This document shows positions 1 to 64,000 of a DNA stretch of 64,000 nucleotides, piece after piece (position 1 is the first letter of the stretch; each line of letters opens with the position of its first letter). Location: positions 663-64,662 of the forward strand of contig JBOHBN010000209.1 of assembly GCA_050698355.1 (NCBI GenBank). The letters run 5' to 3'. The DNA comes from Streptosporangiales bacterium (lineage in GTDB: Bacteria; Actinomycetota; Actinomycetes; Streptosporangiales; WHST01). A program made the position numbers and the translations under genes. Below the pieces are notes generated by a model. That model was given only the letters and a program-made list of their open reading frames with translations. It ran no database searches and was not told the origin of the DNA.

Positions 1-657
1 GTCGCGCAGCTGGGCGCAAAGCGCCGTGTCGTCGGCAGAGCCCCAGCGCAGGTGCCCGCCGAGCTGGTGGTTCTCCTCGGCCAGCAGCACCGAAGCGCCG
101 TCCTCCGCGGCGGCGATCGCTGCGGACAGACCGGCGGGACCGCCACCAGCGACCAGGACGTCGGGGTGCGCGTACCGCTTGTCGTAGTAGTCGTGCGGCG
201 TGTCCGGGCTGATCTCGCCTGCGTGTACGAACCGCTGCAGCACCCGCTCGTACGCCGGCCATAGGAACCGGGGCTTGATGAAGGTCTTGTAGTAGAAGCC
301 CGCGGACAGGAAGCGCTTCGCGAGCCCGTTGACCGACTTGGCGTCGAACCGCAGCGACGGCCAGGTGTTCTGCGAGCTGACCCGCATGCCCTCCCGTACG
401 AGGCGATGTCCGCCGCGTACGTTCGGCTCGTCGTCGACCTGCACCACGCAACCGGGGTCGATGTAGTCGGCGGTGAGCAGCCCGCGTGGCCGGTGGTACT
501 TGAAGCTGCGCGACATCATCCGCACACCGGACGCGGCCAGGGCGGACGCGATGGTGTCGCCCTCGTACGCGGGGTACGTGGTGCCGTTGAAGTCGAACCG
601 CAGCGGCCGCGCGCGGTCGATCACCTCACCGGGTCGGCGCTCCAACCGGTAACTCAT
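1..657 (-). CDS. soxA: Sarcosine-oxidase-type alpha subunit, N-terminal part (the gene runs off the window start). Probable N-methylglutamate dehydrogenase large subunit.
   Basis: I translated the minus strand by hand from the ATG at 657: MSYRLERRPGEVIDRARPLRFDFNGTTYPAYEGDTIASALAASGVRMMSRSFKYHRPRGLL...HPDVLVAGGGPAGLSAAIAAAEDG (dinucleotide-binding GGGPAG). The start overlaps the soxD stop (ATGA). The ORF track misses it because the window edge truncates it. Confidence 0.8.
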   Translation of the reverse strand, partial: MSYRLERRPGEVIDRARPLRFDFNGTTYPAYEGDTIASALAASGVRMMSRSFKYHRPRGLLTADYIDPGCVVQVDDEPNVRGGHRLVREGMRVSSQNTWPSLRFDAKSVNGLAKRFLSAGFYYKTFIKPRFLWPAYERVLQRFVHAGEISPDTPHDYYDKRYAHPDVLVAGGGPAGLSAAIAAAEDGASVLLAEENHQLGGHLRWGSADDTALCAQLRD

Positions 658-896
658 CGTGGCTCCTGTACACGGTTCTGCTCGGTGTGCCGCTCGACGG
701 CGAAGTACCGCCGGCAGCCCGCCTGGTGGTACCAGTTCTCTCGCGTCCAGCCGCGCACATTGCGCTTGTGGTAGAGGTACGACCGCCACGCGCCGGGCCC
801 GGCGGTGGCCGGGTCGGGGCGGTGTGTCGCCTCGCCCACATACTTGAACTCGGTGGCGTTGCGCGGCCCGCAGTGCGGGCAAGGCAGCAACATCAT
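654..896 (-). CDS. soxD: Sarcosine-oxidase-type delta subunit (small Zn/Cys subunit)
   Basis: 80-aa ORF MMLLPCPHCGPRNATEFKYVGEATHRPDP...YHQAGCRRYFAVERHT with the CxxC...C pattern typical of SoxD. It sits between the beta and alpha subunit genes. Confidence 0.85.
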   Translation of the reverse strand: MMLLPCPHCGPRNATEFKYVGEATHRPDPATAGPGAWRSYLYHKRNVRGWTRENWYHQAGCRRYFAVERHTEQNRVQEPR

Positions 897-916
897 CGCG
901 TGATCAGCTCCCTTTT

Positions 917-2179
917 CTAGTGGCCCACTGAGGCGGCGCCCTTTTCGCCGACCAGGTTGCCGCGCTCGAACCGGTCGAGCCCGAAGGCGGCGATGATCTC
1001 CGGCGTGCGTCGCTCGGCGATGCAGGCGGCCATCGCCTCACCGCTCACGGGACCCGCCTTGAACCCGTAGGTGCCCCACCCGACGTCGACGTAGAAACCG
1101 TCGACCGGAGTACGCCCCATGATCGGGCTGAAGTCGGGTGTCATGTCGCACAGACCGGCCCACTGCCGCAGCAGCCGCATCTTCGACAGCGCCGGCATCA
1201 GCTGGAGGACGTGGCCCGCAAGGCCCTCGATGAACTCCAGCGAACCGCGCATCGAGTACGAGGTGAACGGGTCGACGCTCGCCCCGAAGACCAGCTCCCC
1301 GCGGTCGGTCTGGCTGACGTACACGTGTAGGGACCCGGAGACGATCACGGTGTGCAGGAACGGCCGCACCGGTTCTGTGACCGCGGCCTGCAGCGGGAAG
1401 GTCTCGATGGGCAACGGCAGGTCGACCATGTCCGCGATCGTCGTGGCCCAGCCGGCGGTCGCGTTCAGCACCGTGCCCGCGGCGATGCGCCCCCTGTCGG
1501 TGACCACACCTGTGACCCGGCCGCCGGACACCTCGATGTCCTGCACGGTGGTGTGCTGGTGGATGTGCACCCCAGCGGCGTGCGCGCCACGTGCGTACCC
1601 CCACACGACCGCATCGTGCCTGATGATGCCGCCCGGAGGGTGGTACAGCGCACCCTGGATGGGGTGCCGTGCCTGCGGTGAGACGTCGAGGTACGGCACC
1701 CGCCGCTTGATCTCGTCGGGGCCGATCACCTTGGAGTCGACGCCCTGCACCTTGTTCACCTCGGCGCGCCACCGCATCGTGCGCAGCGACGAGTCGGTGT
1801 GCGCGAGGGTCATGTGCCCGCGCTGGGCGAACATGACGTTGAAGTTCAGGTCGGCGGCGAGTCCCTCGTACAGCTTGACCGACCGGTCGTAGAACGCGAC
1901 GCCCTCGGGCGTGAGGTAGTTGGACCGCACGATCGCGGTGTTACGGCCGGAGCCGCCGCTGCCGATGTAGCTCTTGTCGAGCACGGCGACGTTGGTGATG
2001 CCGTGGTTCTTCGCCAGGTAGTACGCGGCTGCCAGGCCATGCACGCCACCGCCGATGATGACCACATCGTAGCTGGAGCGGAGCTCGTCTTCCTGCCATG
2101 CGGCCGGCCACTCCTTCTTGGCAAGACCCTGTTTTAGCAGCTGAAACGCGGAGTACTTCGGCCCGCGTGCTCTGCTCAC
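917..2179 (-). CDS. soxB: Sarcosine-oxidase-type beta subunit (FAD-dependent oxidoreductase). Probable N-methylglutamate dehydrogenase catalytic subunit.
   Basis: 420-aa ORF with YDVVIIGGGVHGLAAAYYLAK (GxGxxG) and SoxB-like N-terminus SAFQLLKQGL..WPAAW. GTG start at 2179 is preceded by GGGAGA. Confidence 0.9.
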   Translation of the reverse strand: MSRARGPKYSAFQLLKQGLAKKEWPAAWQEDELRSSYDVVIIGGGVHGLAAAYYLAKNHGITNVAVLDKSYIGSGGSGRNTAIVRSNYLTPEGVAFYDRSVKLYEGLAADLNFNVMFAQRGHMTLAHTDSSLRTMRWRAEVNKVQGVDSKVIGPDEIKRRVPYLDVSPQARHPIQGALYHPPGGIIRHDAVVWGYARGAHAAGVHIHQHTTVQDIEVSGGRVTGVVTDRGRIAAGTVLNATAGWATTIADMVDLPLPIETFPLQAAVTEPVRPFLHTVIVSGSLHVYVSQTDRGELVFGASVDPFTSYSMRGSLEFIEGLAGHVLQLMPALSKMRLLRQWAGLCDMTPDFSPIMGRTPVDGFYVDVGWGTYGFKAGPVSGEAMAACIAERRTPEIIAAFGLDRFERGNLVGEKGAASVGH

Positions 2180-2313
2180 GATGTCTCCCTCGCGGTACCT
2201 GTGACCGCTGACCGTTGTCCTACAAGTCTAGGCGTCACAGGAAACACTGTCGCCTGCTGGTGAACACAATGCAACAACGAGCAACCCGCCGAACGCAATG
2301 CCTGCGCCCGAAT

Positions 2314-2913
2314 TCATCCGTTCGAAGGCAGCGCCTTGACGGTGAGGAACCTGACCGGCAGCTCGCCCATCTCCACCGGACCGTGCGGCACCTCGCCTGC
2401 GAACTGCAACGCGTCGCCCGGGTCGAGTTCGTACCTGTCGTCGCCGACCGAGTACGTCATCTTCCCTTCCAAGATGTACAGCAGCTCGGTGCCCTGGTGC
2501 TGGTACAGCGGGAAGATCTTGCTGCGTCTCGTGATCTCGACCAGCAACGGCTCCAGCAGGTCGTACGGGTACCGCATCCGGCCGAGCAGCTGGTACCGCG
2601 AGCCGGAGCGCGATCCGCGGTGCTCGATGTCGAGGCCGCGGCCCGCCTTGATGTGCAGGACGTCGTGCTCCTCGTCCAGGCCGCGGAAGAACGCGGTGAC
2701 CGGCACCGAGAGTGCCGCGCTGAGCCGGGCGAGCGTCCCGAGGCTGCTGGACGCCTTCGCATTCTCGATCTTCGACAGCATGCTCTTGGACAACCCGCTG
2801 CGCTCGGCGAGCTGGGTGACACTCCAGCCGAGCCCGGCACGAAACTCGCGTACCCGCTCCGCGATGAGCTGCTCGAGCGTGTCCTCGAGCTGTGTCTCGT
2901 CCTCCGCGGTCAC
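2314..2913 (-). CDS. XRE-family HTH transcriptional regulator with C-terminal cupin domain
   Basis: 199 aa. The HTH is LGWSVTQLAERSGLSKSMLSKIENAKASSSLGTLARLSAAL. The C-terminal cupin-like region is HQGTELLYILEGKMTYSVGDDRYELDPGDALQF. GGAGG lies before the GTG start. Confidence 0.85.
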   Translation of the reverse strand: MTAEDETQLEDTLEQLIAERVREFRAGLGWSVTQLAERSGLSKSMLSKIENAKASSSLGTLARLSAALSVPVTAFFRGLDEEHDVLHIKAGRGLDIEHRGSRSGSRYQLLGRMRYPYDLLEPLLVEITRRSKIFPLYQHQGTELLYILEGKMTYSVGDDRYELDPGDALQFAGEVPHGPVEMGELPVRFLTVKALPSNG

Positions 2914-3000
2914 GTGTCCTCCCCTCCATCCTGGCCTGGGACTTTACCGGTGCGAGGCACGGCAACTGCGGGGCCGTGGCGAAGGTTTACCCTGGCGGCC

Positions 3001-3717
3001 ATGGCAAGCCCGTTGACGTCGATGCGCCTGACGGAGGGGGTCGCGGAGCACATCCGCGGCATGATCCACCGCGGCGAGCTCGGCCCCGGCGACCGGCTGC
3101 CGTCCGAGCGCGAGCTCGCCGAGGAGCTCGGTGTGGCGCGCGCGAGCCTGCGAGAGGCCATCAAGTCGCTCGCGGCGCGCGGGTACGTGGAGGTACGGCG
3201 GGGCGCGAACGGCGGGACGTTCGTCACCGAGCTGTCCAGGCCGTTCAGCGAATGGCGCGAGCACGTGCGCGAGCAGCACGGTGAGATGGACGAGATCATC
3301 GACTTTCGCACGGCGTTGGAGCAACACGCTGCCGGCTTGGCCGCGCAGCGCCGGGACCGTGGCGATCTCACCCAGCTACGAAACGCGATCACGATGATGG
3401 AGTCCGCGGAGAGCCGGGCAAAGTTCCGGCTGTCCGACTCGCGGTTCCACAGTGCGGTGGCCCGAGCGTCGAAGAACACCCGCCTGCAGACGGGTATCGA
3501 CCAGGTGCGCGGGGAGCTGTTCAGTCCGCACGACCTGCTCGAATACGTCGAGCCCGTGGCGGAGTCGCTGACCGATCACCAAGAGATCTACGGGGCGATC
3601 CGGGACAAGGACGCCGCGCGTGCGTCGTCACTCATGGCGGAGCACATCGAGCGTACTCGCGAGCAGCTGCGGGTGATCGTCTTGCAGGATCATCGGCGCA
3701 AGCGCAAGCCCCGGTGA
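3001..3717 (+). CDS. GntR/FadR-family transcriptional regulator
   Basis: This is the internal ATG of the 500-aa track ORF; the upstream part of that ORF is antisense shadow of the XRE gene. The winged HTH is GDRLPSERELAEELGVARASLREAIKSLAARGYVEVRRG, followed by an FCD-like helical C-terminus. It is divergent from the XRE-cupin gene. Confidence 0.85.
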   Translation: MASPLTSMRLTEGVAEHIRGMIHRGELGPGDRLPSERELAEELGVARASLREAIKSLAARGYVEVRRGANGGTFVTELSRPFSEWREHVREQHGEMDEIIDFRTALEQHAAGLAAQRRDRGDLTQLRNAITMMESAESRAKFRLSDSRFHSAVARASKNTRLQTGIDQVRGELFSPHDLLEYVEPVAESLTDHQEIYGAIRDKDAARASSLMAEHIERTREQLRVIVLQDHRRKRKPR

Positions 3718-3766
3718 TCATGAAACATGTGCGTAGGCATAGCTACGACAAGTTTTCATGATCACC
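3713..3766. promoter_or_regulatory. 13-bp inverted repeat GGTGATCATGAAA-N28-TTTCATGATCACC between the GntR gene and mgsA
   Basis: The arms are at 3713-3725 and 3754-3766 and are perfectly complementary. The spacer is unusually AT-rich for this DNA. The left arm covers the GntR stop codon. Confidence 0.4.
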
Positions 3767-3891
3767 CAGGGGGCCGGAGGGGCAACTCTTGACAGGCGAC
3801 TGCGCCGCAGTGTTGCATCGCTTCGGGTGATTGGTCTGTGGTTTGGACCTTAGACCCATGATCGGTCATGTGTCTCGAGGAGCGATGGCGA

Positions 3892-4788
3892 ATGTGCGGA
3901 ATCGTTGGCCTTCATCTGAAGCAGCCGTCCCTGTGGCCGCAGCTGGGGGCAATGCTCACCCCCATGCTCGACTGCATGAGCACGCGCGGGCCGGACTCCG
4001 CCGGCATCGCGCTGTACGGGGACGTGGTTCCGGGCGATGGGCTCCGGTTCAGCGTGCGGCTGCCCGCAGGTACGGACCCTGCAACGGTCGCCGGCCGGGC
4101 GTCTGAGGTGCTGGGCGCCGAAGTCCGGCTCGAGTCGGTCTACTTCGGCGGTGCGTCCTATGTAGCGACGGGTACGGCGGAGGACATCCGCGATGCGCTT
4201 CTCGCGGCCGAGCCGGAGCTGGTGGTCGTGGGCTTCGGTACCGCGGTCGAGGTGTTCAAGGACGTCGGCTCGCCGCGGGAGATATGCGACCGGTTCGAGA
4301 TCGGGCGACGCACCGGGTACCAGGGAGTCGGCCATACCAGGTTGGCGACGGAGTCCGCGGTGACCACCGACCACTCGCACCCGTTCGTCACCGCTCCGGA
4401 CCTGGCGCTCGTACACAACGGTTCGTTTTCCAACTACGCGACCGTGCGCCGCAAGCTCGCGCGTGAGGGCATCGGATTCGTCACCGACAACGACACCGAG
4501 GTGTGTGCGCGTTACATCGCTTGGCAGATGCGCGGAGGCGCCAGCCTGGAGGATGCGCTGCGCATGGTGCTGAAGGACATGGACGGGTTCTACACCCTGC
4601 TCGTCGCCACGGCGACGGAGTTCGCTGTCCTGCGCGACTCGTTCGCTTGCAAGCCTGCGGTACTCGCCGAGACCGATGAGTACGTCGCGTTCGGCTCGGA
4701 GTACCACGCGCTCGCGTCGCTTCCCGGCGTGGAGAAGGCGGAGGTGTTCGAGCCGATGCCGGAGGAGATTCACGTATGGACGGTCTGA
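3892..4788 (+). CDS. mgsA: Class-II (Ntn) glutamine amidotransferase-like protein, N-methylglutamate synthase subunit A type (GlxB-like)
   Basis: The start was chosen at MCGIVGL, with the N-terminal nucleophile Cys directly after Met. The body resembles the GltB amidotransferase domain (THSHPF, LVHNGSFSNY). It is first of three translationally coupled genes. Confidence 0.8.
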   Translation: MCGIVGLHLKQPSLWPQLGAMLTPMLDCMSTRGPDSAGIALYGDVVPGDGLRFSVRLPAGTDPATVAGRASEVLGAEVRLESVYFGGASYVATGTAEDIRDALLAAEPELVVVGFGTAVEVFKDVGSPREICDRFEIGRRTGYQGVGHTRLATESAVTTDHSHPFVTAPDLALVHNGSFSNYATVRRKLAREGIGFVTDNDTEVCARYIAWQMRGGASLEDALRMVLKDMDGFYTLLVATATEFAVLRDSFACKPAVLAETDEYVAFGSEYHALASLPGVEKAEVFEPMPEEIHVWTV

Positions 4789-5471
4789 TGGGGCCCGCGG
4801 TGTTCGACTGCGCGGAGCAGTCCACCCGTGAGATCAACCGGGAGCTCGCGCAGTTGCCCGACGGCGCAGCGGCGCGGATCCTGCACCCCTCGGGTCGGCA
4901 CAACCTCGCGGTCGGACTGACGAACCGCATCGACGTACGCATCGAGGGCGCCGCCGGGTACTTCATCGGGGGCCTCGGCGACGGGCCGGATGTGACGGTG
5001 GACGGGTTCGTGGGCTGGTCGGTCGCGGAGAACCTGATGAGCGGGACGGTGTGGGTCAAGGGCAACGCGTCGGAGTGCGCCGGCGCGTCCAGCCACGGCG
5101 GTCTGCTCGTGATCGAGGGCGACGCGTCCTCGCGCGCGGGGATCTCGCTCAAGGGGGGCACCGTGCTGGTGGGCGGCGACGTCGGCCACATGAGCGGCTT
5201 CATGGCGCAGGCCGGCACGATCCTCGTCGGCGGCGATGCCGGGCACGCGCTCGGTGATTCGCTGTACGAGACGGTGATCTACGTGGCCGGCTCAATCGGG
5301 TCGTTGGGCTCCGATGCCCGCGTCGAGGACCTCACCGAGCGGGACGTCGAGACCGTCGAGACGCTCGTCAAGCAGGCGGCTTTCGACCACGTCGACCCGC
5401 AGAACGTCACCCGCATCGCCTCGGCCAAGCAGCTGTACAACTTCGACGCGCTGAAGGAGCAGAAGTACTGA
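4776..5471 (+). CDS. mgsB: GXGXG-motif protein (glutamate synthase C-terminal domain family), N-methylglutamate synthase subunit B type (GlxC-like)
   Basis: 231 aa with repeated beta-helix-type motifs VGWSVAENLMSGTVWVKGNAS..GGLLVIEGDAS..GGTVLVGGDVG..AGTILVGGDAG. It overlaps the stop of the previous gene and the start of the next. Confidence 0.8.
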   Translation: MDGLMGPAVFDCAEQSTREINRELAQLPDGAAARILHPSGRHNLAVGLTNRIDVRIEGAAGYFIGGLGDGPDVTVDGFVGWSVAENLMSGTVWVKGNASECAGASSHGGLLVIEGDASSRAGISLKGGTVLVGGDVGHMSGFMAQAGTILVGGDAGHALGDSLYETVIYVAGSIGSLGSDARVEDLTERDVETVETLVKQAAFDHVDPQNVTRIASAKQLYNFDALKEQKY

Positions 5472-6835
5472 TGAGCGAAGAAGTGGTGTCGGCCGACCAG
5501 CTGCGGGCGAGTCACACCTACCCGCCGCAGACCATCGCGCACATCCAGCAGATGGCCGAAGAGGGCAGGTACGAGATCCGTGGCTGGGGCGCCAAGCGGG
5601 CCCTGCCGACATTCGACGACCTGGTGTTCCTCACCGCGTCGGCGTCCCGCTATCCGCTTGAGGGATACCGGGAGAAGTGCGACACCGCGACCGTGCTCGG
5701 CAGCCGGTTCGCGAGCAAGCCGATCGAGCTCGCGATCCCGATAACCATCGCGGGCATGAGCTTTGGTGCGCTCTCCTCGCACGCCAAGGAGGCGCTCGGA
5801 CGGGCGGCGACGACGGTCGGCACCTCCACCACGACCGGTGACGGCGGCATGACCCAGGAGGAGCGCAAGGCGTCCAAGACGCTGGTCTACCAGTGCCTGC
5901 CATCGCGGTACGGGTTCAACCCGACCGATCTGCGCGCCGCGGACGCGATCGAGGTGGTGATCGGCCAGGGCGCGAAGCCGGGCGGTGGCGGCATGCTGCT
6001 CGGCCAGAAGGTGAGCGAACGTGTCGCGCAGATGCGCACGCTGCCACCCGGCATCGACCAGCGGTCGGCGAGCCGGCACCCGGACTGGGTCGGACCCGAC
6101 GACCTGCGCATCAAGCTGGAGGAGCTACGCGAGGCAACGTCCTGGGAGAAGCCGATCTACGTCAAAGTCGGTGCGACCAGGGTCACCAACGACGTCAAGC
6201 TCGCTGTCGCCTCGGGCGCGGACGTCGTTGTCGTCGACGGGATGCAGGGCGGCACGGCCGCGACCCAGGACGTTTTCCTCGAGAACGCGGGCATCCCGTC
6301 GCTTCCGGCCGTACGCCTGGCCGCCGAAGCACTGCGCGAGATCGGCATGGAAGACCAGGTGCAGCTCATCGTCTCCGGCGGCATCCGTACCGGAGCCGAC
6401 GTGGCCAAGGCGCTGGCGCTCGGCGCGGACGCGGTGTCGATCGGCGTCGCGTCGCTCATCGCGCTGGGCTGCAACAGCCGCACGTACGTCCAGGACGGCG
6501 AGGAGCACGACGCGACGGCGGACTACGCCGCGCTCGGTACGGCTCCGGGGTACTGCGACCGGATGCAGACAGGGCGCTGCCCGGTCGGCATCACCACCCA
6601 GGACCCCACGCTGGAAGCTCGCCTGGACCCGGAGTGGGGCGCCCGGCGGGTCACCGGCTACCTGAAGGCGCTGACGATGGAGCTGGCGACACTCGCGCGC
6701 GCCTGCGGCAAGTCGAACGTGCACAACCTGGAGCCGGAGGACCTTGCCGCCCTCACCATCGAGGCGGCGGCGATGGCGCAGGTGCCGCTGGTGGGGACCG
6801 ACTGGATACCGGGTCACCCGAAGGACGGCTGGTAG
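5471..6835 (+). CDS. mgsC: FMN-binding glutamate-synthase-family protein, N-methylglutamate synthase subunit C type (GlxD-like)
   Basis: 454 aa with GMSFGALS, GQGAKPGGGG, DVVVVDGMQGGTAA and SGGIRTGADVAKALALGADAV, typical of the GltB FMN domain. The start overlaps the mgsB stop (TGATG). Confidence 0.85.
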   Translation: MSEEVVSADQLRASHTYPPQTIAHIQQMAEEGRYEIRGWGAKRALPTFDDLVFLTASASRYPLEGYREKCDTATVLGSRFASKPIELAIPITIAGMSFGALSSHAKEALGRAATTVGTSTTTGDGGMTQEERKASKTLVYQCLPSRYGFNPTDLRAADAIEVVIGQGAKPGGGGMLLGQKVSERVAQMRTLPPGIDQRSASRHPDWVGPDDLRIKLEELREATSWEKPIYVKVGATRVTNDVKLAVASGADVVVVDGMQGGTAATQDVFLENAGIPSLPAVRLAAEALREIGMEDQVQLIVSGGIRTGADVAKALALGADAVSIGVASLIALGCNSRTYVQDGEEHDATADYAALGTAPGYCDRMQTGRCPVGITTQDPTLEARLDPEWGARRVTGYLKALTMELATLARACGKSNVHNLEPEDLAALTIEAAAMAQVPLVGTDWIPGHPKDGW

Positions 6836-6879
6836 GTGGTGGGCGTACCCGGACGAGTGGCGACGCGAGGAGGAGCACG

Positions 6880-8250
6880 GTGCATCCGGACCTGAACGAA
6901 GAGCGCGAACGCATGGTCAAGCAGGCCGAGGAGGACGGAATCGAGTTCTTCCTCGCCATGTTCGTGGACATGCACGGCAAGCCGTGCGCGAAGATGGTCC
7001 CCGCGCAGAGCGTGGAGGCCCTGCTCACCGACGGGGCCGGGTTCGCCGGGTTCGCCGCAGGCGCGTTGGGCCAGGACCCGTCCGACCCGGACCTGATGGC
7101 GATCCCGGACCCCTCCTCCTACACCAGGTTGCCGTGGCGTCCACAGGTGGCGGTGCTGCACTGCGATCCGCACGTCGAAGGCAAGCCCTGGCCGTACGCC
7201 CCGCGGGTGATCCTGCGCCGGCAGATGGACCGGCTGCGCGATGAGCGCGGCTGGTCGTTCAAGACGGGCATCGAGGCCGAGTACATGCTCGTACGGCGTA
7301 CCGGCGACGGTGGTATCGAGCTTGCCGACGAGCTCGACTACTCCGAGAAGCCCTGCTACGAGGTCAAGGGCCTGAGCCGGATGTGGGACCACCTCTCCGC
7401 GGTGTCGTCACACCTGAACGAGCTCGGTTGGTCGAACTACGCGAACGACCACGAGGACGGCAACGGCCAGTTCGAGCAGAACTTCGAGTACGCCGACGCG
7501 CTCACCACCGCCGACCGGGCGATCTTCTTCCGGTACATGGTGCACATGCTGGCGCACGAGGCCGGCATGGCGGCCACGTTCATGCCGAAGCCGTTCAGCC
7601 GGTTCACCGGCAACGGCTTGCACCTGCACGTCAGCCTGTGGGACGGCTCCGACTCCGCGCTGTTCGAGACCTCCTCCGACGCGCGGGGGCTCGGCCTCTC
7701 CGAGCTCGCGTACCAGTTCATGGGCGGCCTCATCGAACACGGCCGGGCGATCGCGGGCGTGATCTGCCCGACGGTGAACTCCTACAAGCGCATCGGCGTC
7801 GGCGCGCCGAACTCGGGATCGACCTGGGCGCCCGCGTACAACGCCTACGGCGGCAACAACCGTACGGTCATGCTGCGGGTGCCCGAAGGAGGACGGATCG
7901 AGCACCGCGGCGTGGACGGTTCGGCGAACCCGTACCTCGCCTCCACCGCGCTGCTCGCCGCGGGCATGGACGGCGTCGCCAGGAACCTCAGCCCGGGCGA
8001 GCCTGTGCACGACAACCTGTACGCCTGCTCGCTGGCCGAGACCGAGGCACGGGGCATCAGCAGGCTGCCGGCCATCCTGCCCGAGGCGATGGACGAGCTG
8101 ACCCGCGACGACGTCTTGCGCGCGGCGCTGGGCCAGGTCCGCGGCGGCGACTACGTCGACTACTTCGCCGAGGTGAAGCGCGCCGAGTTCGTCGACTACC
8201 ACAGTCGCGTCAGCGACTGGGAGATCAACAAGTACCTCACCATGTTCTGA
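6880..8250 (+). CDS. gmaS: Glutamine-synthetase-family enzyme, gamma-glutamylmethylamide synthetase type
   Basis: In-frame GTG at 6880 preceded by GAGGAGGAG. The 5' 330 codons of the 785-aa track ORF are shadow. GS-like motifs are present: GIEFFLAMFVDMHGK, FKTGIEAEYMLV, NGLHLHVSLW, NSYKRI, RVPEGGRIEHRGVDGSANPYL. Confidence 0.8.
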   Translation: MHPDLNEERERMVKQAEEDGIEFFLAMFVDMHGKPCAKMVPAQSVEALLTDGAGFAGFAAGALGQDPSDPDLMAIPDPSSYTRLPWRPQVAVLHCDPHVEGKPWPYAPRVILRRQMDRLRDERGWSFKTGIEAEYMLVRRTGDGGIELADELDYSEKPCYEVKGLSRMWDHLSAVSSHLNELGWSNYANDHEDGNGQFEQNFEYADALTTADRAIFFRYMVHMLAHEAGMAATFMPKPFSRFTGNGLHLHVSLWDGSDSALFETSSDARGLGLSELAYQFMGGLIEHGRAIAGVICPTVNSYKRIGVGAPNSGSTWAPAYNAYGGNNRTVMLRVPEGGRIEHRGVDGSANPYLASTALLAAGMDGVARNLSPGEPVHDNLYACSLAETEARGISRLPAILPEAMDELTRDDVLRAALGQVRGGDYVDYFAEVKRAEFVDYHSRVSDWEINKYLTMF

Positions 8251-8315
8251 CCTGTTCGCGCACGCCATCGCGTTGTGCGGCGCTGGCACTAAGGGGGCCG
8301 CAGGGAGGTAAGCGC

Positions 8316-9848
8316 ATGTCTGAAACTGGCCCTGGATCGACGGGGACCTCGGACGTCTCGTTCGGCAACGGCGAGAGCCTGGACAAGGGCACCAACTGGT
8401 GGGGTGCGTTCGTCATCGGCCTCGCCGGGACGATCCTCGTCACCGGCTCCGCGCCGGTCTTCGTGACGACGTTCGGTGCGTCCTACGTCCCCATCATCGT
8501 CTTCTTCACCCTGACCGGTTGGGTGCTGTGCCTGCTGCTCGCGGAGCTGTCCGGCATGATGCCCGACCGCACCGGCGGGTCGCCGACGTACGCGGCGCCC
8601 GCGTACCGCAAGTGGCCGCGGCTCGCCGGCCACGTCAACGGCGTGACCTCGTGGATGTACTGGCTCGGGTGGACGCCGGTGGCGCCGCTGAACATGATCC
8701 TCGCGTCGTTCTACATCGGCGAGCTGTTCGGCCTGGACATGACCAAGGGGTTCACGCCGATCAGTACGTTCGTGTCCTGGTGGACGATCGGCATTGCCCT
8801 CGTCGGGATCGCGCTGCTGGCCTCGGCGGCGTACATGGGCATCAAGTTCGGCACCGGTGTCGCGACCGTGCTGGCGATCCTGGCGATGCTGCCGCTCACT
8901 TTCCTGTCCATCGGCTGGGTCATCAGGCCGTCGGCGGCCGACTGGAGCGAGCTGATCGGTTTCCACCAGCTGGACGGGTCGTCCTTCGTGAGCCCGCTCA
9001 TGGGGCATCCGGCGTGGCTGGTCTACCTGGCGTTCGCGTTCCCGTTGACATGGACCGTGATCGCGATGGAGGCTGCGGCGTGCTACATCGGCGAGTGCCG
9101 GAAACCGGACCGGGACGCGAAGGTCGCGATGACGCTGGAAGGCGGCTACGGCGTCTTCGTCTACACGCTGCTGCCGATCTCGTTCATCGTCGTGCTCGGC
9201 GCGTCCGCGCTCACCGACCCTGATCTGGTCGACCCGAAGACCATCTTTGTGACGTTCGCGAGCCGCATCTTCCCCGGCGTGGCCGGCCACATCCTGGAGT
9301 GGGCGATCGCCCTCATGCTGATCGTCGCGCTCGCGCTGTCGGCGTTGAACGCGTTGATGGGGTGTTCACGCGCGCTGTACCAGATCTCGAGCGACGGCGA
9401 CCTGCCGCGGTGGTGGCAGCACAAGAACAAGCACGGCATCCCCGATCACGCGATGTTCACCAACGTCGGCCTGTCCGTTCTCGGCATCTTCATGGGCGGC
9501 GCCGCGGAGATCTACGCGTTCTCCAACGTCGGTTACCTGGGCTCGTTCGTGCCCGTCCTGGTGGGGTTCTACCTGCTGCGCAAGTACTACCCGGACGCGC
9601 GGCGACCGTTCAAGCTGCCGGAGTTCTCCAAGTACATCGCGCTGGGGATGGCGGTGCTGTACTTCGTCATCTGGTTGTTCGGCGGCATCATCTACTCGTT
9701 CATCGGCGGCAACGCCATCTACTACTTCCTCGGCTGGGTGATCGCCCTGTTGTACCTGCCGCTGTACTGGTACCGCACCCGGGTAGAGGACAAGAAGCAC
9801 GGGGCGGCCCTGGTTGCGACCGGGTCGCCGGGTGGGGAGGACCGATGA
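8316..9848 (+). CDS. APC-superfamily amino-acid/amine permease
   Basis: ATG at 8316 follows AGGGAGG. It is a polytopic hydrophobic protein of about 510 aa (WWGAFVIGLAGTILV.., 12 TM-like segments). The upstream part of the 821-aa track ORF is shadow of gmaS. Confidence 0.85.
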   Translation: MSETGPGSTGTSDVSFGNGESLDKGTNWWGAFVIGLAGTILVTGSAPVFVTTFGASYVPIIVFFTLTGWVLCLLLAELSGMMPDRTGGSPTYAAPAYRKWPRLAGHVNGVTSWMYWLGWTPVAPLNMILASFYIGELFGLDMTKGFTPISTFVSWWTIGIALVGIALLASAAYMGIKFGTGVATVLAILAMLPLTFLSIGWVIRPSAADWSELIGFHQLDGSSFVSPLMGHPAWLVYLAFAFPLTWTVIAMEAAACYIGECRKPDRDAKVAMTLEGGYGVFVYTLLPISFIVVLGASALTDPDLVDPKTIFVTFASRIFPGVAGHILEWAIALMLIVALALSALNALMGCSRALYQISSDGDLPRWWQHKNKHGIPDHAMFTNVGLSVLGIFMGGAAEIYAFSNVGYLGSFVPVLVGFYLLRKYYPDARRPFKLPEFSKYIALGMAVLYFVIWLFGGIIYSFIGGNAIYYFLGWVIALLYLPLYWYRTRVEDKKHGAALVATGSPGGEDR

Positions 9849-10366
9849 CGACCACACCTCGGCGCACCCTGGCGCCTCCCCGGCGCACGGCGGACGCGGG
9901 CGGCGACACCGGTCATGCGGATGATGCGGCGGCGCCCGCGGCACGGGTGCTGCTCGCGTCGGTCGACGGGTGGTTCAGCCGGCAGGCACTCCGCGAGGCG
10001 ATGCGGCTCGCCGGGCCACGCGGGGGTGTCTACGTCGTGAGCACCGCCCGCGTCTACGGTTCCGGGTTCGGCCTGCCGCACCCGGGCCTGTACCCCAACC
10101 GCAGCGAACGGGAGGCGCACAGGAAGGCGGTCGCGGACGCCGTACGGGCGGTCGAGCGGACCGGGCGTGCCGCGCGCGGTGAGGTACTCGCCACCCGGCA
10201 CGCGGCGAAGATGGTGGCGCGCAGCGCGCGCAAGCAGGGCTGTACCCGGATAGTGGTCGGCGCCGCGCCCCGACCCCGGTTCACCATGCTCAGCTGGGCC
10301 GGCGAGCCGTACCGGCTGGAGCGGCGAGCCAAGGTGCCGGTGCACCTGGTCGTCGACGACAGCTGA
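9845..10366 (+). CDS. Universal-stress-protein-like (adenine-nucleotide alpha-hydrolase fold) protein
   Basis: ATG at 9845 overlaps the permease stop (ATGA). The pattern RVLLASVDGW...AKMVARSARKQGCTRIVVGAA..VPVHLV fits the USP strand pattern. The family call is weak. Confidence 0.55.
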   Translation: MTTTPRRTLAPPRRTADAGGDTGHADDAAAPAARVLLASVDGWFSRQALREAMRLAGPRGGVYVVSTARVYGSGFGLPHPGLYPNRSEREAHRKAVADAVRAVERTGRAARGEVLATRHAAKMVARSARKQGCTRIVVGAAPRPRFTMLSWAGEPYRLERRAKVPVHLVVDDS

Positions 10367-10408
10367 GCTTGCCGCCTTTTGGGGGCCCTACCAAGATCCG
10401 TTCTTTCC

Positions 10409-10442
10409 GGCCGCGACGCGCAGGTTTCTACGCGTTGCGGCC
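10409..10442 (+). terminator. GC-rich hairpin downstream of the USP gene
   Basis: GGCCGCGACGCG-N10-CGCGTTGCGGCC (one G.U pair). It is nested inside an outer pairing CAAGATC (10392-10398) / GATCTTG (10453-10459). Confidence 0.5.
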
Positions 10443-10465
10443 AGGCGAAACAGATCTTGAACCCG

Positions 10466-10496
10466 GAGCTCGGTGCACTCGCCTCAGCGCGCTCGG
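10466..10496. repeat. Left copy of a perfect 31-bp direct repeat flanking the RelE/antitoxin cassette
   Basis: GAGCTCGGTGCACTCGCCTCAGCGCGCTCGG is identical to 11065-11095. It contains the last codons and stop of the toxin gene. Confidence 0.95.
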
Positions 10497-10762
10497 TACG
10501 CCGTCGATCGGTGGCGGATATCCAACACGACGACGGTGTGCGTGCGGTCGTCGACCTCGTACAGCACGCGCCAGTCGCGGCCGAGCCGAGCGCTGTAGAT
10601 GCCGACGAGTTCCTCGCCGAGCGGTTTGCCGACGCGGCGCGGGTTGTCGAGCAAGGGGCCGGTGATGAATTCTGCGGCCGCGGTGGCGACTTCAGGTGGT
10701 AGCCGTTCGCTAAGGGCACGACGAGCTGGCGGTGCCGTACCGAGTTCGTACGGCTCATTCAC
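10484..10762 (-). CDS. RelE/ParE-family type II toxin
   Basis: 92 aa ending ...GKPLGEELVGIYSARLGRDWRVLYEVDDRTHTVVVLDIRHRSTAYRAR, the typical RelE/ParE C-terminal beta-sheet. Its start overlaps the antitoxin stop by 4 nt. Confidence 0.8.
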   Translation of the reverse strand: MNEPYELGTAPPARRALSERLPPEVATAAAEFITGPLLDNPRRVGKPLGEELVGIYSARLGRDWRVLYEVDDRTHTVVVLDIRHRSTAYRAR

Positions 10763-11016
10763 GAGGCGCGGCGCCGCGCCACCAAGGCGTGCACCGCGTC
10801 GGCGCCGTAGGTCACGTCACCCGAGCGCACCGCTTCGCGTGCTTCTGCGAGCGCGCGTAACGTGTCGGGCTCGGACTTGATCTCGGCAGTTTCCCGCAAT
10901 GCAAGGTAGGTCTCGACTGCGTGCAGGACCGTTTGGTGCACGCTTCGGTGGTCTTCCTCGGCGGCCGCGCGCAACTCCGCCTCGAGATTGGTCGGAAGCC
11001 GTAACGTCATTGCCAT
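10759..11016 (-). CDS. Ribbon-helix-helix-type antitoxin
   Basis: 85 aa MAMTLRLPTNLEAELRAAAEEDHRSVHQTVLHAVETYL (RHH N-terminus). It is translationally coupled to the toxin. Confidence 0.7.
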   Translation of the reverse strand: MAMTLRLPTNLEAELRAAAEEDHRSVHQTVLHAVETYLALRETAEIKSEPDTLRALAEAREAVRSGDVTYGADAVHALVARRRAS

Positions 11017-11064
11017 ACTATTATGGTAGCAGAATGCACCATTAAGGTAAGCCCGGCCCGTGGC
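11017..11064 (-). promoter_or_regulatory. Putative promoter/operator of the TA cassette
   Basis: This is an AT-rich patch unusual for this DNA. Read on the minus strand it is TTAATG-N16-TAATAG, about 7 nt before the ATG, so the mRNA could be leaderless. It also carries short palindromes CCATA..TATGG and TGGT-N10-ACCA. Confidence 0.35.
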
Positions 11065-11095
11065 GAGCTCGGTGCACTCGCCTCAGCGCGCTCGG
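11065..11095. repeat. Right copy of the 31-bp direct repeat
   Basis: Identical to 10466-10496. It contains the last codons (..RAR) and stop of the AraC-family gene. Confidence 0.95.
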
Positions 11096-11865
11096 CCGGT
11101 GCGTCCCGGATCGTGCGGCGTCGAGAGGGCCGCGAGCGCGACGAGTACGGGCGGCTCCGTCGGATCGTGCGCGCGCAGCCGAACATCGCGGTGCAGGCAT
11201 TCGCCGCCGGTGCGCACCCGGCACGGTTCGAGCGCGGCGCCAACCAGCGTGCGGGCGTCTGGGAGCAGCCGCCAGAGCGCGTCGGTGCCGGCGGGGAAAC
11301 CAGCAGCGAGCAGCCGGTAGCTGCCGATGGGCATGCCCGTGATTTCGAACGGGCCCGGCCCCGGGAGGTACGCGCCCGCGACCGGACGCGCCTGCGCGAT
11401 CGCCTGTGGGAACAGCCCCACGTAGACCCCATCGCAGCCGGGGTCCTCGATCCGGCCGCGTACGACCGCACCCGGCGCTGGGCCGGGCACTGCGACACGG
11501 GCCGCGGGCTTGTCACCGGCGCTGTCCGGCAACCGCTGGAAGCCGACCGGGTTGACGCCGACCAGCTTGCTGAACCGGGACGAGAACGTGCCGAGGCTGT
11601 TGAACCCGACCTCGAAGCAGACGTCGGTCACCGACAGGTCGGTGCGAAGCAGCAGCTGTTTCGCGCGCTCGAAACGCAACGCCCGGCGGAACTCACCTGG
11701 GGGTACGCCGACGGTCGAGCGGAACAGCCGGGCCAGGTGGAACGGGCTGTAACCGACGGCGTCGCCCAGGTCCGTCAGCGTGAGCCGGGCATGGAGACCT
11801 GTCCGCAGTACCTCGACCGACCGGGCGATCACGCCCGGATGCTCGTCGGCGAGTGTGTCCGTCAT
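11083..11865 (-). CDS. AraC-family transcriptional regulator (N-terminal HTH, C-terminal effector domain)
   Basis: 260 aa with the double HTH LTLTDLGDAVGYSPFHLARLFRSTVGVPPGEFRRALRFERAKQLLLRTDLSVTDVCFEVGFNSLGTFSSRFSKLVG. Confidence 0.85.
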   Translation of the reverse strand: MTDTLADEHPGVIARSVEVLRTGLHARLTLTDLGDAVGYSPFHLARLFRSTVGVPPGEFRRALRFERAKQLLLRTDLSVTDVCFEVGFNSLGTFSSRFSKLVGVNPVGFQRLPDSAGDKPAARVAVPGPAPGAVVRGRIEDPGCDGVYVGLFPQAIAQARPVAGAYLPGPGPFEITGMPIGSYRLLAAGFPAGTDALWRLLPDARTLVGAALEPCRVRTGGECLHRDVRLRAHDPTEPPVLVALAALSTPHDPGRTGRAR

Positions 11866-11907
11866 CGGTGGCGACTGTACGGGCGAGTACGGGCGGCTCC
11901 ACCCGCG

Positions 11908-13278
11908 CTAGCCGGGCGAGGGCGCGGCCTCCTGCTTCTTGATGTCCGGCACCTCGGTGCCCCTGAGGGAGGCGCGCGCCGTCTCGGGTGCGCGCCACAC
12001 CGCGATGATGCCGACTACGCAGGCGCCCATCATGTAGTAAGCGGGCCACAGGGTGATGCCGTGCTCCGCAACGACGTACTTGTCGATGAGCGGCACCGTC
12101 CCACCGAACGCCGCTGTGGATATGTTGTACGCGAGCGCGAAGCCCGCGTACCTGACGTGGGTGGGAAAGAGCGCCGGGAAGGTCGCGGAGATGGTGCTCA
12201 GCTGCAACACGAGCAGCAGGCCCAGAACGAGGAAGCCGACCACGGCCCACCCGATGTTGATCCGCATCACAAGGAACGCCGGTATGGACAGTACGAGAAA
12301 GCCGACTCCGGAGATGTACCAGAGCGGTTTTCGGCCTATGTGGTCGGACCATCTCCCAGCGAGATTGATCACGCACATCATGCCCGCGTACACGCAGGCG
12401 GTGATGAGTAGCGCCGTGCTCGAGCTCAGGTGGATTGTGTCTCCGAGGTATGTCGGCATGTAGGTGAGCAGCGTGTAGTCGGTGACGTTCAGCATGATCA
12501 CCATGCCGCCGCAGACCAGCAACGGTCGCCACTGCCGGAAGATGTCCGCCCATTGGGTGGCGGTGCTGGTTTCCTTCTGCCCCGACTCCTCCAGCTCGCG
12601 GAACACCGGGGTGTCTTCGAGCTTTAGTCGCATGTAAAGACCGACGGCGCCGAGTGGGGCGGCGACCAGGAACGGGATGCGCCAACCCCATGCCTGCATC
12701 GCGTCCGGGCCGATGAGGAACGAGACGACCGTAGTGATGACGATGGCCAAGAGATAGCCGGACAGGGTGCCGAACTCCAGGAAGCTGCCGAGGAAGCCGC
12801 GGCGCCTGTTCGGCGCGTACTCGGCCATGAAGGTTGCAGCTCCCCCGTACTCGCCGCCCGTGGAGAAGCCCTGGACCATCCGGAGGAACACCAAGATGAT
12901 CGGCGCGGCGACACCGATGGTGTCGTAGCCGGGCACTACACCGAGCAGGAAGGTGCAGCTCGCCATCAGGATGATGGTGAGGGCGAGGATCTTCTGCCGG
13001 CCGAGCCGGTCGCCGAGTGGCCCGAAGACGATGCCGCCGAACGGCCGTACGGCGAAGGAGACGGCGAACACGCCGAACGCCGACAGGGTTTGCAGCGTCG
13101 GGTCGTCACCTGGAAAGAAGTTTGCGCCGATGGCCGACGCCACGTAGGCATACGAGCCGTAGTCGTACCACTCGGTGGCGTTCCCCATCGCCGAGCCGGC
13201 GATGGCCCGGCGAAGGGTGCTCTTGTCGGGCGCCGCGATGTCGTCGTCGCCCCGGGGTGCCGCGTACTCGTCTGCCAT
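11908..13278 (-). CDS. MFS transporter, metabolite:H+ symporter (ProP/KgtP-like) family
   Basis: Start chosen at ATG 13278 (MADEYAAP..), preceded by GGAGGC. MHS-type motifs include GNATEWYDYGSYAY, GPLGDRLGRQK and VQGFSTGGEYGGAATFMAEYAP. Confidence 0.85.
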   Translation of the reverse strand: MADEYAAPRGDDDIAAPDKSTLRRAIAGSAMGNATEWYDYGSYAYVASAIGANFFPGDDPTLQTLSAFGVFAVSFAVRPFGGIVFGPLGDRLGRQKILALTIILMASCTFLLGVVPGYDTIGVAAPIILVFLRMVQGFSTGGEYGGAATFMAEYAPNRRRGFLGSFLEFGTLSGYLLAIVITTVVSFLIGPDAMQAWGWRIPFLVAAPLGAVGLYMRLKLEDTPVFRELEESGQKETSTATQWADIFRQWRPLLVCGGMVIMLNVTDYTLLTYMPTYLGDTIHLSSSTALLITACVYAGMMCVINLAGRWSDHIGRKPLWYISGVGFLVLSIPAFLVMRINIGWAVVGFLVLGLLLVLQLSTISATFPALFPTHVRYAGFALAYNISTAAFGGTVPLIDKYVVAEHGITLWPAYYMMGACVVGIIAVWRAPETARASLRGTEVPDIKKQEAAPSPG

Positions 13279-13309
13279 CGGGTCGCCTCCTGTAGGTGAG
13301 CCCTTCGGC

Positions 13310-14566
13310 TCAGCCGTTGACCGCCAGGCCGACCGCCTTGGCCCAGATCTCGAGGGCCGCGTCGATCTGCTCGGCTCCCACGACAAGTGCGGGAATCATG
13401 CGTACGACGTTTCCGTGCGCACCGCAAGTTAGCAGCAACAGCCCGTTGTCCGCAGCGGCGCGCTGGGCCCGTTCCGCCGTGTCGGTGTCGGGGTTGCCGG
13501 CCTCGTCGGTGAACTCGTTGCCGAGCATCAGGCCCAGCCCGCGCACGTCGCCGATGACGGAGTGCTCCGCGGCTACGCTACGTAGCCCGTCGGCGAGGCG
13601 CTTGCCCATTCGGCCTGCGTTCTCGACCAGGCCCTCGTCCCTGATCACGTCGAGCGTGGCGCTCGCCGCCACGCACGCAACCGGGTTCGCTCCGTAGGTG
13701 CCGCCCTGCGAGCCGGGCCACGCCTTGGCCATCAGGGCTTCCGGAGCGGCGAGCGCGGAGAGTGGGAAACCGCTCGCGAGGCCCTTGGCGGTGACGAGCA
13801 CGTCGGCGCGGGTGCCGAAGTGGTCGTGCCCCCAGAACCGTCCGGTACGGCCGAAGCCGGTCTGCACCTCGTCCATGACGAGCAAGATGCCGAGCCTGTC
13901 GGCGCGCTCGCGCAGGCCGGCGAGGAAGCGCTCGTTGGCCGGTACGTACCCGCCCTCGCCGAGCTGCGGTTCGACGAAGAACGCCGCGGTGTCGGACGCG
14001 GGTGCGGTCGTCGCGAGCACGTAGTCCAACTCCCGCAACGCGAAGTCGGTGGCCGTGTCCTCATCCCAGCCGTACCTGTAGGCGTACGGGAAGGGCGAGA
14101 CCGCGACACCGGACGGCATCGGGCCGATGCCGGCGCGGAACTTGGTGCCGGAGGTGGTGAGCGCGGCGGCGCCGTACGTCCGGCCGTGGAAGGAGCCGTG
14201 GAACACCACGATGTTCTCCTTGCCGGTGGCCTGGCGTACGAGGCGCATCGCGGCCTCGATCGCCTCGCTGCCGGAGTTGACGAAGAACAGCGAGTCGATC
14301 CCGGGCGGCAGGACCTGGCCCAGCTTCTCGGTCAGGTCGCGCAGCGGCTTGCTGAGCACGGTCGTGTACTGGCCGTGGATCAGCGTCGCCACCTGCTCCT
14401 GCGCGGCGGCGACGACCGTCGGGTGGCAGTGCCCGGTGGAGGTGACGCCGATGCCCGCGGTGAAGTCGAGGTACTGGCGCCCGTCGTCGTCGTAGAGATA
14501 GACACCCTCCCCGCGGGACGCACGCACGGGCGTGGCTTGCTTGAGGTGCGGGGATAGCTGGGCCAT
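13310..14566 (-). CDS. gabT: Class-III PLP aminotransferase, 4-aminobutyrate aminotransferase type
   Basis: Start at ATG 14566 (MAQLSPHLKQ), preceded by GAGGAG. Motifs are GIGVTSTGHCHP, FFVNSGSEAIEAA, LVMDEVQTGFGRTG and TAKGLASG. It is divergent from gabD. Confidence 0.8.
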   Translation of the reverse strand: MAQLSPHLKQATPVRASRGEGVYLYDDDGRQYLDFTAGIGVTSTGHCHPTVVAAAQEQVATLIHGQYTTVLSKPLRDLTEKLGQVLPPGIDSLFFVNSGSEAIEAAMRLVRQATGKENIVVFHGSFHGRTYGAAALTTSGTKFRAGIGPMPSGVAVSPFPYAYRYGWDEDTATDFALRELDYVLATTAPASDTAAFFVEPQLGEGGYVPANERFLAGLRERADRLGILLVMDEVQTGFGRTGRFWGHDHFGTRADVLVTAKGLASGFPLSALAAPEALMAKAWPGSQGGTYGANPVACVAASATLDVIRDEGLVENAGRMGKRLADGLRSVAAEHSVIGDVRGLGLMLGNEFTDEAGNPDTDTAERAQRAAADNGLLLLTCGAHGNVVRMIPALVVGAEQIDAALEIWAKAVGLAVNG

Positions 14567-14581
14567 GGGTAACTCCTCGTA

Positions 14582-14597
14582 GGATTGTTGACAATCC
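14582..14597. promoter_or_regulatory. Palindromic operator-like 16-mer GGATTGTTGACAATCC in the gabT/gabD intergenic region
   Basis: 7-bp arms GGATTGT/ACAATCC with a 2-nt centre. The same core ATTGTTGACAATCC recurs at 23304-23317 and 24722-24735. Confidence 0.55.
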
Positions 14598-14691
14598 GCC
14601 ACGATACAGGCTGTGCTGCCGCCGGCAACAGTGACTCGCGGCGCTCGATACGCTGCGAAGTACGGCAACGTGAGCGAAGGAGTGGTGCGAG

Positions 14692-16161
14692 ATGTCGACC
14701 CTTGAACAGGAGACCTCGGTCGTCAAGGCGGTACCGAAGGACCTGTACATCGGGGGCTCGTGGCGCCCCGCGGAGGGTGGCGCGACGTTCGACGTCGAGG
14801 ACCCGGCGACCGGCAAGACGCTCTGTGCGGTCGCCGACGCGTCTCCCGCGGACGGCATGGCGGCAATGGATGCGGCCGTGGCCGCGCAGGGGGAGTGGGC
14901 GCAGTACCCGGCACGCGAGCGCGGCGAGATCCTGCGCCGTGGCTACGAGGCGTTGATGGACAGGCAGGACGAGCTCGGCCTGCTCATGACGCTGGAGATG
15001 GGCAAGCCGCTCGCGGAGGCGAAGGGCGAGATCGCGTACGCCGCGGAGTTCTTCCGCTGGTTCGCCGAGGAGGCGGTTCGCATCGACGGCGGCTACGCTC
15101 CGTCCGCGAACGGCCAGGACCGGGTCATCGTGATGCGTCAGCCCGTCGGCCCGACCATCCTCATCACGCCGTGGAACTTCCCGATGGCGATGGGCACGCG
15201 CAAGGTCGGCCCGGCGATCGCCGCCGGCTGCACCGTGGTGCTGAAGCCCGCCGACCTGACCCCGCTCTCGGCGCTCGCGATGACCGAGATGCTCGAGCAG
15301 GCCGGGCTGCCGGCCGGCGTGGTCAACGTGGTGACCACCAAGGACGCCGGCGGGGTGATGGAGCCGCTGATCCGCAGTGGCAAGGCGCGCAAGCTGTCGT
15401 TCACCGGCTCGACCGCGGTCGGCAAGAAGCTGCTGGAGCAGGCGTCGGAGAAGGTGCTGCGCACCTCGATGGAGCTGGGCGGCAACGCGCCGTTCCTCGT
15501 CTTCGACGACGCCGACCTCGACGCCGCCGTCGACGGCGCGATGCTCGCCAAGATGCGCAACGTCGGGGAGGCGTGCACGGCGGCCAACCGGTTCTACGTG
15601 CACGAGTCCGTCGCCGACGACTTCGCCCGCCGGCTCGCCGGGCGGATGTCGGCGTCCGTGGTCGGTCGCGGTACCGACGATGGCGTCACGGTGGGCCCGC
15701 TCGTCGAGGGGCGCGCGGTGGAGAAGGTCCAGGGCCTCCTCTCGGACGCTGTGGACAAGGGCGCGCGCGTCGTGACCGGAGGCGAGCCGACGAACGGCAC
15801 CGGGCACTTCTTCACCCCGACCGTGCTCACCGACATCCCCGAGTCGGCGCAGATGCGGCGAACCGAGATCTTCGGTCCGGTCGCCGCGATCTCCACGTTC
15901 ACGTCCGAGGACGAGGTGATCGCGGAGGCGAACGACACCGAGTACGGGCTGGTGTCGTACGTCTACACCCGTGACCTCGCCCGGGCGCTGCGGGTGTCCG
16001 AGCGGCTGGACTCCGGCATGGTCGGCCTGAACAAGGGCATGGTGTCGAACGCCGCGGCCCCGTTCGGCGGTGTCAAGCAGTCCGGCATCGGCCGCGAGGG
16101 CGGCCGGCTCGGCATCGAGGAGTTCCTCGAGGTCAAGTACGTCGCCGTACCCGCGCCGTAA
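14692..16161 (+). CDS. gabD: NAD(P)+-dependent succinate-semialdehyde dehydrogenase
   Basis: 489 aa of the aldehyde dehydrogenase family with ITPWNFP, FTGSTAVGKKL, ELGGNAP and EEIFGPV-like (TEIFGPV) motifs. GAAGGAG lies before the ATG. Confidence 0.85.
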   Translation: MSTLEQETSVVKAVPKDLYIGGSWRPAEGGATFDVEDPATGKTLCAVADASPADGMAAMDAAVAAQGEWAQYPARERGEILRRGYEALMDRQDELGLLMTLEMGKPLAEAKGEIAYAAEFFRWFAEEAVRIDGGYAPSANGQDRVIVMRQPVGPTILITPWNFPMAMGTRKVGPAIAAGCTVVLKPADLTPLSALAMTEMLEQAGLPAGVVNVVTTKDAGGVMEPLIRSGKARKLSFTGSTAVGKKLLEQASEKVLRTSMELGGNAPFLVFDDADLDAAVDGAMLAKMRNVGEACTAANRFYVHESVADDFARRLAGRMSASVVGRGTDDGVTVGPLVEGRAVEKVQGLLSDAVDKGARVVTGGEPTNGTGHFFTPTVLTDIPESAQMRRTEIFGPVAAISTFTSEDEVIAEANDTEYGLVSYVYTRDLARALRVSERLDSGMVGLNKGMVSNAAAPFGGVKQSGIGREGGRLGIEEFLEVKYVAVPAP

Positions 16162-16184
16162 CCGCGCGGGTGGTCCAGGCCTGT

Positions 16185-16240
16185 GGGCCGCAAAGTGCCC
16201 TTGGTGCCCCTATGAAGGCATCATGGGCACCTTGCGGCCC
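16185..16240. terminator. Bidirectional hairpin between convergent gabD and the gvp cluster
   Basis: GGGCCGCAAAGTGCCC (16185-16200) pairs with GGGCACCTTGCGGCCC (16225-16240). These are 16-nt arms with one mismatch. Confidence 0.55.
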
Positions 16241-16274
16241 CATGTGAGCGTGACGGGCACTATGCGCCCTGGCC

Positions 16275-16490
16275 CTAGGAGAGTGACTGGACGCGCTTGA
16301 GCATCGGGATGCTCGGGAAGCGATCGTCGCGGATCTTGGTGAGCAGTAGCTCGGCGTAAGCGGGCACCTCGTCGGGCTCGAGCAGCGACTCGATCATGTC
16401 GAGCATGGTGTACGAGGGGTAGATGTCCTCGTCGACCTTGCTGATGAGCATGTCCAGCAGCTGTTCGCGAACGGACTGGTCTTCTGCCAT
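16275..16490 (-). CDS. Small acidic hypothetical protein (71 aa), last gene of the gas-vesicle operon
   Basis: MAEDQSVREQLLDMLISKVDEDIYPSYTMLDMIESLLEPDEVPAYAELLL... It is preceded by a duplicated SD-like GGAAGGACAGGAAGGACAGG. I recognise no family. Confidence 0.5.
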   Translation of the reverse strand: MAEDQSVREQLLDMLISKVDEDIYPSYTMLDMIESLLEPDEVPAYAELLLTKIRDDRFPSIPMLKRVQSLS

Positions 16491-16529
16491 TGCCTGTCCT
16501 TCCTGTCCTTCCTGGCTCCTGCGCCGGCG

Positions 16530-16817
16530 TCACGCCAGCAGGGTTCCGAGCGGGCCGAGATCGATGTTCAGGTCCTCGGGGTTGATGCCGTACCGCTCCT
16601 CCAGCTGTGTCATGGCCTGCTCGAGCCGCATCAGCCCACGCCCGAGGTCCTCGACCTGCTCCTCGGTCAGGTCGCCCTGGTCGACGCGGCGCAGCGCCTG
16701 CCGTTCCATCAGCTGCCGCACCAGCTCCACGATGGTGAGCACCAGCCGCAGCAGGTCGCGCTCGACCGCGTCCGGGTCGGTCTCCAACCGGTGGGGAAGG
16801 GTGCGTACGTCACTCAT
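16530..16817 (-). CDS. gvpK: Gas vesicle protein K
   Basis: 95 aa with RDLLRLVLTIVELVRQLMERQALRRVDQGDLTEEQVEDLGRGLMRLEQAM, a classic GvpK core. Confidence 0.85.
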   Translation of the reverse strand: MSDVRTLPHRLETDPDAVERDLLRLVLTIVELVRQLMERQALRRVDQGDLTEEQVEDLGRGLMRLEQAMTQLEERYGINPEDLNIDLGPLGTLLA

Positions 16818-17005
16818 GTCTCTGCCTCCAGCTCGCTGCGTACGGACATCAGCAGCGCGTGCAGCTTGATCTGGACGAGGTCGACGCCGGACAACGAGAT
16901 GGTGATGTCGCCGGCGAGCACGACCCCCGTGCCCAGCAGCCGGTCGAGCAGGTCGACCAGCGCGACCTGCCGCCTCGGCTGCTCGGTGACGGTGTCAGCT
17001 GTCAT
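16814..17005 (-). CDS. gvpS: Gas vesicle protein S (small GvpA/J-family member)
   Basis: Internal ATG at 17005 of the 192-aa track ORF gives a 63-aa product MTADTVTEQPRRQVALVDLLDRLLGTGVVLAGDITISLSGVDLVQIKLHALLMSV. It overlaps both neighbours by 4 nt. Confidence 0.8.
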   Translation of the reverse strand: MTADTVTEQPRRQVALVDLLDRLLGTGVVLAGDITISLSGVDLVQIKLHALLMSVRSELEAET

Positions 17006-17763
17006 GCGTTCTCCAGCTCCGCGAACGAGTAGGGGGGCCACGGCCCGGTCAGCTCGAACCGTACGCTCGGCAGCCGCGACTCCAACCGGCTGACGGCTGC
17101 CTCGAGGTCCCCGGTTCGGTCCCGTTCCACCAGGTACGCACCGTTGAGGATCATCCGGCCCGCGTAACCGCCGAGCCGCTGGTCCTGCGCCGGATGGCGC
17201 CGGCTCGCCACGCCGACCGCGGCCAGCTCGGCGTGGATCTCCTCGCCCGTCGCGGCGGCCGCCCGCTCGTGCTCCTCGCGCTGCGTGGTCTCGGCCCGGC
17301 GCCGCTGCAGGTACGCGGTCCCGGACTCCGTGGCGGAGTCCTCCGGGACGCTGCGCGCGGCGGCGTCGTCCAAGTACGCCTTGATGCCGCACTCGGTGCG
17401 GCCGTCCAGCCGGGCGAGGGTGCTCTCGATGCTGTCGCGCCGCTCGTCCAGCGTGCGGCGCACCCCGTCGTCGTCCAGATAGACAGTGGCGAGGCGCAGC
17501 GGCGCGACCGAACCGCTCGCCGCCAGCGCCCCCACGACCTGGTTGTGTGCACGCGCGACCCGTTCGAGCCAGCCGAGATCCTCCAGGTTCGCGCGCAGCG
17601 CCTCCTCGCCGAACTCATCCAGGCTCACCGTGCTGACCGCCGCGGCGAGGCCGTCCTGGTCGAGGGTTCGCACCGGCGCGTCCGAAACCCCGCGTACGTC
17701 CTCGAGGGAAGCGGCGGCCTCGCCGCGCGTGATCGCGTAGAGGTAGGTGCCGGTCTCAGCCAT
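17002..17763 (-). CDS. gvpL: Gas vesicle protein L (GvpF/L family)
   Basis: YLYAITRG...VRTLDQDGLAAAVSTVSLDEFGEEAL..NLEDLGWLERVARAHNQVV matches the GvpL/F family. Start is ATG 17763, or GTG 17772 as an alternative. Confidence 0.8.
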   Translation of the reverse strand: MAETGTYLYAITRGEAAASLEDVRGVSDAPVRTLDQDGLAAAVSTVSLDEFGEEALRANLEDLGWLERVARAHNQVVGALAASGSVAPLRLATVYLDDDGVRRTLDERRDSIESTLARLDGRTECGIKAYLDDAAARSVPEDSATESGTAYLQRRRAETTQREEHERAAAATGEEIHAELAAVGVASRRHPAQDQRLGGYAGRMILNGAYLVERDRTGDLEAAVSRLESRLPSVRFELTGPWPPYSFAELENA

Positions 17764-18124
17764 CGCGGTCACCCCCTTCGTCTGTACCGGGTTCCAGCGC
17801 CGACACGCGCTGGCGCAGGCGCTCGTTCTCCTCCTCCAGCTCGCGGTTACGCGCGGCAGAGCTCAGCGAGGGGTCGTCTTTCCACCAGTCGATCCCCATC
17901 TCGGCCGCCTTGTCGACCGACGCGACCAGCAGGCGGATCTTCACTGTCAGCAGCTCGATGTCGAGCAGGTTGACCTTGATGTCGCCCGCGACGACGATGC
18001 CCTTGTCGAGGACACGTTCCAGCACGTCGGCGAGGTTCGCCGGCTGGGGAGCCGGCGTCGTCGACGCCCTGCTGGCCGGGGCCTGGTAGCCGTCGCGGCC
18101 ACGAGCGAGCTGGTCCACGGTCAC
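17756..18124 (-). CDS. gvpJ: Gas vesicle protein J
   Basis: 122 aa with NLADVLERVLDKGIVVAGDIKVNLLDIELLTVKIRLLVASVDKAAEMGIDWW (GvpA/J fold). Confidence 0.85.
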   Translation of the reverse strand: MTVDQLARGRDGYQAPASRASTTPAPQPANLADVLERVLDKGIVVAGDIKVNLLDIELLTVKIRLLVASVDKAAEMGIDWWKDDPSLSSAARNRELEEENERLRQRVSALEPGTDEGGDRDG

Positions 18125-18441
18125 TCCTCGTGTAGTTGGGCGCGGGTGTACCGCCTGAGCCGCCGGTACGAGAGCAGGTCACCGTTCTCGTCCAGGTCGG
18201 CCTGGTAGACGGCCATGACATCGGCGGTCTCCGGAACCCGGTGGATCTCCAGGACCTCCACCTCCAGCTGCCAGCCGTCGTCCGTACGCGACAGCGCCGT
18301 GACCGCCTCCGCGTTACGCTGCGTCAGCTCGGCCAGCTGCTGTGCGCCCGTCCGCGCCACGGCGGCGGCTCCCCGCTTGCGGCCCGCGGTTCGCGACTGC
18401 GTGCGCCCTTGCTTGTTGGTGTTCTCGTCGGCGGTCGTCAT
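18121..18441 (-). CDS. gvpO: Gas vesicle protein O
   Basis: 106 aa with AQQLAELTQRNAEAVTALSRTDDGWQLEVEVLEIHRVPETADVMAVYQADLDENGDLLSYRRLRRY, a typical GvpO. Confidence 0.8.
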   Translation of the reverse strand: MTTADENTNKQGRTQSRTAGRKRGAAAVARTGAQQLAELTQRNAEAVTALSRTDDGWQLEVEVLEIHRVPETADVMAVYQADLDENGDLLSYRRLRRYTRAQLHEE

Positions 18442-18463
18442 TGGCTCCCTCCGTCCGCCGGCC

Positions 18464-18688
18464 TCATGCCCGCAGCAAGCGGGCCATCAGCTGGTTCTCC
18501 AGCTCGTCGGCCTCTTCGTCGCTGAGCACGCCCGCCGCGCGGGCCTCGTCGACCTCCTCCAGCTGGCGTCGGATCGTCGCCGGGTCGTAGTACTCGGCCT
18601 CTGCCTGCTCGCGTACCCGCTCCGCGATCCACGCGGTCGCGCGTACCGGTGCAAGCGGCAACGTCAGCAGTCCGGTGAACAAGCCCAT
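18464..18688 (-). CDS. gvpG: Gas vesicle protein G
   Basis: 74 aa MGLFTGLLTLPLAPVRATAWIAERVREQAEAEYYDPATIRRQLEEVDEA..., a GvpG signature. Confidence 0.85.
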   Translation of the reverse strand: MGLFTGLLTLPLAPVRATAWIAERVREQAEAEYYDPATIRRQLEEVDEARAAGVLSDEEADELENQLMARLLRA

Positions 18689-18689
18689 G

Positions 18690-19442
18690 TCAGTCGCCCG
18701 GTACGAAGTCGTACGGTGCCTGTGGACCGATCAGGCGCAGCCTCATCCGTGCCGACTCTCGCTTGCCGAGGCTCTCCACCGCTTCCTCCAGGCCCGTGTG
18801 CCCGGTGCGGTCCACGAGCAAGGCGGCGTCCAGCACGTCCTCTGGCGTCCCCGGCTCGCGGCTCTCGACGGCGCGGATGTGAGGATCAAGCGCGTCGAGC
18901 ATCGCCGCCGCGTCGGCCGCGGCCTTGCGGCCCAGCACTCCGACGACGAGTTCGCCCAAGCGGACGCTCTGCCCGTACACCGGCTGTTCTCGCGTGGCGG
19001 TGCTGAGGTGCTCGATCTCCGGGTCCTCTGCGACGATCTCGCGCAGCAACGGCTCCTCGAGGTAGCGAGCCCGCAGCGTGTACTGCACCGCTCCCGCGAG
19101 CTCGGCGAGCAGCTCGGCATACCGGTCGAGCGCGGGCCCCAAGCCCGCCTCGAGGGTGCCCTCGTCCGCGACGGTGCCGAACCGCAGCGGCAGAACATCG
19201 CTTCGCGCCGCGACCGCGTCGAGCACCCGGCTGTGCGCGAGCAGGTCGTCGCGGGTCGTGATGTCCCGGCCGGCCTCGATCGGGCTGGCGAGCAGCGCCA
19301 GGTCAGCGGCATCCAGCAGCACGAGGTCGCGCGCGCCGCCGACACCCACCAGATCGCCCGGAAGGTCACCGCGTGCGGCCATGACGCCGTACAGGTAGTA
19401 CGCGGTCGCCTGGCTCGCCTGGCTCGCCTGCGCCGCGGTCAT
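18690..19442 (-). CDS. gvpF: Gas vesicle protein F (GvpF/L family)
   Basis: 250 aa with [49 protein letters not shown] overlap with gvpA. Confidence 0.8.
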
Positions 19443-19894
19443 CGCTCGCTCGAGGATCTACGGCGCGTCTGTTGTTGGCGCGGCTTCTCTGTTTGCTGGG
19501 ACCGTCGCCTGGGCTGGCGCTCGGATTCGCTCTCGTCCTTGTCCTCGTCGGAATCGCCGGTCAGCGTTTCCTTGATGCCCGACAGCGCGCCGGCGGTCTT
19601 GCCCTTCGCGCCGCCCTCGGTCATGCTCTCCATCATCTCGGGCAGGTCCTTGCCGCCCTGCTGCGTGAGGTCCAGCCTGCTCGTCGCCTCCGCGAAGCGC
19701 AGGTAGGTGTCGACGCTCGCGATGACGATGCGGGCGTCGATGGTGAGCAGCTCGATGCCCACCAGCGAGACGCGGACGTAGGCGTCGATCACCATGCCCT
19801 TGTCGAGGATGGTGTCGATGACGTCGGCGAGTGAGCTCGCCTGCGGGCGGTCGACGTACCCGCCTCTGGAACGCTGCGTCGTTGCGACAGTCAT
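19439..19894 (-). CDS. gvpA: Major gas vesicle structural protein GvpA with a long charged C-terminal extension
   Basis: 151 aa. The core [51 protein letters not shown] is near-canonical GvpA. About 75 further residues are rich in D/E/K/R/Q/S. Confidence 0.9.
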
Positions 19895-19897
19895 GGG

Positions 19898-21019
19898 TCA
19901 CCTGCTCCTTCCAGACGTCGCCGGGCGGCGAGTCCTGCGATTGCGGGGTGCTTCCTCGGCCGGTTCTTCCGGCGCTTCCTCTTCCTCGTCCTCCGGCGCT
20001 TCCTCTTCCTCGTCCTCCGGCTGTTCCTCGTCCTCGTCCTCCGGCTGTTCCTCGTCCTCGGCTGCCGGCTCCTCCTCGGGCGACTCCTCGTCGTCCTCGT
20101 CCTGTGGCTCATCTTCAGACCCGGGCGGCTCCTGATCGTCTCGGCCCTCGCCGCTCTCGTCCTGGTCTTCCTCTTCCTCGGCCAGCGCGTCCTCGTGGCT
20201 CTTGACGACCTCGCTGTCACGGATCTCGCCGCGCCAGCCCTCGACGTCGTCGGGGTCGAGGATCGTCTGGGTCATCACGTGCCGGCGGAAGTGCTTGAGC
20301 TCGAGCCGGGCACGGCGCCCCTGCGCGCGCCACAGGTTCCCCGTCTTCTCGAAGAAGCCCTGCGGGTGGTACTCGAGCACCACCAGGATCCGGGTCAGGC
20401 GCGGGCCGAGCTCGTGGAAGGTGACGGTTCCGTCGACGTGGCCCTTCTGTCCCGATGAGCGCCACACGATGCGGTCGTCGGGAACCTGCTCGGTGATGGT
20501 CGACTCCCAGGATCGGTGCGACCAGAAGACCTGAGCCTTCAGGTTGACCTTCCCGTCCTCCTCCTGCTCGGCGTGCTCCACCTTCTTCATGAAGCTGGTC
20601 CAGTCCTGGTACTGCGTCCACTGGTTGTACGCGACCCGCACCGGTACGCCGACGTCGATGTCCTCGACGATGTTGGTGACCTTCACGTCACCACCTCCTC
20701 CGCCGCTCGAGCCGCCGCCCAGCGCTTCCTTCACCTTGTCCCCGACGCCGGAGAAGACCCCCTTGAGCGCACCCTTCGCCGGGGACCCACCCTGAGCGCC
20801 TTCCTGTGCCCCCCGTATCGCGGCCATCAGGCCCGGGCCGCCCTTGTCGTTCGCGTACTCGGTGAGCCGCTCGGTGAGACCCTGTGCCTGATCTACCAGG
20901 GAGTTGGCGCCCCGCTCCGCGAATGCGAGTGCCACGTTCTTCAGCTCGTCCTTCAGCCGGTCGGTGGGAAGGTCGCGGGCAAGCTCGCCCAGGCCGGGTG
21001 TGCTCTTCGCGTCAGCCAT
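19898..21019 (-). CDS. SRPBCC (cyclase/dehydrase-like) domain protein with helical/Gly-rich N-terminus and a poly-acidic, then basic, C-terminal tail
   Basis: Start at ATG 21019 (MADAKSTPGL). The central part VKVTNIVEDIDVGVPVRVAYNQWTQYQDWTSFMKKVEH...IVWRSSGQKGHVDGTVTFHELGPRLTRILVVLEY looks SRPBCC-like. The tail is EEEDQDESGEGRDDQEPP..EDEEEEAPEDEEEEAPEE..RNRRTRRP. It lies directly upstream of gvpA. Confidence 0.65.
   Translation of the reverse strand: MADAKSTPGLGELARDLPTDRLKDELKNVALAFAERGANSLVDQAQGLTERLTEYANDKGGPGLMAAIRGAQEGAQGGSPAKGALKGVFSGVGDKVKEALGGGSSGGGGGDVKVTNIVEDIDVGVPVRVAYNQWTQYQDWTSFMKKVEHAEQEEDGKVNLKAQVFWSHRSWESTITEQVPDDRIVWRSSGQKGHVDGTVTFHELGPRLTRILVVLEYHPQGFFEKTGNLWRAQGRRARLELKHFRRHVMTQTILDPDDVEGWRGEIRDSEVVKSHEDALAEEEEDQDESGEGRDDQEPPGSEDEPQDEDDEESPEEEPAAEDEEQPEDEDEEQPEDEEEEAPEDEEEEAPEEPAEEAPRNRRTRRPATSGRSR
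19971..20060. repeat. Tandem 24-bp repeats (about 3.75 units) inside the acidic-tail coding region
   Basis: GGCGCTTCCTCTTCCTCGTCCTCC occurs twice (19971-20018). GGCTGTTCCTCGTCCTCGTCCTCC follows about 1.75 times (20019-20060). Together they encode the EEEAPEDE/EDEEQPED repeats. Confidence 0.9.
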
Positions 21020-21566
21020 TGGACTTGCTCCCTCGCTGCCGCGACGAGCTCTTGGTCGACCTGCTCGAGCTCGTCGACTTGCGGCGGGAACTCGTCGAAC
21101 CCCCGCGACTGGAGCTGCTGCGCTTGCGCGCCGGCTGCGGTTCGGGTTCGGGCTCGGGCTCTTCCTCGTCGTCGGCCGATTCCTCGTCGTCGTCGGCAGG
21201 TTGCTCATCGGACGGCGGTTCCTCGTCCGCGGGCGGCTCCTCCTCGCCGGTACCCTCCGATCCGGGGGACCGCAACTGCGTCGCGCGCTGCTGGAGCCGA
21301 TCGCTCAGCGCGTCCATGCCCTTGCCGGCAGCCGCTGCCGCGGCCTCGCGGCCCGCGTCGGCGAGGCGGCCGCGTGCGTCACCGCCAATGCGCTGCAGCG
21401 CCGGTGAGGACTCGAGCAGGTTCTTGCCCTGCTCGAGCAGCGCGGTTCTGTCCAGACGCTTGCCGGCGGCAACCGCGCCGAGCATCAAGGCGAGCTTCAT
21501 CTTCTTGGTCCGGCCGAGGGCGTAGCCGATGGCTATGCCGAGCGCGACCGTACCTTGCGATTTCAT
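21012..21566 (-). CDS. Hypothetical protein: N-terminal hydrophobic segment, Ala-rich helical region, poly-acidic stretch, Ser/Arg/Lys-rich tail. First gene of the gvp operon.
   Basis: Start at ATG 21566 (MKSQGTVALGIAIGYALGRTKKMKLALMLGAVAAGK), preceded by GGAGAG. The C-terminus is ..EEEPEPEPEPQPARKRSSSSRGGSTSSRRKSTSSSRSTKSSSRQRGSKSNG. It overlaps the next gene by 8 nt. Confidence 0.55.
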   Translation of the reverse strand: MKSQGTVALGIAIGYALGRTKKMKLALMLGAVAAGKRLDRTALLEQGKNLLESSPALQRIGGDARGRLADAGREAAAAAAGKGMDALSDRLQQRATQLRSPGSEGTGEEEPPADEEPPSDEQPADDDEESADDEEEPEPEPEPQPARKRSSSSRGGSTSSRRKSTSSSRSTKSSSRQRGSKSNG

Positions 21567-21858
21567 CGTCGGCTCTCCAACCTTTGTATGGCATTGGTAC
21601 AGCTGCCCCCCGGTTGGCGAGCGGCACGTCATGGTGACGCCGCCCTTCATCAAAACGCGGGCCTTTGGCTGGCGACCTCCCCAGAGCCGACGCTATGGGC
21701 CTGTCGTTCTCGGTACCCAAGGGCGCACGGGGCAATCACGCTGGTGCCCGCTTTTACCCGATATTGAGAAATGATCACGGTATGTACTCGTTACCGGCTT
21801 CCCACGACCTGCCGACCGTGAGGGGTAGGACCCGTGTACGGGCAGTAGCGCCCGCTCG

Positions 21859-22524
21859 TCAGGCCTGGTGTGGCGCCAAGCGGCCGATCGCGTCGTGCAT
21901 GTGGTCCTCGAGCAGCGCCAACGCGCGGTCGGTGTCCTGCTCCTTGATCGCTTCGACAATGCTCGCGTGCTCGGCGGCGAGGTCCGCGGGCGCGTGGTAC
22001 TTGCTCGGCAGCGCGGCCATGCACATGCGTGTCTCGACGAGCAGCGTACGCGCCATGCGTTCCAGTCGCGCGCTGCCCGACTCGGCGACGAGCACCTCGT
22101 GGAAATCGAGGTCGCTGCGGCTCAGCGCCGCGTGGTCGCGTTTCTTCGCGGCCCGCTCCATCCGGGCGGCGGCCTTGCCGAGGCGGTTCGCCGCACCCGG
22201 GTCCGCCTGCTGGACGATCATCGTCACCGCGGCGCCCTCGACCGCCATCCTGGCGGCGTAGATGTCGTCAATGTCCGCTGGGGTCAACTCCGTTACGAAA
22301 AGGCCGCGGTGCCGGACGCTGCGAAGCAGGCCCTCCTGCACCAGCCGCTGCATCGCCTCGCGCAACGGTCCGCGGCTCACGCCGAAGCGGGCGGCGAGGT
22401 CCGCCTCGCCGAGCTGGTCACCCTGGGCCAGCGCGCCGGACATGATCGCCTCGCGCAGTTGGTCGGCGATGAGGCCCGCGGTCGGTTCGCGGCTGATCGG
22501 CTTGAGCGAGTCGGCTGGCGCCAT
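21859..22524 (-). CDS. GntR/FadR-family transcriptional regulator
   Basis: 221 aa with GDQLGEADLAARFGVSRGPLREAMQRLVQEGLLRSVRHRGLFV (wHTH) plus an FCD-type C-terminus. It starts 3 nt after the stop of the upstream isomerase-like gene. Confidence 0.85.
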   Translation of the reverse strand: MAPADSLKPISREPTAGLIADQLREAIMSGALAQGDQLGEADLAARFGVSRGPLREAMQRLVQEGLLRSVRHRGLFVTELTPADIDDIYAARMAVEGAAVTMIVQQADPGAANRLGKAAARMERAAKKRDHAALSRSDLDFHEVLVAESGSARLERMARTLLVETRMCMAALPSKYHAPADLAAEHASIVEAIKEQDTDRALALLEDHMHDAIGRLAPHQA

Positions 22525-22527
22525 CGC

Positions 22528-23286
22528 CTATGCCCTTGCGCGATCCGGCGACAGGCGGAACAGCGCGCCGAGCCCGGCGGCCCGCTCGTGGTGGCCGGCG
22601 AGCCGCAGCCCCTCCCAGGCGGTGACCTGGTTCGCGGTGAGCACGGGCTTGCCCGCCGCGGCCTCCATCGCGTCGAGCCATGCGACGGTGTGCAGGGCTG
22701 TGTCGGGCAGGAGCACGGCCTCGGCGTCAGCGGCACCGCTCTCGGCGGTCGACGCCGCGAGCTCCAGCACCGCCTCCCGGCCGAGGTCACCGACGTCGGC
22801 GGCCTGCAGGATGTCCTTGCTGGTGAACGACACCACCTCGATGCCGCCGGCCGCGAGGAACTCCACGAACCTGGCGGCGATGCCCTCGGGGTACGTAGCC
22901 GCGACCGCGACCCGGCGCACGCCGAGCGCGTGCGCAGCCTCGACGAACGCGATGGACGTGCTGGACGCGGGTACGTCGGCGGTCGAGGCCAGGGTGTCGG
23001 CCTGGTCACGCGCGCCGTCCCAGCCGAACACGAAGCTGCCGCTCGTACACGCCCACATCACGGCGTCCGGGCGGTGCGGTGCCAGCTGACGCCACCCTGC
23101 GGCCAGCTCGTCCGGCTGACCGACGGCGAGCAGGTTGTCCTCGGTGTGGGCGACGTCGTCCGGCGTGGTGTGCACGAGCGGGAGCGCGACGCTGGAGCCG
23201 AGCAGCCGCTCGACGCCTGCGTAGTCGTCCTCGGCCGCGTAGCCGGGGTAGAGCATGCCGACGGTCGTGTTCTCGGCCACGAACAC
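22528..23286 (-). CDS. Asp/Glu/hydantoin-racemase-superfamily protein (maleate cis-trans isomerase / arylmalonate decarboxylase-like)
   Basis: 252 aa with VGMLYPGY..., MWACTSGSFV (first Cys motif), RRVAVAATYP and GKPVLTANQVTAWEGLRL, typical of the maleate isomerase family. Confidence 0.7.
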   Translation of the reverse strand: MFVAENTTVGMLYPGYAAEDDYAGVERLLGSSVALPLVHTTPDDVAHTEDNLLAVGQPDELAAGWRQLAPHRPDAVMWACTSGSFVFGWDGARDQADTLASTADVPASSTSIAFVEAAHALGVRRVAVAATYPEGIAARFVEFLAAGGIEVVSFTSKDILQAADVGDLGREAVLELAASTAESGAADAEAVLLPDTALHTVAWLDAMEAAAGKPVLTANQVTAWEGLRLAGHHERAAGLGALFRLSPDRARA

Positions 23287-23302
23287 CTCCAGGGCAGTCG
23301 CT

Positions 23303-23336
23303 GATTGTTGACAATCCTACTGGCCCTTCCTAGCGT
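23303..23336 (+). promoter_or_regulatory. Sigma-70-type promoter (TTGACA-N17-TAGCGT) embedded in an ATTGT-N2-ACAAT operator, upstream of the DUF3830 gene
   Basis: GATTGTTGACAATCCTAC-N9-CTAGCGTCA. The -35 is at 23308-23313 and the -10 at 23331-23336. The 18-mer and the CTAGCGTCA are identical to the copy at 24721-24754. Confidence 0.6.
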
Positions 23337-23383
23337 CAACACCTACCATCGTCGGCACGTCGAAACGAAGGTGGAGGCCCAGA

Positions 23384-23884
23384 TTGGCCAGATACATCGA
23401 GATCTCCTTGGACAAGCGGGGCGTGACCTGTGTCGCGCAGCTGCTCGACGACCTCGCTCCGCGTACGTGTGAGGCGATCTGGAAGGCGCTGCCGGTGGGG
23501 TCCGACGCGTACCACGGCAAGTACGCGCGCAACGAGATCTACACCCTCGTCCAGGCGTTCGCCGACCCCGAACCGGGTGCGGAGAACACCACCATCACCC
23601 CCATCCCCGGCGACCTGTGTTACTTCTCGTTCCCGAAGGCGGAGATAGCGACGCCCTCGCACGGGTACGGCACGTCCGAGGAACCGTACAAGGCGGATCG
23701 GATCGTCGACCTCGCGCTGTTCTACGAGCGGAACAACCTGCTGTTGAACCCGGACTCCGGCTTCGTTCCCGGCAACGTGTTCGCCACCATCACACAGGGC
23801 CTGGCCGACATGCGGGAGGCGAGCGAGGACCTGTGGAAGCGCGGCGTCGAGGGGGAGACGCTGACGCTCCGCCGCAAGGAGTAG
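23384..23884 (+). CDS. DUF3830-family (cyclophilin-like fold) protein
   Basis: 166 aa MARYIEISLDKRGVTCVAQLLDDLAPRTCEAIWKALPVGSDAYHGKYARNEIY..PGDLCYF. TTG start after GAAGGTGGAGG. The family call is from memory of DUF3830 sequences. Confidence 0.6.
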   Translation: MARYIEISLDKRGVTCVAQLLDDLAPRTCEAIWKALPVGSDAYHGKYARNEIYTLVQAFADPEPGAENTTITPIPGDLCYFSFPKAEIATPSHGYGTSEEPYKADRIVDLALFYERNNLLLNPDSGFVPGNVFATITQGLADMREASEDLWKRGVEGETLTLRRKE

Positions 23885-23894
23885 GCCGGGCAAC

Positions 23895-23938
23895 GTGTCA
23901 GTAGCTCAGCCCGCTACAGCGAGCTGAGCTACTGACAC
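23895..23938. terminator. Perfect 16-bp-stem hairpin between convergent genes. Member of the ACTGACA palindromic repeat family.
   Basis: GTGTCAGTAGCTCAGC (23895-23910) / GCTGAGCTACTGACAC (23923-23938). Confidence 0.6.
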
Positions 23939-23942
23939 CCGG

Positions 23943-24686
23943 TCAATCGAACAGGCGCTGGCCGTTCGGCGCCGCTGTGCCGCCGCAGCTGCGCAGCGCC
24001 GACCAGATGCTCACCTGGTTGGCGGTGAGGACCGGCTTGCCCAACGCGCGCTCGAGCGGCGTGATCGCGTCGAAGGTCGGCAGGTTCGTGCAGCTGACGA
24101 ACACCGCCTCCGCGTCCGGCCGGTCGGCGGCGAGCACGAGCTGTACGAGCTCCGCGTACGGCACGAGCCAGATGTGCTCGAGCAGCCCGAGGTGCGCGCT
24201 GGACACGACGGTGACGCCCGCCTCGGCGAGGAAGTCGTGCAGGCGAGTCGTCATGCTCTCCACGTACGGTGTCGCGACCGCGAGCCGGCTGATGCCGAGG
24301 TAGTTCACGGCGTCGAGCAGCGCGCCGGAGGTCGTAACCGCAGCGGGCGCGCCCACCGACCCGATGGCCTCCCGCAAGTCGCGCTCGCCGGCCATGCCGT
24401 GCACGAAGCTGCCCGAGGTGCACAGGTAGACGACCACCTCGGGCTCTGCAGTCAGCACCTCGGCGGTACCTGCCTGGACGGTCGCGTAGTCGCTCACGAG
24501 CTCGGCCATCTCGACGGTGACGGGGACGGCGAGACGCGGCGTGCGCGTGATGTGCAGCGATGTGGTGTCCGGCACCCATCGCCAGACCTCCCGGTCCAGC
24601 GCGAAGTCGTACGGGGTCACGATGCCGATCCCGTGTTGAGGCAGGACTTCTGCCACCTCGACGGGAACGCGCACGGTCTGCTCCAA
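23943..24686 (-). CDS. Second Asp/Glu-racemase-superfamily (maleate-isomerase-like) protein
   Basis: 247 aa with IGIVTPYDF, VVYLCTSGSFV, SRLAVATPY, FVSCTNLPT and GKPVLTANQVSIWSALR. It is a paralogue of 22528-23286. Confidence 0.7.
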   Translation of the reverse strand: MEQTVRVPVEVAEVLPQHGIGIVTPYDFALDREVWRWVPDTTSLHITRTPRLAVPVTVEMAELVSDYATVQAGTAEVLTAEPEVVVYLCTSGSFVHGMAGERDLREAIGSVGAPAAVTTSGALLDAVNYLGISRLAVATPYVESMTTRLHDFLAEAGVTVVSSAHLGLLEHIWLVPYAELVQLVLAADRPDAEAVFVSCTNLPTFDAITPLERALGKPVLTANQVSIWSALRSCGGTAAPNGQRLFD

Positions 24687-24720
24687 CCAGCCACCTCCGC
24701 TTCCGACGACGCCGCCGCGA

Positions 24721-24754
24721 GATTGTTGACAATCCTACGGTCGCTGTCTAGCGT
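24721..24754 (+). promoter_or_regulatory. Second copy of the promoter/operator module (TTGACA-N17-TAGCGT)
   Basis: GATTGTTGACAATCCTAC-N9-CTAGCGTCA. The -35 is at 24726-24731 and the -10 at 24749-24754. A GTG at 24762 lies 7 nt after the -10. Confidence 0.6.
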
Positions 24755-24761
24755 CACGGCG

Positions 24762-25733
24762 GTGGCCAACCCTCCAGAACTCGTCGTGCTGTGCGATGAC
24801 TCCCGCCCGTCCGGCATGGAGGAGGTCGAGCGGCTCGCGCGTGTCCGGTACGTACAGCCCGCCGAGCTGCCCGACGCGATCGGTGACGCCGACGCGCTGT
24901 TCATGTGGGCGTTCCAGTCGACCGCGCTGGCCGATGCGTGGCCGCGCGCCCACCGGCTGCAGTGGGTGCACACGGCGAGCGCCGGCGTCGACCGGGTCCT
25001 GATCCCGGAGGTCGCGAAGAGCGACGTGGTGGTAACCAACTCCCGTGGCGTGTTCGACGACGCGATCGCCGAGTACGTGCTCGGCCTCGTCCTGCTGTTC
25101 GCCAAGGGCATGCACGACACGCTCGCCCGGCAACGCACCCGTACCTGGGAGCACCGGGATACCGAGATGGTGGCCGGCCGGTCGGCCCTCGTCGTCGGTG
25201 TCGGGCCGATCGGCCGGGCGGTGGGGCGGCTGCTGGCCGCCGCCGGCATGCACGTGAGCGGGGTCGGGCGTACGGCGCGTAGCGAAGACCCGGACTTCGG
25301 TACGGTGCTGGGGTCGGCGGACCTCGCCGACGCGTTGCCGGCGGCCGATTACGTGGTGGCCGTGGCGCCGCTCACCGAGGAGACGAGGGGGATGTTCGAT
25401 GCGGCCGCGTTCGCCCGGATGCGGTCCACCGCACGATTCATCAACGTCGGGCGCGGTCCGCTCGTGGTGGAGCGCGACCTGATCGCGGCGTTGCGCGAGG
25501 AACGGATCGCCGGCGCGGGACTCGACGTGTTCGAGGAGGAGCCCTTGTCGTACGATTCCCCGCTGTGGTCGATGTCCAACGTCGTCGTGTCCCCGCACAT
25601 GTCCGCCGATTACGTCGGTTGGCTGGATACGCTCGCCCGCGTGTTCGTCGATAACTTCCATCGCTGGCATGGTGGAGAAGAGTTGCGAAACGTCGTCGAC
25701 AAGTGGCTCGGTTACGTGCCGTCAGCCCCATAG
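24762..25733 (+). CDS. D-isomer-specific 2-hydroxyacid dehydrogenase family protein
   Basis: NAD-binding motif VVGVGPIGRAVGRLLAAAGMHV, plus INVGRGPLV and AGLDVFEEEPL. The start was set at in-frame GTG 24762 (MANPPELVVLCDD) and the mRNA is probably leaderless. The track ORF start at 24174 is antisense shadow. Confidence 0.8.
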   Translation: MANPPELVVLCDDSRPSGMEEVERLARVRYVQPAELPDAIGDADALFMWAFQSTALADAWPRAHRLQWVHTASAGVDRVLIPEVAKSDVVVTNSRGVFDDAIAEYVLGLVLLFAKGMHDTLARQRTRTWEHRDTEMVAGRSALVVGVGPIGRAVGRLLAAAGMHVSGVGRTARSEDPDFGTVLGSADLADALPAADYVVAVAPLTEETRGMFDAAAFARMRSTARFINVGRGPLVVERDLIAALREERIAGAGLDVFEEEPLSYDSPLWSMSNVVVSPHMSADYVGWLDTLARVFVDNFHRWHGGEELRNVVDKWLGYVPSAP

Positions 25734-25746
25734 GAGGTAGCCGAGC

Positions 25747-27153
25747 ATGGCAGACACTGAGGGTGCGCTGCGCACCGCGGCGCAGCTCGTCGCCGCGTAC
25801 AAGCAGGGCGACCTCTCCCCGGTCGAGGCCACCCAGGCGACCCTAGACCGCATCGACCAGCTGAACGACACGGTCAACGCGTACTGCCTCGTCGACCGCG
25901 ACGCCGCCCTCGCCTCCGCGCGCGCGTCCGAGGCGCGCTGGCGACGCGGCGAGCCGAGCGGCCCGGTGGACGGCGTCCCGACCTCGATCAAGGACATGTT
26001 CCTCACCGCGGGCTGGCCGACGCTACGCGGTTCACACACGGTGAGCGAGGACCAGAACTGGGACGAGGACGCGCCGTGCGTCGCCCGGCTTCGCGAGACC
26101 GGCGCGGTGCTCGTCGGCAAGACCACGACGCCCGAGATGGGCTGGAAGGGCGTCACGGACAGCCCGCGTACCGGGGTCACCCGCAACCCGTGGGACCTGT
26201 CGAAGACCCCCGGCGGGTCGAGTGGGGGGAGCGCGGCGTCGGTCGCCCTCGGCATGGCACCACTCAGCGTCGGCACCGACGGGGGTGGCTCGGTACGCAT
26301 ACCAGGCGCGTTCAGCGGCGTCTTCGCGCTGAAGCCGACGTACGGCCGGATCCCGATCTACCCGCCGAGCGCGTTCGGCACGCTGTCGCATGCGGGTCCC
26401 ATGACGTGGACCGTTGAGGACGCGGCGCTGCTGCTCGACGTGGTTACCGGGCCCGACGGCCGGGACTGGTCCGCGCTCCCCGAGCCCGTGGGCTCGTACA
26501 CCGGCGGGCTCGGCAGCGGCGTTCTCGGCCGGCGCGTCGCGTTCAGCCCGGCACTCGGCTACGTCGACGTCGACCCGGAGGTCGCCGCCGTGGTCGCGTC
26601 CGCGGTCGACGTCCTCTCCGGGCTCGGCGCGCAGGTGGAGGAACGCGATCCGGGCTTCACCGACCCCATCGATGCCTTCAACGTGCTCTGGTACTCCGCC
26701 ACCGCGAAGATCGTGGAGCCGCTGTCCGACGAGGATCGTGCGCGCCTGGATCCGGGGTTCGCGGAGGTCGCCGAACTGGGTGCCGGCTACTCCGCGGTGG
26801 ACTATCTCGGTGCCAACGCCGAGCGGATGAGCCTGGGCTCGATGATGGGCAGGTTCCACGAGACGTACGACCTGCTCATCACACCGACCGTCCCGATCCC
26901 GGCGTTCGACGCCGGGCAGGAGGTACCGACCGGCTGGCCGCACAAGAGGTGGACGAGCTGGACGCCGTTCAGCTACCCGTTCAACATGACCCAGCAGCCG
27001 GCAGCGACGGTTCCTTGCGGGTTCACCTCGGGTGGGCTTCCGGTCGGGTTGCAGATCGTGGGCCCGCGGCACGCGGACGGACTCGTGCTCTCGGCTGCCA
27101 AGGCCTTCGAGGACGCCCGGCCCTGGACGGATCACCGGCCGCAGCCCGCGTAG
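25747..27153 (+). CDS. Amidase-signature (AS) family amidase
   Basis: 468 aa with GVPTSIKD, GGSSGGSAASVA and GTDGGGSVRIPGAFSGVFALKPTYGRIP (the Ser-cisSer-Lys signature region). Confidence 0.9.
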   Translation: MADTEGALRTAAQLVAAYKQGDLSPVEATQATLDRIDQLNDTVNAYCLVDRDAALASARASEARWRRGEPSGPVDGVPTSIKDMFLTAGWPTLRGSHTVSEDQNWDEDAPCVARLRETGAVLVGKTTTPEMGWKGVTDSPRTGVTRNPWDLSKTPGGSSGGSAASVALGMAPLSVGTDGGGSVRIPGAFSGVFALKPTYGRIPIYPPSAFGTLSHAGPMTWTVEDAALLLDVVTGPDGRDWSALPEPVGSYTGGLGSGVLGRRVAFSPALGYVDVDPEVAAVVASAVDVLSGLGAQVEERDPGFTDPIDAFNVLWYSATAKIVEPLSDEDRARLDPGFAEVAELGAGYSAVDYLGANAERMSLGSMMGRFHETYDLLITPTVPIPAFDAGQEVPTGWPHKRWTSWTPFSYPFNMTQQPAATVPCGFTSGGLPVGLQIVGPRHADGLVLSAAKAFEDARPWTDHRPQPA

Positions 27154-27191
27154 CTGTACGGGACTGCTGTCGTGCGAGGACGGGTGACGGG

Positions 27192-27592
27192 TTACGGGCC
27201 AGCGGACCGCATTGTGTGCTCCGCGATGGAACGCCGGAAGGCCTCGAGATCACCGAGCCTGGTGTGCAACAGCTCGACGACGCCCTCGTCGTCCACCCGT
27301 GCGTAGCCGTGCACGAGCAGGTCTCGGAACCCTGCCATGCGTTCCAGCAGGAAACGCAGCCGGGCCGCGTCCACCATCAGCGGCGGCCTGCGGCGATCTC
27401 GGCAAGCAGCTCTTTTTCGAAGCCGCGGAAGGCGATGTTGAAGTCCTCGAACTCCCGGAAGACGCGGCTCTCGAGTTCGACCCGGCCCGGCTCGTCGACC
27501 GAGTAGATCGTCTCGTGGCGCTGCACGATGCGACCGCGCAGCGGCAACGGTGCGTCGTTGAGGACGACCATGCTAGTACCGACGCGTCGCAC
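27192..27592 (-). pseudogene. HepT/DUF86-type toxin apparently split into 71-aa and 61-aa ORFs by a frame change. No MntA-like partner is visible.
   Basis: The 61-aa ORF carries the RX4HXY motif (FRDLLVHGY). The upstream 71-aa ORF ends ..FRGFEKELLAEIAAGRR, which continues the HepT-like helix across a 1-nt TGATG junction. The combined length of about 132 aa equals a typical HepT. Confidence 0.45.
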
Positions 27593-27694
27593 AGATGACT
27601 TACCACGACGTACAGGGATCTACCAGGAGCTGTGGACCGAGGTAAGTCCCGGTTGATCACGGTACCGTGACCAACCGGGACGGGTTGTGTTCCT

Positions 27695-29008
27695 CTACCA
27701 GTTGTGCTCGTCGCTCACGTTCGGCGGCAGCGGGACGTTCGCCGGGTGGATGACGTACGCGATGCCGCCGGAGTGCGGCACCCACGCGTTCTCGACCTGG
27801 TCGCGCCTGTAGACGCGGGTGACGCTCGCGTCGTGCGCGGTCGCCGGGTCGTTGATGATGACGTCGCCGTCGGCGGTGAACCCGGTGATGACGAACAGGT
27901 GCCCGTTGGTGGAGTACCCGGCGCCGTCCATGTCCTCCGCGTCGAACGACACCGAGATCACCAGCGGGATGCCCGCCTTGATGAACTGCTCGGCCTCGGC
28001 CAGTGACCGCAACCGCGTGACGAACGACTCCATGTGCGGGAACTCCGCGGCGTACGCGGCGTTGAACGGCCAGTTGCCCGCACCGTCGTAGTTGTAGTCG
28101 AAGGTGTACCGGGCGGCGTAGTCGACCTGCGGGTCGACGTGCGGCTTCGGCTCCACCCACCGCAGCTTGGCCTGCGGCACCCGACGGTTCCAGGAGTACA
28201 CGTCCATCGTGGTGGAGGTCGGTGAGCACCAGGCCTCGCCGCCGTTGTCGTACTGCGGGTAGTGGCCGACGTGCTCGTCCTGGGAGAACTCCGGCACGTC
28301 GAGCGCGACCCGCTTGCCCAACGTGAATTTGCTCGTCGGTACGGTCTCGGTGCCCGGCAGCCGGGACGCCATCAGGCCGATCTTGGACAGCCGCGGCGTC
28401 GCGTTCGTGCCCTTCGGGCGCAGCAGCGTCACCTTGAGCTGGTACGCGTCGATGCTCGTGCCGTCGCTCGCCTTGTAGGTGTCGATCGCGATGTAGCCGT
28501 CGTCATCGCCCTGGCTGGGTACGGACGTGCGGTGGATGTCCCCGTGCGCGTAGTCGTCGCCGGACGCCCAGCGCCCCATGATGTACCACTTCGTCCAGCC
28601 CGGGTGGTTCGCGCGGCGGCCACGCATCTGGATCTGCACCCAGGTGCCGGTGGGCGTCCGCGCGTTCCAGGAGGCCACCGCCTCGGTCGCGCCGAAGCCG
28701 AGCTGATGCACCGGCGAGGTCCAGGTGCCGGAGTCGTACGTGCGCGCGCCGGCGTCGCCGAACGGGTCGGTGTAGGAGAACGGTTCGGCGTGCTTGCCGA
28801 GCCGCAGGCGGTTGCCGAGCACGCGGGTGCCGTCGGTCTCACCGTGCTGCAGGCCGCGCGTCCCCTTCCACTGGTGGTAGGAGACGTGCCTGTCCGGCAC
28901 GCTCTGCTGGCTGGGGGCGGCCGCGGCCGCCCCGGGAAGGACGAGCGCGGTGGTCGCCGCGGCAGCCGTGGCTGCCAGCAGCAGTTTGGTATGAAGCCTT
29001 CGTGCCAT
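27695..29008 (-). CDS. Secreted papain-like cysteine peptidase (peptidase C39-like domain) with an N-terminal beta-rich domain
   Basis: Signal peptide MARRLHTKLLLAATAAAATTALVLPGAAAAAP. Candidate catalytic residues are GEAWCSPTS (Cys), STNGHLFVITG (His) and IINDPA (Asp). Confidence 0.6.
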   Translation of the reverse strand: MARRLHTKLLLAATAAAATTALVLPGAAAAAPSQQSVPDRHVSYHQWKGTRGLQHGETDGTRVLGNRLRLGKHAEPFSYTDPFGDAGARTYDSGTWTSPVHQLGFGATEAVASWNARTPTGTWVQIQMRGRRANHPGWTKWYIMGRWASGDDYAHGDIHRTSVPSQGDDDGYIAIDTYKASDGTSIDAYQLKVTLLRPKGTNATPRLSKIGLMASRLPGTETVPTSKFTLGKRVALDVPEFSQDEHVGHYPQYDNGGEAWCSPTSTTMDVYSWNRRVPQAKLRWVEPKPHVDPQVDYAARYTFDYNYDGAGNWPFNAAYAAEFPHMESFVTRLRSLAEAEQFIKAGIPLVISVSFDAEDMDGAGYSTNGHLFVITGFTADGDVIINDPATAHDASVTRVYRRDQVENAWVPHSGGIAYVIHPANVPLPPNVSDEHNW

Positions 29009-29115
29009 CTCGGGCCTCCCGAGAGCAAGCCGGGGTCGGACAGTGGCTCAGCGTAGACCCTCGGCCACGCCTGTCGCACCTATCTGACCCGATTACGGCG
29101 GAGCGTGAAGGTTTC

Positions 29116-29601
29116 CTACGCGTCCGCGCGCTCCCCCTTGCCGCCATCGAGCATCTCGCGGGTCGCCTCGCGCAACGCCGTGGTGCTGAGTCGCAGGTAC
29201 CGGACGACCACCTCGACGTCGGCGTCGCTGAACTCGGGCGCCAGCGCCAGTAGCCGCTGCCGTACCGGTTCGAACACGGCCTCCGCGTGCCGCGTGCGTT
29301 CCGGATCGATCTTCACGATGACGCGCCGCCGGTCGCCTGGGTCGCTGGCGCGGTGCACGTAGCCGGCAGCTTCCAGGCGGTCGATCATCCGGGTGGTCGC
29401 GCCCGTGCTGATCCGCGTGCGGGCGGCGAGCTCGCCGGCGGTAAGCGGGCCAGTCGCGATCAGGATGTTGAGCCCGTCGACGTCGGTGAGGTTGAGTCCG
29501 AGCAGCTCTGCGCCGACCTGGCTGTTGAGCGAGACGGCCGCGATGAACTCGCGATACAGCGGCTCGACGTCGGCGTGAGGAATCTCGCGGTCCGTTGACA
29601 T
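29116..29601 (-). CDS. MarR-family transcriptional regulator
   Basis: 161 aa with LTAGELAARTRISTGATTRMIDRLEAAGYVHRASDPGDRRRVIV. It is divergent from an efflux pump gene. Confidence 0.9.
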   Translation of the reverse strand: MSTDREIPHADVEPLYREFIAAVSLNSQVGAELLGLNLTDVDGLNILIATGPLTAGELAARTRISTGATTRMIDRLEAAGYVHRASDPGDRRRVIVKIDPERTRHAEAVFEPVRQRLLALAPEFSDADVEVVVRYLRLSTTALREATREMLDGGKGERADA

Positions 29602-29686
29602 CCTGTCCTTTCACTGCACAGTATCTGCGCAGTGCAGATAATTCCTGTGCGCAATGGTACCGGTACGAGCAGCGAGGAAGGACCAC

Positions 29687-31369
29687 GTGGCCTCACCCGT
29701 GGCAGGTCCGCCGAGTCCGCAAGCAACGCAGGACGCCGATCCGCGGCGGTGGTGGGCGCTGGCCGTGATGCTGCTTGCGGCCCTGATGGACCTGCTCGAC
29801 ACGACGATCGTAAATGTCGCGATCCCCTCCATCCAGCGTGAGCTGGAGACGACGTACGCGACGGTCCAGTGGCTGGTGGTTGGTTACGTGCTGGCCTTCG
29901 CCCTGCTGCTGGTGACCGGTGGGCGGCTCGGTGACGTGTTCGGGCGCAAGCGGGTGTTCCTCGCCGGCGTGGGTTGCTTCACCCTCGCCTCGCTCGGCTG
30001 CGGGCTCGCGCCGTCCTCGGGCATGCTCGTCGGCGGCAGGATCGTGCAGGGCGCGGCCGCCGCGGTCATGGTGCCACAGGTTCTCGCCATGGTGCAGGCG
30101 AGCTTCCCACCGGCCGAGCGCAGGCGGGCCATCGGCATGTACGCAGGCGTGGGCGGGCTCGCTACGGTGCTCGGCCCGCTCGTCGGTGGCCTCTTGATCC
30201 GCGCCGACCTGTTCGGGTGGGGCTGGCGGCCGATCTTCCTGGTGAACGTGCCGGTCGGCGTGGTCACCCTCGTACTCGCCAGCGCGCTCGTGCGCGAGTC
30301 GCGCTCACCCGATCCGCTCCGCCTCGATCCCGGCGGCGTGCTGGTCCTGACGGCGGGCCTGTTCGCGCTCGTCTACCCGCTGGTGCAGGGGCGAGAACAG
30401 GGCTGGCCGTGGTGGTCGTACGCGATGCTCGGCGCGTGCGTGCCGGTGCTCGCCGGGTTCGCCTGGTACGAGCGGTGGAAGACCAGGCGCGACAACTCCC
30501 CGCTGGTGCGGCTCGGGCTGTTCGGCAACCGCGGGTTCGCCGCCGGGCTGCCCGTGGTGCTCGTCTACTTCGCCGGCGTGGGAGCGTTCTTCCTCGTCTT
30601 CGTCCTGTACCTGCAGGTGGGCCTCGGCTTCAGCGCGTTGCACGCGGGGGTCACGACGATCCCGTTCTCGGTCGGCACGGCCTGCGCCGCGGCGCTGGCG
30701 ACCAGGCTGTCCGGCGCCCACTCCCGCCGCGCCCTGGTGTCCGGAGCGCTGCTCAGCGCCGCCGGCATGATGGCTGTCTGGGGCACGGTGCGGTGGCTCG
30801 GCGACGACATCACGTCCTGGTGGCTCGTGCCAGGGCTGCTGGTCGCCGGCCTGGGTATGGGGTTCGCGCTCGTACCGGTCGCGGACGTGGTGCTCGGCGA
30901 TGTGTCCCGCGGCGACGAGGGTACGGCGTCCGGAGTGTTGTCGACGATGCAGCAGGTTGGCAACGCGATCGGCGTGGCGGTCGTCGGTGTGATCTTCTTC
31001 GGTGCGCTGTCCAACGGCGCGGCGAACGCGGTCGACGACAGCGTCCCGGCATTGCGCGCGGATCTCTCCGCGGCGCACGTACCGTCGCCCGCCGCCGACA
31101 GGATCGTCGCGACGTACCGCCACTGCGGTCGCGTGTCCGCCCGGTCCAACGACCCCGCCGAGGTCCCGGCACGGTGCAAGCATGCCGGCGACGGCAACGG
31201 GCGCGTCGCGGCCGCGATCTCCGATGCCAGCGCGAGCGCCCGCGCGGACCTGTTCGACACCGCGTTCCGCGAGGCGCTGTGGTGGGTTGCGGCGGCGTTC
31301 GCGGCCACACTCTTGCCCATGCCGCTCCTCCCGCGGACCGTACGTAGGAGCGACGCACCGCTCGTCTGA
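29687..31369 (+). CDS. MFS efflux transporter, DHA2 (EmrB/QacA, 14-TM) family
   Basis: LLAALMDLLDTTIVNVAIPSIQ, GGRLGDVFGRKRVF and VQGAAAAVMVPQ. GTG 29687 after GAGGAAGGA is preferred over the track ATG at 29654. Confidence 0.85.
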   Translation: MASPVAGPPSPQATQDADPRRWWALAVMLLAALMDLLDTTIVNVAIPSIQRELETTYATVQWLVVGYVLAFALLLVTGGRLGDVFGRKRVFLAGVGCFTLASLGCGLAPSSGMLVGGRIVQGAAAAVMVPQVLAMVQASFPPAERRRAIGMYAGVGGLATVLGPLVGGLLIRADLFGWGWRPIFLVNVPVGVVTLVLASALVRESRSPDPLRLDPGGVLVLTAGLFALVYPLVQGREQGWPWWSYAMLGACVPVLAGFAWYERWKTRRDNSPLVRLGLFGNRGFAAGLPVVLVYFAGVGAFFLVFVLYLQVGLGFSALHAGVTTIPFSVGTACAAALATRLSGAHSRRALVSGALLSAAGMMAVWGTVRWLGDDITSWWLVPGLLVAGLGMGFALVPVADVVLGDVSRGDEGTASGVLSTMQQVGNAIGVAVVGVIFFGALSNGAANAVDDSVPALRADLSAAHVPSPAADRIVATYRHCGRVSARSNDPAEVPARCKHAGDGNGRVAAAISDASASARADLFDTAFREALWWVAAAFAATLLPMPLLPRTVRRSDAPLV

Positions 31370-31512
31370 CCGGCAACGTGTCGGCTCGACCCCGGTTGGT
31401 TACCGCGCGGTAGCTGACCGGGCCCGCGGGAAGGCGCGCGGAAACCGACCGGGGTCCAGGCAGCCAGCTGAGATACTGACACTTCGGGTAGGGCAAAGGC
31501 TCGGGAGCGACC

Positions 31513-31758
31513 ATGGACGACACGACGATTCTCGGGCAGGTACGCGGCCTGGTCGCCGAGGAGCGCGGGCTGCGCGACCAGATGCGGCGCGGCCAGATCG
31601 ACGGCGCGGCGGAGCGGGAGCGGCTGCAGCACCTGGAGGAGCAGCTCGACCAGTGCTGGGACCTGCTGCGCCGCAGACGCGCGGCGGTCGACGCTGGGCA
31701 GGACCCCGACGCCGCGACCGTACGCAACGTCGGCGAGGTCGAGGGCTACCTGCAATAG
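31513..31758 (+). CDS. DUF2630-like small helical protein
   Basis: 81 aa MDDTTILGQVRGLVAEERGLRDQ...LEEQLDQCWDLLRRRRA. The family call is from memory. Confidence 0.55.
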   Translation: MDDTTILGQVRGLVAEERGLRDQMRRGQIDGAAERERLQHLEEQLDQCWDLLRRRRAAVDAGQDPDAATVRNVGEVEGYLQ

Positions 31759-31761
31759 CGC

Positions 31762-31813
31762 CACGTTGTCAGTGTCTGGTCGAGCTATGGCTCGACCAGA
31801 CACTGACAACGTG
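31762..31813. terminator. Perfect 24-bp-stem, 4-nt-loop hairpin between convergent genes (ACTGACA repeat family)
   Basis: CACGTTGTCAGTGTCTGGTCGAGC-TATG-GCTCGACCAGACACTGACAACGTG. Confidence 0.7.
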
Positions 31814-31824
31814 CGGCGCCCCGG

Positions 31825-32748
31825 CTAACTCGCGAGGCCGTTCTGGTCGAGGAACTGCTTGGCGACTACCGCGGGCGCGGTCTTGTCGACCGTGATCTGC
31901 TTGTTCATCTTCTTCAGCTTGCCGGTGGTGAGCTTGGCAGATATGGCGTTCAGCGTGCTCCGCACCTTGGGGGTTGTCACCTTCTTGGAGATCCACGGCA
32001 CGACGTTCTGGGCCAGGAACAGGTGCTTGGGGTCCTGCAGTGCGACGAAGTTGTTCTGTGCGATCGCGCTCTGCGTGGTGAAAAGGTCGGCGGCGTCCAC
32101 CGAGCCGTCCTTCAGTGACTTCACGGTGATCGGGCCGGCGGTGTCGAGCGCCTTGAACTGCTTCCAGTCGAGGCCGTACACCCGCTTCTGGCCCTTCGGG
32201 CCGTCGGGACGCTTCGGCCACTCGGGCGGACCGCCGAGGACCATCTTCGGCGCGTACGGCTTGAGGTCGCCGATCGCCTTCAGGTTGTACTTGTTCGCGG
32301 TTTCCTGGGTGACGGCGATGGCATCCTTGTCCTCGGCGCTCGACATCTTGAGTACCGTCTGCCCCTTGGGCATCGACTTCTTCAGCTTTGCGTACACCTG
32401 TTCGGGGCTGAGGCTCCGACCGCTCTTGCTCTTGCTCAGGTAGAGCCACAGGTTTCCGGTGTATTCCGGGATCAGGTTGATCGAGCCGTCCTGCATTGCG
32501 TGCGCGTACGCCTCACGGGCGCCGATGTTGAACTTTCGCTTCACCTGCAGCCCCTTGCCCTCGAGCGCCTGTGCGTAGATCTCGGCGATCAGGGCGTCCT
32601 CAGGGAAGTTGGCCGAGCCCACGATCATCTTCTTGCTTGAGCCGCCGCCGTTACCGCCGCCACCGGACAGCGGGTTGCCACCGCCACCGCAGCCGGCCAG
32701 CGTCAGCGCAAGCACCGCCGCGGCGAGGACCGCAAACAGACGTCGCAT
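31825..32748 (-). CDS. Glycine betaine/choline-type ABC transporter substrate-binding lipoprotein (OpuAC/OpuCC family)
   Basis: Lipobox LTLAGCGGG. Also IVGSANFPEDALIAEIYAQAL..IPEYTGN. Confidence 0.8.
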   Translation of the reverse strand: MRRLFAVLAAAVLALTLAGCGGGGNPLSGGGGNGGGSSKKMIVGSANFPEDALIAEIYAQALEGKGLQVKRKFNIGAREAYAHAMQDGSINLIPEYTGNLWLYLSKSKSGRSLSPEQVYAKLKKSMPKGQTVLKMSSAEDKDAIAVTQETANKYNLKAIGDLKPYAPKMVLGGPPEWPKRPDGPKGQKRVYGLDWKQFKALDTAGPITVKSLKDGSVDAADLFTTQSAIAQNNFVALQDPKHLFLAQNVVPWISKKVTTPKVRSTLNAISAKLTTGKLKKMNKQITVDKTAPAVVAKQFLDQNGLAS

Positions 32749-32765
32749 TCATTGCTCCTTCTCGG

Positions 32766-33488
32766 TCACGCTGCGGCAGTCGCCTGCCGCGCGGTTGTCA
32801 ACGTGTTGCGGCGTGCCGCGAGCCCACCTGGGGCCGTGACATACCTGAGCCCGACGATCGAGACGTCGAGCAGGATCGCTAGGACCGCGACGAGCACGGC
32901 GCCGCCAAGCATCTGCGCGTAGTCGTGCTGGGCGAGCCCGTCGATAAGGAACCGGCCGAGCCCGCCGAGTCCGACGTACGCGGCGACGGTCGCGGTGGAG
33001 ACGACCTGGAGGGTCGCGCTCCGCAGCCCACCGAAGATGACCGGTAGCGCGGCCGGCAGCTCGGCGGAGAACAGCACCTGCCGCTCGGTCATGCCCATGC
33101 CGCGTGCGGCGTCGACGATGTCCGGCTCGACACTACGGATCCCGGCGTACGTCGCGGTGAGGATCGGCGGGATTGCGAGTACGACAAGCGCGATGAGCAC
33201 TGGTAGCAGGCCGATCGACAGCAGTAGCACGAGAAGCACCAGCAACCCGAGCGTGGGCAGCGCCCGGGCCGCGTTACCGATGTTGATGGCGAGGAACGCG
33301 GCCCTGCCGGTGTGCCCGATGTATAGGCCGACGGGAAAAGCGATCGCCCACGCGACGAGCAGGCTGAGGAACGTGTACCAGAGGTGCTGGACGACTCGGT
33401 GCGGGATACCGTCAGGTCCCGCCCAGTGGGTGGGATCGGAGAAGAACGCGGTGAGGAAGTGCATCACCGGCTCGCCAGTCTCGTCCAT
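32766..33488 (-). CDS. ABC transporter permease (osmoprotectant OpuCB/CD type)
   Basis: BPD-type permease with TATYAGIRSVEPDIVDAARGMGMTERQVLFSAELPAALP. An alternative start at 33464 would overlap the upstream stop by 1 nt. Confidence 0.8.
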   Translation of the reverse strand: MDETGEPVMHFLTAFFSDPTHWAGPDGIPHRVVQHLWYTFLSLLVAWAIAFPVGLYIGHTGRAAFLAINIGNAARALPTLGLLVLLVLLLSIGLLPVLIALVVLAIPPILTATYAGIRSVEPDIVDAARGMGMTERQVLFSAELPAALPVIFGGLRSATLQVVSTATVAAYVGLGGLGRFLIDGLAQHDYAQMLGGAVLVAVLAILLDVSIVGLRYVTAPGGLAARRNTLTTARQATAAA

Positions 33489-34111
33489 GGCGTGGTCGCT
33501 CGCTGCACCAGCACGATGGCGACGTCGGTGAGCAGCGCGAGCAGCACCGAGAGCACGATTCCGGTGACGATCAGCACGTAGGAGCTGATCTGGAAGCCGG
33601 TGGTGAACAGGCCTCCGAGCCCGCCTATCCCGATCAGCGCTCCAACACTGACCATCGAGATGGTGGTCACCGCCACGACCCGTAGGCCGGCCGCAATCAC
33701 TGGGATGGCGATCGGGAACTCGACGGTGAACAGCTGTCGTGCACGCTTCATGCCCATCGCCGTGGAGGCCTGCCGCACCGGCTCCGGTACTGACTGCAGC
33801 CCGTCCTTGACGCTTCGGAACAGCAGTGCCACCGCGTAAAGGGTCAACGCGACGATCACGTTCGTGGGGCTGAGGATCTTGGTGCCCAAGATGCTCGGCA
33901 GCACGATGAACAGTGCAAGCGATGGGATTGCGTACGCCACGCTGGACGCACCGAGCAGCGGCGCGTTCGCCCAGCGGGTGCGGGCGGCGAGCATGCCGAG
34001 CGGTATAGCGATCACCAGCCCGAGGACGATCGGGACGAATGCCAGGTAGAGGTGCTGCAGCAGGTCACTGATGATCTGCGGTTGGTACGCCTGTAGAACC
34101 TTGATGATCAC
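33464..34111 (-). CDS. ABC transporter permease (osmoprotectant type)
   Basis: 215 aa with FRSVKDGLQSVPEPVRQASTAMGMKRARQLFTVEFPIAIP. Confidence 0.8.
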   Translation of the reverse strand: MIIKVLQAYQPQIISDLLQHLYLAFVPIVLGLVIAIPLGMLAARTRWANAPLLGASSVAYAIPSLALFIVLPSILGTKILSPTNVIVALTLYAVALLFRSVKDGLQSVPEPVRQASTAMGMKRARQLFTVEFPIAIPVIAAGLRVVAVTTISMVSVGALIGIGGLGGLFTTGFQISSYVLIVTGIVLSVLLALLTDVAIVLVQRATTPWTRLASR

Positions 34112-34154
34112 CGGTAGCTCGTCTCCCCAGCGGTGACGTGGGCCGCGCTACGGG

Positions 34155-35267
34155 TCATGGCGTGTACTCCACCTCCGCGGACCGTTGGGCGGTCACGTAC
34201 TTCGCGATCTCGTCGTGCCCGACACCGCCGAGCACCGCACCATCCTGGTCGACGCGTACGGCGAGGCCGGCGGGAGACGCCAGCGCACCGTCGAGGGCGG
34301 CGCGGCAGGAGTCGCTCGCGGTGAACGTGGTGCCGACGGGGATGCTCGTCGGTTCCTCGCTGACGGGGCCCCGGCCGTCCACCCAGGCGACCGGCCGCCT
34401 CGCCTCGTCGAGCGACAGGATCCAGTGCTTGCCGGACTCTGTCGACACCTGACGGGGAGCCTCGGCGCCCGCGTCCGCCGCGACCGTGACGAGCTCCTGC
34501 AGCGGCAGGTCGTGGGCCGCCACGAACGACAGCCAGCGGTAGCCACGGTCGCGCCCGATGAGGCTCTCGACGAACGCGCTGTTCGGCGTGGCGAGCAGCT
34601 GGTCGGGCGGGTCGACCTGGACGAGCTTGCCGCCGGGACCGAAGACCGCGACGAGGTCGCCGAGCTTGACCGCCTCGTCCACGTCGTGGGTCACGAACAC
34701 GATCGTCTTCGACAGCTCGCCTTGCAGCCGGAGGAACTCCTCTTGCAGGCTTTCGCGGACGATCGGGTCGACGGCGCTGAACGGCTCGTCCATCAGCATG
34801 ACCGGTGGGTCGGCCGCGAGCGCCCTGGCCACGCCCACTCGCTGCTGCTGGCCACCGGACAGCTGCGCAGGGTAGCGCTTGGCCATCTGCGGATCGAGTC
34901 CGACGCGCTCGAGCAGCTCCATCGACCGCTCGCGCGCGGCGGACTTCGACCAGCGGAGCAGCAACGGGACCGTGCAGACGTTGTCGACCACGGTGCGGTG
35001 CGGCAGCAGGCCGACCTGCTGGATGACGTAGCCCATACCGCGTCGCAGGCGGGCAAGGTTCATGGTCGCGGTGTCGTCGCCGTCGTGCAGGATACGGCCG
35101 GACGTCGGCTCGACCATTCGGTTGATCATCCGCAGCGACGTGGTCTTGCCGCACCCGGACGGCCCGACGAACACCGTGATCTTGCCGGTCGGCATGGTCA
35201 GGTCGACCCCGTCGACTCCGACCACGCCTCCAGGGAAGCGTTTAGTGACGGACTGGAACTCGATCAT
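34155..35267 (-). CDS. ABC transporter ATP-binding protein with C-terminal tandem CBS region (OpuCA/ProV type)
   Basis: Start at ATG 35267 (MIEFQSVTKRF). Walker A is GPSGCGKTT, the signature is LSGGQQQRV and Walker B is LMDEPFSAVD. The upstream part of the 886-aa track ORF is shadow across the MFS gene. Confidence 0.9.
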   Translation of the reverse strand: MIEFQSVTKRFPGGVVGVDGVDLTMPTGKITVFVGPSGCGKTTSLRMINRMVEPTSGRILHDGDDTATMNLARLRRGMGYVIQQVGLLPHRTVVDNVCTVPLLLRWSKSAARERSMELLERVGLDPQMAKRYPAQLSGGQQQRVGVARALAADPPVMLMDEPFSAVDPIVRESLQEEFLRLQGELSKTIVFVTHDVDEAVKLGDLVAVFGPGGKLVQVDPPDQLLATPNSAFVESLIGRDRGYRWLSFVAAHDLPLQELVTVAADAGAEAPRQVSTESGKHWILSLDEARRPVAWVDGRGPVSEEPTSIPVGTTFTASDSCRAALDGALASPAGLAVRVDQDGAVLGGVGHDEIAKYVTAQRSAEVEYTP

Positions 35268-35386
35268 GCCGACCCTCTCGCCACCTGGAGCAGTCACGTA
35301 ACCCTTACGATCACCGGCGGCCGTGTCAAGTAACGACCCGGTCGCGGCCACGTGGCGTCGACCGCGACGAGCTAGACGTGGCGGTG

Positions 35387-36877
35387 TCAGGGACTTATCG
35401 GCGGCGGCTCGTACGAGCCGGTGGCTCTGGCGCGGCCGGTGGAGGAGAGCGGGTCGGCGATGTCCTCCAGCGACTTGCGCGCGGCGTCGACGCCGAAGAT
35501 CAGGGCGATGACGCCTCCGGCCGCCATGACCGCCGCCCCGACGAAGTAGCCGATGGTCAGCGGGAACCGGCTGCTTGCGTCGCCGATGAGAGCGGCGAAG
35601 ATCCGCGGTGCCGCCACGCCGCCGACGAGCTGTGCGATCGCGAAGAAGAACGAGATCGCCTGACCGCGTAGCTCCAGGGGGAAGATCTCGCTGACCGTCA
35701 GGTAGGCCGAGGAAGCCCCTGCGGACGCGAAGAAGAAGCAGACGCACCAGAAGATGGTCTGCGTCGTCGCGCTGAGCATGCCGGCGTCGAACAGGACGGC
35801 ACTGGCCGCCAGGACGATCGCCGAGATGATGTAGGTGCCGAAGATCATCTGTCGCCGTCCCCAGGTATCGAACAGCGGCCCGAGGACGAGCGGTCCCAGC
35901 AGGTTGCCAGCGGCAAAGGGGAAGAAGAACAGGCCGAGCGACGCGCTTTTGATGTCGTAGAAGTCCGCGAGTACCAGCGCCTGGGTGAAGAAGATGGCGT
36001 TGTACAAGAACGCCTGGGTCACCATCATCGAGAACCCGAGGAACGAGCGGGACGGGTACTCCTTCAGCATCACCTTGGCGATTTGGGTGTAGCTCACCGG
36101 TGGGCGGTGGGTGACCTCGAGCGCCTTGCTGTCGTCGACGCGCTCGAGCTGGATGCCCTGGCGCTCTACGCGCGCCTCGATGTCCGCGACGGTCGCTTCC
36201 GCCTCGTCTTCCCTGCCGTGTGTCATCAGCCAGCGCGGGCTCTCCGGGATGTGCCGGCGCAGGAAGATGATGAACAGGCCGATGACGGGTCCGATGAAGA
36301 AGCCGATCCGCCAGCCCCAGCCGATCGGTATCAGGTTCTCGTTGAATAGCAGGAGCGACGCGGCGGCGCCGATACCGGCGCCACCCCAGTAGGTGCCGTT
36401 CACCGCGATGTCGACCCGGCCGCGGTACCGGGACGGGATGAGCTCGTCGATGGCGGAGTTGATGGCGGTGTACTCGCCGCCGATGCCCATACCGGCGATG
36501 AACCGGAACACGAGGAGGAACCAGAGGTTGAACGACAGGCCGGCGATGCCGCTGGCGAGCAGGTAGATGGCGAGCGTGACGATGAACAACTTCTTGCGCC
36601 CGAGCCGGTCGGTGATGCGCCCGAAGACAAGCGCGCCGACGACCTCGCCGCCGAGGTACACCGAGGCCATCAGCCCGACCTGGCCCGTGGTGAGGGCGAG
36701 CGTCTGCGGCTCTTGGAGGACGGGGCCGACGAGAGAGACGATCTGGATTTCCAGCCCGTCCAGGATCCAGGAGACCCCGAGCCCAACCACGACGAGCCAG
36801 TGGAACCGCGCCCACGGTAGGCGGTCCATCCTGGCCGGTACCAGACTGCGGACCGCTCCTGAAGCCGCGGTCGTCAT
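35387..36877 (-). CDS. MFS transporter (sugar-porter/metabolite symporter-like)
   Basis: GRITDRLGRKKLF, ESPRWL, AGMGIGGEY and PLELRGQA. ATG 36877 after GGTGAGG is preferred over the GTG at 36892. Confidence 0.85.
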   Translation of the reverse strand: MTTAASGAVRSLVPARMDRLPWARFHWLVVVGLGVSWILDGLEIQIVSLVGPVLQEPQTLALTTGQVGLMASVYLGGEVVGALVFGRITDRLGRKKLFIVTLAIYLLASGIAGLSFNLWFLLVFRFIAGMGIGGEYTAINSAIDELIPSRYRGRVDIAVNGTYWGGAGIGAAASLLLFNENLIPIGWGWRIGFFIGPVIGLFIIFLRRHIPESPRWLMTHGREDEAEATVADIEARVERQGIQLERVDDSKALEVTHRPPVSYTQIAKVMLKEYPSRSFLGFSMMVTQAFLYNAIFFTQALVLADFYDIKSASLGLFFFPFAAGNLLGPLVLGPLFDTWGRRQMIFGTYIISAIVLAASAVLFDAGMLSATTQTIFWCVCFFFASAGASSAYLTVSEIFPLELRGQAISFFFAIAQLVGGVAAPRIFAALIGDASSRFPLTIGYFVGAAVMAAGGVIALIFGVDAARKSLEDIADPLSSTGRARATGSYEPPPISP

Positions 36878-37067
36878 AACCTCACCCCACACTCCGTCGC
36901 CGGACGGCGTGGCGCGCGGCGCCCTCTGCGGGCTCCGTGGTCACGGTTTTACCGCTGATCATGGTGCACCCGAAGTGCCCGCACGGTCCAGGATCTGAGT
37001 GACCTTCCTACGATCCGCATCCGACGGGGGAGCCCCGGACGGGCGTGCACCCGCTGGGGGATCCCCC

Positions 37068-38441
37068 TCAGCGGCCCGCCGCGCAGGCGCTGAGGAGGTT
37101 GTCCGCGACTCGCTGCCAGCACCAGCGATCATGTGCCAGCTTGACCAGCGCCGTTTCGATTCCCGCGCGCTTCGCGCCGGTCAACGCGAACAGTGCGTCG
37201 ATGCGGTCCGCGATTCCGCGCACCGAGTCGTCGGGGTCGTACGTGAGTAGTCCCGGCATGTCGATGGCCTCCTCGCACGCCACGCCGATCTCGCCGATGC
37301 CGGAGTGGCGCGGCACCACGGGGATGACCCCGGCCGCGGCGGCTTCGGCGGCGACCATGCCGAATGCCTCGGGGACCTCCGACGGCACGACCAGGAGGTC
37401 GAAGCTGGGCAGCACGTCGACCAACCGGTCGTGGTCGAGCCGTCCGGTCCAGCGCACCGGTACGGCTGCCACCCTTGCGAGGTAGTCAGGCGTCACGTCC
37501 TTCGATTCGAGGAACGCTCGGCACCGTACGGCGTGGGGGTCGTCGGCGAGCAGCGACTCGGCCGCGTCCACGTCGCCCGTAACCAGGGCGTCGTGCAGGC
37601 GGTGCAGCATGTCCTCGGACTCGCCGTAGCCGACCACCACGGCGCCCAGGTCCGGTGCGCCGGTGCGGCCCAGTGCGGCAAGCAGGTTCTGCGGGCCCTT
37701 CGCCGTGATCAGCTTGCCGACGAAGCCGACCGTCGGCGGTGCGGCGGGCTCACGCTCCCGCGGCGAGAACGTCTCGACGTCGCAGCCCGGGTTGACCACC
37801 GTGGAGCGGTCCACCCAGTCGCCGGGTACGACCGCGGCCGCCGTGTCGCGCAGGTAGCGGCTCGTGCCGACGATGGTGTCGGCGGCCGCGAACCCGTCCC
37901 TTGCGTACCCGACGTAGCGCTCCTGCACCTTGACCGCGTACTCCAGGGCGCTGCCGTGCAACTTGACCGAGTACGGCACGCCCGTCCGCTCCCGCGCAAG
38001 GCGGCCGATGTACGGGCCCATCACCTCGTGGCCGATGACGACCGCCTCAGGCCGGTGGACGCGCACCGCCGCCTCCAGCGCATCCACGTTGGTGGCCACG
38101 TAGTGCTCGAGCTGCTCGTCGGTCAGGTCGACGAACCGCCTGGCGGTGAACCCCTCGTACGGGTCCCACACGTAGACGGGCAGCAGCTCGCCGATGGCCG
38201 GACGCACCACCCGGAGCCGTCCTGGTGCCTGGTCGGCGTCGGTGGGGTGGCAGGCGAACCTGTCGTTCTCGGGTGCGAACTCGCCGTACTCGTCGACGAA
38301 CGGCAGCTCGTCGGCGTGCCGGTCCTGGCACAGCAGCAGCACATCGTGGCCCTGCTCGCGCCACACCCGGGCGACGTTCGCGGTGTACACGTTCGAGCCG
38401 GACCCGGAGAGCAGGTAGCCGTGCCACAGCAGGATGTTCAA
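37068..38441 (-). CDS. GT4-family (GT-B) glycosyltransferase
   Basis: (M)NILLWHGYLLSGSGSNVYTANVARVWREQGHDVLLL at the N-terminus and PSEVPEAFGMVAAEAAAAGVIPVV (the E-x7-E region) at the C-terminus. The start is uncertain: TTG 38441 after GGAAGGA, or 38504. Confidence 0.75.
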   Translation of the reverse strand: MNILLWHGYLLSGSGSNVYTANVARVWREQGHDVLLLCQDRHADELPFVDEYGEFAPENDRFACHPTDADQAPGRLRVVRPAIGELLPVYVWDPYEGFTARRFVDLTDEQLEHYVATNVDALEAAVRVHRPEAVVIGHEVMGPYIGRLARERTGVPYSVKLHGSALEYAVKVQERYVGYARDGFAAADTIVGTSRYLRDTAAAVVPGDWVDRSTVVNPGCDVETFSPREREPAAPPTVGFVGKLITAKGPQNLLAALGRTGAPDLGAVVVGYGESEDMLHRLHDALVTGDVDAAESLLADDPHAVRCRAFLESKDVTPDYLARVAAVPVRWTGRLDHDRLVDVLPSFDLLVVPSEVPEAFGMVAAEAAAAGVIPVVPRHSGIGEIGVACEEAIDMPGLLTYDPDDSVRGIADRIDALFALTGAKRAGIETALVKLAHDRWCWQRVADNLLSACAAGR

Positions 38442-38544
38442 CGAGTGTCGTCCTTCCACAGATTGGCCGCGCGGAATCCCCGGCGTGCTGAGCGGTGGTA
38501 TCAATCAGTAGGGAAGTGATACCACACCGAGCTACCATCGGAGG

Positions 38545-38742
38545 ATGGCCATGACGCTGCGGCTCAGTGACGAACAGACCGAGGCACTGCGCGAGACCGC
38601 CGAGCGCGAGGGACGTTCCATGCAGGACGTCGCCCGTGCGGCTATCGAGGAGTACGTCGGCCGCCGGTCCAGGTTGCGCGACGAGATTCTCGACCGTGTG
38701 ATGGAGCGCGACGCGGGCCTGCTCGCGCGCTTGGCCGAGTGA
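38545..38742 (+). CDS. RHH/Phd-type antitoxin
   Basis: 65 aa MAMTLRLSDEQTEALRETAEREGRSMQDVARAAIEEYV. 4-nt overlap with the doc-like gene. Confidence 0.75.
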   Translation: MAMTLRLSDEQTEALRETAEREGRSMQDVARAAIEEYVGRRSRLRDEILDRVMERDAGLLARLAE

Positions 38743-39125
38743 TGCCGGAGTATTTGACCGTCGAGGACCTGATGGTGGCGGCTCGTCGTTACCTCGGCGC
38801 CGAGCCAGAGATCCGCGATGCCGGCCTCCTGGACTCGGCCGTCGCGCGGCCACTAACGACCGTGTTCGGGCAAGAGGCGTACCCAGACCTCGACTCGAAG
38901 GGGGCGGCGCTGTTGCACTCGATTGTGGGCAACCATGCCCTCGTCGACGGCAACAAAAGGCTCGGCTGGACGGCGACGCAGCTCTTCTACGGGCTCAACG
39001 GGTACGAGCTGGTCGCCGATGAGGACGCCGAGTACGAGTGCGTCATCGGGGTGGCGGCCGGGCGCATCGACGACGTCACCGAGATCGCGAGCAGGCTCGC
39101 TGGTTGGAGGCGGCCGTGGCGATGA
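38739..39125 (+). CDS. doc: Fic/Doc-family toxin (death-on-curing type)
   Basis: 128 aa with the Fic-motif variant HALVDGNKRLG and the Doc-like context AALLHSIVGNHALVDGNKRLGWTA. Confidence 0.85.
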   Translation: MMPEYLTVEDLMVAARRYLGAEPEIRDAGLLDSAVARPLTTVFGQEAYPDLDSKGAALLHSIVGNHALVDGNKRLGWTATQLFYGLNGYELVADEDAEYECVIGVAAGRIDDVTEIASRLAGWRRPWR

Positions 39126-39222
39126 GACCCGAACGGTGGAGCTCTGTGCGGCACGACCTTGGGGGCTGTGGGTAGGTTGTGCCGTAGCTGCCGCACACCA
39201 CGAGAAGACGGGCGCGCCACGC

Positions 39223-39585
39223 ATGTCCAAGGCAAGTCTCGACGAGGCCGACGAGGTTCTCGCGCGCGTCCTGCGCCAGCGGGAGCGCCACCGCGCGCGA
39301 CCGATGCCCGTACGGATCGCCCTCGCCGTCGCGGGCGTCTGCACCTCGATCGTCGGCGCGATCCTCCTCATCGAGCCCGAGCTCGGCCTCCCTGTCCTGC
39401 TCGTCGGCCTCCGGCTGCTCGCTTACGAGTTCGACTGGGCGGCGCGCCTCTACGCGCGTGTCGCGCGTTCCTGGCAGCGCCTGCGCGAGCGCTACCGGCG
39501 CCTTTCACCGGCGACGAAGTACGCGACCTGGATCATCACCGCGTTGGTCGTCGCCGCGTTCATCGCCTGGCTCGTACTCCGTTAG
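39223..39585 (+). CDS. Small two-TM membrane protein (PGPGW/TIGR02611-like)
   Basis: ATG 39223 lies within the 220-aa track ORF. Sequence: MSKASLDEADEVLARV...VAGVCTSIVGAILLIEPELGLPVLLVGLRLLAYEFDWAARL...ATWIITALVVAAFIAWLVL. Confidence 0.45.
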   Translation: MSKASLDEADEVLARVLRQRERHRARPMPVRIALAVAGVCTSIVGAILLIEPELGLPVLLVGLRLLAYEFDWAARLYARVARSWQRLRERYRRLSPATKYATWIITALVVAAFIAWLVLR

Positions 39586-39590
39586 GGCTG

Positions 39591-39640
39591 GTTGTGTCCG
39601 AGGAACCGGCCGCAATCGCGACCGGTTCCTCGGACACAAC
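39591..39640. terminator. Perfect 19-bp-stem hairpin between convergent genes
   Basis: GTTGTGTCCGAGGAACCGG-N12-CCGGTTCCTCGGACACAAC. Confidence 0.7.
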
Positions 39641-39661
39641 AATGAGGGAGGTACGGCAAGC

Positions 39662-40525
39662 TCACGTGTCCGCGGACGGGCGACGCCGGCGAACGAGCCG
39701 GTAGCCGCGCCAGCTCCCGTACGCGACGGCGCCGAGGATGAGCACGAACGGCGCGACGGCGCCGAGGGCGGTGAGTAGCCACACCACCGTTGTCTTGAAC
39801 GCGGCCCAGCCGGCGGAGAGGCCGGAGAGGAAGCCCGCTTCCTTGACGTGGGTCGCCGCCGGAGCCTTGAGCCGCAAGGTGATCGTGGCGTAGCTCGTCT
39901 TGGTGTCGAGGGCCTTCTGCCGCGCCTCCAGGGCTTCGAGGTCGGCTTCTCGCTTGCTGAGCCGCTTCTCGACCTTGAGGACCTCACCGACGGTGTCGGC
40001 CTTGCCGAGCAGGGTGCGCAGCTGGTCGATCGTCGCGCGGGCCGATCGTACCCGGCTGTCGACGTCCGCGACCTTCTCGGTCACGTCACGCGCCCGCCGC
40101 TTGAGCGACAGCTGGTTGCCCAGCTGGGTGGACAGCCGGTGGAGCACGACGGGGTAGCGGTCGACGGGAACCTTGAGAGTGAGCCTGGACGTCGCGCCGT
40201 CGCCGTCCGGGTCCTTGCTGGTGCGCTCGCGGGCGGTGTAGCCGTGCGCCTTGGTGACGATCGACGTGGCCCCGTGCCTGGCCTTGGTGGCGTCGCCGAC
40301 GCGGACGGTGAGCCTGGCGGTGTAGATGACCGAACGATCCTGCGGGGCGAGCGTCACCTTCGCACCGCCGCCCCCGCCCTTGCTCAACAGGCGGTCGGCG
40401 GCGCTGCCGCCGCCCCCTCTCTCGGCGGACATGGACTGCCCTCCGCTGCCGCCGGTCGAACAGCCGCCGACCAGGAGACCTCCGGCGAGCAGGGCCGCCG
40501 CTGTGACCACGATGCGAGAGCTCAT
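39662..40525 (-). CDS. DUF4349-like lipoprotein with coiled-coil region and C-terminal TM helices
   Basis: Start at MSSRIVVTAAALLAGGLLVGGCS (lipobox). Also YTARLTVRV..RLTLKVP..ATITLRL, and a C-terminal hydrophobic pair. Confidence 0.5.
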   Translation of the reverse strand: MSSRIVVTAAALLAGGLLVGGCSTGGSGGQSMSAERGGGGSAADRLLSKGGGGGAKVTLAPQDRSVIYTARLTVRVGDATKARHGATSIVTKAHGYTARERTSKDPDGDGATSRLTLKVPVDRYPVVLHRLSTQLGNQLSLKRRARDVTEKVADVDSRVRSARATIDQLRTLLGKADTVGEVLKVEKRLSKREADLEALEARQKALDTKTSYATITLRLKAPAATHVKEAGFLSGLSAGWAAFKTTVVWLLTALGAVAPFVLILGAVAYGSWRGYRLVRRRRPSADT

Positions 40526-40622
40526 GCCCCAGGGATGCCGGGCGAGGGTGCATTGGTTGCCCCGCGGGCGGGTCACGATTTGACCAACGCCGGCCGCGCC
40601 GGCGTACGCGCGCCTCCCGCCC

Positions 40623-42041
40623 TCAGGTCTCCAGGCGGTGGATCGCGCGCATCTTGTTGGTGGCGTCGAGTGCTGCGACCTTGTACGACTCCGCGAGCGT
40701 CGGGTAGTTGAACACCGTGTCGACCAAATAGTCGACGGTACCGCCGCAGCCCATCACCGCCTGCCCGATGTGCACCAGCTCGGTCGCGCCGCTGCCGAAG
40801 ACGTGCACGCCGAGCAGCTCGCCGGTGTCGGTGTGCACGAGTAGCTTCAGCATGCCGTACGAGTCGCCGATGATCTGGCCGCGGGCGAGCTCGCGGTACC
40901 GCGCGATGCCCACCTCGAACGGCACGCTCGCCTCGGTCAGCTCGTCCTCGGTGCGCCCGACATAGGAGATCTCCGGGATGGTGTAGATGCCGATCGGCTG
41001 CAGCGGCGTCAGGTCGTCCGCGGGCTCGCCGCAGGCGTGGTACGCGGCGAGCCGTCCCTGCTCCATCGACGTCGATGCGAGCGCGGGGAAGCCGATCACG
41101 TCGCCCACCGCGTAGATGTGCGGCACCTCGGTGCGGTAGTGCTCGTCCACCTTGACCCGACCGCGATCGTCGACGTCGAGTCCCGCGTTCTGCGGGTCGA
41201 GGGCGCCGAGCACCCCCTGCCGGCCGGCGGAGTACATCACCGTGTCGGCGGGGATCTTCTTGCCGCTCTCCAGGATCGTGAGCGTGCCGTTCTCGAACTT
41301 CTCCACCGCCGAGACGGTCTCGCGGAACCGGAACGTCACGGCGAGGTCGCGCAGCTGGTACTTCAGCGCCTCCACGACCTCCAGGTCGCAGAACGGCAGC
41401 ATTCGCTGGTGGCGTTCGACGACGGTGACCTTGGTGCCGAGCGCGGCGAACATCGATGCGTACTCGATGCCGATGACGCCCGCACCCACGACGACGATGG
41501 AGCTGGGCATCTCCTCCAGCGCGAGTACCTGGTCGGAGTCGACGATCGTCCTGCCGTCGAACGCGACGCTGTCGGGACGGGCGGGCCGCGTGCCGACGGC
41601 GACGATCACCTTGTCCGCGCTGAGGTGCCGCTCGGTGCCGTCGTCGGTGTCGACGACGACCGTGTGCGGGTCATTGAACCGCGCCGTGCCGACGTAGACG
41701 TGTACGCGGTTGCGCGTCAGTTGGCTGCGTACGACGTCGATCTCCCGGCCGATGACGTAGTGCGTGCGGGCGTGCAGGTCGCCCATGCCGATCTCGTCCT
41801 TCAGCCGGTAGCTCTGCCCGTACACCTCGCGCTGGTTGAGCCCGGTCAGGTAGAGGACGGCCTCGCGCAGCGACTTGGACGGGATCGTGCCGGTGTTGAT
41901 GCACACCCCGCCGACCATGTCCTTGCGCTCCACGATCGCGACGCGCCGGCCGAGCTTCGCCGCGGCGATCGCGGCCTTCTGCCCGCTCGGTCCGGAGCCG
42001 AGCACGACAAGGTCGTAGTCCTGCCCATCGTGGTCGGTCAT
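40623..42041 (-). CDS. sthA: Soluble pyridine nucleotide transhydrogenase / FAD-dependent disulfide-oxidoreductase family
   Basis: 472 aa starting at ATG 42041: [36 protein letters not shown] (no CxxxxC, as in SthA), [13 protein letters not shown] and [13 protein letters not shown]. Confidence 0.8.
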
Positions 42042-42058
42042 CGGCTCAGTCTCCCAGG

Positions 42059-43261
<1,203 letters not shown>

Positions 43262-43262
43262 G

Positions 43263-44297
43263 TCAGCTCCTACTCGCCCATTCCAGGATCACCTTGCCGC
43301 AGGCGCCGGAACGGCAGATATCGAACGCCTTCTCGTACTCCTCGTACGGCAACCGGTGGCTGATGACCGGCGAGATGTCGAGGCCGCACTGGAGCAGCAC
43401 GGACATCTCGTACCAGGTCTCGAACATCTCCCGACCGTAGATGCCGCTCACCGTGAGCATGTTGAGTACGACCTGGCCCCAGTCGATCGCGAAGTCCTCC
43501 GCGGGGATGCCGAGCAATGCGACCCTGCCGCCATGCGCCATGTTCGCGAGCATGTCGCGCAGCGCGACCGGCATGCCGGACATCTCCATGCCGATGTCGA
43601 AGCCCTCACGCATGCCGAGCTGCCGCTGCGCGTCGGCGGCTGCCCGTACGCGGGCGTCCAACGCGAGCGTCACGCCCATCCGCTCAGCCAGCTGCAGCCG
43701 GTAGTCGCTCACATCGCTCACGACGACGTACCGGGCCCCCGCGTGCATGACGACGGCCGCCGCCATCAGCCCGATCGGTCCGGCCCCGGTGATGAGCACG
43801 TCCTCACCGAGCACGGGGAACTTCAGCGCCGTGTGCACGGCGTTGCCGAACGGGTCGAAGATCGACGCGACGTCCAGGTCGGTGTTGGGCTCGTGGCGCC
43901 ACACGTTGCCGGCGGGCAGCGCGACGTACTCGGCGAAGCACCCGGCGCGGCTCACGCCCAGGCCTTCGGTGTTCGCGCACATCACCCGCCGCCCGGCCAT
44001 GCAGTTGCGGCAGCGGCCACAGACGATGTGGCCCTCTCCGCCTACCAGCTCACCCGGCTCCAAGTGGACGATCCGGTCGCCCGTCGCGACGATCTCGCCG
44101 ACGAACTCGTGCCCGATGACCAGCGGTGCGGACACGTTCTCGGCGGCCCAGTCGTCCCACGCCTGGATATGCAGGTCGGTGCCGCAGATGCCCGTACGCA
44201 GCACCCGGATCAGCACGTCGTCGGGGCCGACGTCCGGCTCCGGGACGTCGGCGAGCGTCAAGCCCGGCGCTGCCTTCTCCTTGACCAGAGCCCTCAT
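43263..44297 (-). CDS. tdh: L-threonine 3-dehydrogenase (Zn-dependent MDR family)
   Basis: 344 aa with [30 protein letters not shown] and [14 protein letters not shown]. It ends 1 nt before the kbl start. Confidence 0.9.
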
Positions 44298-44342
44298 GCC
44301 GTCGAGCTTCTCACGCGGCCCGATACCGGTCCTGCCTGGTTC

Positions 44343-44393
44343 GTCACGGGGCGTCCCCGTGACGGTAGGTTTGTCACGGGGCGTCCCCGTGAC
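44343..44393. promoter_or_regulatory. Two tandem copies of the 21-nt palindrome GTCACGGGGCGTCCCCGTGAC, 30-nt period, upstream of tdh-kbl
   Basis: The copies are at 44343-44363 and 44373-44393. Each is 9-bp arms plus a 3-nt centre. They lie 46-96 nt upstream of the tdh start, in the divergent region shared with the LolA-like gene. Confidence 0.5.
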
Positions 44394-44515
44394 GAGCGGA
44401 ATCCCGAGACCCCACGGTGCGCAGCGGCGAGAAATACCCCTTGAGGAGTACGCACGGTCGGCGGGACGCGGTTACCGTTGAAGCACGCCGACCACGAGGA
44501 ACCACCGAGGTGATC

Positions 44516-45586
44516 ATGGCTAGCCGCAAGACAAGGTCCCGCCTGCGCTGGCTCTTGCCCGCGGGCATCACCGCCCTCGCCGTGGGCGGGGCCGTCGGGT
44601 GGCCGGCACTCTCCGCCAGCGCGGAGCCGGCGCTGCCGAACGTGACCGCCCAGACGTTGGTGTCGCGGGCGCTCAGCTCGGGCGTCGACACGTTCTCGGG
44701 GACCGTACGCAACACCTCCAACCTGGGCCTGCCGCCGCTGCCGGAGCAGGCGCGCGGCACCGAGTTCGCGTCGCTGCTCAGCGGCTCCACAACGCTGCGC
44801 GTCGCCGAATCGGGCGACCACAAGCAGCGCCTTGCCGTGCTCGGTTCGAGCGGCGAGAAGAACATCGTGCGCAATGGCAGGGACGTCTGGACGTACGACA
44901 GCGGCGAGCGGGAGGCCGTGCACCGTACGCTCCCGGCCAAGGTCGACGATCACCGTACGGATGCGGCAAACCAGATCACCCCGGACAAGCTCGCCAAGCA
45001 GGCGCTCCGCTCGCTGCGCGACGACACCGCCATCACGGTCGGCCGCGCCGCCGAGGTCGCCGGGCGGCCGGCGTACCAGCTCGTCCTGCACCCGAACTCC
45101 GACAAGTCGCTGGTCGGGTCGGTCTCCACCTACATCGACGCGAAGACCTGGATGCCGCTCGGCGTGCAGGTGCTGCCGCGGGGTTCGTCCGACCCGGCGA
45201 TCGACTCGAGGTTCACCAAGCTGTCGTACGCGAAGCCGGACGCGTCCACCTTCGAGTTCACACCGCCGGCTGGTACGGACGTCAAGCAGGAGCCGGTCCA
45301 CGCCTGGAAGCACCCGGACCACGCGAGGCACCAGCAGGCTACCGGCGCCGACCACGAGTTCTCCTGGACGAAGGTCGTCCGGGTGGGCGACGTGTCGGAC
45401 GCCAAGGGCAAGCACGCCGGGTTCGTGCGCCAGCTGCGCGCCATGGGCACCAAGGTCAGCGGCGACTTCGGCAGCGGCACGCTGATCAGGTCCCGCCTCG
45501 TGACCGTGCTCGTGCTCGACGACGGCCCCGTGTACGCGGGCGCGGTCACGCCGCGGGCGGTCGAGGCAGCGGCGGCGGACAACTGA
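44516..45586 (+). CDS. Secreted LolA/RseB-like (DUF2092-type) protein
   Basis: ATG 44516 after GAGGTGA. Signal-like MASRKTRSRLRWLLPAGITALAVGGAVGWPALSASA. The body resembles the LolA-fold proteins that precede ABC-2 transporters in actinobacteria. Call from memory. Confidence 0.5.
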   Translation: MASRKTRSRLRWLLPAGITALAVGGAVGWPALSASAEPALPNVTAQTLVSRALSSGVDTFSGTVRNTSNLGLPPLPEQARGTEFASLLSGSTTLRVAESGDHKQRLAVLGSSGEKNIVRNGRDVWTYDSGEREAVHRTLPAKVDDHRTDAANQITPDKLAKQALRSLRDDTAITVGRAAEVAGRPAYQLVLHPNSDKSLVGSVSTYIDAKTWMPLGVQVLPRGSSDPAIDSRFTKLSYAKPDASTFEFTPPAGTDVKQEPVHAWKHPDHARHQQATGADHEFSWTKVVRVGDVSDAKGKHAGFVRQLRAMGTKVSGDFGSGTLIRSRLVTVLVLDDGPVYAGAVTPRAVEAAAADN

Positions 45587-45633
45587 CCGAGACAAGCCGC
45601 CGCCCCGCCGCCCCGTTCGAGAGATCGGCCGCC

Positions 45634-46596
45634 ATGGCGGCCGGACCGTCGGACGCGACGGAGCAGCCGTACGCGGTTGCGACCCGCGGGCTGTCGAAGC
45701 GGTTCCGCGGCGGGCAGTACGCCGTGCGCGACCTGGCGCTGCTCGTGCCCGAGGGCAGCGTGTTCGGTTTCCTCGGCCCGAACGGGTCGGGCAAGACCAC
45801 GACCATACGGATGCTGCTCGGCCTGGCGGCACCGACCGCGGGCGAGATCGCCGTATTCGGCCGGTCGGTGCCCGAACGCGCGGAGCAGGTGCTGCCGGAC
45901 GTCGGGGCGCTGATCGAGGGGCCGGCCGGCTACCCGCACCTGCCGGGCCGCGAGGTGCTCGTACGGATGGACGCCGCGGACCCGACCGCCGACCCGCGCA
46001 CCCGCAGGGAGCGGATCGCGCGGGCGCTCGAGCGGGTGGGCCTGGCCGCGTCGGCGGGTAAGAAGTACCGCGCGTACTCGCTCGGCATGCGGCAGCGGCT
46101 CGGCCTCGCCGCCGCGCTGCTGCGCCCGCGCCGCCTGCTCGTGCTGGACGAGCCCACCAACGGCCTCGACCCGCAGGGCACCCGCGAGATCAGGGCACTG
46201 ATCCGCGACCTCGCCGGTGACGGGACGACCGTGCTGCTGTCGTCCCACCTGCTCGCCGAGGTGGAGCAGGTCTGCACGCACGTCGCCGTGCTGAGCCACG
46301 GCGAGCTCGTCCGTCAGGGCACCGTCGACGACCTGCGCGAGCGGAGCGCGGCGCGGCTCTCCGTGTGTACGCCCGACGTCGAGCTGGCCGCCGCAACCAT
46401 GCGCGACCTGGGCCTCGCGGACGTCTCTCCCGCGCAGGAACGTGTCGAGGTCGATCCGGGGGAGGTCGCCGCCGAGGACGTGTGCGCGGCGCTCGTGCGT
46501 GCCGGGGTACGGGTCCGCGAGCTCACCTCGGTGGTGCCGTCGCTGGAGGACTCGTTCGTTCGGTTGACCGGGGAGGGCTTCGATGTCGTCCCCTGA
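45634..46596 (+). CDS. ABC transporter ATP-binding protein (ABC-2/DrrA-like)
   Basis: GPNGSGKTT, LGMRQRLGLAAAL and LVLDEPTNGLD. Confidence 0.9.
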   Translation: MAAGPSDATEQPYAVATRGLSKRFRGGQYAVRDLALLVPEGSVFGFLGPNGSGKTTTIRMLLGLAAPTAGEIAVFGRSVPERAEQVLPDVGALIEGPAGYPHLPGREVLVRMDAADPTADPRTRRERIARALERVGLAASAGKKYRAYSLGMRQRLGLAAALLRPRRLLVLDEPTNGLDPQGTREIRALIRDLAGDGTTVLLSSHLLAEVEQVCTHVAVLSHGELVRQGTVDDLRERSAARLSVCTPDVELAAATMRDLGLADVSPAQERVEVDPGEVAAEDVCAALVRAGVRVRELTSVVPSLEDSFVRLTGEGFDVVP

Positions 46597-47458
46597 CACG
46601 CTCGCGCGCGACCAGACCCCCACTGCCGCGGCCGCCCGGCCGAACCGGCTGGGCCTTTTCACCAACGAGCTCGCGGTAGTGTTCCGGCGCTTGCGGACGA
46701 TCGTCCTGCTTGCCTGCTACGCCGCCGTCCCCGTCCTGTTCGGCTTCGTGCTGCGGTTCGCCGCCGACCCGGGCGCGAGCGGCGGCGACGCGCCGGGGTT
46801 CATCGCGAGCGTCACGCAGAACGGCCTGTTCCTGCCGTTCCTCGCCATGTTCTTCCTGCTGCCGCTGTTCCTTCCGGTCGGCGTGGCGGTCGTCGCGGGG
46901 GACAGCGTCGCCGGCGAGGCGCACCTCGGCACGCTGCGCTACCTGCTCGTCGCCCCGGCAGGGCGGGTGCGCCTGCTCGCCGCGAAGCTCGTGTCGGTGT
47001 TCGCGTTCTGCCTGGTGGCACCGGTCGTCGTGGCGGTCTTCGGGCTGCTCGTCGGCCTGGCACTGTTCCCGCACACCGGCATGCCATTGCTGACCGGCAC
47101 CACCATCTCGTACGGCCAGGGCCTGTGGCGGGTGTTCCTCGTGACCTGCTACGTGGCCGCCAGCCTCACCGGCATCGGCATGATCGGTCTGTTCGCGTCC
47201 ACGCTCACCGAGGCGCCGCTCGGGGCGATGGCCGCGACGGTGGCGACGCCACTCGTCAGCCAGATACTGGGCGCCGTGCCGCAGCTCGCGGTGATCCAGC
47301 CGTACCTGCCGACGCACCAGTGGCTCACCTTCGTCGACCTGCTCCGCGACCCCATCTACACGCCCAACCTGCTGAACGGGCTGCTGATCCAGCTGGTCTA
47401 CGTCCTCGTCTTCACCTCCGCCGCGTACGCGCGCATCACCACCCGCGACGTCGCCTGA
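46583..47458 (+). CDS. ABC-2-type transporter permease
   Basis: 291 aa with six hydrophobic segments. It overlaps the ATPase gene by 14 nt. Confidence 0.75.
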   Translation: MSSPDTLARDQTPTAAAARPNRLGLFTNELAVVFRRLRTIVLLACYAAVPVLFGFVLRFAADPGASGGDAPGFIASVTQNGLFLPFLAMFFLLPLFLPVGVAVVAGDSVAGEAHLGTLRYLLVAPAGRVRLLAAKLVSVFAFCLVAPVVVAVFGLLVGLALFPHTGMPLLTGTTISYGQGLWRVFLVTCYVAASLTGIGMIGLFASTLTEAPLGAMAATVATPLVSQILGAVPQLAVIQPYLPTHQWLTFVDLLRDPIYTPNLLNGLLIQLVYVLVFTSAAYARITTRDVA

Positions 47459-47488
47459 GCCGTCTGCGGCCAGGGCGCCGCGACACTG

Positions 47489-49600
47489 CTAGTCCAGGTG
47501 CCTGGGCAACTGCTTGCCGAGCCAGTGGTCGAGCGTTCGCACGTACGTCGCGGTGAGGTGGCCGGCGTTGCGGTAGACGAGAACGTTGCCGATGACGGCG
47601 GGACACTCGCCGTTCTGGCAGAGCTTGGGCGTCGGGTCGATGACCTTGACGCCGTCGGTCTTCTTCGCCGCCTCCGCGCCGACCGGCGCGAAGTCGAACC
47701 CGGTCTTCTTCGAGAACGCGCAGGTGCGCAGATCCTTCAGGTGTTGGGAGACGCAGTCGGGCATCTCCTGCGGCGGATGCGGCACCTCGTGCACCACGAA
47801 CACCCGGGCGCCGGTCGAGCGCAACCGCTCCAGCGTCCTGGCGTACCCGGCCTCGAACGCGTTGTCGCTCGCGTCGGAGGGGAGCTTGCGGTCGCCTTCC
47901 ATGACCGTGTAGTCGGTCAAGCTGCTGGTCAGGACCATGTCCGGCGCGATCCCGTCGATCTGTTGCAGCGCGTCCTTCCGCCAGTCGCCGCACTCGGTGT
48001 ACGCGCGCCGGAGGTCGGCCTTGTATCTGGCGATGTCCGCCGGCGGGCAGCCGGCCTTGGCGAAGACGACGAGCCGCCAGTGCCTGTCCTTGGCCACCTT
48101 GTTCAGCGCGGTGGACCACTGCATGGCATGCGAGTCACCGAACAGCACGACCGTGTGCTTGCTCGACTTGTCGCCGTACACGCACTTCTTCGCCGACGTG
48201 TCCTTGGTGCCGGCCAGGCACCCGGAGTTCTGGATCGGTCCACGGTCGTCGGCGGCCTCCTGCGGGGCGGGGCGCACCGCGGCGGCCCTCGGCTGCGGCG
48301 GCTTCGTCTGCTCCAGCGCCCGCGCGCCCTTCGCGTCCTCCTTCGAGGCGGTCGGCATGGTCGGCGTGGCAGCGTGCAGCCCCGCGCCGAGCAGCACGAC
48401 GAAGCAGGTCGAGGCCATCCCGAAGCGCAGCGCCCTGGCCGGAACCCGGCTGAAACCACGGAACCGCCGGAACGGCTCCTCCACGAGGCGGTGCGTCAGC
48501 AGGGCCGGCACGTACGACGCGGCGACCACAAGCACCGCCTGCAGCGCGGACAGGTGCCCCCAGTGGGCCTGGGCGAAGACGATGAACGGCCAGTGCCACA
48601 TGTACCAGACGTACGAGACCCGGCCGACGTGTCGAAGCGGCGGGAGGGACAGGAGGCGGTGCGGCCAGGCGGTCGTCGTCGTGGAGCCGGCCACGATGAG
48701 CGCGCCGGCGCCGAGCGTCGGGACGAGCGCCAGGGCGCCGGGGAAGCTCGTGTCGTCGCCGAACGCGACGGCCGACCAGCCGATCGCCGCGAACCCGCAG
48801 GCGGACAGCAGGGCTGCGAGCCACCGCGGCAGCGTGCGGGGCGAGGCGAGCACGAGCGCGAGCACCCCGCCCAGAGCCAGCTCCCAGCCCCGGGTGAGCG
48901 TCGAGAAGTACGCCCGACCGGCCTCCGCGTACGTCAGGTAGACGCACCAACCGAAGGACGCGGCCGCGACGGTTGCCAGGGCACCGGCGAGCACCGGCCG
49001 GATGTTGCGGCCGGAGCGCCGCCACCACCAGGTGACGAGCAGCAGCAGTGCGGGCCACGCCAGGTAGAACTGCTCCTCGACGGCCAGCGACCAGAAGTGC
49101 TGGACGGGGCTTTCCTGCGTGCCCGCCGCGAGGTAGTCGATGGCGCGGGAGACCAGCCGCCAGTTGATGACGTACACGCCGGACGCGATCACGTCGCCGG
49201 CCACGATGAGCCGCCGTACCGGGGAGAACAGCGCCCAGGAGAGCGCCGCGACCGCGACCAGGACGACGGTGAAGGACGGCAGCAACCGTTTCGCGCGGCG
49301 CGCGTAGAACCCCCGGATCGAGATCGTTCCGGTGCCCTCGATCTCGCGCAGCAGCAGCCCGGTGATCAGGAACCCGGAGATGACGAAGAAGATGTCGACG
49401 CCCACGTAGCCGCCGGTGACGAACGGCAGGCTCGCGTGGTACAGCAGCACCGCCACCACGGCGATGCCGCGCAGCCCCTCCACGTCCGGGCGGAAGGCCT
49501 TCCTGGCGGGCTCCCTGCGCTGCGACCCGGCTCGGTGCCGGCCGGCTGGCCGTCGACCAGTTGCGTGCGCGTGCGGGACGCGCTCACGAGAGGGTGCCAT
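47489..49600 (-). CDS. Acyltransferase-3 family membrane protein fused to a C-terminal SGNH hydrolase domain (OafA/YrhL-like)
   Basis: 703 aa. N-terminus LRGIAVVAVLLYHASLPFVTGGYVGVDIFFVISGFLIT, about 10 TM segments, then C-terminal VVLFGDSHAMQW...NAGHLT. Confidence 0.85.
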   Translation of the reverse strand: MAPSRERVPHAHATGRRPAGRHRAGSQRREPARKAFRPDVEGLRGIAVVAVLLYHASLPFVTGGYVGVDIFFVISGFLITGLLLREIEGTGTISIRGFYARRAKRLLPSFTVVLVAVAALSWALFSPVRRLIVAGDVIASGVYVINWRLVSRAIDYLAAGTQESPVQHFWSLAVEEQFYLAWPALLLLVTWWWRRSGRNIRPVLAGALATVAAASFGWCVYLTYAEAGRAYFSTLTRGWELALGGVLALVLASPRTLPRWLAALLSACGFAAIGWSAVAFGDDTSFPGALALVPTLGAGALIVAGSTTTTAWPHRLLSLPPLRHVGRVSYVWYMWHWPFIVFAQAHWGHLSALQAVLVVAASYVPALLTHRLVEEPFRRFRGFSRVPARALRFGMASTCFVVLLGAGLHAATPTMPTASKEDAKGARALEQTKPPQPRAAAVRPAPQEAADDRGPIQNSGCLAGTKDTSAKKCVYGDKSSKHTVVLFGDSHAMQWSTALNKVAKDRHWRLVVFAKAGCPPADIARYKADLRRAYTECGDWRKDALQQIDGIAPDMVLTSSLTDYTVMEGDRKLPSDASDNAFEAGYARTLERLRSTGARVFVVHEVPHPPQEMPDCVSQHLKDLRTCAFSKKTGFDFAPVGAEAAKKTDGVKVIDPTPKLCQNGECPAVIGNVLVYRNAGHLTATYVRTLDHWLGKQLPRHLD

Positions 49601-49654
49601 CTTTACGGAATCGTAACAGAAGCGTGCCCTGCTCGAGACGTGCGGTTTCCTTGT

Positions 49655-50143
49655 CTACGGGCTTCGCTCCATCGTCACCACGACCTGTGCCGGGCGGAAG
49701 ACGCGCGACCCGTGCGCGAAGCCGCGCCGCCGCAGCTCGACCACGCGGCCGGCGGGTGCGCCGCCCGTAGCCGCGGAGGCGACCGCCTCGTGCCGGTCGG
49801 GGTCGAACACGTCGGCCTCGACCTGGGTCACCCCGTGTCGCGCGAGCACGTCGAGCAGCTCGTCGCGCACCGAGCGGACGAACTGCGGGTCCGCGCCGTC
49901 GTAGCGATCGAGCCGGTCGATGACCAGGGCGAGGCCGTGAATGAGCGGTTCGAGGAACTCCCGGAACGGGCCGTCCTTGGCCTGCCGTAGCTCTTCGCGC
50001 AGCGTCTCGATCGCCTCGCGCTTGCCCCGGTCGTCGAGCAGGCGCCGCTGGAACAGGTCGCGGAGCTCATCCAGCCGATTGACGACATCGACGTGGCCGG
50101 CATCCTCGACATAGTCGACCTGCTCTTGATCAGACGAGCTCAC
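49655..50143 (-). CDS. Short GrpE-like nucleotide-exchange factor
   Basis: GTG at 50143 overlaps the Hsp70 stop (GTGA). The 162-aa product has a coiled-coil (NRLDELRDLFQRRLLDDRGKREAIETLREEL), then GVTQVEADVFDPDRHEAVASA...VVELRRRGFAHGSRVFRPAQVVV, which matches the GrpE C-terminal beta-domain pattern. Confidence 0.7.
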   Translation of the reverse strand: MSSSDQEQVDYVEDAGHVDVVNRLDELRDLFQRRLLDDRGKREAIETLREELRQAKDGPFREFLEPLIHGLALVIDRLDRYDGADPQFVRSVRDELLDVLARHGVTQVEADVFDPDRHEAVASAATGGAPAGRVVELRRRGFAHGSRVFRPAQVVVTMERSP

Positions 50144-51684
50144 TCGACCTCCACGCTGCCCATCGCGACCCGCATCTGGTCGACCTCGGAACGGTCCAGG
50201 TTGAGCGGGCGGTCCAGCTCGATCTCGCCGAGCGACTTGTTGTTGGTGAGGTCGACGATCTCGACGTGCACCACGCCGTCGATGTCGTAGGACATGATGA
50301 CCTTCATGTTCGACCCCCTCCGCAAGCCGGTCGGCAGGTCGATCGGTCGCTCCAGCAGGATCGTGACGTACTCCGGCTCCGGGTCGTCGCCCTCGGTCAC
50401 CTGGAACAGCCATTGCCGCTGATCGTCCGACAGCGTGTGGAAGGTGTTCTCGTGCTTGCACGGGATCTTGCTGTTCTTCGGGATGACCGGGAAGTTGCGC
50501 AGCGGGTCACCCTCGTTCCCCCCGCCGGCGACGGCGAGCACGCCGAGGCTCTGCGAGGTGACGTCCTTGATGGAGATAGCCGCCGCTTGAGCGCCCTCGC
50601 CGCGACTCCTCTCGGTGGGGCCGCTTCCCTCGGCCGCTGCCATGTCGGCGACGGTCGCGGCGCCGAGCGCCACCGCCTCGTCGGGATTGATCCGCGACTC
50701 CGGCACCAACCCCCCGACCCGCTCGATCATCTGCGCGATCATCGGCATCCGGGTCGAGCCACCGACGAGCAGGATGCGGTCGATCTGTGACCACTGGAGT
50801 CCCGCGTCGTCCATGACGCCTTCGAGCGTCACCTCCGTACGGTCGAGCAGGGGCTTGGTCATCGCCTCGAACTGCTCGCGGGTCACCTGGATGCGGTGGC
50901 TGCTGCCGCCTGCGGTGATGAACACCGACGCCTGACCCACGCCCGTGAGCGTGCGCTTGGCGAGCTCGCACTTCTCCCGCAGGTCGGTCTCCATCGCGCC
51001 ACTGTCGAGCAGGTCGGGCCCGCCGGCCCGCCGCACCTGGTTCGCCACGTGCTTCATCAGCTCGTTGTCGAAGTCGAAGCCGCCGAGGTTGCGGTCGCCG
51101 TCGGTGGCGATGACCTCGAACTCGCCCTTGTCGACCTTCATCGCGGTCACGTCGAACGTGCCGCCGCCGAGGTCGTAGACAAGGATCGTGCCGCTGTCGA
51201 GGCCCTGCAGCCCGTACGCGACGGCGGCGGCGGTCGGTTCGTTGATGAGGCGCAGGACGTTCAGGCCGGCGATCTCGCCCGCGTCCTGGGTCGCCTTGCG
51301 CCGCGCGTCGTCGAAGTACGCCGGGACGGTGATGACGACGTCCTCGATGCGTTCGCCCTGCAGCAGCTCGGCGTCGTCGACGAGGTGCTTGAGGATGAAC
51401 GCCGAGACCTGTTCCGCGCGGTACTCGTTGCCCTGGGTGTCGACGAACCGCCAGTGCGGGTCGCCCATGAAGCGCTTCACGAACGCGGCGGAGTCGTCGG
51501 GCATGGCCGCCGCGCTGCGCTTCGCGGTGGACCCGACCAGCACTTGGCCGCCCTGCGACAGCACCACGGAGGCCGTGATGTTCTCGCCTTCCCGGTTGCG
51601 CAGGATCTGCGGCGTGCCGTCGCTGTCGACGGCCGCAACGGCCGAGAAAGTCGTACCCAGGTCGATTCCCAGGGCTCGCGTCAC
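50140..51684 (-). CDS. Atypical Hsp70-family ATPase lacking the alpha-helical lid (HscC-like)
   Basis: NBD motifs GIDLGTTFSAVA, VITVPAYFDDARRKATQDAG, DLGGGTFDVT and LVGGSTRMP. A beta-sandwich SBD follows (IKDVTSQSLGV...) and the protein ends about 130 aa later. The start was set at GTG 51684 (VTRALGIDLG) because the 45 upstream codons of the track ORF translate a repeat element. Confidence 0.85.
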   Translation of the reverse strand: MTRALGIDLGTTFSAVAAVDSDGTPQILRNREGENITASVVLSQGGQVLVGSTAKRSAAAMPDDSAAFVKRFMGDPHWRFVDTQGNEYRAEQVSAFILKHLVDDAELLQGERIEDVVITVPAYFDDARRKATQDAGEIAGLNVLRLINEPTAAAVAYGLQGLDSGTILVYDLGGGTFDVTAMKVDKGEFEVIATDGDRNLGGFDFDNELMKHVANQVRRAGGPDLLDSGAMETDLREKCELAKRTLTGVGQASVFITAGGSSHRIQVTREQFEAMTKPLLDRTEVTLEGVMDDAGLQWSQIDRILLVGGSTRMPMIAQMIERVGGLVPESRINPDEAVALGAATVADMAAAEGSGPTERSRGEGAQAAAISIKDVTSQSLGVLAVAGGGNEGDPLRNFPVIPKNSKIPCKHENTFHTLSDDQRQWLFQVTEGDDPEPEYVTILLERPIDLPTGLRRGSNMKVIMSYDIDGVVHVEIVDLTNNKSLGEIELDRPLNLDRSEVDQMRVAMGSVEVE

Positions 51685-51698
51685 TGTCCCACCGTCCT

Positions 51699-51791
51699 TA
51701 CCGAGGAGATCATCACTAGCTGGACCGCCGAGACGCCATTGTTGCAGTTCAGCGAGCCTCGACAGTCGGGCAACTAATGATCTCCTCGGTA
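51699..51791 (-). ncRNA. Copy 1 of a ~90-nt conserved rod-like hairpin element (candidate cis-regulatory RNA or palindromic DNA element), sense to the downstream Hsp70 gene
   Basis: 15-bp terminal arms TACCGAGGAGATCAT/ATGATCTCCTCGGTA. By hand alignment its reverse complement matches 57850-57938 without gaps at 69 of 89 positions, and the stem differences are compensatory. The 5' arm covers the stop codon of the J-like gene. Confidence 0.5.
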
Positions 51792-52970
51792 CCGAAGCCT
51801 CTTCCGGTTGCGCTTCCAACCCGGAACTCGCGTGTTGAAGTACAGCAGCACAAGGATGCCAGCCGCCAGGACGAATGCGGTGACACCGGTGCCCAGCTCA
51901 TCTCCCAGCCAAGTCACGCCTGCGATGACGAGCGCGACGGCCAGGCCGAGCACGACGAGCAGGAACCTACGCATCAGCCCGGTCGCGACGTGCCACTGCC
52001 GCCGCTCGCACCACCGCAGGTACCCGCGTACGTCGCCCGCTCGATCGCGTACGTCCGGATCGTCGGTTACCCGCTCGGCCTCCTGCACGAGGCCGCGCAT
52101 CCGGGCGATCTCGGCCTTGCTGGTCACGAAGTAGTTGCTGCCGTCGCGATACCTGGGTACGAGCTCGGCCAACGTGATCAGGCAGTTCCCGAGGGCCACG
52201 CCCGCGGCCTGCTTGTCGTGGCCGCGCTCCACGATGTCCTCGAGAACCGGACGCGCCTGCGCCGGCTTCCCGGCTTGCATCCAGGCGTTCGCGGCGGCGA
52301 GGCGCGGCCTCTCGTCGCTACGGTCGAGGTCCGCGGCCGAGGAGTAGACGCCGGCCGCGTCGTCCCACTGTCCCAGCGCCTCGTGGATGCCGCCGAGGTC
52401 CAGGTGGAACTGCAGGTAGTTCGGCGCGAGCTCGATCGCCCGCTGCATCTCGAACAGCGCGTCGTCGGCGTTGCCCAGCCCCAGGTTCGCGCGCGCCAGG
52501 ACGCTCCACGCCGCCGCGGACCGCGGGTCGCGCTCGCGCGCCTCGCGCGCGGCGTACACGGCCGACCGGTGATCGCGCTTGGCCAGGTAGTCGAACGCCT
52601 GTCCGACCCAGTCGATGCCGTCCTGCGGCGGCTGGGGTGCGGGCCGCTGCCGCGGCGCGGGGGCCGGCTGCCCTCCCGGCTGCGGCGCCGGTTCGGGTCG
52701 GGGCTCGGGTTCCGGCTCGCTCGGCCCCCTCTCCAGCCTGCGCAGGTACGCGGCGCGGCGCGCGTCGTCGAGCAGGACCTCCTTGGCCTCGCTTAGGAGC
52801 TGGACCTTCTTCTCGGCCTCCTGGCGGCGGGCGAGGTCGGGGTTGCTCGTGCGCTTCTGCCAGGTGCGCAGCTCCTGCTTGACCCGCCGGGAGATCTCCT
52901 CGGCCGCTGCACCGCGTGGTATTCCGAGGGCCTCGAAGTAGTCGAGGGCGGGGCCCCCGTGGTCGTTCAC
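51774..52970 (-). CDS. J-domain-like / TPR-repeat protein with two C-terminal TM helices. The HPD motif is replaced by NPD.
   Basis: 398 aa. The N-terminus is LDYFEALGIPRGAAAEEISRRVKQELRTWQKRTSNPDLARRQEAEKKVQLLSEAKEVLLDDARRAAYLRRL. A Pro-rich linker follows, then TPR-like AWSVLARANLGLGNADDALFEMQRAIELAPNY.. and C-terminal FLLVVLGLAVALVIAGV / AFVLAAGILVLLYF. GTG start after GGGAGG. Confidence 0.7.
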   Translation of the reverse strand: MNDHGGPALDYFEALGIPRGAAAEEISRRVKQELRTWQKRTSNPDLARRQEAEKKVQLLSEAKEVLLDDARRAAYLRRLERGPSEPEPEPRPEPAPQPGGQPAPAPRQRPAPQPPQDGIDWVGQAFDYLAKRDHRSAVYAAREARERDPRSAAAWSVLARANLGLGNADDALFEMQRAIELAPNYLQFHLDLGGIHEALGQWDDAAGVYSSAADLDRSDERPRLAAANAWMQAGKPAQARPVLEDIVERGHDKQAAGVALGNCLITLAELVPRYRDGSNYFVTSKAEIARMRGLVQEAERVTDDPDVRDRAGDVRGYLRWCERRQWHVATGLMRRFLLVVLGLAVALVIAGVTWLGDELGTGVTAFVLAAGILVLLYFNTRVPGWKRNRKRLRYRGDH

Positions 52971-53059
52971 CGCTGGACCTCCCAGTCCCGTTCTCGGATC
53001 AGTATCTCAGCCCATCTACAGCGGGGTTCGCGATACTGGCACGTTGGCAGGCTCAGCCA

Positions 53060-54190
53060 TCAGGGGGCGCGGTGGCCGACCCACTGGCCGCAGGCGAGCA
53101 CCGCGCGTACGGACAGGTCGGCGTCGAGCACGACCGCGTCGGCGCGCTTGCCCGCCTCGAGGCTGCCCACCCGGTCCGCGAGCCCGAGCGCGGTCGCGGG
53201 CGTGAGGGACGCAGCGCGTACGACCTCCGGCCACGACGCACCGACCTCGCGCACTCCGCGGCGCACTGCCTGGTCCATGGTCAGGGTGCTGCCCGCTATC
53301 GAGTCGCCGTCGGCCAGCCTGGCGACGCCATCCTCGACCCGCACCGCCACCCCACCGAGCATGTACGTGCCCTCGCCGACGCCGGCGGCGCTCATGGCGT
53401 CGGTGACGAGCGCGGCGTTGCTGCTGGCCAGCCCGAAGCCCACGACCCGGTCGTGCAGGTGTACGCCGTCGTTGATCAGCTCGCAGGTGACCTCCGGGGC
53501 CGTGAGGCATGCGAGCACGGGTCCCGGCTCGCGATGGTGCAGACCCCGCATGCCGTTGAACAGGTGCGTGGCGACGGTCGCACCGGCGTCGATGGCCGAC
53601 GCGGTTTGGTCGTACGTCGCGTCGGTGTGCCCGACTGCGGCGATGAGCCCCGCGGCGACGGCGCGGCGTACGAGGTCGACCCCGCCGGGGCGCTCGGGCG
53701 CGATCGTCACCATGCGCGCGTGCCCGCCTGCCGCCTGCACCATCGCGTCCAGGGCGGCCGGGTCCGGTTCGCGCAGGTGCGCGGGGTCCTGGGCGCCGCA
53801 CCGGGCCGCGCTCAGGAACGGGCCCTCGAAGTGGACGCCGGCGACCACCCCTTCCGCGGCGAGCCGGCCGAGCATCGCCCCGTGCGCGGCCAGGTCGGCT
53901 ACGGGTGCGGTGACCAGGCTGGCGAGCAGTGTGGTCGTCCCGTGCCGCAGGTGGAAGCCGGCGACGGACCGCGCCTCCGCCTCGTCACCGGAGGTGAACG
54001 CCGCGCCGCCGCCGCCGTGGCAGTGCATGTCCACCAGGCCCGGGAGCAGGTAGCCGGCCCCGACGTCCACGCGGTGCGGGTCGTCCGGCGGCTCGCCCTC
54101 GCCGACTGCCGCGATGCGGTCGCCGTCGACGCGTACCCAGCCGGCGACCACCCGATCGGGCAGCACGACGTGGGAGCAGATGAGCAGCAT
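53060..54190 (-). CDS. nagA: N-acetylglucosamine-6-phosphate deacetylase
   Basis: GLVDMHCHGGGG, GVHFEGPF, GHTDATY and THLFNGM. ATG 54190 after GGAGGAGAGGA is preferred over 54253. Confidence 0.85.
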   Translation of the reverse strand: MLLICSHVVLPDRVVAGWVRVDGDRIAAVGEGEPPDDPHRVDVGAGYLLPGLVDMHCHGGGGAAFTSGDEAEARSVAGFHLRHGTTTLLASLVTAPVADLAAHGAMLGRLAAEGVVAGVHFEGPFLSAARCGAQDPAHLREPDPAALDAMVQAAGGHARMVTIAPERPGGVDLVRRAVAAGLIAAVGHTDATYDQTASAIDAGATVATHLFNGMRGLHHREPGPVLACLTAPEVTCELINDGVHLHDRVVGFGLASSNAALVTDAMSAAGVGEGTYMLGGVAVRVEDGVARLADGDSIAGSTLTMDQAVRRGVREVGASWPEVVRAASLTPATALGLADRVGSLEAGKRADAVVLDADLSVRAVLACGQWVGHRAP

Positions 54191-54486
54191 GGGCGCATCC
54201 TCTCCTCCCGGGTCGGCGGGACGACGCCCGGGCACGTCGTCGATGGAGTTCACATGGGGTTCCCATGATCACTTGGCAGGGGGCAAACTGGCGAGGCGAC
54301 CGCTCGCGTCGAACACTGATCGCCGACCGCACCGCCGTTCGTCCGCGGGCGGTACAGTTACCGCAACAATCAGTGAGTACGTGGGCGCCGGCGGGCGGTC
54401 GGTCTCGGTGAAGCATTGACCGAAAACGTCGCATCAGCGACCATTACGCTCACGCACGTGCACAGGGTCCGCGAAGGAGCAGGTCT

Positions 54487-55578
<1,092 letters not shown>

Positions 55579-55717
55579 GCCGGTTCATCCGGGTGGGTAG
55601 CTAGGTCCACCCGGATGTGCCGGTCACGACGTCGCCTGCAGGCCGTGAGAAGCAGGAAATGGTCGTGGGAAGTACGCCCGATTCTGGTTGCCGCGGAGGC
55701 TGTTCACCGCCGCTTGG

Positions 55718-56149
55718 TCACAACGGCCGGGCGAAGTGATGCGCGGTGATCCCGTAGCCCGCGTTCAGGTACAGCCGGTGGGCCGGGTGTCGGCCCGGGC
55801 CGACACCGGAGTCCAGGTGCACCTGTGCGCAACCCAGGCGTACGGCCTCGTCGCGGACCCATGCGAGCAGCTGGCGGGCGAGGCCCCGGCCGCGGGCGGA
55901 CGGCATCGTCGAGAGGTCGTCCACGTACACGTGCCGACCCCAGCTCAGGCAGGTTGCCACCCGGAAGCCGGCGACCGCCACGGCGTCGGCGCCCGACCCG
56001 GGAAACGCCCCGACCAGGCGATAACCCTCGGCCCGCTGGACGGTGTCGACCTGCTCGACGAACGCCTCCAGGCTGGCCAGGTGGGGTCGTAGCTCGCGCA
56101 TGGCTGCGTACGCCGCACCCGTATCGGGCGGCACGATCTCCCTCGGCAC
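55718..56149 (-). CDS. GNAT-family N-acetyltransferase
   Basis: 143 aa with VDDLSTMPSARGRGLARQLLAWVRDEAVRLGC (acetyl-CoA binding motif A). Confidence 0.85.
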   Translation of the reverse strand: MPREIVPPDTGAAYAAMRELRPHLASLEAFVEQVDTVQRAEGYRLVGAFPGSGADAVAVAGFRVATCLSWGRHVYVDDLSTMPSARGRGLARQLLAWVRDEAVRLGCAQVHLDSGVGPGRHPAHRLYLNAGYGITAHHFARPL

Positions 56150-56156
56150 TGGGCCA

Positions 56157-56633
56157 TCATCGCACTGGCTCGCGCGCCGGGGTGCGCAAGAGGTTCACGG
56201 CCAGCAGGATGAACGCGGCGGTGAACAGGGCGAAGCCGACGGCGTGCCCCAGCTCCCACCGATCCCGCAGCGCGGCCCACCCCGCCGGTACGGCGCCGGA
56301 CCCGTGCACGGGGAATTGGAGGTTCACCGGGTACACGATGGTGAGGAACGTGATCAGCGCGATTACTTCCAGCGCGGCGGCGGCTGTTACCAGCCCGCGC
56401 GACGACCGTTCCTTGCGTAGTGCGACGGCCAACGCGACGCTCGCGACGATGGCGAGCACGTAGATCACGCTGCCGACGTTGCCGAACCAGATGTACAGCG
56501 ACTCCTGCAGCCGTACGTACAGCGCTGCAGGGTAGTGCGTCTTCGGCTGCCATTCCAGGACGTGCGCGAACTCGAGGCCCATCGTACACGCCGACAGGAG
56601 CATTGCGCCGAAGTAGATACCGCGACGCAGCAT
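56157..56633 (-). CDS. DUF1772-like four-TM membrane protein
   Basis: 158 aa with four hydrophobic helices. The family call is from memory. Confidence 0.5.
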   Translation of the reverse strand: MLRRGIYFGAMLLSACTMGLEFAHVLEWQPKTHYPAALYVRLQESLYIWFGNVGSVIYVLAIVASVALAVALRKERSSRGLVTAAAALEVIALITFLTIVYPVNLQFPVHGSGAVPAGWAALRDRWELGHAVGFALFTAAFILLAVNLLRTPAREPVR

Positions 56634-56773
56634 GGTCCCCGCCCTTCGATCCGATCAGCTGTTGTACGAATGGTGCAGCTGCACGAGGCCGTGCGCATCG
56701 GGGAGATCCCGGTTTCTGACCCGGAAACCGCGCCCGCGGCCGGCCGACCCCGGCTGTGGGATCATCGTCTCCT

Positions 56774-57736
56774 ATGGGAGAACGCGTCGTCCCGTCTGTC
56801 GAAGAGATCGAGTACGCCGCCGACGAGCTGGACCCGGTGTTCGCCGACTCGCCGCTGCTGACCGGCACCACCCTGGATGATCTGGGGACGCGTATCGCGG
56901 TCAAGGTCGAAACGCTGAACCCGATCAGGTCGTTCAAGGGTCGCGGGGCGATGACCTGGATGCGGCAGGTCGGCGCCGGCGCACCCGGAGTGGTGTGCGC
57001 CTCGGCGGGCAACTTCGGCCAGGGCCTCGCGTACGCGGCCCGCCGCGCCGGGGCCCGCTGCGACGTCTTCGTCGGCGAGTCCGCGAACCCGGCCAAGGTG
57101 GACGCCATTCGCCGGCTCGGTGCGCAGGTCGAGGTCGGTGGTGCGGACTACGACGCGGCGATCGACACCGCACGGAGTTTCGCCGCGGACAACGACCTCC
57201 GCTTCGTCCAGGACGGCCGCGACCCGTGGATCTCCGCCGGAGCCGCGACGATGGCCGTGGAGACGACCCGGGCAGGTGTCGTACCGGACGTCGCGGTCGT
57301 GCCGGTCGGCAACAGCGCGCTGATCCTGGGGATCGCGCGATGGTTGCGCCACCAGTCTCCCGGTGTGCGCATCGTCGGCGTGTGCGCCGAAGCTGCCCCG
57401 GCACCGGCCCTGTCCTGGCGGCGGGGCGCGCCCGTAGCGGCACAGGCGAACACCGTGGCGGACGGCATCGGCATCGGCGCGCCGTTTCCCGAATCGGTGG
57501 CCGCGATGGGTGATCTGGTCGACGCCATGGTGCTGGTCAGCGAGCCCGAGCTCACGGCGGCGAGCCGCCAGGTCGCAGCCGACCTCGGCCTGCTGGTCGA
57601 GGCGGCCGGCGTCGCCGGCGTGGCGGCGCTGCGGGCGGACCCCGAGGCGTATGAGGGCCGCACCGTGTTCACCCCGCTGTGCGGCGCGCACCTGCCACCC
57701 GACGCCATCCAGTGGGGGCCGGGCTGGCGTCTGTGA
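56774..57736 (+). CDS. PLP-dependent threonine/serine dehydratase family protein
   Basis: KVETLNPIRSFKGRGA (PLP Lys), SAGNFGQGLAYAA and VPVGNSALILG. Confidence 0.8.
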   Translation: MGERVVPSVEEIEYAADELDPVFADSPLLTGTTLDDLGTRIAVKVETLNPIRSFKGRGAMTWMRQVGAGAPGVVCASAGNFGQGLAYAARRAGARCDVFVGESANPAKVDAIRRLGAQVEVGGADYDAAIDTARSFAADNDLRFVQDGRDPWISAGAATMAVETTRAGVVPDVAVVPVGNSALILGIARWLRHQSPGVRIVGVCAEAAPAPALSWRRGAPVAAQANTVADGIGIGAPFPESVAAMGDLVDAMVLVSEPELTAASRQVAADLGLLVEAAGVAGVAALRADPEAYEGRTVFTPLCGAHLPPDAIQWGPGWRL

Positions 57737-57849
57737 ACCCGGTGGTCCGCTCCCGGTCGAGCGCTGTCGGCGCCGCCCCATAAGGTACTAACGTCTTAGG
57801 CGCGACCGCAGCGGCTGAATGACAGCGCTGTGGTTCACGCTGTACGATG

Positions 57850-57938
57850 CTAGGGAGATCATTAGTTGTCCGACAATCGAGGCCTACTGGTCTGCAGCAA
57901 TATCGTCTCGACGGTCCAGCCAGTAATGATCTCCCTAG
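57850..57938 (+). ncRNA. Copy 2 of the ~90-nt rod-like hairpin element, sense to the downstream DUF3263 gene
   Basis: 15-bp terminal arms CTAGGGAGATCATTA/TAATGATCTCCCTAG. It ends 40 nt before the ATG at 57979. Confidence 0.5.
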
Positions 57939-57978
57939 TAGGGCCGAACCCCGACCCGCAGTCGCCGGAGGATCGCAG

Positions 57979-58272
57979 ATGGACGCGACCGCACGAACGC
58001 ACGAGGACGCCCCGATGACCGGCGAGCTGTCGGATCGCGACGTCGAGATGCTCGCGTTCGAGCGGCGGTGGTGGAAGTACGCCGGCGCCAAGGAGCAGGC
58101 GGTGCGTGACCTGTTCGGCATGTCGGGCACCCGCTACTACCAGGTCCTCAATGCCCTCATCGACCACCCGGAGGCCCTCGCCCACGACCCGATGCTGGTC
58201 AAGCGGCTGCGCCGGATGCGGTCGGCCCGGCAGCGCGCCAGGTCGGAGCGCCGCCTCGGCACCGGCAGCTAG
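57979..58272 (+). CDS. DUF3263-like small protein
   Basis: 97 aa MDATARTHEDAPMTGELSDRDVEMLAFERRWWKYAGAKEQAVRDLFGMSGTRYYQVLNALIDHPEAL. ATG after GGAGGAT. The upstream 44 codons of the track ORF are the repeat element. Confidence 0.65.
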   Translation: MDATARTHEDAPMTGELSDRDVEMLAFERRWWKYAGAKEQAVRDLFGMSGTRYYQVLNALIDHPEALAHDPMLVKRLRRMRSARQRARSERRLGTGS

Positions 58273-58435
58273 GACTGTCTGGCAATGACTGTCCGGCTCG
58301 CGACTCCCCGCATCGCCGCTGGCTGCGTTGTCCTCGTCCCAAGTGCTCCAGTACGAGGTCGTCGTCCGCCTTGCCAGCAGCGCGCGGATGAGCCGCTCGC
58401 TTCTCGAACGCCATTACCAGACATGCCCTAGCAGG

Positions 58436-58825
58436 TCAGGCGCTGTACTCCTGCTGGCAGCCCGGGCAGAACCGGGCATGCGGGATGACCTCCAACCGCT
58501 CCACAGTGATCGGCTCGCCGCAGCGCGTGCACGTACCGTAGCTGCCCTGGTCGATCCGGTGCAGGGCGTCCCTCGTCTCGTCCAGCGTCCATTGCGCAGC
58601 TCGCTCCAGCTCCGCGTCGACCTGGCGTCGGGCCGCGGAGCCCTCACTGCCGTTGATCGCGTACAGCTCGCGCAGCTGCTCGCTACGGAACGCGACCTGA
58701 GCCTCGAGTTGCTCGCGCAAGCTGGGCAGCAGCGCAGCGAGGCGCTCGCGCCGCGGCAAGGTCGCGGTCGCCTCGTCATCCATGTCATAGCCGGTCGAAC
58801 CCGGCTGGTCGGTCTTCGTTGCCAT
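58436..58825 (-). CDS. DksA/TraR-family C4 zinc-finger protein
   Basis: Start at ATG 58825 after GGAGCGGGA. Coiled coil plus CTRCGEPITVERLEVIPHARFCPGCQ. Confidence 0.8.
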   Translation of the reverse strand: MATKTDQPGSTGYDMDDEATATLPRRERLAALLPSLREQLEAQVAFRSEQLRELYAINGSEGSAARRQVDAELERAAQWTLDETRDALHRIDQGSYGTCTRCGEPITVERLEVIPHARFCPGCQQEYSA

Positions 58826-58881
58826 TCCCGCTCCGATCGGTTTCCGACCACGCGCTACCAACGGGGTAGCGCTCGCACACG

Positions 58882-59217
58882 TCAAGCGGTGCGGGGCGGT
58901 GCACGAGACGGTGCCGCGGCGAGACACACCCGGCGACGGCCGCGAACGGTCACCGCCCCAGTGGCAATGGCCACGAGGACGGCTCCGAGCACGATCGCGG
59001 TCGGCAGCGGTCCCGCTGGCGCGGGTGTCTTATCCACAGCGACGCGGACCGGGACGATCGTCGTGGCCTTGACCAGCTTGCCCCCGCCGTGCATCGCCGT
59101 GCTGGCGGGACCGGCCGGTCCCGCGTCCGCCAGGGCGTGGACGGGAAGGAGCACGCCGGCCACCGCGAACAGCAGTACCGCGGCCGCTGTGCGGACCGGG
59201 CTGCTCACCTGGGCCAT
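58882..59217 (-). CDS. Hypothetical secreted / C-terminally anchored small protein
   Basis: MAQVSSPVRTAAAVLLFAVAGVLLPVHALA (signal). C-terminal LPTAIVLGAVLVAIATGAVTVRGRRR (TM plus basic tail). I recognise no family. Confidence 0.4.
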   Translation of the reverse strand: MAQVSSPVRTAAAVLLFAVAGVLLPVHALADAGPAGPASTAMHGGGKLVKATTIVPVRVAVDKTPAPAGPLPTAIVLGAVLVAIATGAVTVRGRRRVCLAAAPSRAPPRTA

Positions 59218-59405
59218 GCCCAACACCGTACGCGGACGATCCGACAAGTGGATAGAGCTCGTGCTGTGAGTTCCCTGGGAGTTCACCTCCGCTCGCCGGG
59301 TACGGTGGCGAGGTGTCTGCAGGTGATGCGTGCGTAGGAACGTGCTGGGAATCTGCTGGTCACTGCTGGGTTAACCTTGGGCAGACGACAGGCAGGGGCA
59401 AGTGA

Positions 59406-60260
59406 GTGGCGGGGCCACAAGGGTTTGAGGCTGAGTCGAGTTTCCCAGCATGTTCCAAGGCGGGCCGGGAGGGGCTGAGCACGATCCGGGCCGCTCCCGA
59501 GCACGCGCTGGTCGCCCTGGACTTCGACGGCACCCTCGCCCCGATCGTCTCCGACCCCACCCAGGCGCGCCCGGTCGAGGGCACGCTGGAGACCCTCGCG
59601 CGGCTCGCCGCAACCGTCGGCACCGTCGCTGTGCTGACCGGCAGGCCCGCCCGCACCGCCGTGGAGTACACGGGACTTGCCGAGCTCACCGGCGCGGCCG
59701 GGTTGCTCGTGCTCGGCCACTACGGGCTGGACCGCTGGGAGGCGGCGACGGGCTCGTACCATGCCGCGCCCGCACCCGCGGGGCTCGCCGCCGCGCATGC
59801 CGAGCTACCCGGCGTGCTGGACGCTGCCGACCTCCCGCCGGGCGTCACGGTCGAGGACAAGGGGGTCTCGGTGGCCGTGCACACCCGCAGGTCCGCCGAC
59901 CCCGCCGCGGCGATGACCGCCCTGCAGGGACCGCTCGCCGCGCTCGCCGAGCGCCACGACCTCACCGTGCAGCCCGGCCGGATGGTCGTGGAGCTGCGGG
60001 GCCACGGGTCGGACAAGGGCGCCGCGCTCGCGGCGCTCGTCGCCGAACGGGAGGCACGGTCGGTGCTGTTCGCCGGCGACGACCTCGGCGACGTGCCCGC
60101 GTTCGACACGGTGGAGAGGCTGCGCGCGGCAGGGACGCCCGGCGTCACCGTCGCGAGCGCCGGCCCGGAACCCGTACCAGCCCTGTCCGACCGCGCCGAC
60201 CTCGTCCTCGACGGGCCGTCCGCCGTCGTCGCCTACCTGCGCACACTTGTCAGTGCCTGA
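59406..60260 (+). CDS. otsB: Trehalose-6-phosphate phosphatase (HAD family)
   Basis: LDFDGTLAPIV (HAD motif I), VLTGRP, GSDKGAAL and FAGDDLGD. The GTG start is uncertain. Confidence 0.8.
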   Translation: MAGPQGFEAESSFPACSKAGREGLSTIRAAPEHALVALDFDGTLAPIVSDPTQARPVEGTLETLARLAATVGTVAVLTGRPARTAVEYTGLAELTGAAGLLVLGHYGLDRWEAATGSYHAAPAPAGLAAAHAELPGVLDAADLPPGVTVEDKGVSVAVHTRRSADPAAAMTALQGPLAALAERHDLTVQPGRMVVELRGHGSDKGAALAALVAEREARSVLFAGDDLGDVPAFDTVERLRAAGTPGVTVASAGPEPVPALSDRADLVLDGPSAVVAYLRTLVSA

Positions 60261-60292
60261 TCGAGTCATAGGTCGATGAGACACTGACAACC

Positions 60293-61336
60293 TCAGTGAC
60301 CGCGGAGGACCTCGGGGTTGACGCAGTGCTGCAGGGGCTCGCCGCGTACGTACCGGCCGACCTCCGCGGCGACGCTGCTCGCGGCCTTCTGCGCGGTCTG
60401 CTTGCTCGCGCCCGCCAGGTGCGGGGTCAGCACCGTACGCGGTGCCTTGCGCAGCCGCGCGCCTGCCGGTAGCGGCTCCTCGGGGTAGACGTCGAGCGCG
60501 GCGGCGAACAGCTTGCCGACCTCGAGGGCGTCGCAGAGCGCGTCGTAGTCGAGCAGCGCGCCGCGCGCGGCGTTCACCAGGATCGCCCCGTCGGGCAGGT
60601 GTGCGATCTGGTCCGCGCCGATGAGTCCCCTCGTCTCCGGGGTGAGGCGCGCGTGCAGCGTGATGATCCGCGACCGGGAGAGCAGTTCGTCGAGCGAGCC
60701 GACCGCCTCGGCCGCGTCCGGCAGCGTTACCCGGTCCACGTACGGGTCGTGCACCAGGACGTTGGCGCCGAAGCCGGCGAGCATCCGCGCGACGCGGCTG
60801 CCGATCGCGCCGTAACCGACGAGCCCGACGATGCTGTTTTCCAGTTCCGGGCCGACCTGGTCGTAGCGGTAGTAGTCGCTGCGCCAGTCACCGGCGAGCA
60901 GCTCCGCCTGCCGCTGCGGAACCTGGCGTACGGCGGCGAGGATCAGCGCCAAGGTGTGCTCCGCGGTCGCGGTGGCGTTGCGCCCCGGCGCGTTGCACAC
61001 CGCCACCCCGCGTGCCGTGGCCGCATCCAGGTTGGCGTTGACCGGGCCGCCCCTCCCGATGCAGGCCAGCCGCAGTGTCCGGCACGATGCGAGTACACGC
61101 TCGGTCAGCGGTGCCTGGTGCATCACGCACACCTCCGCGTCGCCGAGCGCGTCGATGACCTGCTGCTCGGTGCCGGTCGCCTCGTCCACCTCGGCGACCG
61201 GGCCGAACGGCTCGGTCGGCCACGGGAAGGCCAGCTCGCGTACGTCGATGTCGTCGCCGAGCTCGCGGGTGAGCGCGTCGCGCAGCAGCGAGGGGAGGAC
61301 GAACTCGTCGCCCGCGGCGAGTACGCGCAGTGTCAT
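60293..61336 (-). CDS. D-isomer-specific 2-hydroxyacid (phosphoglycerate-type) dehydrogenase
   Basis: 347 aa with VGLVGYGAIGSRVARMLAGFGANV, VNAARGALLD and PHLAGAS. Confidence 0.85.
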   Translation of the reverse strand: MTLRVLAAGDEFVLPSLLRDALTRELGDDIDVRELAFPWPTEPFGPVAEVDEATGTEQQVIDALGDAEVCVMHQAPLTERVLASCRTLRLACIGRGGPVNANLDAATARGVAVCNAPGRNATATAEHTLALILAAVRQVPQRQAELLAGDWRSDYYRYDQVGPELENSIVGLVGYGAIGSRVARMLAGFGANVLVHDPYVDRVTLPDAAEAVGSLDELLSRSRIITLHARLTPETRGLIGADQIAHLPDGAILVNAARGALLDYDALCDALEVGKLFAAALDVYPEEPLPAGARLRKAPRTVLTPHLAGASKQTAQKAASSVAAEVGRYVRGEPLQHCVNPEVLRGH

Positions 61337-61355
61337 GCCTTGTGCAGCCCTTCGT

Positions 61356-62000
61356 TCAGCGGCGGTCGCCGGCCGGCCCGCCGTACCTGTCGTTGAGGTC
61401 GGTCGGGGTGTTGTACTCCAGCAGAGACACCCGGTCGCCGCGGACGAGCACCTCGGTGAGCCCGCAGTTGCGGATGAACGGGAACACGCGGCGGTACTCG
61501 CTGAGCGGAAGGCCGAGCAGCCGGCACAGCATGAGCCGGATCAGCGTGGTGTGCGCGACGACGAGCACCCGGCCGGTGCACTGGGCGCCGCAGATGTCGT
61601 GCAGCGCCGCCATCCCGCGCTCGACCGCCTTCTTGGGCTCTTCGCCGCCGGGCAGCGGGCTGTTCGCCGGATCCTCGACGAACGCCGCGTACGCCTCCGG
61701 GAACCGATCCCGCATCTGGGCGGTGGTGAGGCCCTCGGCGTCGCCGAAGTCCAGTTCGCGCAGCCGCGGGTCGATGCGCAGCTCGAGATCGGCGACGTCG
61801 ACGCACGGTTGCGCGGTGTCCCGCGCGCGACCCAGGTCGGACGACACCACACCGTCGAGCCCCGCGCGTGCGGCCCACTGCGCGAGCAGCCAGGCCTGCG
61901 CCTGACCGCGGTCGGTGAGCGGCACGTCGGTGCGGCCGGTGTACCGGTTCTCCGCATGTGTGGTGGTTTCGCCGTGCCGGACGAGGATGAGGTTGGTCAC
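61356..62000 (-). CDS. Histidine phosphatase (phosphoglycerate-mutase-like) family protein
   Basis: GTG 62000 after AAGAGGTGGG. LILVRHGET (RHG motif) and VVAHTTLIR. Confidence 0.8.
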   Translation of the reverse strand: MTNLILVRHGETTTHAENRYTGRTDVPLTDRGQAQAWLLAQWAARAGLDGVVSSDLGRARDTAQPCVDVADLELRIDPRLRELDFGDAEGLTTAQMRDRFPEAYAAFVEDPANSPLPGGEEPKKAVERGMAALHDICGAQCTGRVLVVAHTTLIRLMLCRLLGLPLSEYRRVFPFIRNCGLTEVLVRGDRVSLLEYNTPTDLNDRYGGPAGDRR

Positions 62001-62178
62001 GAGGCGTCCCACCTCTTTCCGAATGAGGCTCTCCGAATCACCCACACAAGTGACCGGAGAACCCCAATTGACCACGTTATGGATGCGTAGCCGGCCCTCT
62101 CGATGCCTGCAGCCATCGAGAAGGCGGAGTAAGCCCACATAACGTGGTCATTTGGATAAGGGCTGTGCTGGTGCGCGG

Positions 62179-63675
62179 TCATGTATGCCCCATTCTTCCC
62201 CGAGCGTGCGCGGCGACATGCTCGGCCAGCCACCCGCGCGCGGCCAGCTCGTCGACAAGGCGTAGGTACGGCCCGTGGAATGCGGCGGCCTTGCCCGTGC
62301 GCGGTTCGACGGTCCCCGCCGGGCGGACCATGCCGGCGGCGTACGTGGCGAGCGGTGACTGGTTGCCCGCGTCGGCTCCCGCGCCGTACGCGGCGAGCAC
62401 GGCCATGCCGAGCGCCGGTTCGGCGTTCTCCACCAGCGTCAACGGCCGTTCGAGCACGTCCGCGCGGACCTGGCGGACGTACGGGCTCCGGGTGCTGCCG
62501 CCGGTCAGGACCACCCGGCCGCCGGTCGGCGCGCCGAGCAGGTCGAGGTAGTCGAAGCAGAGGCGTTCCACGTACGCGATGCCTTGCACAAGCGCGGCGT
62601 ACAGCTCGGCGTCGCTCTCGGGCCGGCCTAGGACGAACCCGGTTGCGTCGGGTGCGACGAACGGGAACCGCTCGCCGCGAGCGGACGCCAACGGGTACGC
62701 GAGCGCGCTGCTGGGCTCGTACTCGGGTGCCGCCTGTGCGAGGGCGTCCAGGTCGCGACCCGGAAGCTGGGCGGTGATGGCGCCCGCCCCGCTGCTCGAC
62801 GCGCCGCCGGGCAGCCAGGCGCCGTCCGGCGACCGGTGCGAGTAGACGGCGCCGTACGGGTCGCGTACGAGCTCCGGCACGACCCCCTTGAGCACAAGCG
62901 TGGTGCCGAGGACGGAGTTCCAGGAACCGGGCTCCAGCGCGCCGGAGCCGAGCTGGGCAGCGCACCCGTCGGTCATGCCCGCCACGATGAGCGCTTGTTG
63001 CGGCAACCCGGTCGCGTCGCTCGCGGCAGGGGAGACCCGGCCGACGGGCGTGCCGGGCAGCACCAGGCCGGGCAGCATCCGCGTGGGCACGGCTAGCTGG
63101 TCGAGCAGGTCGCCCGGCCAGGTCAGGTCCCTCGCGTCGCAGCCGGTCTTGAGTGCGGTGCTGGTGTCGACAGGGACGACCCGCCCGGCGAGCAGGCCCG
63201 TGATGTAGTCGCCCTGGTGCGCGACCCGTGCCGCGTCAGGAGGGGGCTGGTGGCGCAGCAACCAGGCGAGCTTCGGCAGCGCCCACGCCGGTTGCATGCG
63301 CCCGTAGCCGAGAGCGGTCCAGAGCTCGCGGCCGGCCTCGCTGATCTCCGCGGCTTCATCGACCGCGCGGATGTCGTCGTACATCAACCCGGGCGTGACG
63401 GCGTCACCGTTCGCGTCGGTCAGGAGCACGGTGCCGGAGGTCGCGTCGACCGCGACCGCCCGCACCGCATCGGCGGGCACGCCCGCCAGCGCCTTCGTGC
63501 AGGCGGTTGTCACCGCGTCCCCCCACTGGCCGGGGTCCTGCTCGTGCCGCGGCCCGTCGCGGCGGCTCGTGAGCGGCGCGCTCCCGGCACCGTGCACCTC
63601 ACCGTCGGCGTCGACGACGAGAGCGCGAACGCTCTGCGTACCCACGTCGATGCCGGCGTACAGGTCGGTCGCCAT
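62179..63675 (-). CDS. FGGY-family carbohydrate kinase
   Basis: 498 aa MATDLYAGIDVGTQSVRALVVD..., with C-terminal LTGGSTRSP. Confidence 0.85.
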   Translation of the reverse strand: MATDLYAGIDVGTQSVRALVVDADGEVHGAGSAPLTSRRDGPRHEQDPGQWGDAVTTACTKALAGVPADAVRAVAVDATSGTVLLTDANGDAVTPGLMYDDIRAVDEAAEISEAGRELWTALGYGRMQPAWALPKLAWLLRHQPPPDAARVAHQGDYITGLLAGRVVPVDTSTALKTGCDARDLTWPGDLLDQLAVPTRMLPGLVLPGTPVGRVSPAASDATGLPQQALIVAGMTDGCAAQLGSGALEPGSWNSVLGTTLVLKGVVPELVRDPYGAVYSHRSPDGAWLPGGASSSGAGAITAQLPGRDLDALAQAAPEYEPSSALAYPLASARGERFPFVAPDATGFVLGRPESDAELYAALVQGIAYVERLCFDYLDLLGAPTGGRVVLTGGSTRSPYVRQVRADVLERPLTLVENAEPALGMAVLAAYGAGADAGNQSPLATYAAGMVRPAGTVEPRTGKAAAFHGPYLRLVDELAARGWLAEHVAAHARGRMGHT

Positions 63676-64000
63676 CAGGCTCCGGCCTCCTCGAGCCGTG
63701 CACGTACCTGTCGCAGCCGTGACCAGCCGCGACTGGCATCCGCGCGGGTGGCGAGGAAGGACGAGAACAGCTCGGCGTACCGGTCGGACCAGTCGGCGTC
63801 GGGCTCGAAGGTGTCGGCGGCGTTCACGCAGCGGGCGACGGCGGCCTCGTGGTCGCGCTCGCGGCCGGTGGCGACGAGCGCGGTGAGGTACGCGCCCCGT
63901 GCGCCCGCCTCCGTACCGGACGTACGCCTGGTAGGAACGCCTGTGACGTCGGCGATAAGTTCACACCACTCCGCGCTGTTCGCGCCGCCACCGCTGAGGC
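63675..64000 (-). CDS. C-terminal part of a second FGGY-family carbohydrate kinase (the gene runs off the window end)
   Basis: I translated the minus strand by hand: LSGGGANSAEWCELIADVTGVPTRRTSGTEAGARGAYLTALVATG... The stop TGA overlaps the next ATG (TGATG). Confidence 0.7.
   Translation of the reverse strand, partial: LSGGGANSAEWCELIADVTGVPTRRTSGTEAGARGAYLTALVATGRERDHEAAVARCVNAADTFEPDADWSDRYAELFSSFLATRADASRGWSRLRQVRARLEEAGA

Follow-up and report, generated by a model that had tools for sequence, protein, structure and literature searches.

Two closely similar, rod-like palindromes in the genome of an uncultured Streptosporangiales bacterium—one at the junction between a J-domain protein gene and an Hsp70 gene, the other upstream of a DUF3263 gene (Table 1)—are probably copies of a small, non-coding, palindromic transposable element of the MITE type that is restricted to this lineage. 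The two copies lie 6 kb apart and are mutually inverted within the window, the whole 64-kb stretch of DNA that was analyzed; these are the only two loci known for the element. The copies align without gaps, with 72 of 93 positions identical in the 93-nt register, and a recount in the 89-nt register returned exactly the 69 of 89 identities that had been counted by hand in the sequence-only reading. Beyond the element ends the two loci share no similarity. The termini read GGAGATCATTAG..., and with a GC content of 0.51–0.56 against 0.694 for the window, the element is AT-richer than its host DNA. The open frames that cross it are off-frame read-throughs, with no conserved ORF.

Table 1. Coordinates of the two element copies and of their neighboring features in the window.
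Feature	Position	Strand	Remarks
Copy 1, 93-nt register	51699..51791	−	114 bits with covariance model R1
Copy 1 body, 89-nt palindrome	51701-51789	−	
Copy 1 flanks	51790-51791 and 51699-51700		TA and TA
Copy 2, 93-nt register	57848..57940	+	110 bits with covariance model R1
Copy 2 inserted DNA	57850-57940	+	89-nt palindrome (57850-57938) plus TA; from empty-site comparison
J-domain plus TPR protein gene	51774..52970	−	Upstream of copy 1
Ribosome-binding site of the Hsp70 gene, AGGA type	51692-51698		Directly 3′ of copy 1
Hsp70-family gene, 514 aa, GTG start	50140..51684	−	NCBI protein MGH3096645.1, Streptosporangiales MAG
GrpE-like gene	49655-50461		After the Hsp70 gene
PLP-dependent enzyme (PALP) gene	56756..57736	+	Upstream of copy 2
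Promoter-like ATGACA-N18-TACGAT	57819..57848	+	Conserved in close relative and outgroup
DUF3263 gene	57979..58272	+	Downstream of copy 2

The main evidence for insertion comes from the DUF3263 locus. In a close relative (92% amino acid identity in DUF3263, 94% in Hsp70, about 85% nucleotide identity; assemblies from runs ERR650975 to ERR651010), 11 of 11 contigs from 11 sequencing runs lack copy 2 at its site, with both flanks conserved. These empty sites read ...ATGACA-N18-TACGATG-GTGCCGATCGGGAGCCGCTTT-GCCGGAGGATCGCAG-ATG, the promoter-like sequence being followed directly by a leader only about 36 nt long, and the same empty architecture is found in an outgroup Streptosporangiales MAG and in an independent Logan assembly of that MAG. 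Because the site is empty in both the close relative and the outgroup, the alignments show copy 2 to be, on sequence comparison, a derived insertion of the window lineage only. The sequence-only reading had named many scattered copies with target-site duplications as the mark of a MITE; presence/absence polymorphism effectively answers the same question. The empty sites also define the insert, which comprises positions 3–93 of the 93-nt register; the TG at 57848-57849 is host sequence (TACGATG), present in the empty sites as well, and is not part of the copy 2 DNA. Copy 2 starts 1 nt past the second hexamer of the promoter-like sequence, and transcription should therefore begin inside its 5′ arm; if the predicted promoter is correct, the insertion separates the −10 box of DUF3263 from its transcription start. 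Both copies had been described as lying in sense orientation immediately 5′ of a start codon. The orientation holds for both, and the proximity for copy 1, which ends 14 nt before the Hsp70 GTG, but 38 nt separate the end of copy 2 from the DUF3263 ATG.

At the J–Hsp70 junction, the element is shared with the close relative, where its orthologue (L002:5427-5519, identical in L026-L028) retains 88% identity to copy 1, and it is absent from three more distant operons, in which the J–Hsp70 spacers measure 18, 16, and 39 nt. This distribution shows that the element was gained at the junction in the ancestor that the window genome shares with the close relative. A MITE-like insertion can in this way rewrite the end of a gene: the 5′ arm of copy 1 supplies the last five codons of the J-TPR gene and its stop (YRGDH, then stop), and the TAG at 51774-51776 bears out the earlier placement of the upstream stop codon within this arm. 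When the insert as defined at copy 2 is removed in silico from copy 1, the junction reads ...CGG TAA GGACGGTGGGACA GTG, in which an in-frame TAA stop precedes the Hsp70 GTG by 13 nt, much like the compact outgroup junctions. This reconstruction is consistent with copy 1 having entered the TA of the ancestral J-gene stop codon and having duplicated that TA. The chaperone cluster itself (49655-52970) is non-canonical, combining a J-domain/TPR protein with a short Hsp70 (about 510 aa) and a GrpE-like protein. The same cluster is conserved in Streptosporangiales and Propionibacteriales MAGs (L003, L014, L015), as well as in Streptomyces, Nocardia, and Nonomuraea, and an FtsK/SpoIIIE-type ATPase comes next after it in the outgroups.

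Working criteria for prokaryotic MITEs (PMC11602168, PMC10969869) address size, terminal inverted repeats, target-site duplication, presence/absence, dispersed copies, and a related autonomous IS with matching termini. Two copies were found in the 64 kb, and exact-core scans brought up no such IS. Against an expected size of 50–800 bp (PMC11602168), the element measures 89–93 nt and carries neither a transposase nor a conserved ORF; against terminal inverted repeats of at least 10–15 bp, its ends form a 17-bp helix. Presence and absence vary at both loci, the copy 2 site being empty in relative and outgroup and copy 1 missing from the three distant operons. For a target-site duplication of 2–10 bp, the flanks read TA...TA in copy 1 and its orthologue and TG...TA in copy 2. 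Because of these TG/TA flanks, the target duplication at copy 2 is imperfect and not proven; further, TA is self-complementary, and hence the flanking TA could equally be the end of the palindrome. A 4-bp CTAG duplication of the IS5 type at copy 2 was considered and dropped: the counterpart flanks of copy 1 are inverted, not direct, and the empty sites contain no CTAG. The mechanism suggested by these features is one in which a transposase acting in trans would recognize the roughly 17-bp terminal inverted repeats and insert the element at a TA/TR dinucleotide. The mobilizing enzyme may be a TA-targeting DDE transposase, or alternatively a Y1/RAYT-type enzyme acting on the single-stranded DNA hairpin.

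In several respects the element resembles the hairpin MITEs known from other bacteria (Correia/NEMIS of Neisseria, RUP of Streptococcus pneumoniae, and those derived from IS630/Tc1-mariner). It is about 100 bp long and non-coding, has perfect terminal inverted repeats with TA at both ends of copy 1, is AT-richer than its host, sits at gene junctions and promoters, is presumably co-transcribed as a stable RNA hairpin, and varies in presence between related genomes. It differs from them in lacking any sequence similarity, in residing in a high-GC actinobacterium, and in the TG/TA flanks of copy 2; no internal promoter or IHF-type site was detected within it. A likeness also exists to the ERIC/IRU elements of enterobacteria, which are imperfect palindromes of about 100 nt in transcribed intergenic regions of operons and can alter mRNA decay. 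These elements are, however, unrelated in sequence and in phylum, and ERIC occurs at many loci across genera whereas the present element is lineage-restricted.

Both copies are predicted to fold into rod-like RNA hairpins, with minimum free energies of −53.9 kcal/mol for copy 1 and −43.6 kcal/mol for copy 2 (z = −7.3 and −6.0; 0 of 200 shuffles equally stable), and the single-stranded DNA folds are non-random too (z = −5.3 and −4.9). The terminal helix spans 17 bp in the 93-nt register and is fully paired in copy 1, copy 2, and the copy 1 orthologue, such that 51 of 51 outer-stem cells across the three sequences are paired. The perfect 15-bp terminal helix of the sequence-only reading is thus paired in both copies, but it is entirely Watson–Crick only in copy 2; copy 1 contains one U.G wobble. 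The three consecutive, fully compensatory swaps between the copies (C-G/U-A, G-C/A-U, and A-U/G-C) were located at pairs 4/90, 5/89, and 6/88. An inner helix had also been said to keep its pairing; it does so between the copies, with pair 30/64 being U.G in one and U-A in the other, but four of its pairs are broken in the orthologue (L002). That orthologue nevertheless keeps the 17-bp stem through one G-C to A-U and one G-C to G.U change, and all four outer-stem substitutions between the copy 1 orthologues preserve sense-strand pairing.

Covariation of this kind had been taken as a sign of selection on structure. The outer-stem pairing is indeed maintained, but the covariation score, which rests on three sequences, is matched by 28 of 500 shuffles and is not significant on its own. 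Pairing between the arms may have been kept by a requirement for matched, hairpin-competent ends during movement, by intrastrand templated correction of the quasi-palindrome, or by tolerance at the RNA level. Templated correction of quasi-palindromes is another route to compensatory changes. The further claim that covariation speaks against a MITE is not supported, given the empty orthologous sites: compensatory stem changes do not exclude mobility, because they are documented in mobile REPINs, whose hairpins show frequent compensatory changes and precise excision (PMC3116915). The general lesson is that compensatory changes between paralogous copies are not evidence against mobile DNA, and that the decisive test is the search for empty orthologous sites.

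The same features raise the question of a REPIN-like origin, in which a hairpin repeat would be moved as single-stranded DNA by a Y1 transposase (RAYT or IS200-IS605 type) with selection acting on the hairpin itself. Proteobacteria and some cyanobacteria are the main known hosts of REPINs. Like them, the element is in its entirety a rod-like hairpin of about 90–110 nt, lies outside genes, and has precise gain/loss boundaries; the three adjacent compensated pairs of its terminal helix parallel the frequent compensatory changes and precise excision of REPINs (PMC3116915), and the single-stranded DNA folds are as strongly non-random as noted above. On inspection of the alignment, however, the arms contain no recognizable short REP sub-palindrome or conserved GTAG-type tetranucleotide, no RAYT (Y1 transposase) gene was seen among the about 20 window genes scanned, and the TA flanks better fit a cut-and-paste DDE transposase. 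A REPIN-like origin is accordingly judged unlikely.

As a MITE-type insertion, the element would be co-transcribed with its surroundings, inside the J–Hsp70–GrpE operon at copy 1 and at the 5′ end of the DUF3263 mRNA at copy 2, where it should form a very stable RNA hairpin with a possible secondary effect on mRNA processing or stability. It is conceivable, though on balance somewhat unlikely, that an element of mobile origin is now retained because its transcribed hairpin is useful, a proposal compatible with the MITE-type explanation. Between the J and Hsp70 cistrons, such a hairpin could block decay or be a site of processing by RNase III/E, and on the DUF3263 mRNA it could protect the transcript as a 5′-terminal stem-loop; RNase III is known to cleave Correia/NEMIS elements (PMC10969869). 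Both insertions are sense-oriented relative to their flanking genes, and in three of three sequences the predicted fold of the sense strand is more stable than that of the antisense strand (−53.9 versus −44.3 kcal/mol for copy 1, −43.6 versus −40.3 for copy 2, and −38.7 versus −36.6 for the orthologue). The outer stem has been preserved through G-C to A-U and G-C to G.U changes, and G.U outnumbers A.C at paired positions by 7 to 2. Moreover, the copy 1 orthologue is 88% conserved, compared with 68–81% at third codon positions and 69% in the neighboring intergenic region, an excess with a binomial P of 0.001–0.05 depending on the assumed neutral rate. Together, the excess conservation, the sense-strand pairing, and the preference for G.U over A.C hint at selection on the transcribed strand and at possible exaptation, with few independent events behind them. 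Set against this, there are only two independent insertions, for which a shared orientation has P = 0.5; the three sequences are mutually non-independent; the inner helix of the orthologue is broken; and the close relative does without copy 2.

In the sequence-only reading, the element was proposed to act on the chaperone operon as a dedicated cis-regulatory RNA or DNA operator—a thermosensor, an attenuator, or a palindrome bound by a dimeric regulator—and this interpretation has some initial appeal: a strong structure with compensatory pairs lies 14 nt upstream of the Hsp70 start and, like RNA thermometers and the CIRCE and HAIR operators, forms an inverted repeat upstream of a chaperone gene. 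The empty sites have largely refuted it already, and it must be considered highly improbable. The element is not conserved with the operon, being absent from the J–Hsp70 junctions of other lineages, and its second copy stands at an unrelated gene, at a site where the close relative has none. In the centroid structure of a longer fold, neither the ribosome-binding site nor the GTG of the Hsp70 gene is paired, and both are located outside the hairpin. A thermometer-type mechanism is therefore not supported, and a stem as stable as −54 kcal/mol would stay closed at physiological temperature. An intrinsic terminator was rejected as well: no U-tract or terminator-like site is predicted at copy 1 or copy 2, and the copy 1 hairpin begins ahead of the upstream stop codon. 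For a dimeric repressor, half-sites about 60 bp apart would be atypical.

Searches for known families likewise returned nothing, in agreement with the earlier failure to match the element to CIRCE, HAIR, or any RNA family. With up to 3 mismatches allowed, neither the CIRCE (HrcA) consensus TTAGCACTC-N9-GAGTGCTAA nor the HAIR (HspR) consensus CTTGAGT-N7-ACTCAAG was found in the window; Rfam 15 gave no match over the window at gathering score, and neither copy matched an Rfam family at E values up to 10. For want of partner genes, a conserved ORF, or promoter/terminator signals, four other candidates were rejected as well: integron attC site, retron, small ORF, and sRNA gene.

The relationship between the copies bears on where copy 2 came from. 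Among the variable positions of copy 1 (c1), its orthologue (o1), and copy 2 (c2), 15 have c1=o1≠c2, 5 have c1=c2≠o1, and 5 have o1=c2≠c1. Copy 2 is thereby placed as the outgroup to both copy 1 orthologues, though its insertion postdates their split. On these site patterns, copy 2 did not arise from copy 1 after the split, and at least one more, unsampled source copy should therefore have existed. The alternative to an unsampled template is precise loss of copy 2 from the relative; either history implies mobile behavior. The short distance of 6 kb and the inverted arrangement might also suggest a non-mobile origin, with local inverted duplication or gene conversion producing two similar palindromes. 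This is very unlikely: the flanks share no homology, the insertion boundaries are clean against conserved flanks, and a copy that is outgroup to the other two sequences is nonetheless younger than their divergence.

Further copies were sought across a broad range of data. Covariance model R1 recovered only the two known copies in the 64-kb window and only the copy 1 orthologues among 20 related loci, with no further copy in the relative's roughly 23 kb of unique DNA, its weak matches (10–23 bits) being unrelated hairpins. A scan for the exact core across GTDB species genomes (596 Gb), which like the other DNA collections searched evidently lack the source MAG, gave no other member but a single match, the 20-nt core GAGATCATTAGTTGTCCGAC in ispG of an Omnitrophota MAG (L001:6326-6345), where it codes for the conserved EIISCPT motif; because lone exact 20-mer matches are expected in 596 Gb, this is attributed to chance. 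A hairpin-pattern scan of JGI metagenomes gave seven AT-rich chance matches with similarity confined to the anchors, two IMG/VR scans found no further member, blastn against plasmids and phages found no element match, and translations of the element's open frames matched none of 5.8 billion proteins and 1.84 billion representatives. Among about 20 of the some 50 window ORFs, those around the copies, there was no transposase or autonomous parent; all are housekeeping genes.

If the MITE-type explanation is correct, the element would represent a MITE-like family not described before, from an actinobacterial lineage that has hardly been sampled. A more far-reaching proposal, and a rather doubtful one, is that of a hairpin-dependent actinobacterial mobile element, REPIN-like or moved by another single-strand mechanism, whose stem is kept by compensation and which now works within operons, through exaptation, as a module for RNA processing or stability.

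The window contains other structured intergenic sequences. One of them, a rod-like hairpin of about 92 nt with no relation to the element (62064-62155; RNA minimum free energy −50 to −54 kcal/mol, z about −7.7), lies in a roughly 177-nt stretch (62000-62178) between FGGY kinase and His_Phos_1 genes. The relative lacks this stretch, its two genes sharing an ATGA overlap instead (L016:5382-5385); in the window the stretch is bounded by ATGACC...GTGACC, and an arm of the hairpin repeats the junction motif CAAATGACCA. If this second lineage-specific hairpin is indeed an insertion, a wider undescribed class of "hairpin insertions" may shape operon junctions in high-GC actinobacteria. Shorter palindromes that have the core (T/G)TGTCAGT...ACTGACA(A/C) in common form a family, with members at 31762-31813, which has a perfect 24-bp stem, 60247-60291, and 23895-23939; all sit at gene 3′ ends, two of them between convergent genes, and they look like terminators or REP elements. 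Additional long, near-perfect intergenic hairpins (39591-39640, 27646-27681, 16182-16243, and 3708-3773, the last with arms GGTGATCATGAAA/TTTCATGATCACC) have z values from −4 to −10 and are unrelated in sequence to the element.

Larger differences from the relative are also apparent near the two loci. Between its amidohydrolase and J genes, the relative carries a 4.2-kb FecCD/ABC/periplasmic-binding-protein (siderophore-type) transporter operon (L026:1583-5783), in place of which the window has 78 nt (52982-53060). Conversely, a segment of about 1.2 kb in the window (55580-56782), with GNAT acetyltransferase and anthrone-oxygenase-like genes between the MalK-like ABC ATPase and PALP genes, is missing in the relative (L016:515-526). 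A 64-nt inverted match with 83% identity (35124-35187 versus 54576-54639), which also matches L026:103-163, probably represents two paralogous ABC transporter genes in the region of their conserved ATPase motif. Finally, tandem 24-nt repeats (CTCGTCCTCCGGC...TTCCTC) at 19943-20138 and 21123-21250, in a minus-strand ORF (19898-21208), would encode an acidic, Glu/Asp-rich repeat region.

Follow-up and report, generated by a model that had tools for sequence, protein, structure and literature searches.

A candidate family of MITE-like palindromic insertions at a chaperone operon junction and a NapA-like gene of an uncultured Streptosporangiales bacterium

RESULTS AND DISCUSSION

A palindromic element precedes the gene of a NapA-like protein

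We analysed a 64,000-nt stretch of DNA from an uncultured Streptosporangiales bacterium (hereafter the window). On its plus strand, positions 57850–57938 form an imperfect palindrome of 89 nt whose terminal arms pair perfectly over 15 bp; it is one of two copies of an element in the window (copy 2). The arm 15-mer, CTAGGGAGATCATTA, reads on the plus strand at 57850–57864 and on the minus strand at 57924–57938; within the window it is present in the two copies only, and three matches with ≤3 mismatches occurred in 0 of 100 shuffles. The inverted repeat of copy 2 continues imperfectly to 32 nt per arm and leaves 25 nt between the arms (imperfect arms of 32–34 nt across the element family), and GATC as well as a conserved GGAGATCAT core lie within the arms. 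The GC content of copy 2 is 52%, against 69–70% for the window, and that of the element copies 52–58%, against 66–74%. Folded as RNA, the plus strand of copy 2 reached −40.6 kcal/mol (shuffled sequences, −21.3 ± 3.6 kcal/mol; z = −5.4; none of 200 as good) and the minus strand −39.2 kcal/mol (z = −4.7). Sequence, arms and fold all confirmed the hairpin that an initial annotation of this DNA had placed here.

The gene upstream of copy 2 (56756–57736, plus strand), already annotated as a dehydratase, encodes a PLP-dependent threonine/serine-dehydratase-like protein and is given for context only. Downstream lies a DUF3263 gene (57979–58272, plus strand; PF11662, E = 2e-39), whose ATG at 57979 follows a GGAGGAT ribosome-binding site at 57967–57973; copy 2 ends 40 nt before this ATG, as annotated. 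The DUF3263 protein scored 150 bits against the NCBIfam model NF053843, 'nucleoid-associated protein NapA', just below the cutoff of 160, which gives some indication of the gene's function. NapA (Rv0430) is cited in PMC10665949 as a characterised nucleoid protein of Mycobacterium tuberculosis, where it acts in a supercoiling-dependent manner (PMC10665949).

Immediately upstream of copy 2, a promoter-like site, ATGACA-18 nt-TACGAT (57819–57848, plus strand; putative function), ends 2 nt before the element. It was the sole such site in the 400 nt scanned, with 0.1 expected by chance. Given this position, transcription from the site would begin within the 5′ arm; an RNA with its 5′ end at 57855 retains a fold of −29.3 kcal/mol. 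Inside the element itself, neither a promoter nor an IHF site was detected.

A second copy lies within an atypical chaperone operon

Copy 1, the partner expected from the initial annotation, was found on the minus strand at 51701–51789, with a TA on either side (51699–51700 and 51790–51791). It sits between a gene for a DnaJ-domain/TPR protein (DnaJ-TPR; 51774–52970, minus strand) and an atypical Hsp70 gene (50140–51684, minus strand), inside a minus-strand operon that encodes the DnaJ-domain/TPR protein, Hsp70 and a GrpE-like protein. This atypical chaperone operon spans 47489–52970 of the window, and its Hsp70 has 514 aa. Four related operons were compared, in sequences that we refer to as L080 to L083. 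In the window and L080, the operon is followed by an AT3-SGNH acyltransferase gene in place of an FtsK/SpoIIIE-family ATPase gene, which follows the operon in L082 and L083 and stands directly after Hsp70 in L081.

The two copies are 83% identical over 81 nt (blastn) and 77.5% identical over the full 89 nt; with copy 1 read on the minus strand, they align without gaps. They share the same architecture and the same orientation relative to the downstream gene, and they belong to one sequence family with a fixed internal asymmetry. Both are thus in sense orientation (2 of 2), an agreement that chance alone gives half the time; copy 1 ends 16 nt, and copy 2 40 nt, before the downstream start codon. 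The copy 1 ortholog in L080 (5429–5517) occupies exactly the same junction. All three sequences folded better in the sense than in the antisense direction, with −40.6 versus −39.2 kcal/mol for copy 2, −50.9 versus −41.3 kcal/mol for copy 1 and −35.7 versus −33.6 kcal/mol for the L080 copy (sense z-scores −5.4, −6.6 and −3.6).

Copy 1 is partly read by the gene upstream of it. The DnaJ-TPR frame enters the element and stops at a TAG (51776–51774) within the conserved GGAGATCATTAG, and the same holds in L080; the last four to five codons, (Y)RGDH, and the stop are element-derived, and only the first 15 nt of the element are read. The initial annotation had put both copies in leaders just upstream of their genes. 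This stands as far as position and orientation go; as a 5′ leader, copy 1 does not qualify, being intra-operonic and holding the DnaJ-TPR stop codon.

Recognizing the repeat corrects three gene models: the Hsp70 start, the start of the DUF3263/NapA-like gene, and the C-terminus and stop codon of DnaJ-TPR. The look-alike peptides noted earlier at the N-termini of two long reading frames were present in both the ORF list and the translation, and the extensions were rightly called spurious. The 141-aa DUF3263 ORF from 57847 is an artefact, as its extension cannot exist in the related L019 contig, which has neither the element nor the extension. Similarly, the 559-aa Hsp70 ORF from 51819 is an artefact whose extension frame is interrupted by a stop codon in L080. 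The corrected starts, ATG 57979 and GTG 51684, hold, and the L080 Hsp70 gene is likewise called from GTG. A small ORF that opens inside the element, at a TTG of the 5′ arm, and whose TGA stop at copy 1 overlaps the Hsp70 GTG, was also considered and rejected for its mostly non-synonymous changes. By hand count on the aligned sequences, this internal open frame differs between copy 1 and L080 at eight non-synonymous and two synonymous positions, which argues that it is not a conserved peptide.

Related genomes have empty sites at both loci

For the DUF3263 gene, two related loci were available. In the Logan contig L019, whose DUF3263 protein is 92% identical, the sequence ...ctgaatgaca...gtggttcacgccgtacgatg joins gtgccgatcggg...ccggaggatcgcagATG directly, and the element is missing. 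The Streptosporangiales MAG L084 (DUF3263 74% identical) reads ...tacgatg followed directly by tggctgaccgag, again with no element. The ATGACA and TACGAT hexamers are identical in the window, L019 and L084, with a differing spacer; the ATGACA-N18-TACGAT site lies at 57819–57848 of the window, L019:100–129 and L084:9915–9944, and the surrounding sequence diverges. Conservation of this kind is the phylogenetic footprint of a putative, but to all appearance real, DUF3263 promoter.

At the Hsp70 junction, the element is present in L080, with an Hsp70 of 94% identity and 85.9% identical nucleotides over 4 kb. No element was found in L081, L082 and L083 (Hsp70 64–69% identical), where the DnaJ-TPR stop and the Hsp70 start are 18, 57 and 16 nt apart, respectively. 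Altogether, the element is missing from both of the related DUF3263 leaders and from three of the four related Hsp70 junctions, and its boundaries are sharp at both sites. Comparison with these genomes identifies both copies as insertions relative to them. With two empty outgroups, copy 2 would be a derived insertion in the window lineage, and the presence of copy 1 in the nearest relative, L080, alone points to an older insertion.

These empty sites bear directly on the proposal in the initial annotation that a common leader element of the Hsp70 module and DUF3263 points to their co-regulation. Relatives that keep the genes lack the element at these positions (L019 and L084 for DUF3263, L081–L083 for Hsp70), the very finding that the annotation had named as speaking against its proposal, and co-regulation is hence unsupported. 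More generally, a hairpin common to two genes of one genome is not evidence of co-regulation; here, the relatives point to insertion instead.

Copy 1 has the flanks expected of a TA target-site duplication

In the window as in L080, a TA stands at either end of copy 1. When the element and one TA are taken out, the sequence reads aag agg ctt cgg TAA ggacggtgggaca GTG, in which the restored TAA is in frame for DnaJ-TPR and lies 13 nt before the Hsp70 start, with a spacing and layout close to those of L081 and L083. Such a stop is expected if insertion duplicated the TA of the target. Copy 2, flanked by TG and TA, does not show a clean duplication. An alternative reading of copy 2, C-TA-GGGAG...CTCCC-TA-G, requires ends that are 3 nt shorter. 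Removal of copy 2 plus a TA gives gtacgaTGgggccga, which aligns without gaps to gtacgaTGgtgccga of L019.

Over the 89 aligned positions, copy 2 differs at 20 from copy 1 of the window and likewise at 20 from the L080 copy, and the two orthologs differ from each other at 11. Being equidistant from both, copy 2 does not descend from copy 1 by an event later than the divergence of the two genomes, and yet the relatives have its site empty. In the simplest account, copy 2 would come from a third donor copy located elsewhere in the genome and absent from the window; alternatively, copy 2 is an old insertion, and the relatives have lost it precisely. On both accounts, the element behaves like DNA that is mobile or unstable.

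It also follows that a local origin of copy 2 from copy 1 without transposition, through ectopic recombination or gene conversion and with no mobile family, is improbable. Such an origin would fit the fact that just two copies are seen, 6 kb apart in the window, and that no further ones were found in public data, but a recent copy should be closer to copy 1 than 20 differences, when the orthologs are 11 apart. Moreover, the copies are on opposite strands, their flanks have no homology that could drive recombination, and the insertion boundaries are sharp at both sites.

The hairpin is conserved at the Hsp70 junction

Copy 1 and its L080 ortholog are 87.6% identical, compared to 60–73% at the four-fold sites of the three flanking genes, a significant excess with binomial p-values from 6e-4 to 1e-8, according to the benchmark chosen. 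Copy 2, copy 1 and the L080 copy together have 96.4% of their stem cells paired. In all three, every pair of the 15-bp terminal stem is intact, and three compensatory pairs (2/88, 3/87 and 4/86), in which both sides have changed, lie at the stem tip. In L080, the inner helix is broken at three pairs, and the fold is weaker (−35.7 kcal/mol, z = −3.6).

Conservation of copy 1 above the synonymous-site level, together with the compensatory stem changes, suggests that the hairpin itself matters at this site, which we read as selection that may keep the insert folded at the Hsp70 junction. The compensatory arm-tip changes and the above-neutral conservation of copy 1 fit a selected RNA hairpin and are less expected of a decaying transposon relic. 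The stem covariation could instead reflect subfamilies in which both ends co-vary because they are recognized by one transposase. G-U and A-C mismatches, which number 3:3, 4:3 and 3:4 in the three sequences, are about equally frequent and favour neither strand, nor RNA over DNA.

Searches for further copies and for known families

Besides the two copies in the window and the one ortholog, which make up the three known instances, no further copies were found in public data. A scan for the arm pattern GGAGATCATNA-N50-70-TNATGATCTCC in 185,579 species-representative genomes, a collection that apparently does not include the source genome, since its contig was not among the matches, gave 18 matches in unrelated phyla, about the number expected by chance for a collection of this size; the single match in Streptomyces lay in unrelated sequence. 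The same pattern matched 60 loci in JGI metagenome contigs, none of which had a homologous interior by blastn. Part of these loci belong to an unrelated GGAGATCATGAGG... repeat family of samples Ga0307510 and Ga0307515; the rest were palindromic artefacts at contig ends or matched by chance. IMG/VR, scanned with two one-arm patterns, gave no match, and blastn of the whole element against plasmids and phages returned chance fragments only. A six-frame peptide profile of the element, which would catch ORFs called across other copies, found nothing at E ≤ 10 among 5.8 billion proteins. We also built a covariance model (R1) from copy 2, copy 1 and the L080 copy. When the window, L019 and L080–L086 were scanned with it, no diverged copies appeared, and the other matches were generic hairpins with at most 26 bits. 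An autonomous insertion sequence (IS) with matching ends was found neither in the window nor in the scanned collections, from which the source genome is apparently missing. The negative searches indicate that the family is rare and lineage-restricted in public data.

The unrelated repeats of Ga0307510 and Ga0307515 are 77–90 nt long and reside in contigs of about 50% GC (L020, L022, L025, L027, L031, L033, L034, L036 and some 20 more loci). The terminal GGAGATCAT...ATGATCTCC that they have in common with the element is a chance likeness, and their inverted repeat extends into flanks of the aaacgacg/cgtcgttt type; this looks like a MITE family of another organism. Perfect long palindromes within about 30 nt of contig ends (L028:26–99, L037:17–106, L054:17–101, L030:27–106, L077:5–89 and L045:3015–3099) are most likely fold-back assembly artefacts, which inflate the matches to inverted-repeat patterns.

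Several established identities were tried and set aside. With Rfam 15, the whole window had no match at the gathering thresholds; in E-value mode, the matches had 8–15 bits and were mostly to miRNA-precursor-like models, as expected of a generic hairpin. The heat-shock operators CIRCE (bound by HrcA; TTAGCACTC-N9-GAGTGCTAA) and HAIR (bound by HspR; CTTGAGT-N7-ACTCAAG) were absent from the window at ≤3 mismatches. An intrinsic terminator was rejected in view of the lack of any terminator-like site or T-run around either copy.

The element most resembles non-autonomous miniature transposons

Bacterial MITEs are shorter than about 200 bp, have terminal inverted repeats and a target duplication, lack a transposase and form a long stem-loop (PMC3184786). 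The element has terminal inverted repeats and a long stem-loop, is small (89 nt) with no transposase or coding capacity (the peptide profile had no match), and has both filled and empty orthologous sites at the DUF3263 and the Hsp70 locus. Its closest counterparts are the Correia elements of Neisseria, RUP of Streptococcus pneumoniae and ERIC-type elements, which likewise have about 90–150 bp and no transposase gene (PMC3184786). In these families the duplicated target is TA, and the elements are co-transcribed with neighbouring genes (PMC3184786); for Correia, a presence that differs between close relatives has been published as evidence of mobility (PMC3184786). The likeness extends to the terminal inverted repeats with a long rod-like stem-loop, to a TA at both ends (here at copy 1; copy 2 lacks a clean TA...TA), to a position adjoining genes or just 5′ of them, and to a presence that varies among close relatives. 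Unlike all of them, our element resides in a high-GC uncultured actinobacterial host, has no sequence similarity to any, contains no detected promoter or IHF site, and is represented by two copies in 64 kb, with no others in the public data searched and no partner IS found.

Other palindromic families fit less closely. REP/BIME sequences of enterobacteria and pseudomonads are also intergenic or intercistronic palindromes transcribed within operons, and they can affect mRNA stability (PMC3184786). REPs are, however, 20–40 nt long, GC-rich, often clustered and RAYT-associated, whereas the element has 89 nt, is GC-poor for its genome (52–58% against about 69%), occurs singly at each site and has transposon-like boundaries; we therefore do not assign it to REP/BIME. 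Rickettsia palindromic elements (RPEs) insert into coding regions, typically in frame, and are fully translated inside proteins. Copy 1 resembles them as a palindromic insert in a gene that is partly translated, providing the last four to five codons and the stop of DnaJ-TPR, but it is read for its first 15 nt only and ends the ORF. Lastly, ROSE and fourU thermometers and CIRCE/HAIR operators are structured or palindromic elements upstream of chaperone genes as well; here, by contrast, the ribosome-binding site is free, there is no Rfam or CIRCE/HAIR match, and orthologous loci do not conserve the element.

We therefore favour, with a probability of roughly 0.65, the reading that the element represents a small, lineage-restricted and presumably multi-copy family of non-autonomous, MITE-like palindromic insertions in an uncultured Streptosporangiales bacterium. 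Copy 1 would have gone into the TA of the DnaJ-TPR TAA stop codon before the window genome and its nearest sampled relative diverged; it would have duplicated the TA, and the gene would now end in a few element-derived codons and a new TAG. Copy 2 would have inserted later, from another family member outside the window, and landed immediately after the putative −10 box of the DUF3263/NapA-like gene. A trans-acting transposase, probably one that duplicates TA, would have moved both. The cognate IS should then have ends like CCGAGGAGATCATTAG and a DDE transposase, and the IS630/Tc1-mariner type would fit the TA duplication.

Once transcribed, the insert may fold into a rod-like hairpin that brings its flanks together, which could explain why it is tolerated at the tight dnaJ-hsp70 junction and at the start of a short leader. 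At the operon junction, the rod would hold the TAG (positions 14–16 of the 5′ arm) near the hsp70 ribosome-binding site, which lies shortly beyond the 3′ arm. In front of DUF3263, the native leader would be left intact behind a 5′-terminal stem. The hairpin at the Hsp70 site may since have come under selection, for example for closeness of the stop codon to the ribosome-binding site or as an element of mRNA processing or stability. Correia elements are processed by RNase III, and effects on mRNA stability or on RNase III processing are plausible here by analogy with Correia, ERIC and REP elements.

Could the element be RNA in function rather than mobile DNA?

The strongest rival, which we regard as unlikely though worth weighing, is that the element is primarily a cis-acting RNA hairpin (an RNase III site, a 5′ or intercistronic stabilizer or a device for translational coupling) through which two genes share post-transcriptional control, in line with the initial annotation. 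Much of the structural evidence agrees with this: each copy lies in sense orientation at a short distance (16 and 40 nt) from the next start codon, the sense strand folds better in all three sequences, three compensatory pairs and 96% paired stem cells were observed, and conservation of copy 1 exceeds the synonymous-site level. Yet two relatives keep the promoter and the DUF3263 gene with a leader that has no element, and three have the Hsp70 operon without it. Furthermore, the inner helix is broken in L080, similar counts of G-U and A-C mismatches favour neither strand, no Rfam family matches, and the ribosome-binding sites lie outside the hairpin, leaving no obvious switch. A hairpin of this kind could still be a mobile element that was exapted secondarily, but it does not agree with a shared leader of ancestral origin.

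A combination of the two, in which the element is an exapted mobile module, seems somewhat less probable still. The rod would then preserve translational coupling across the 91-nt insertion and stabilize the 5′ end of the NapA-like mRNA, and as it spread, further genes would come under one post-transcriptional control, such as cleavage by RNase III. The only hints in this direction are the above-neutral conservation and the compensatory changes, both at the Hsp70 site.

Least probable is a DNA-level site, either a long operator for a dimeric regulator or a supercoiling-sensing cruciform at the promoter of a nucleoid protein: copy 2 does adjoin the −10 box, the arms have GATC and the conserved GGAGATCAT core, and the downstream gene resembles the supercoiling-dependent NapA of M. 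tuberculosis (PMC10665949), but copy 1 is intra-operonic, overlaps a coding end and has no promoter position, known operators are far smaller than an 89-bp element whose asymmetric interior is conserved, CIRCE and HAIR motifs are absent, and relatives with the promoter have an empty site.

If the MITE-like reading holds, the element adds such a family in an uncultured high-GC actinobacterial lineage and offers a clear example of a palindromic insert that is tolerated in a tight operon junction and next to a −10 box. Should the constraint at the Hsp70 site reflect function, it would in addition be a small case of mobile-element exaptation.

Other hairpins and repeats in the window and in a related operon

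Hairpins unrelated in sequence to the element were also seen. At 62064–62155 of the window, a rod-like inverted repeat of about 92 nt with 46-nt arms (78% complementary) occupies the gap between two minus-strand genes, and a spurious ORF (61356–62138) runs into it. Its minus strand folds to −52.6 kcal/mol (z = −9.2). The repeat is similar to the element in size class and kind of position, and it may represent another hairpin-insertion family. In L083, hairpin repeats at 11580–11672 and 12193–12267 lie in intercistronic gaps of the orthologous Hsp70-GrpE-FtsK operon; these repeats are GTACCCACGTGAGG, in three direct copies and one inverted copy, and a 75-nt hairpin, CTGGGGACCCCCATTGG...CCAATGGGGGTCCCCAG.

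Shorter structures were found elsewhere in the window. A 54-nt intergenic hairpin of low GC content, GGTGATCATGAAACATGTGCGTAG...CTACGACAAGTTTTCATGATCACC, lies at 3713–3766, just upstream of a TTGACA-containing stretch, and near-perfect short palindromes are present at 31762–31813, 39591–39640 and 23895–23938. These are probably terminators.
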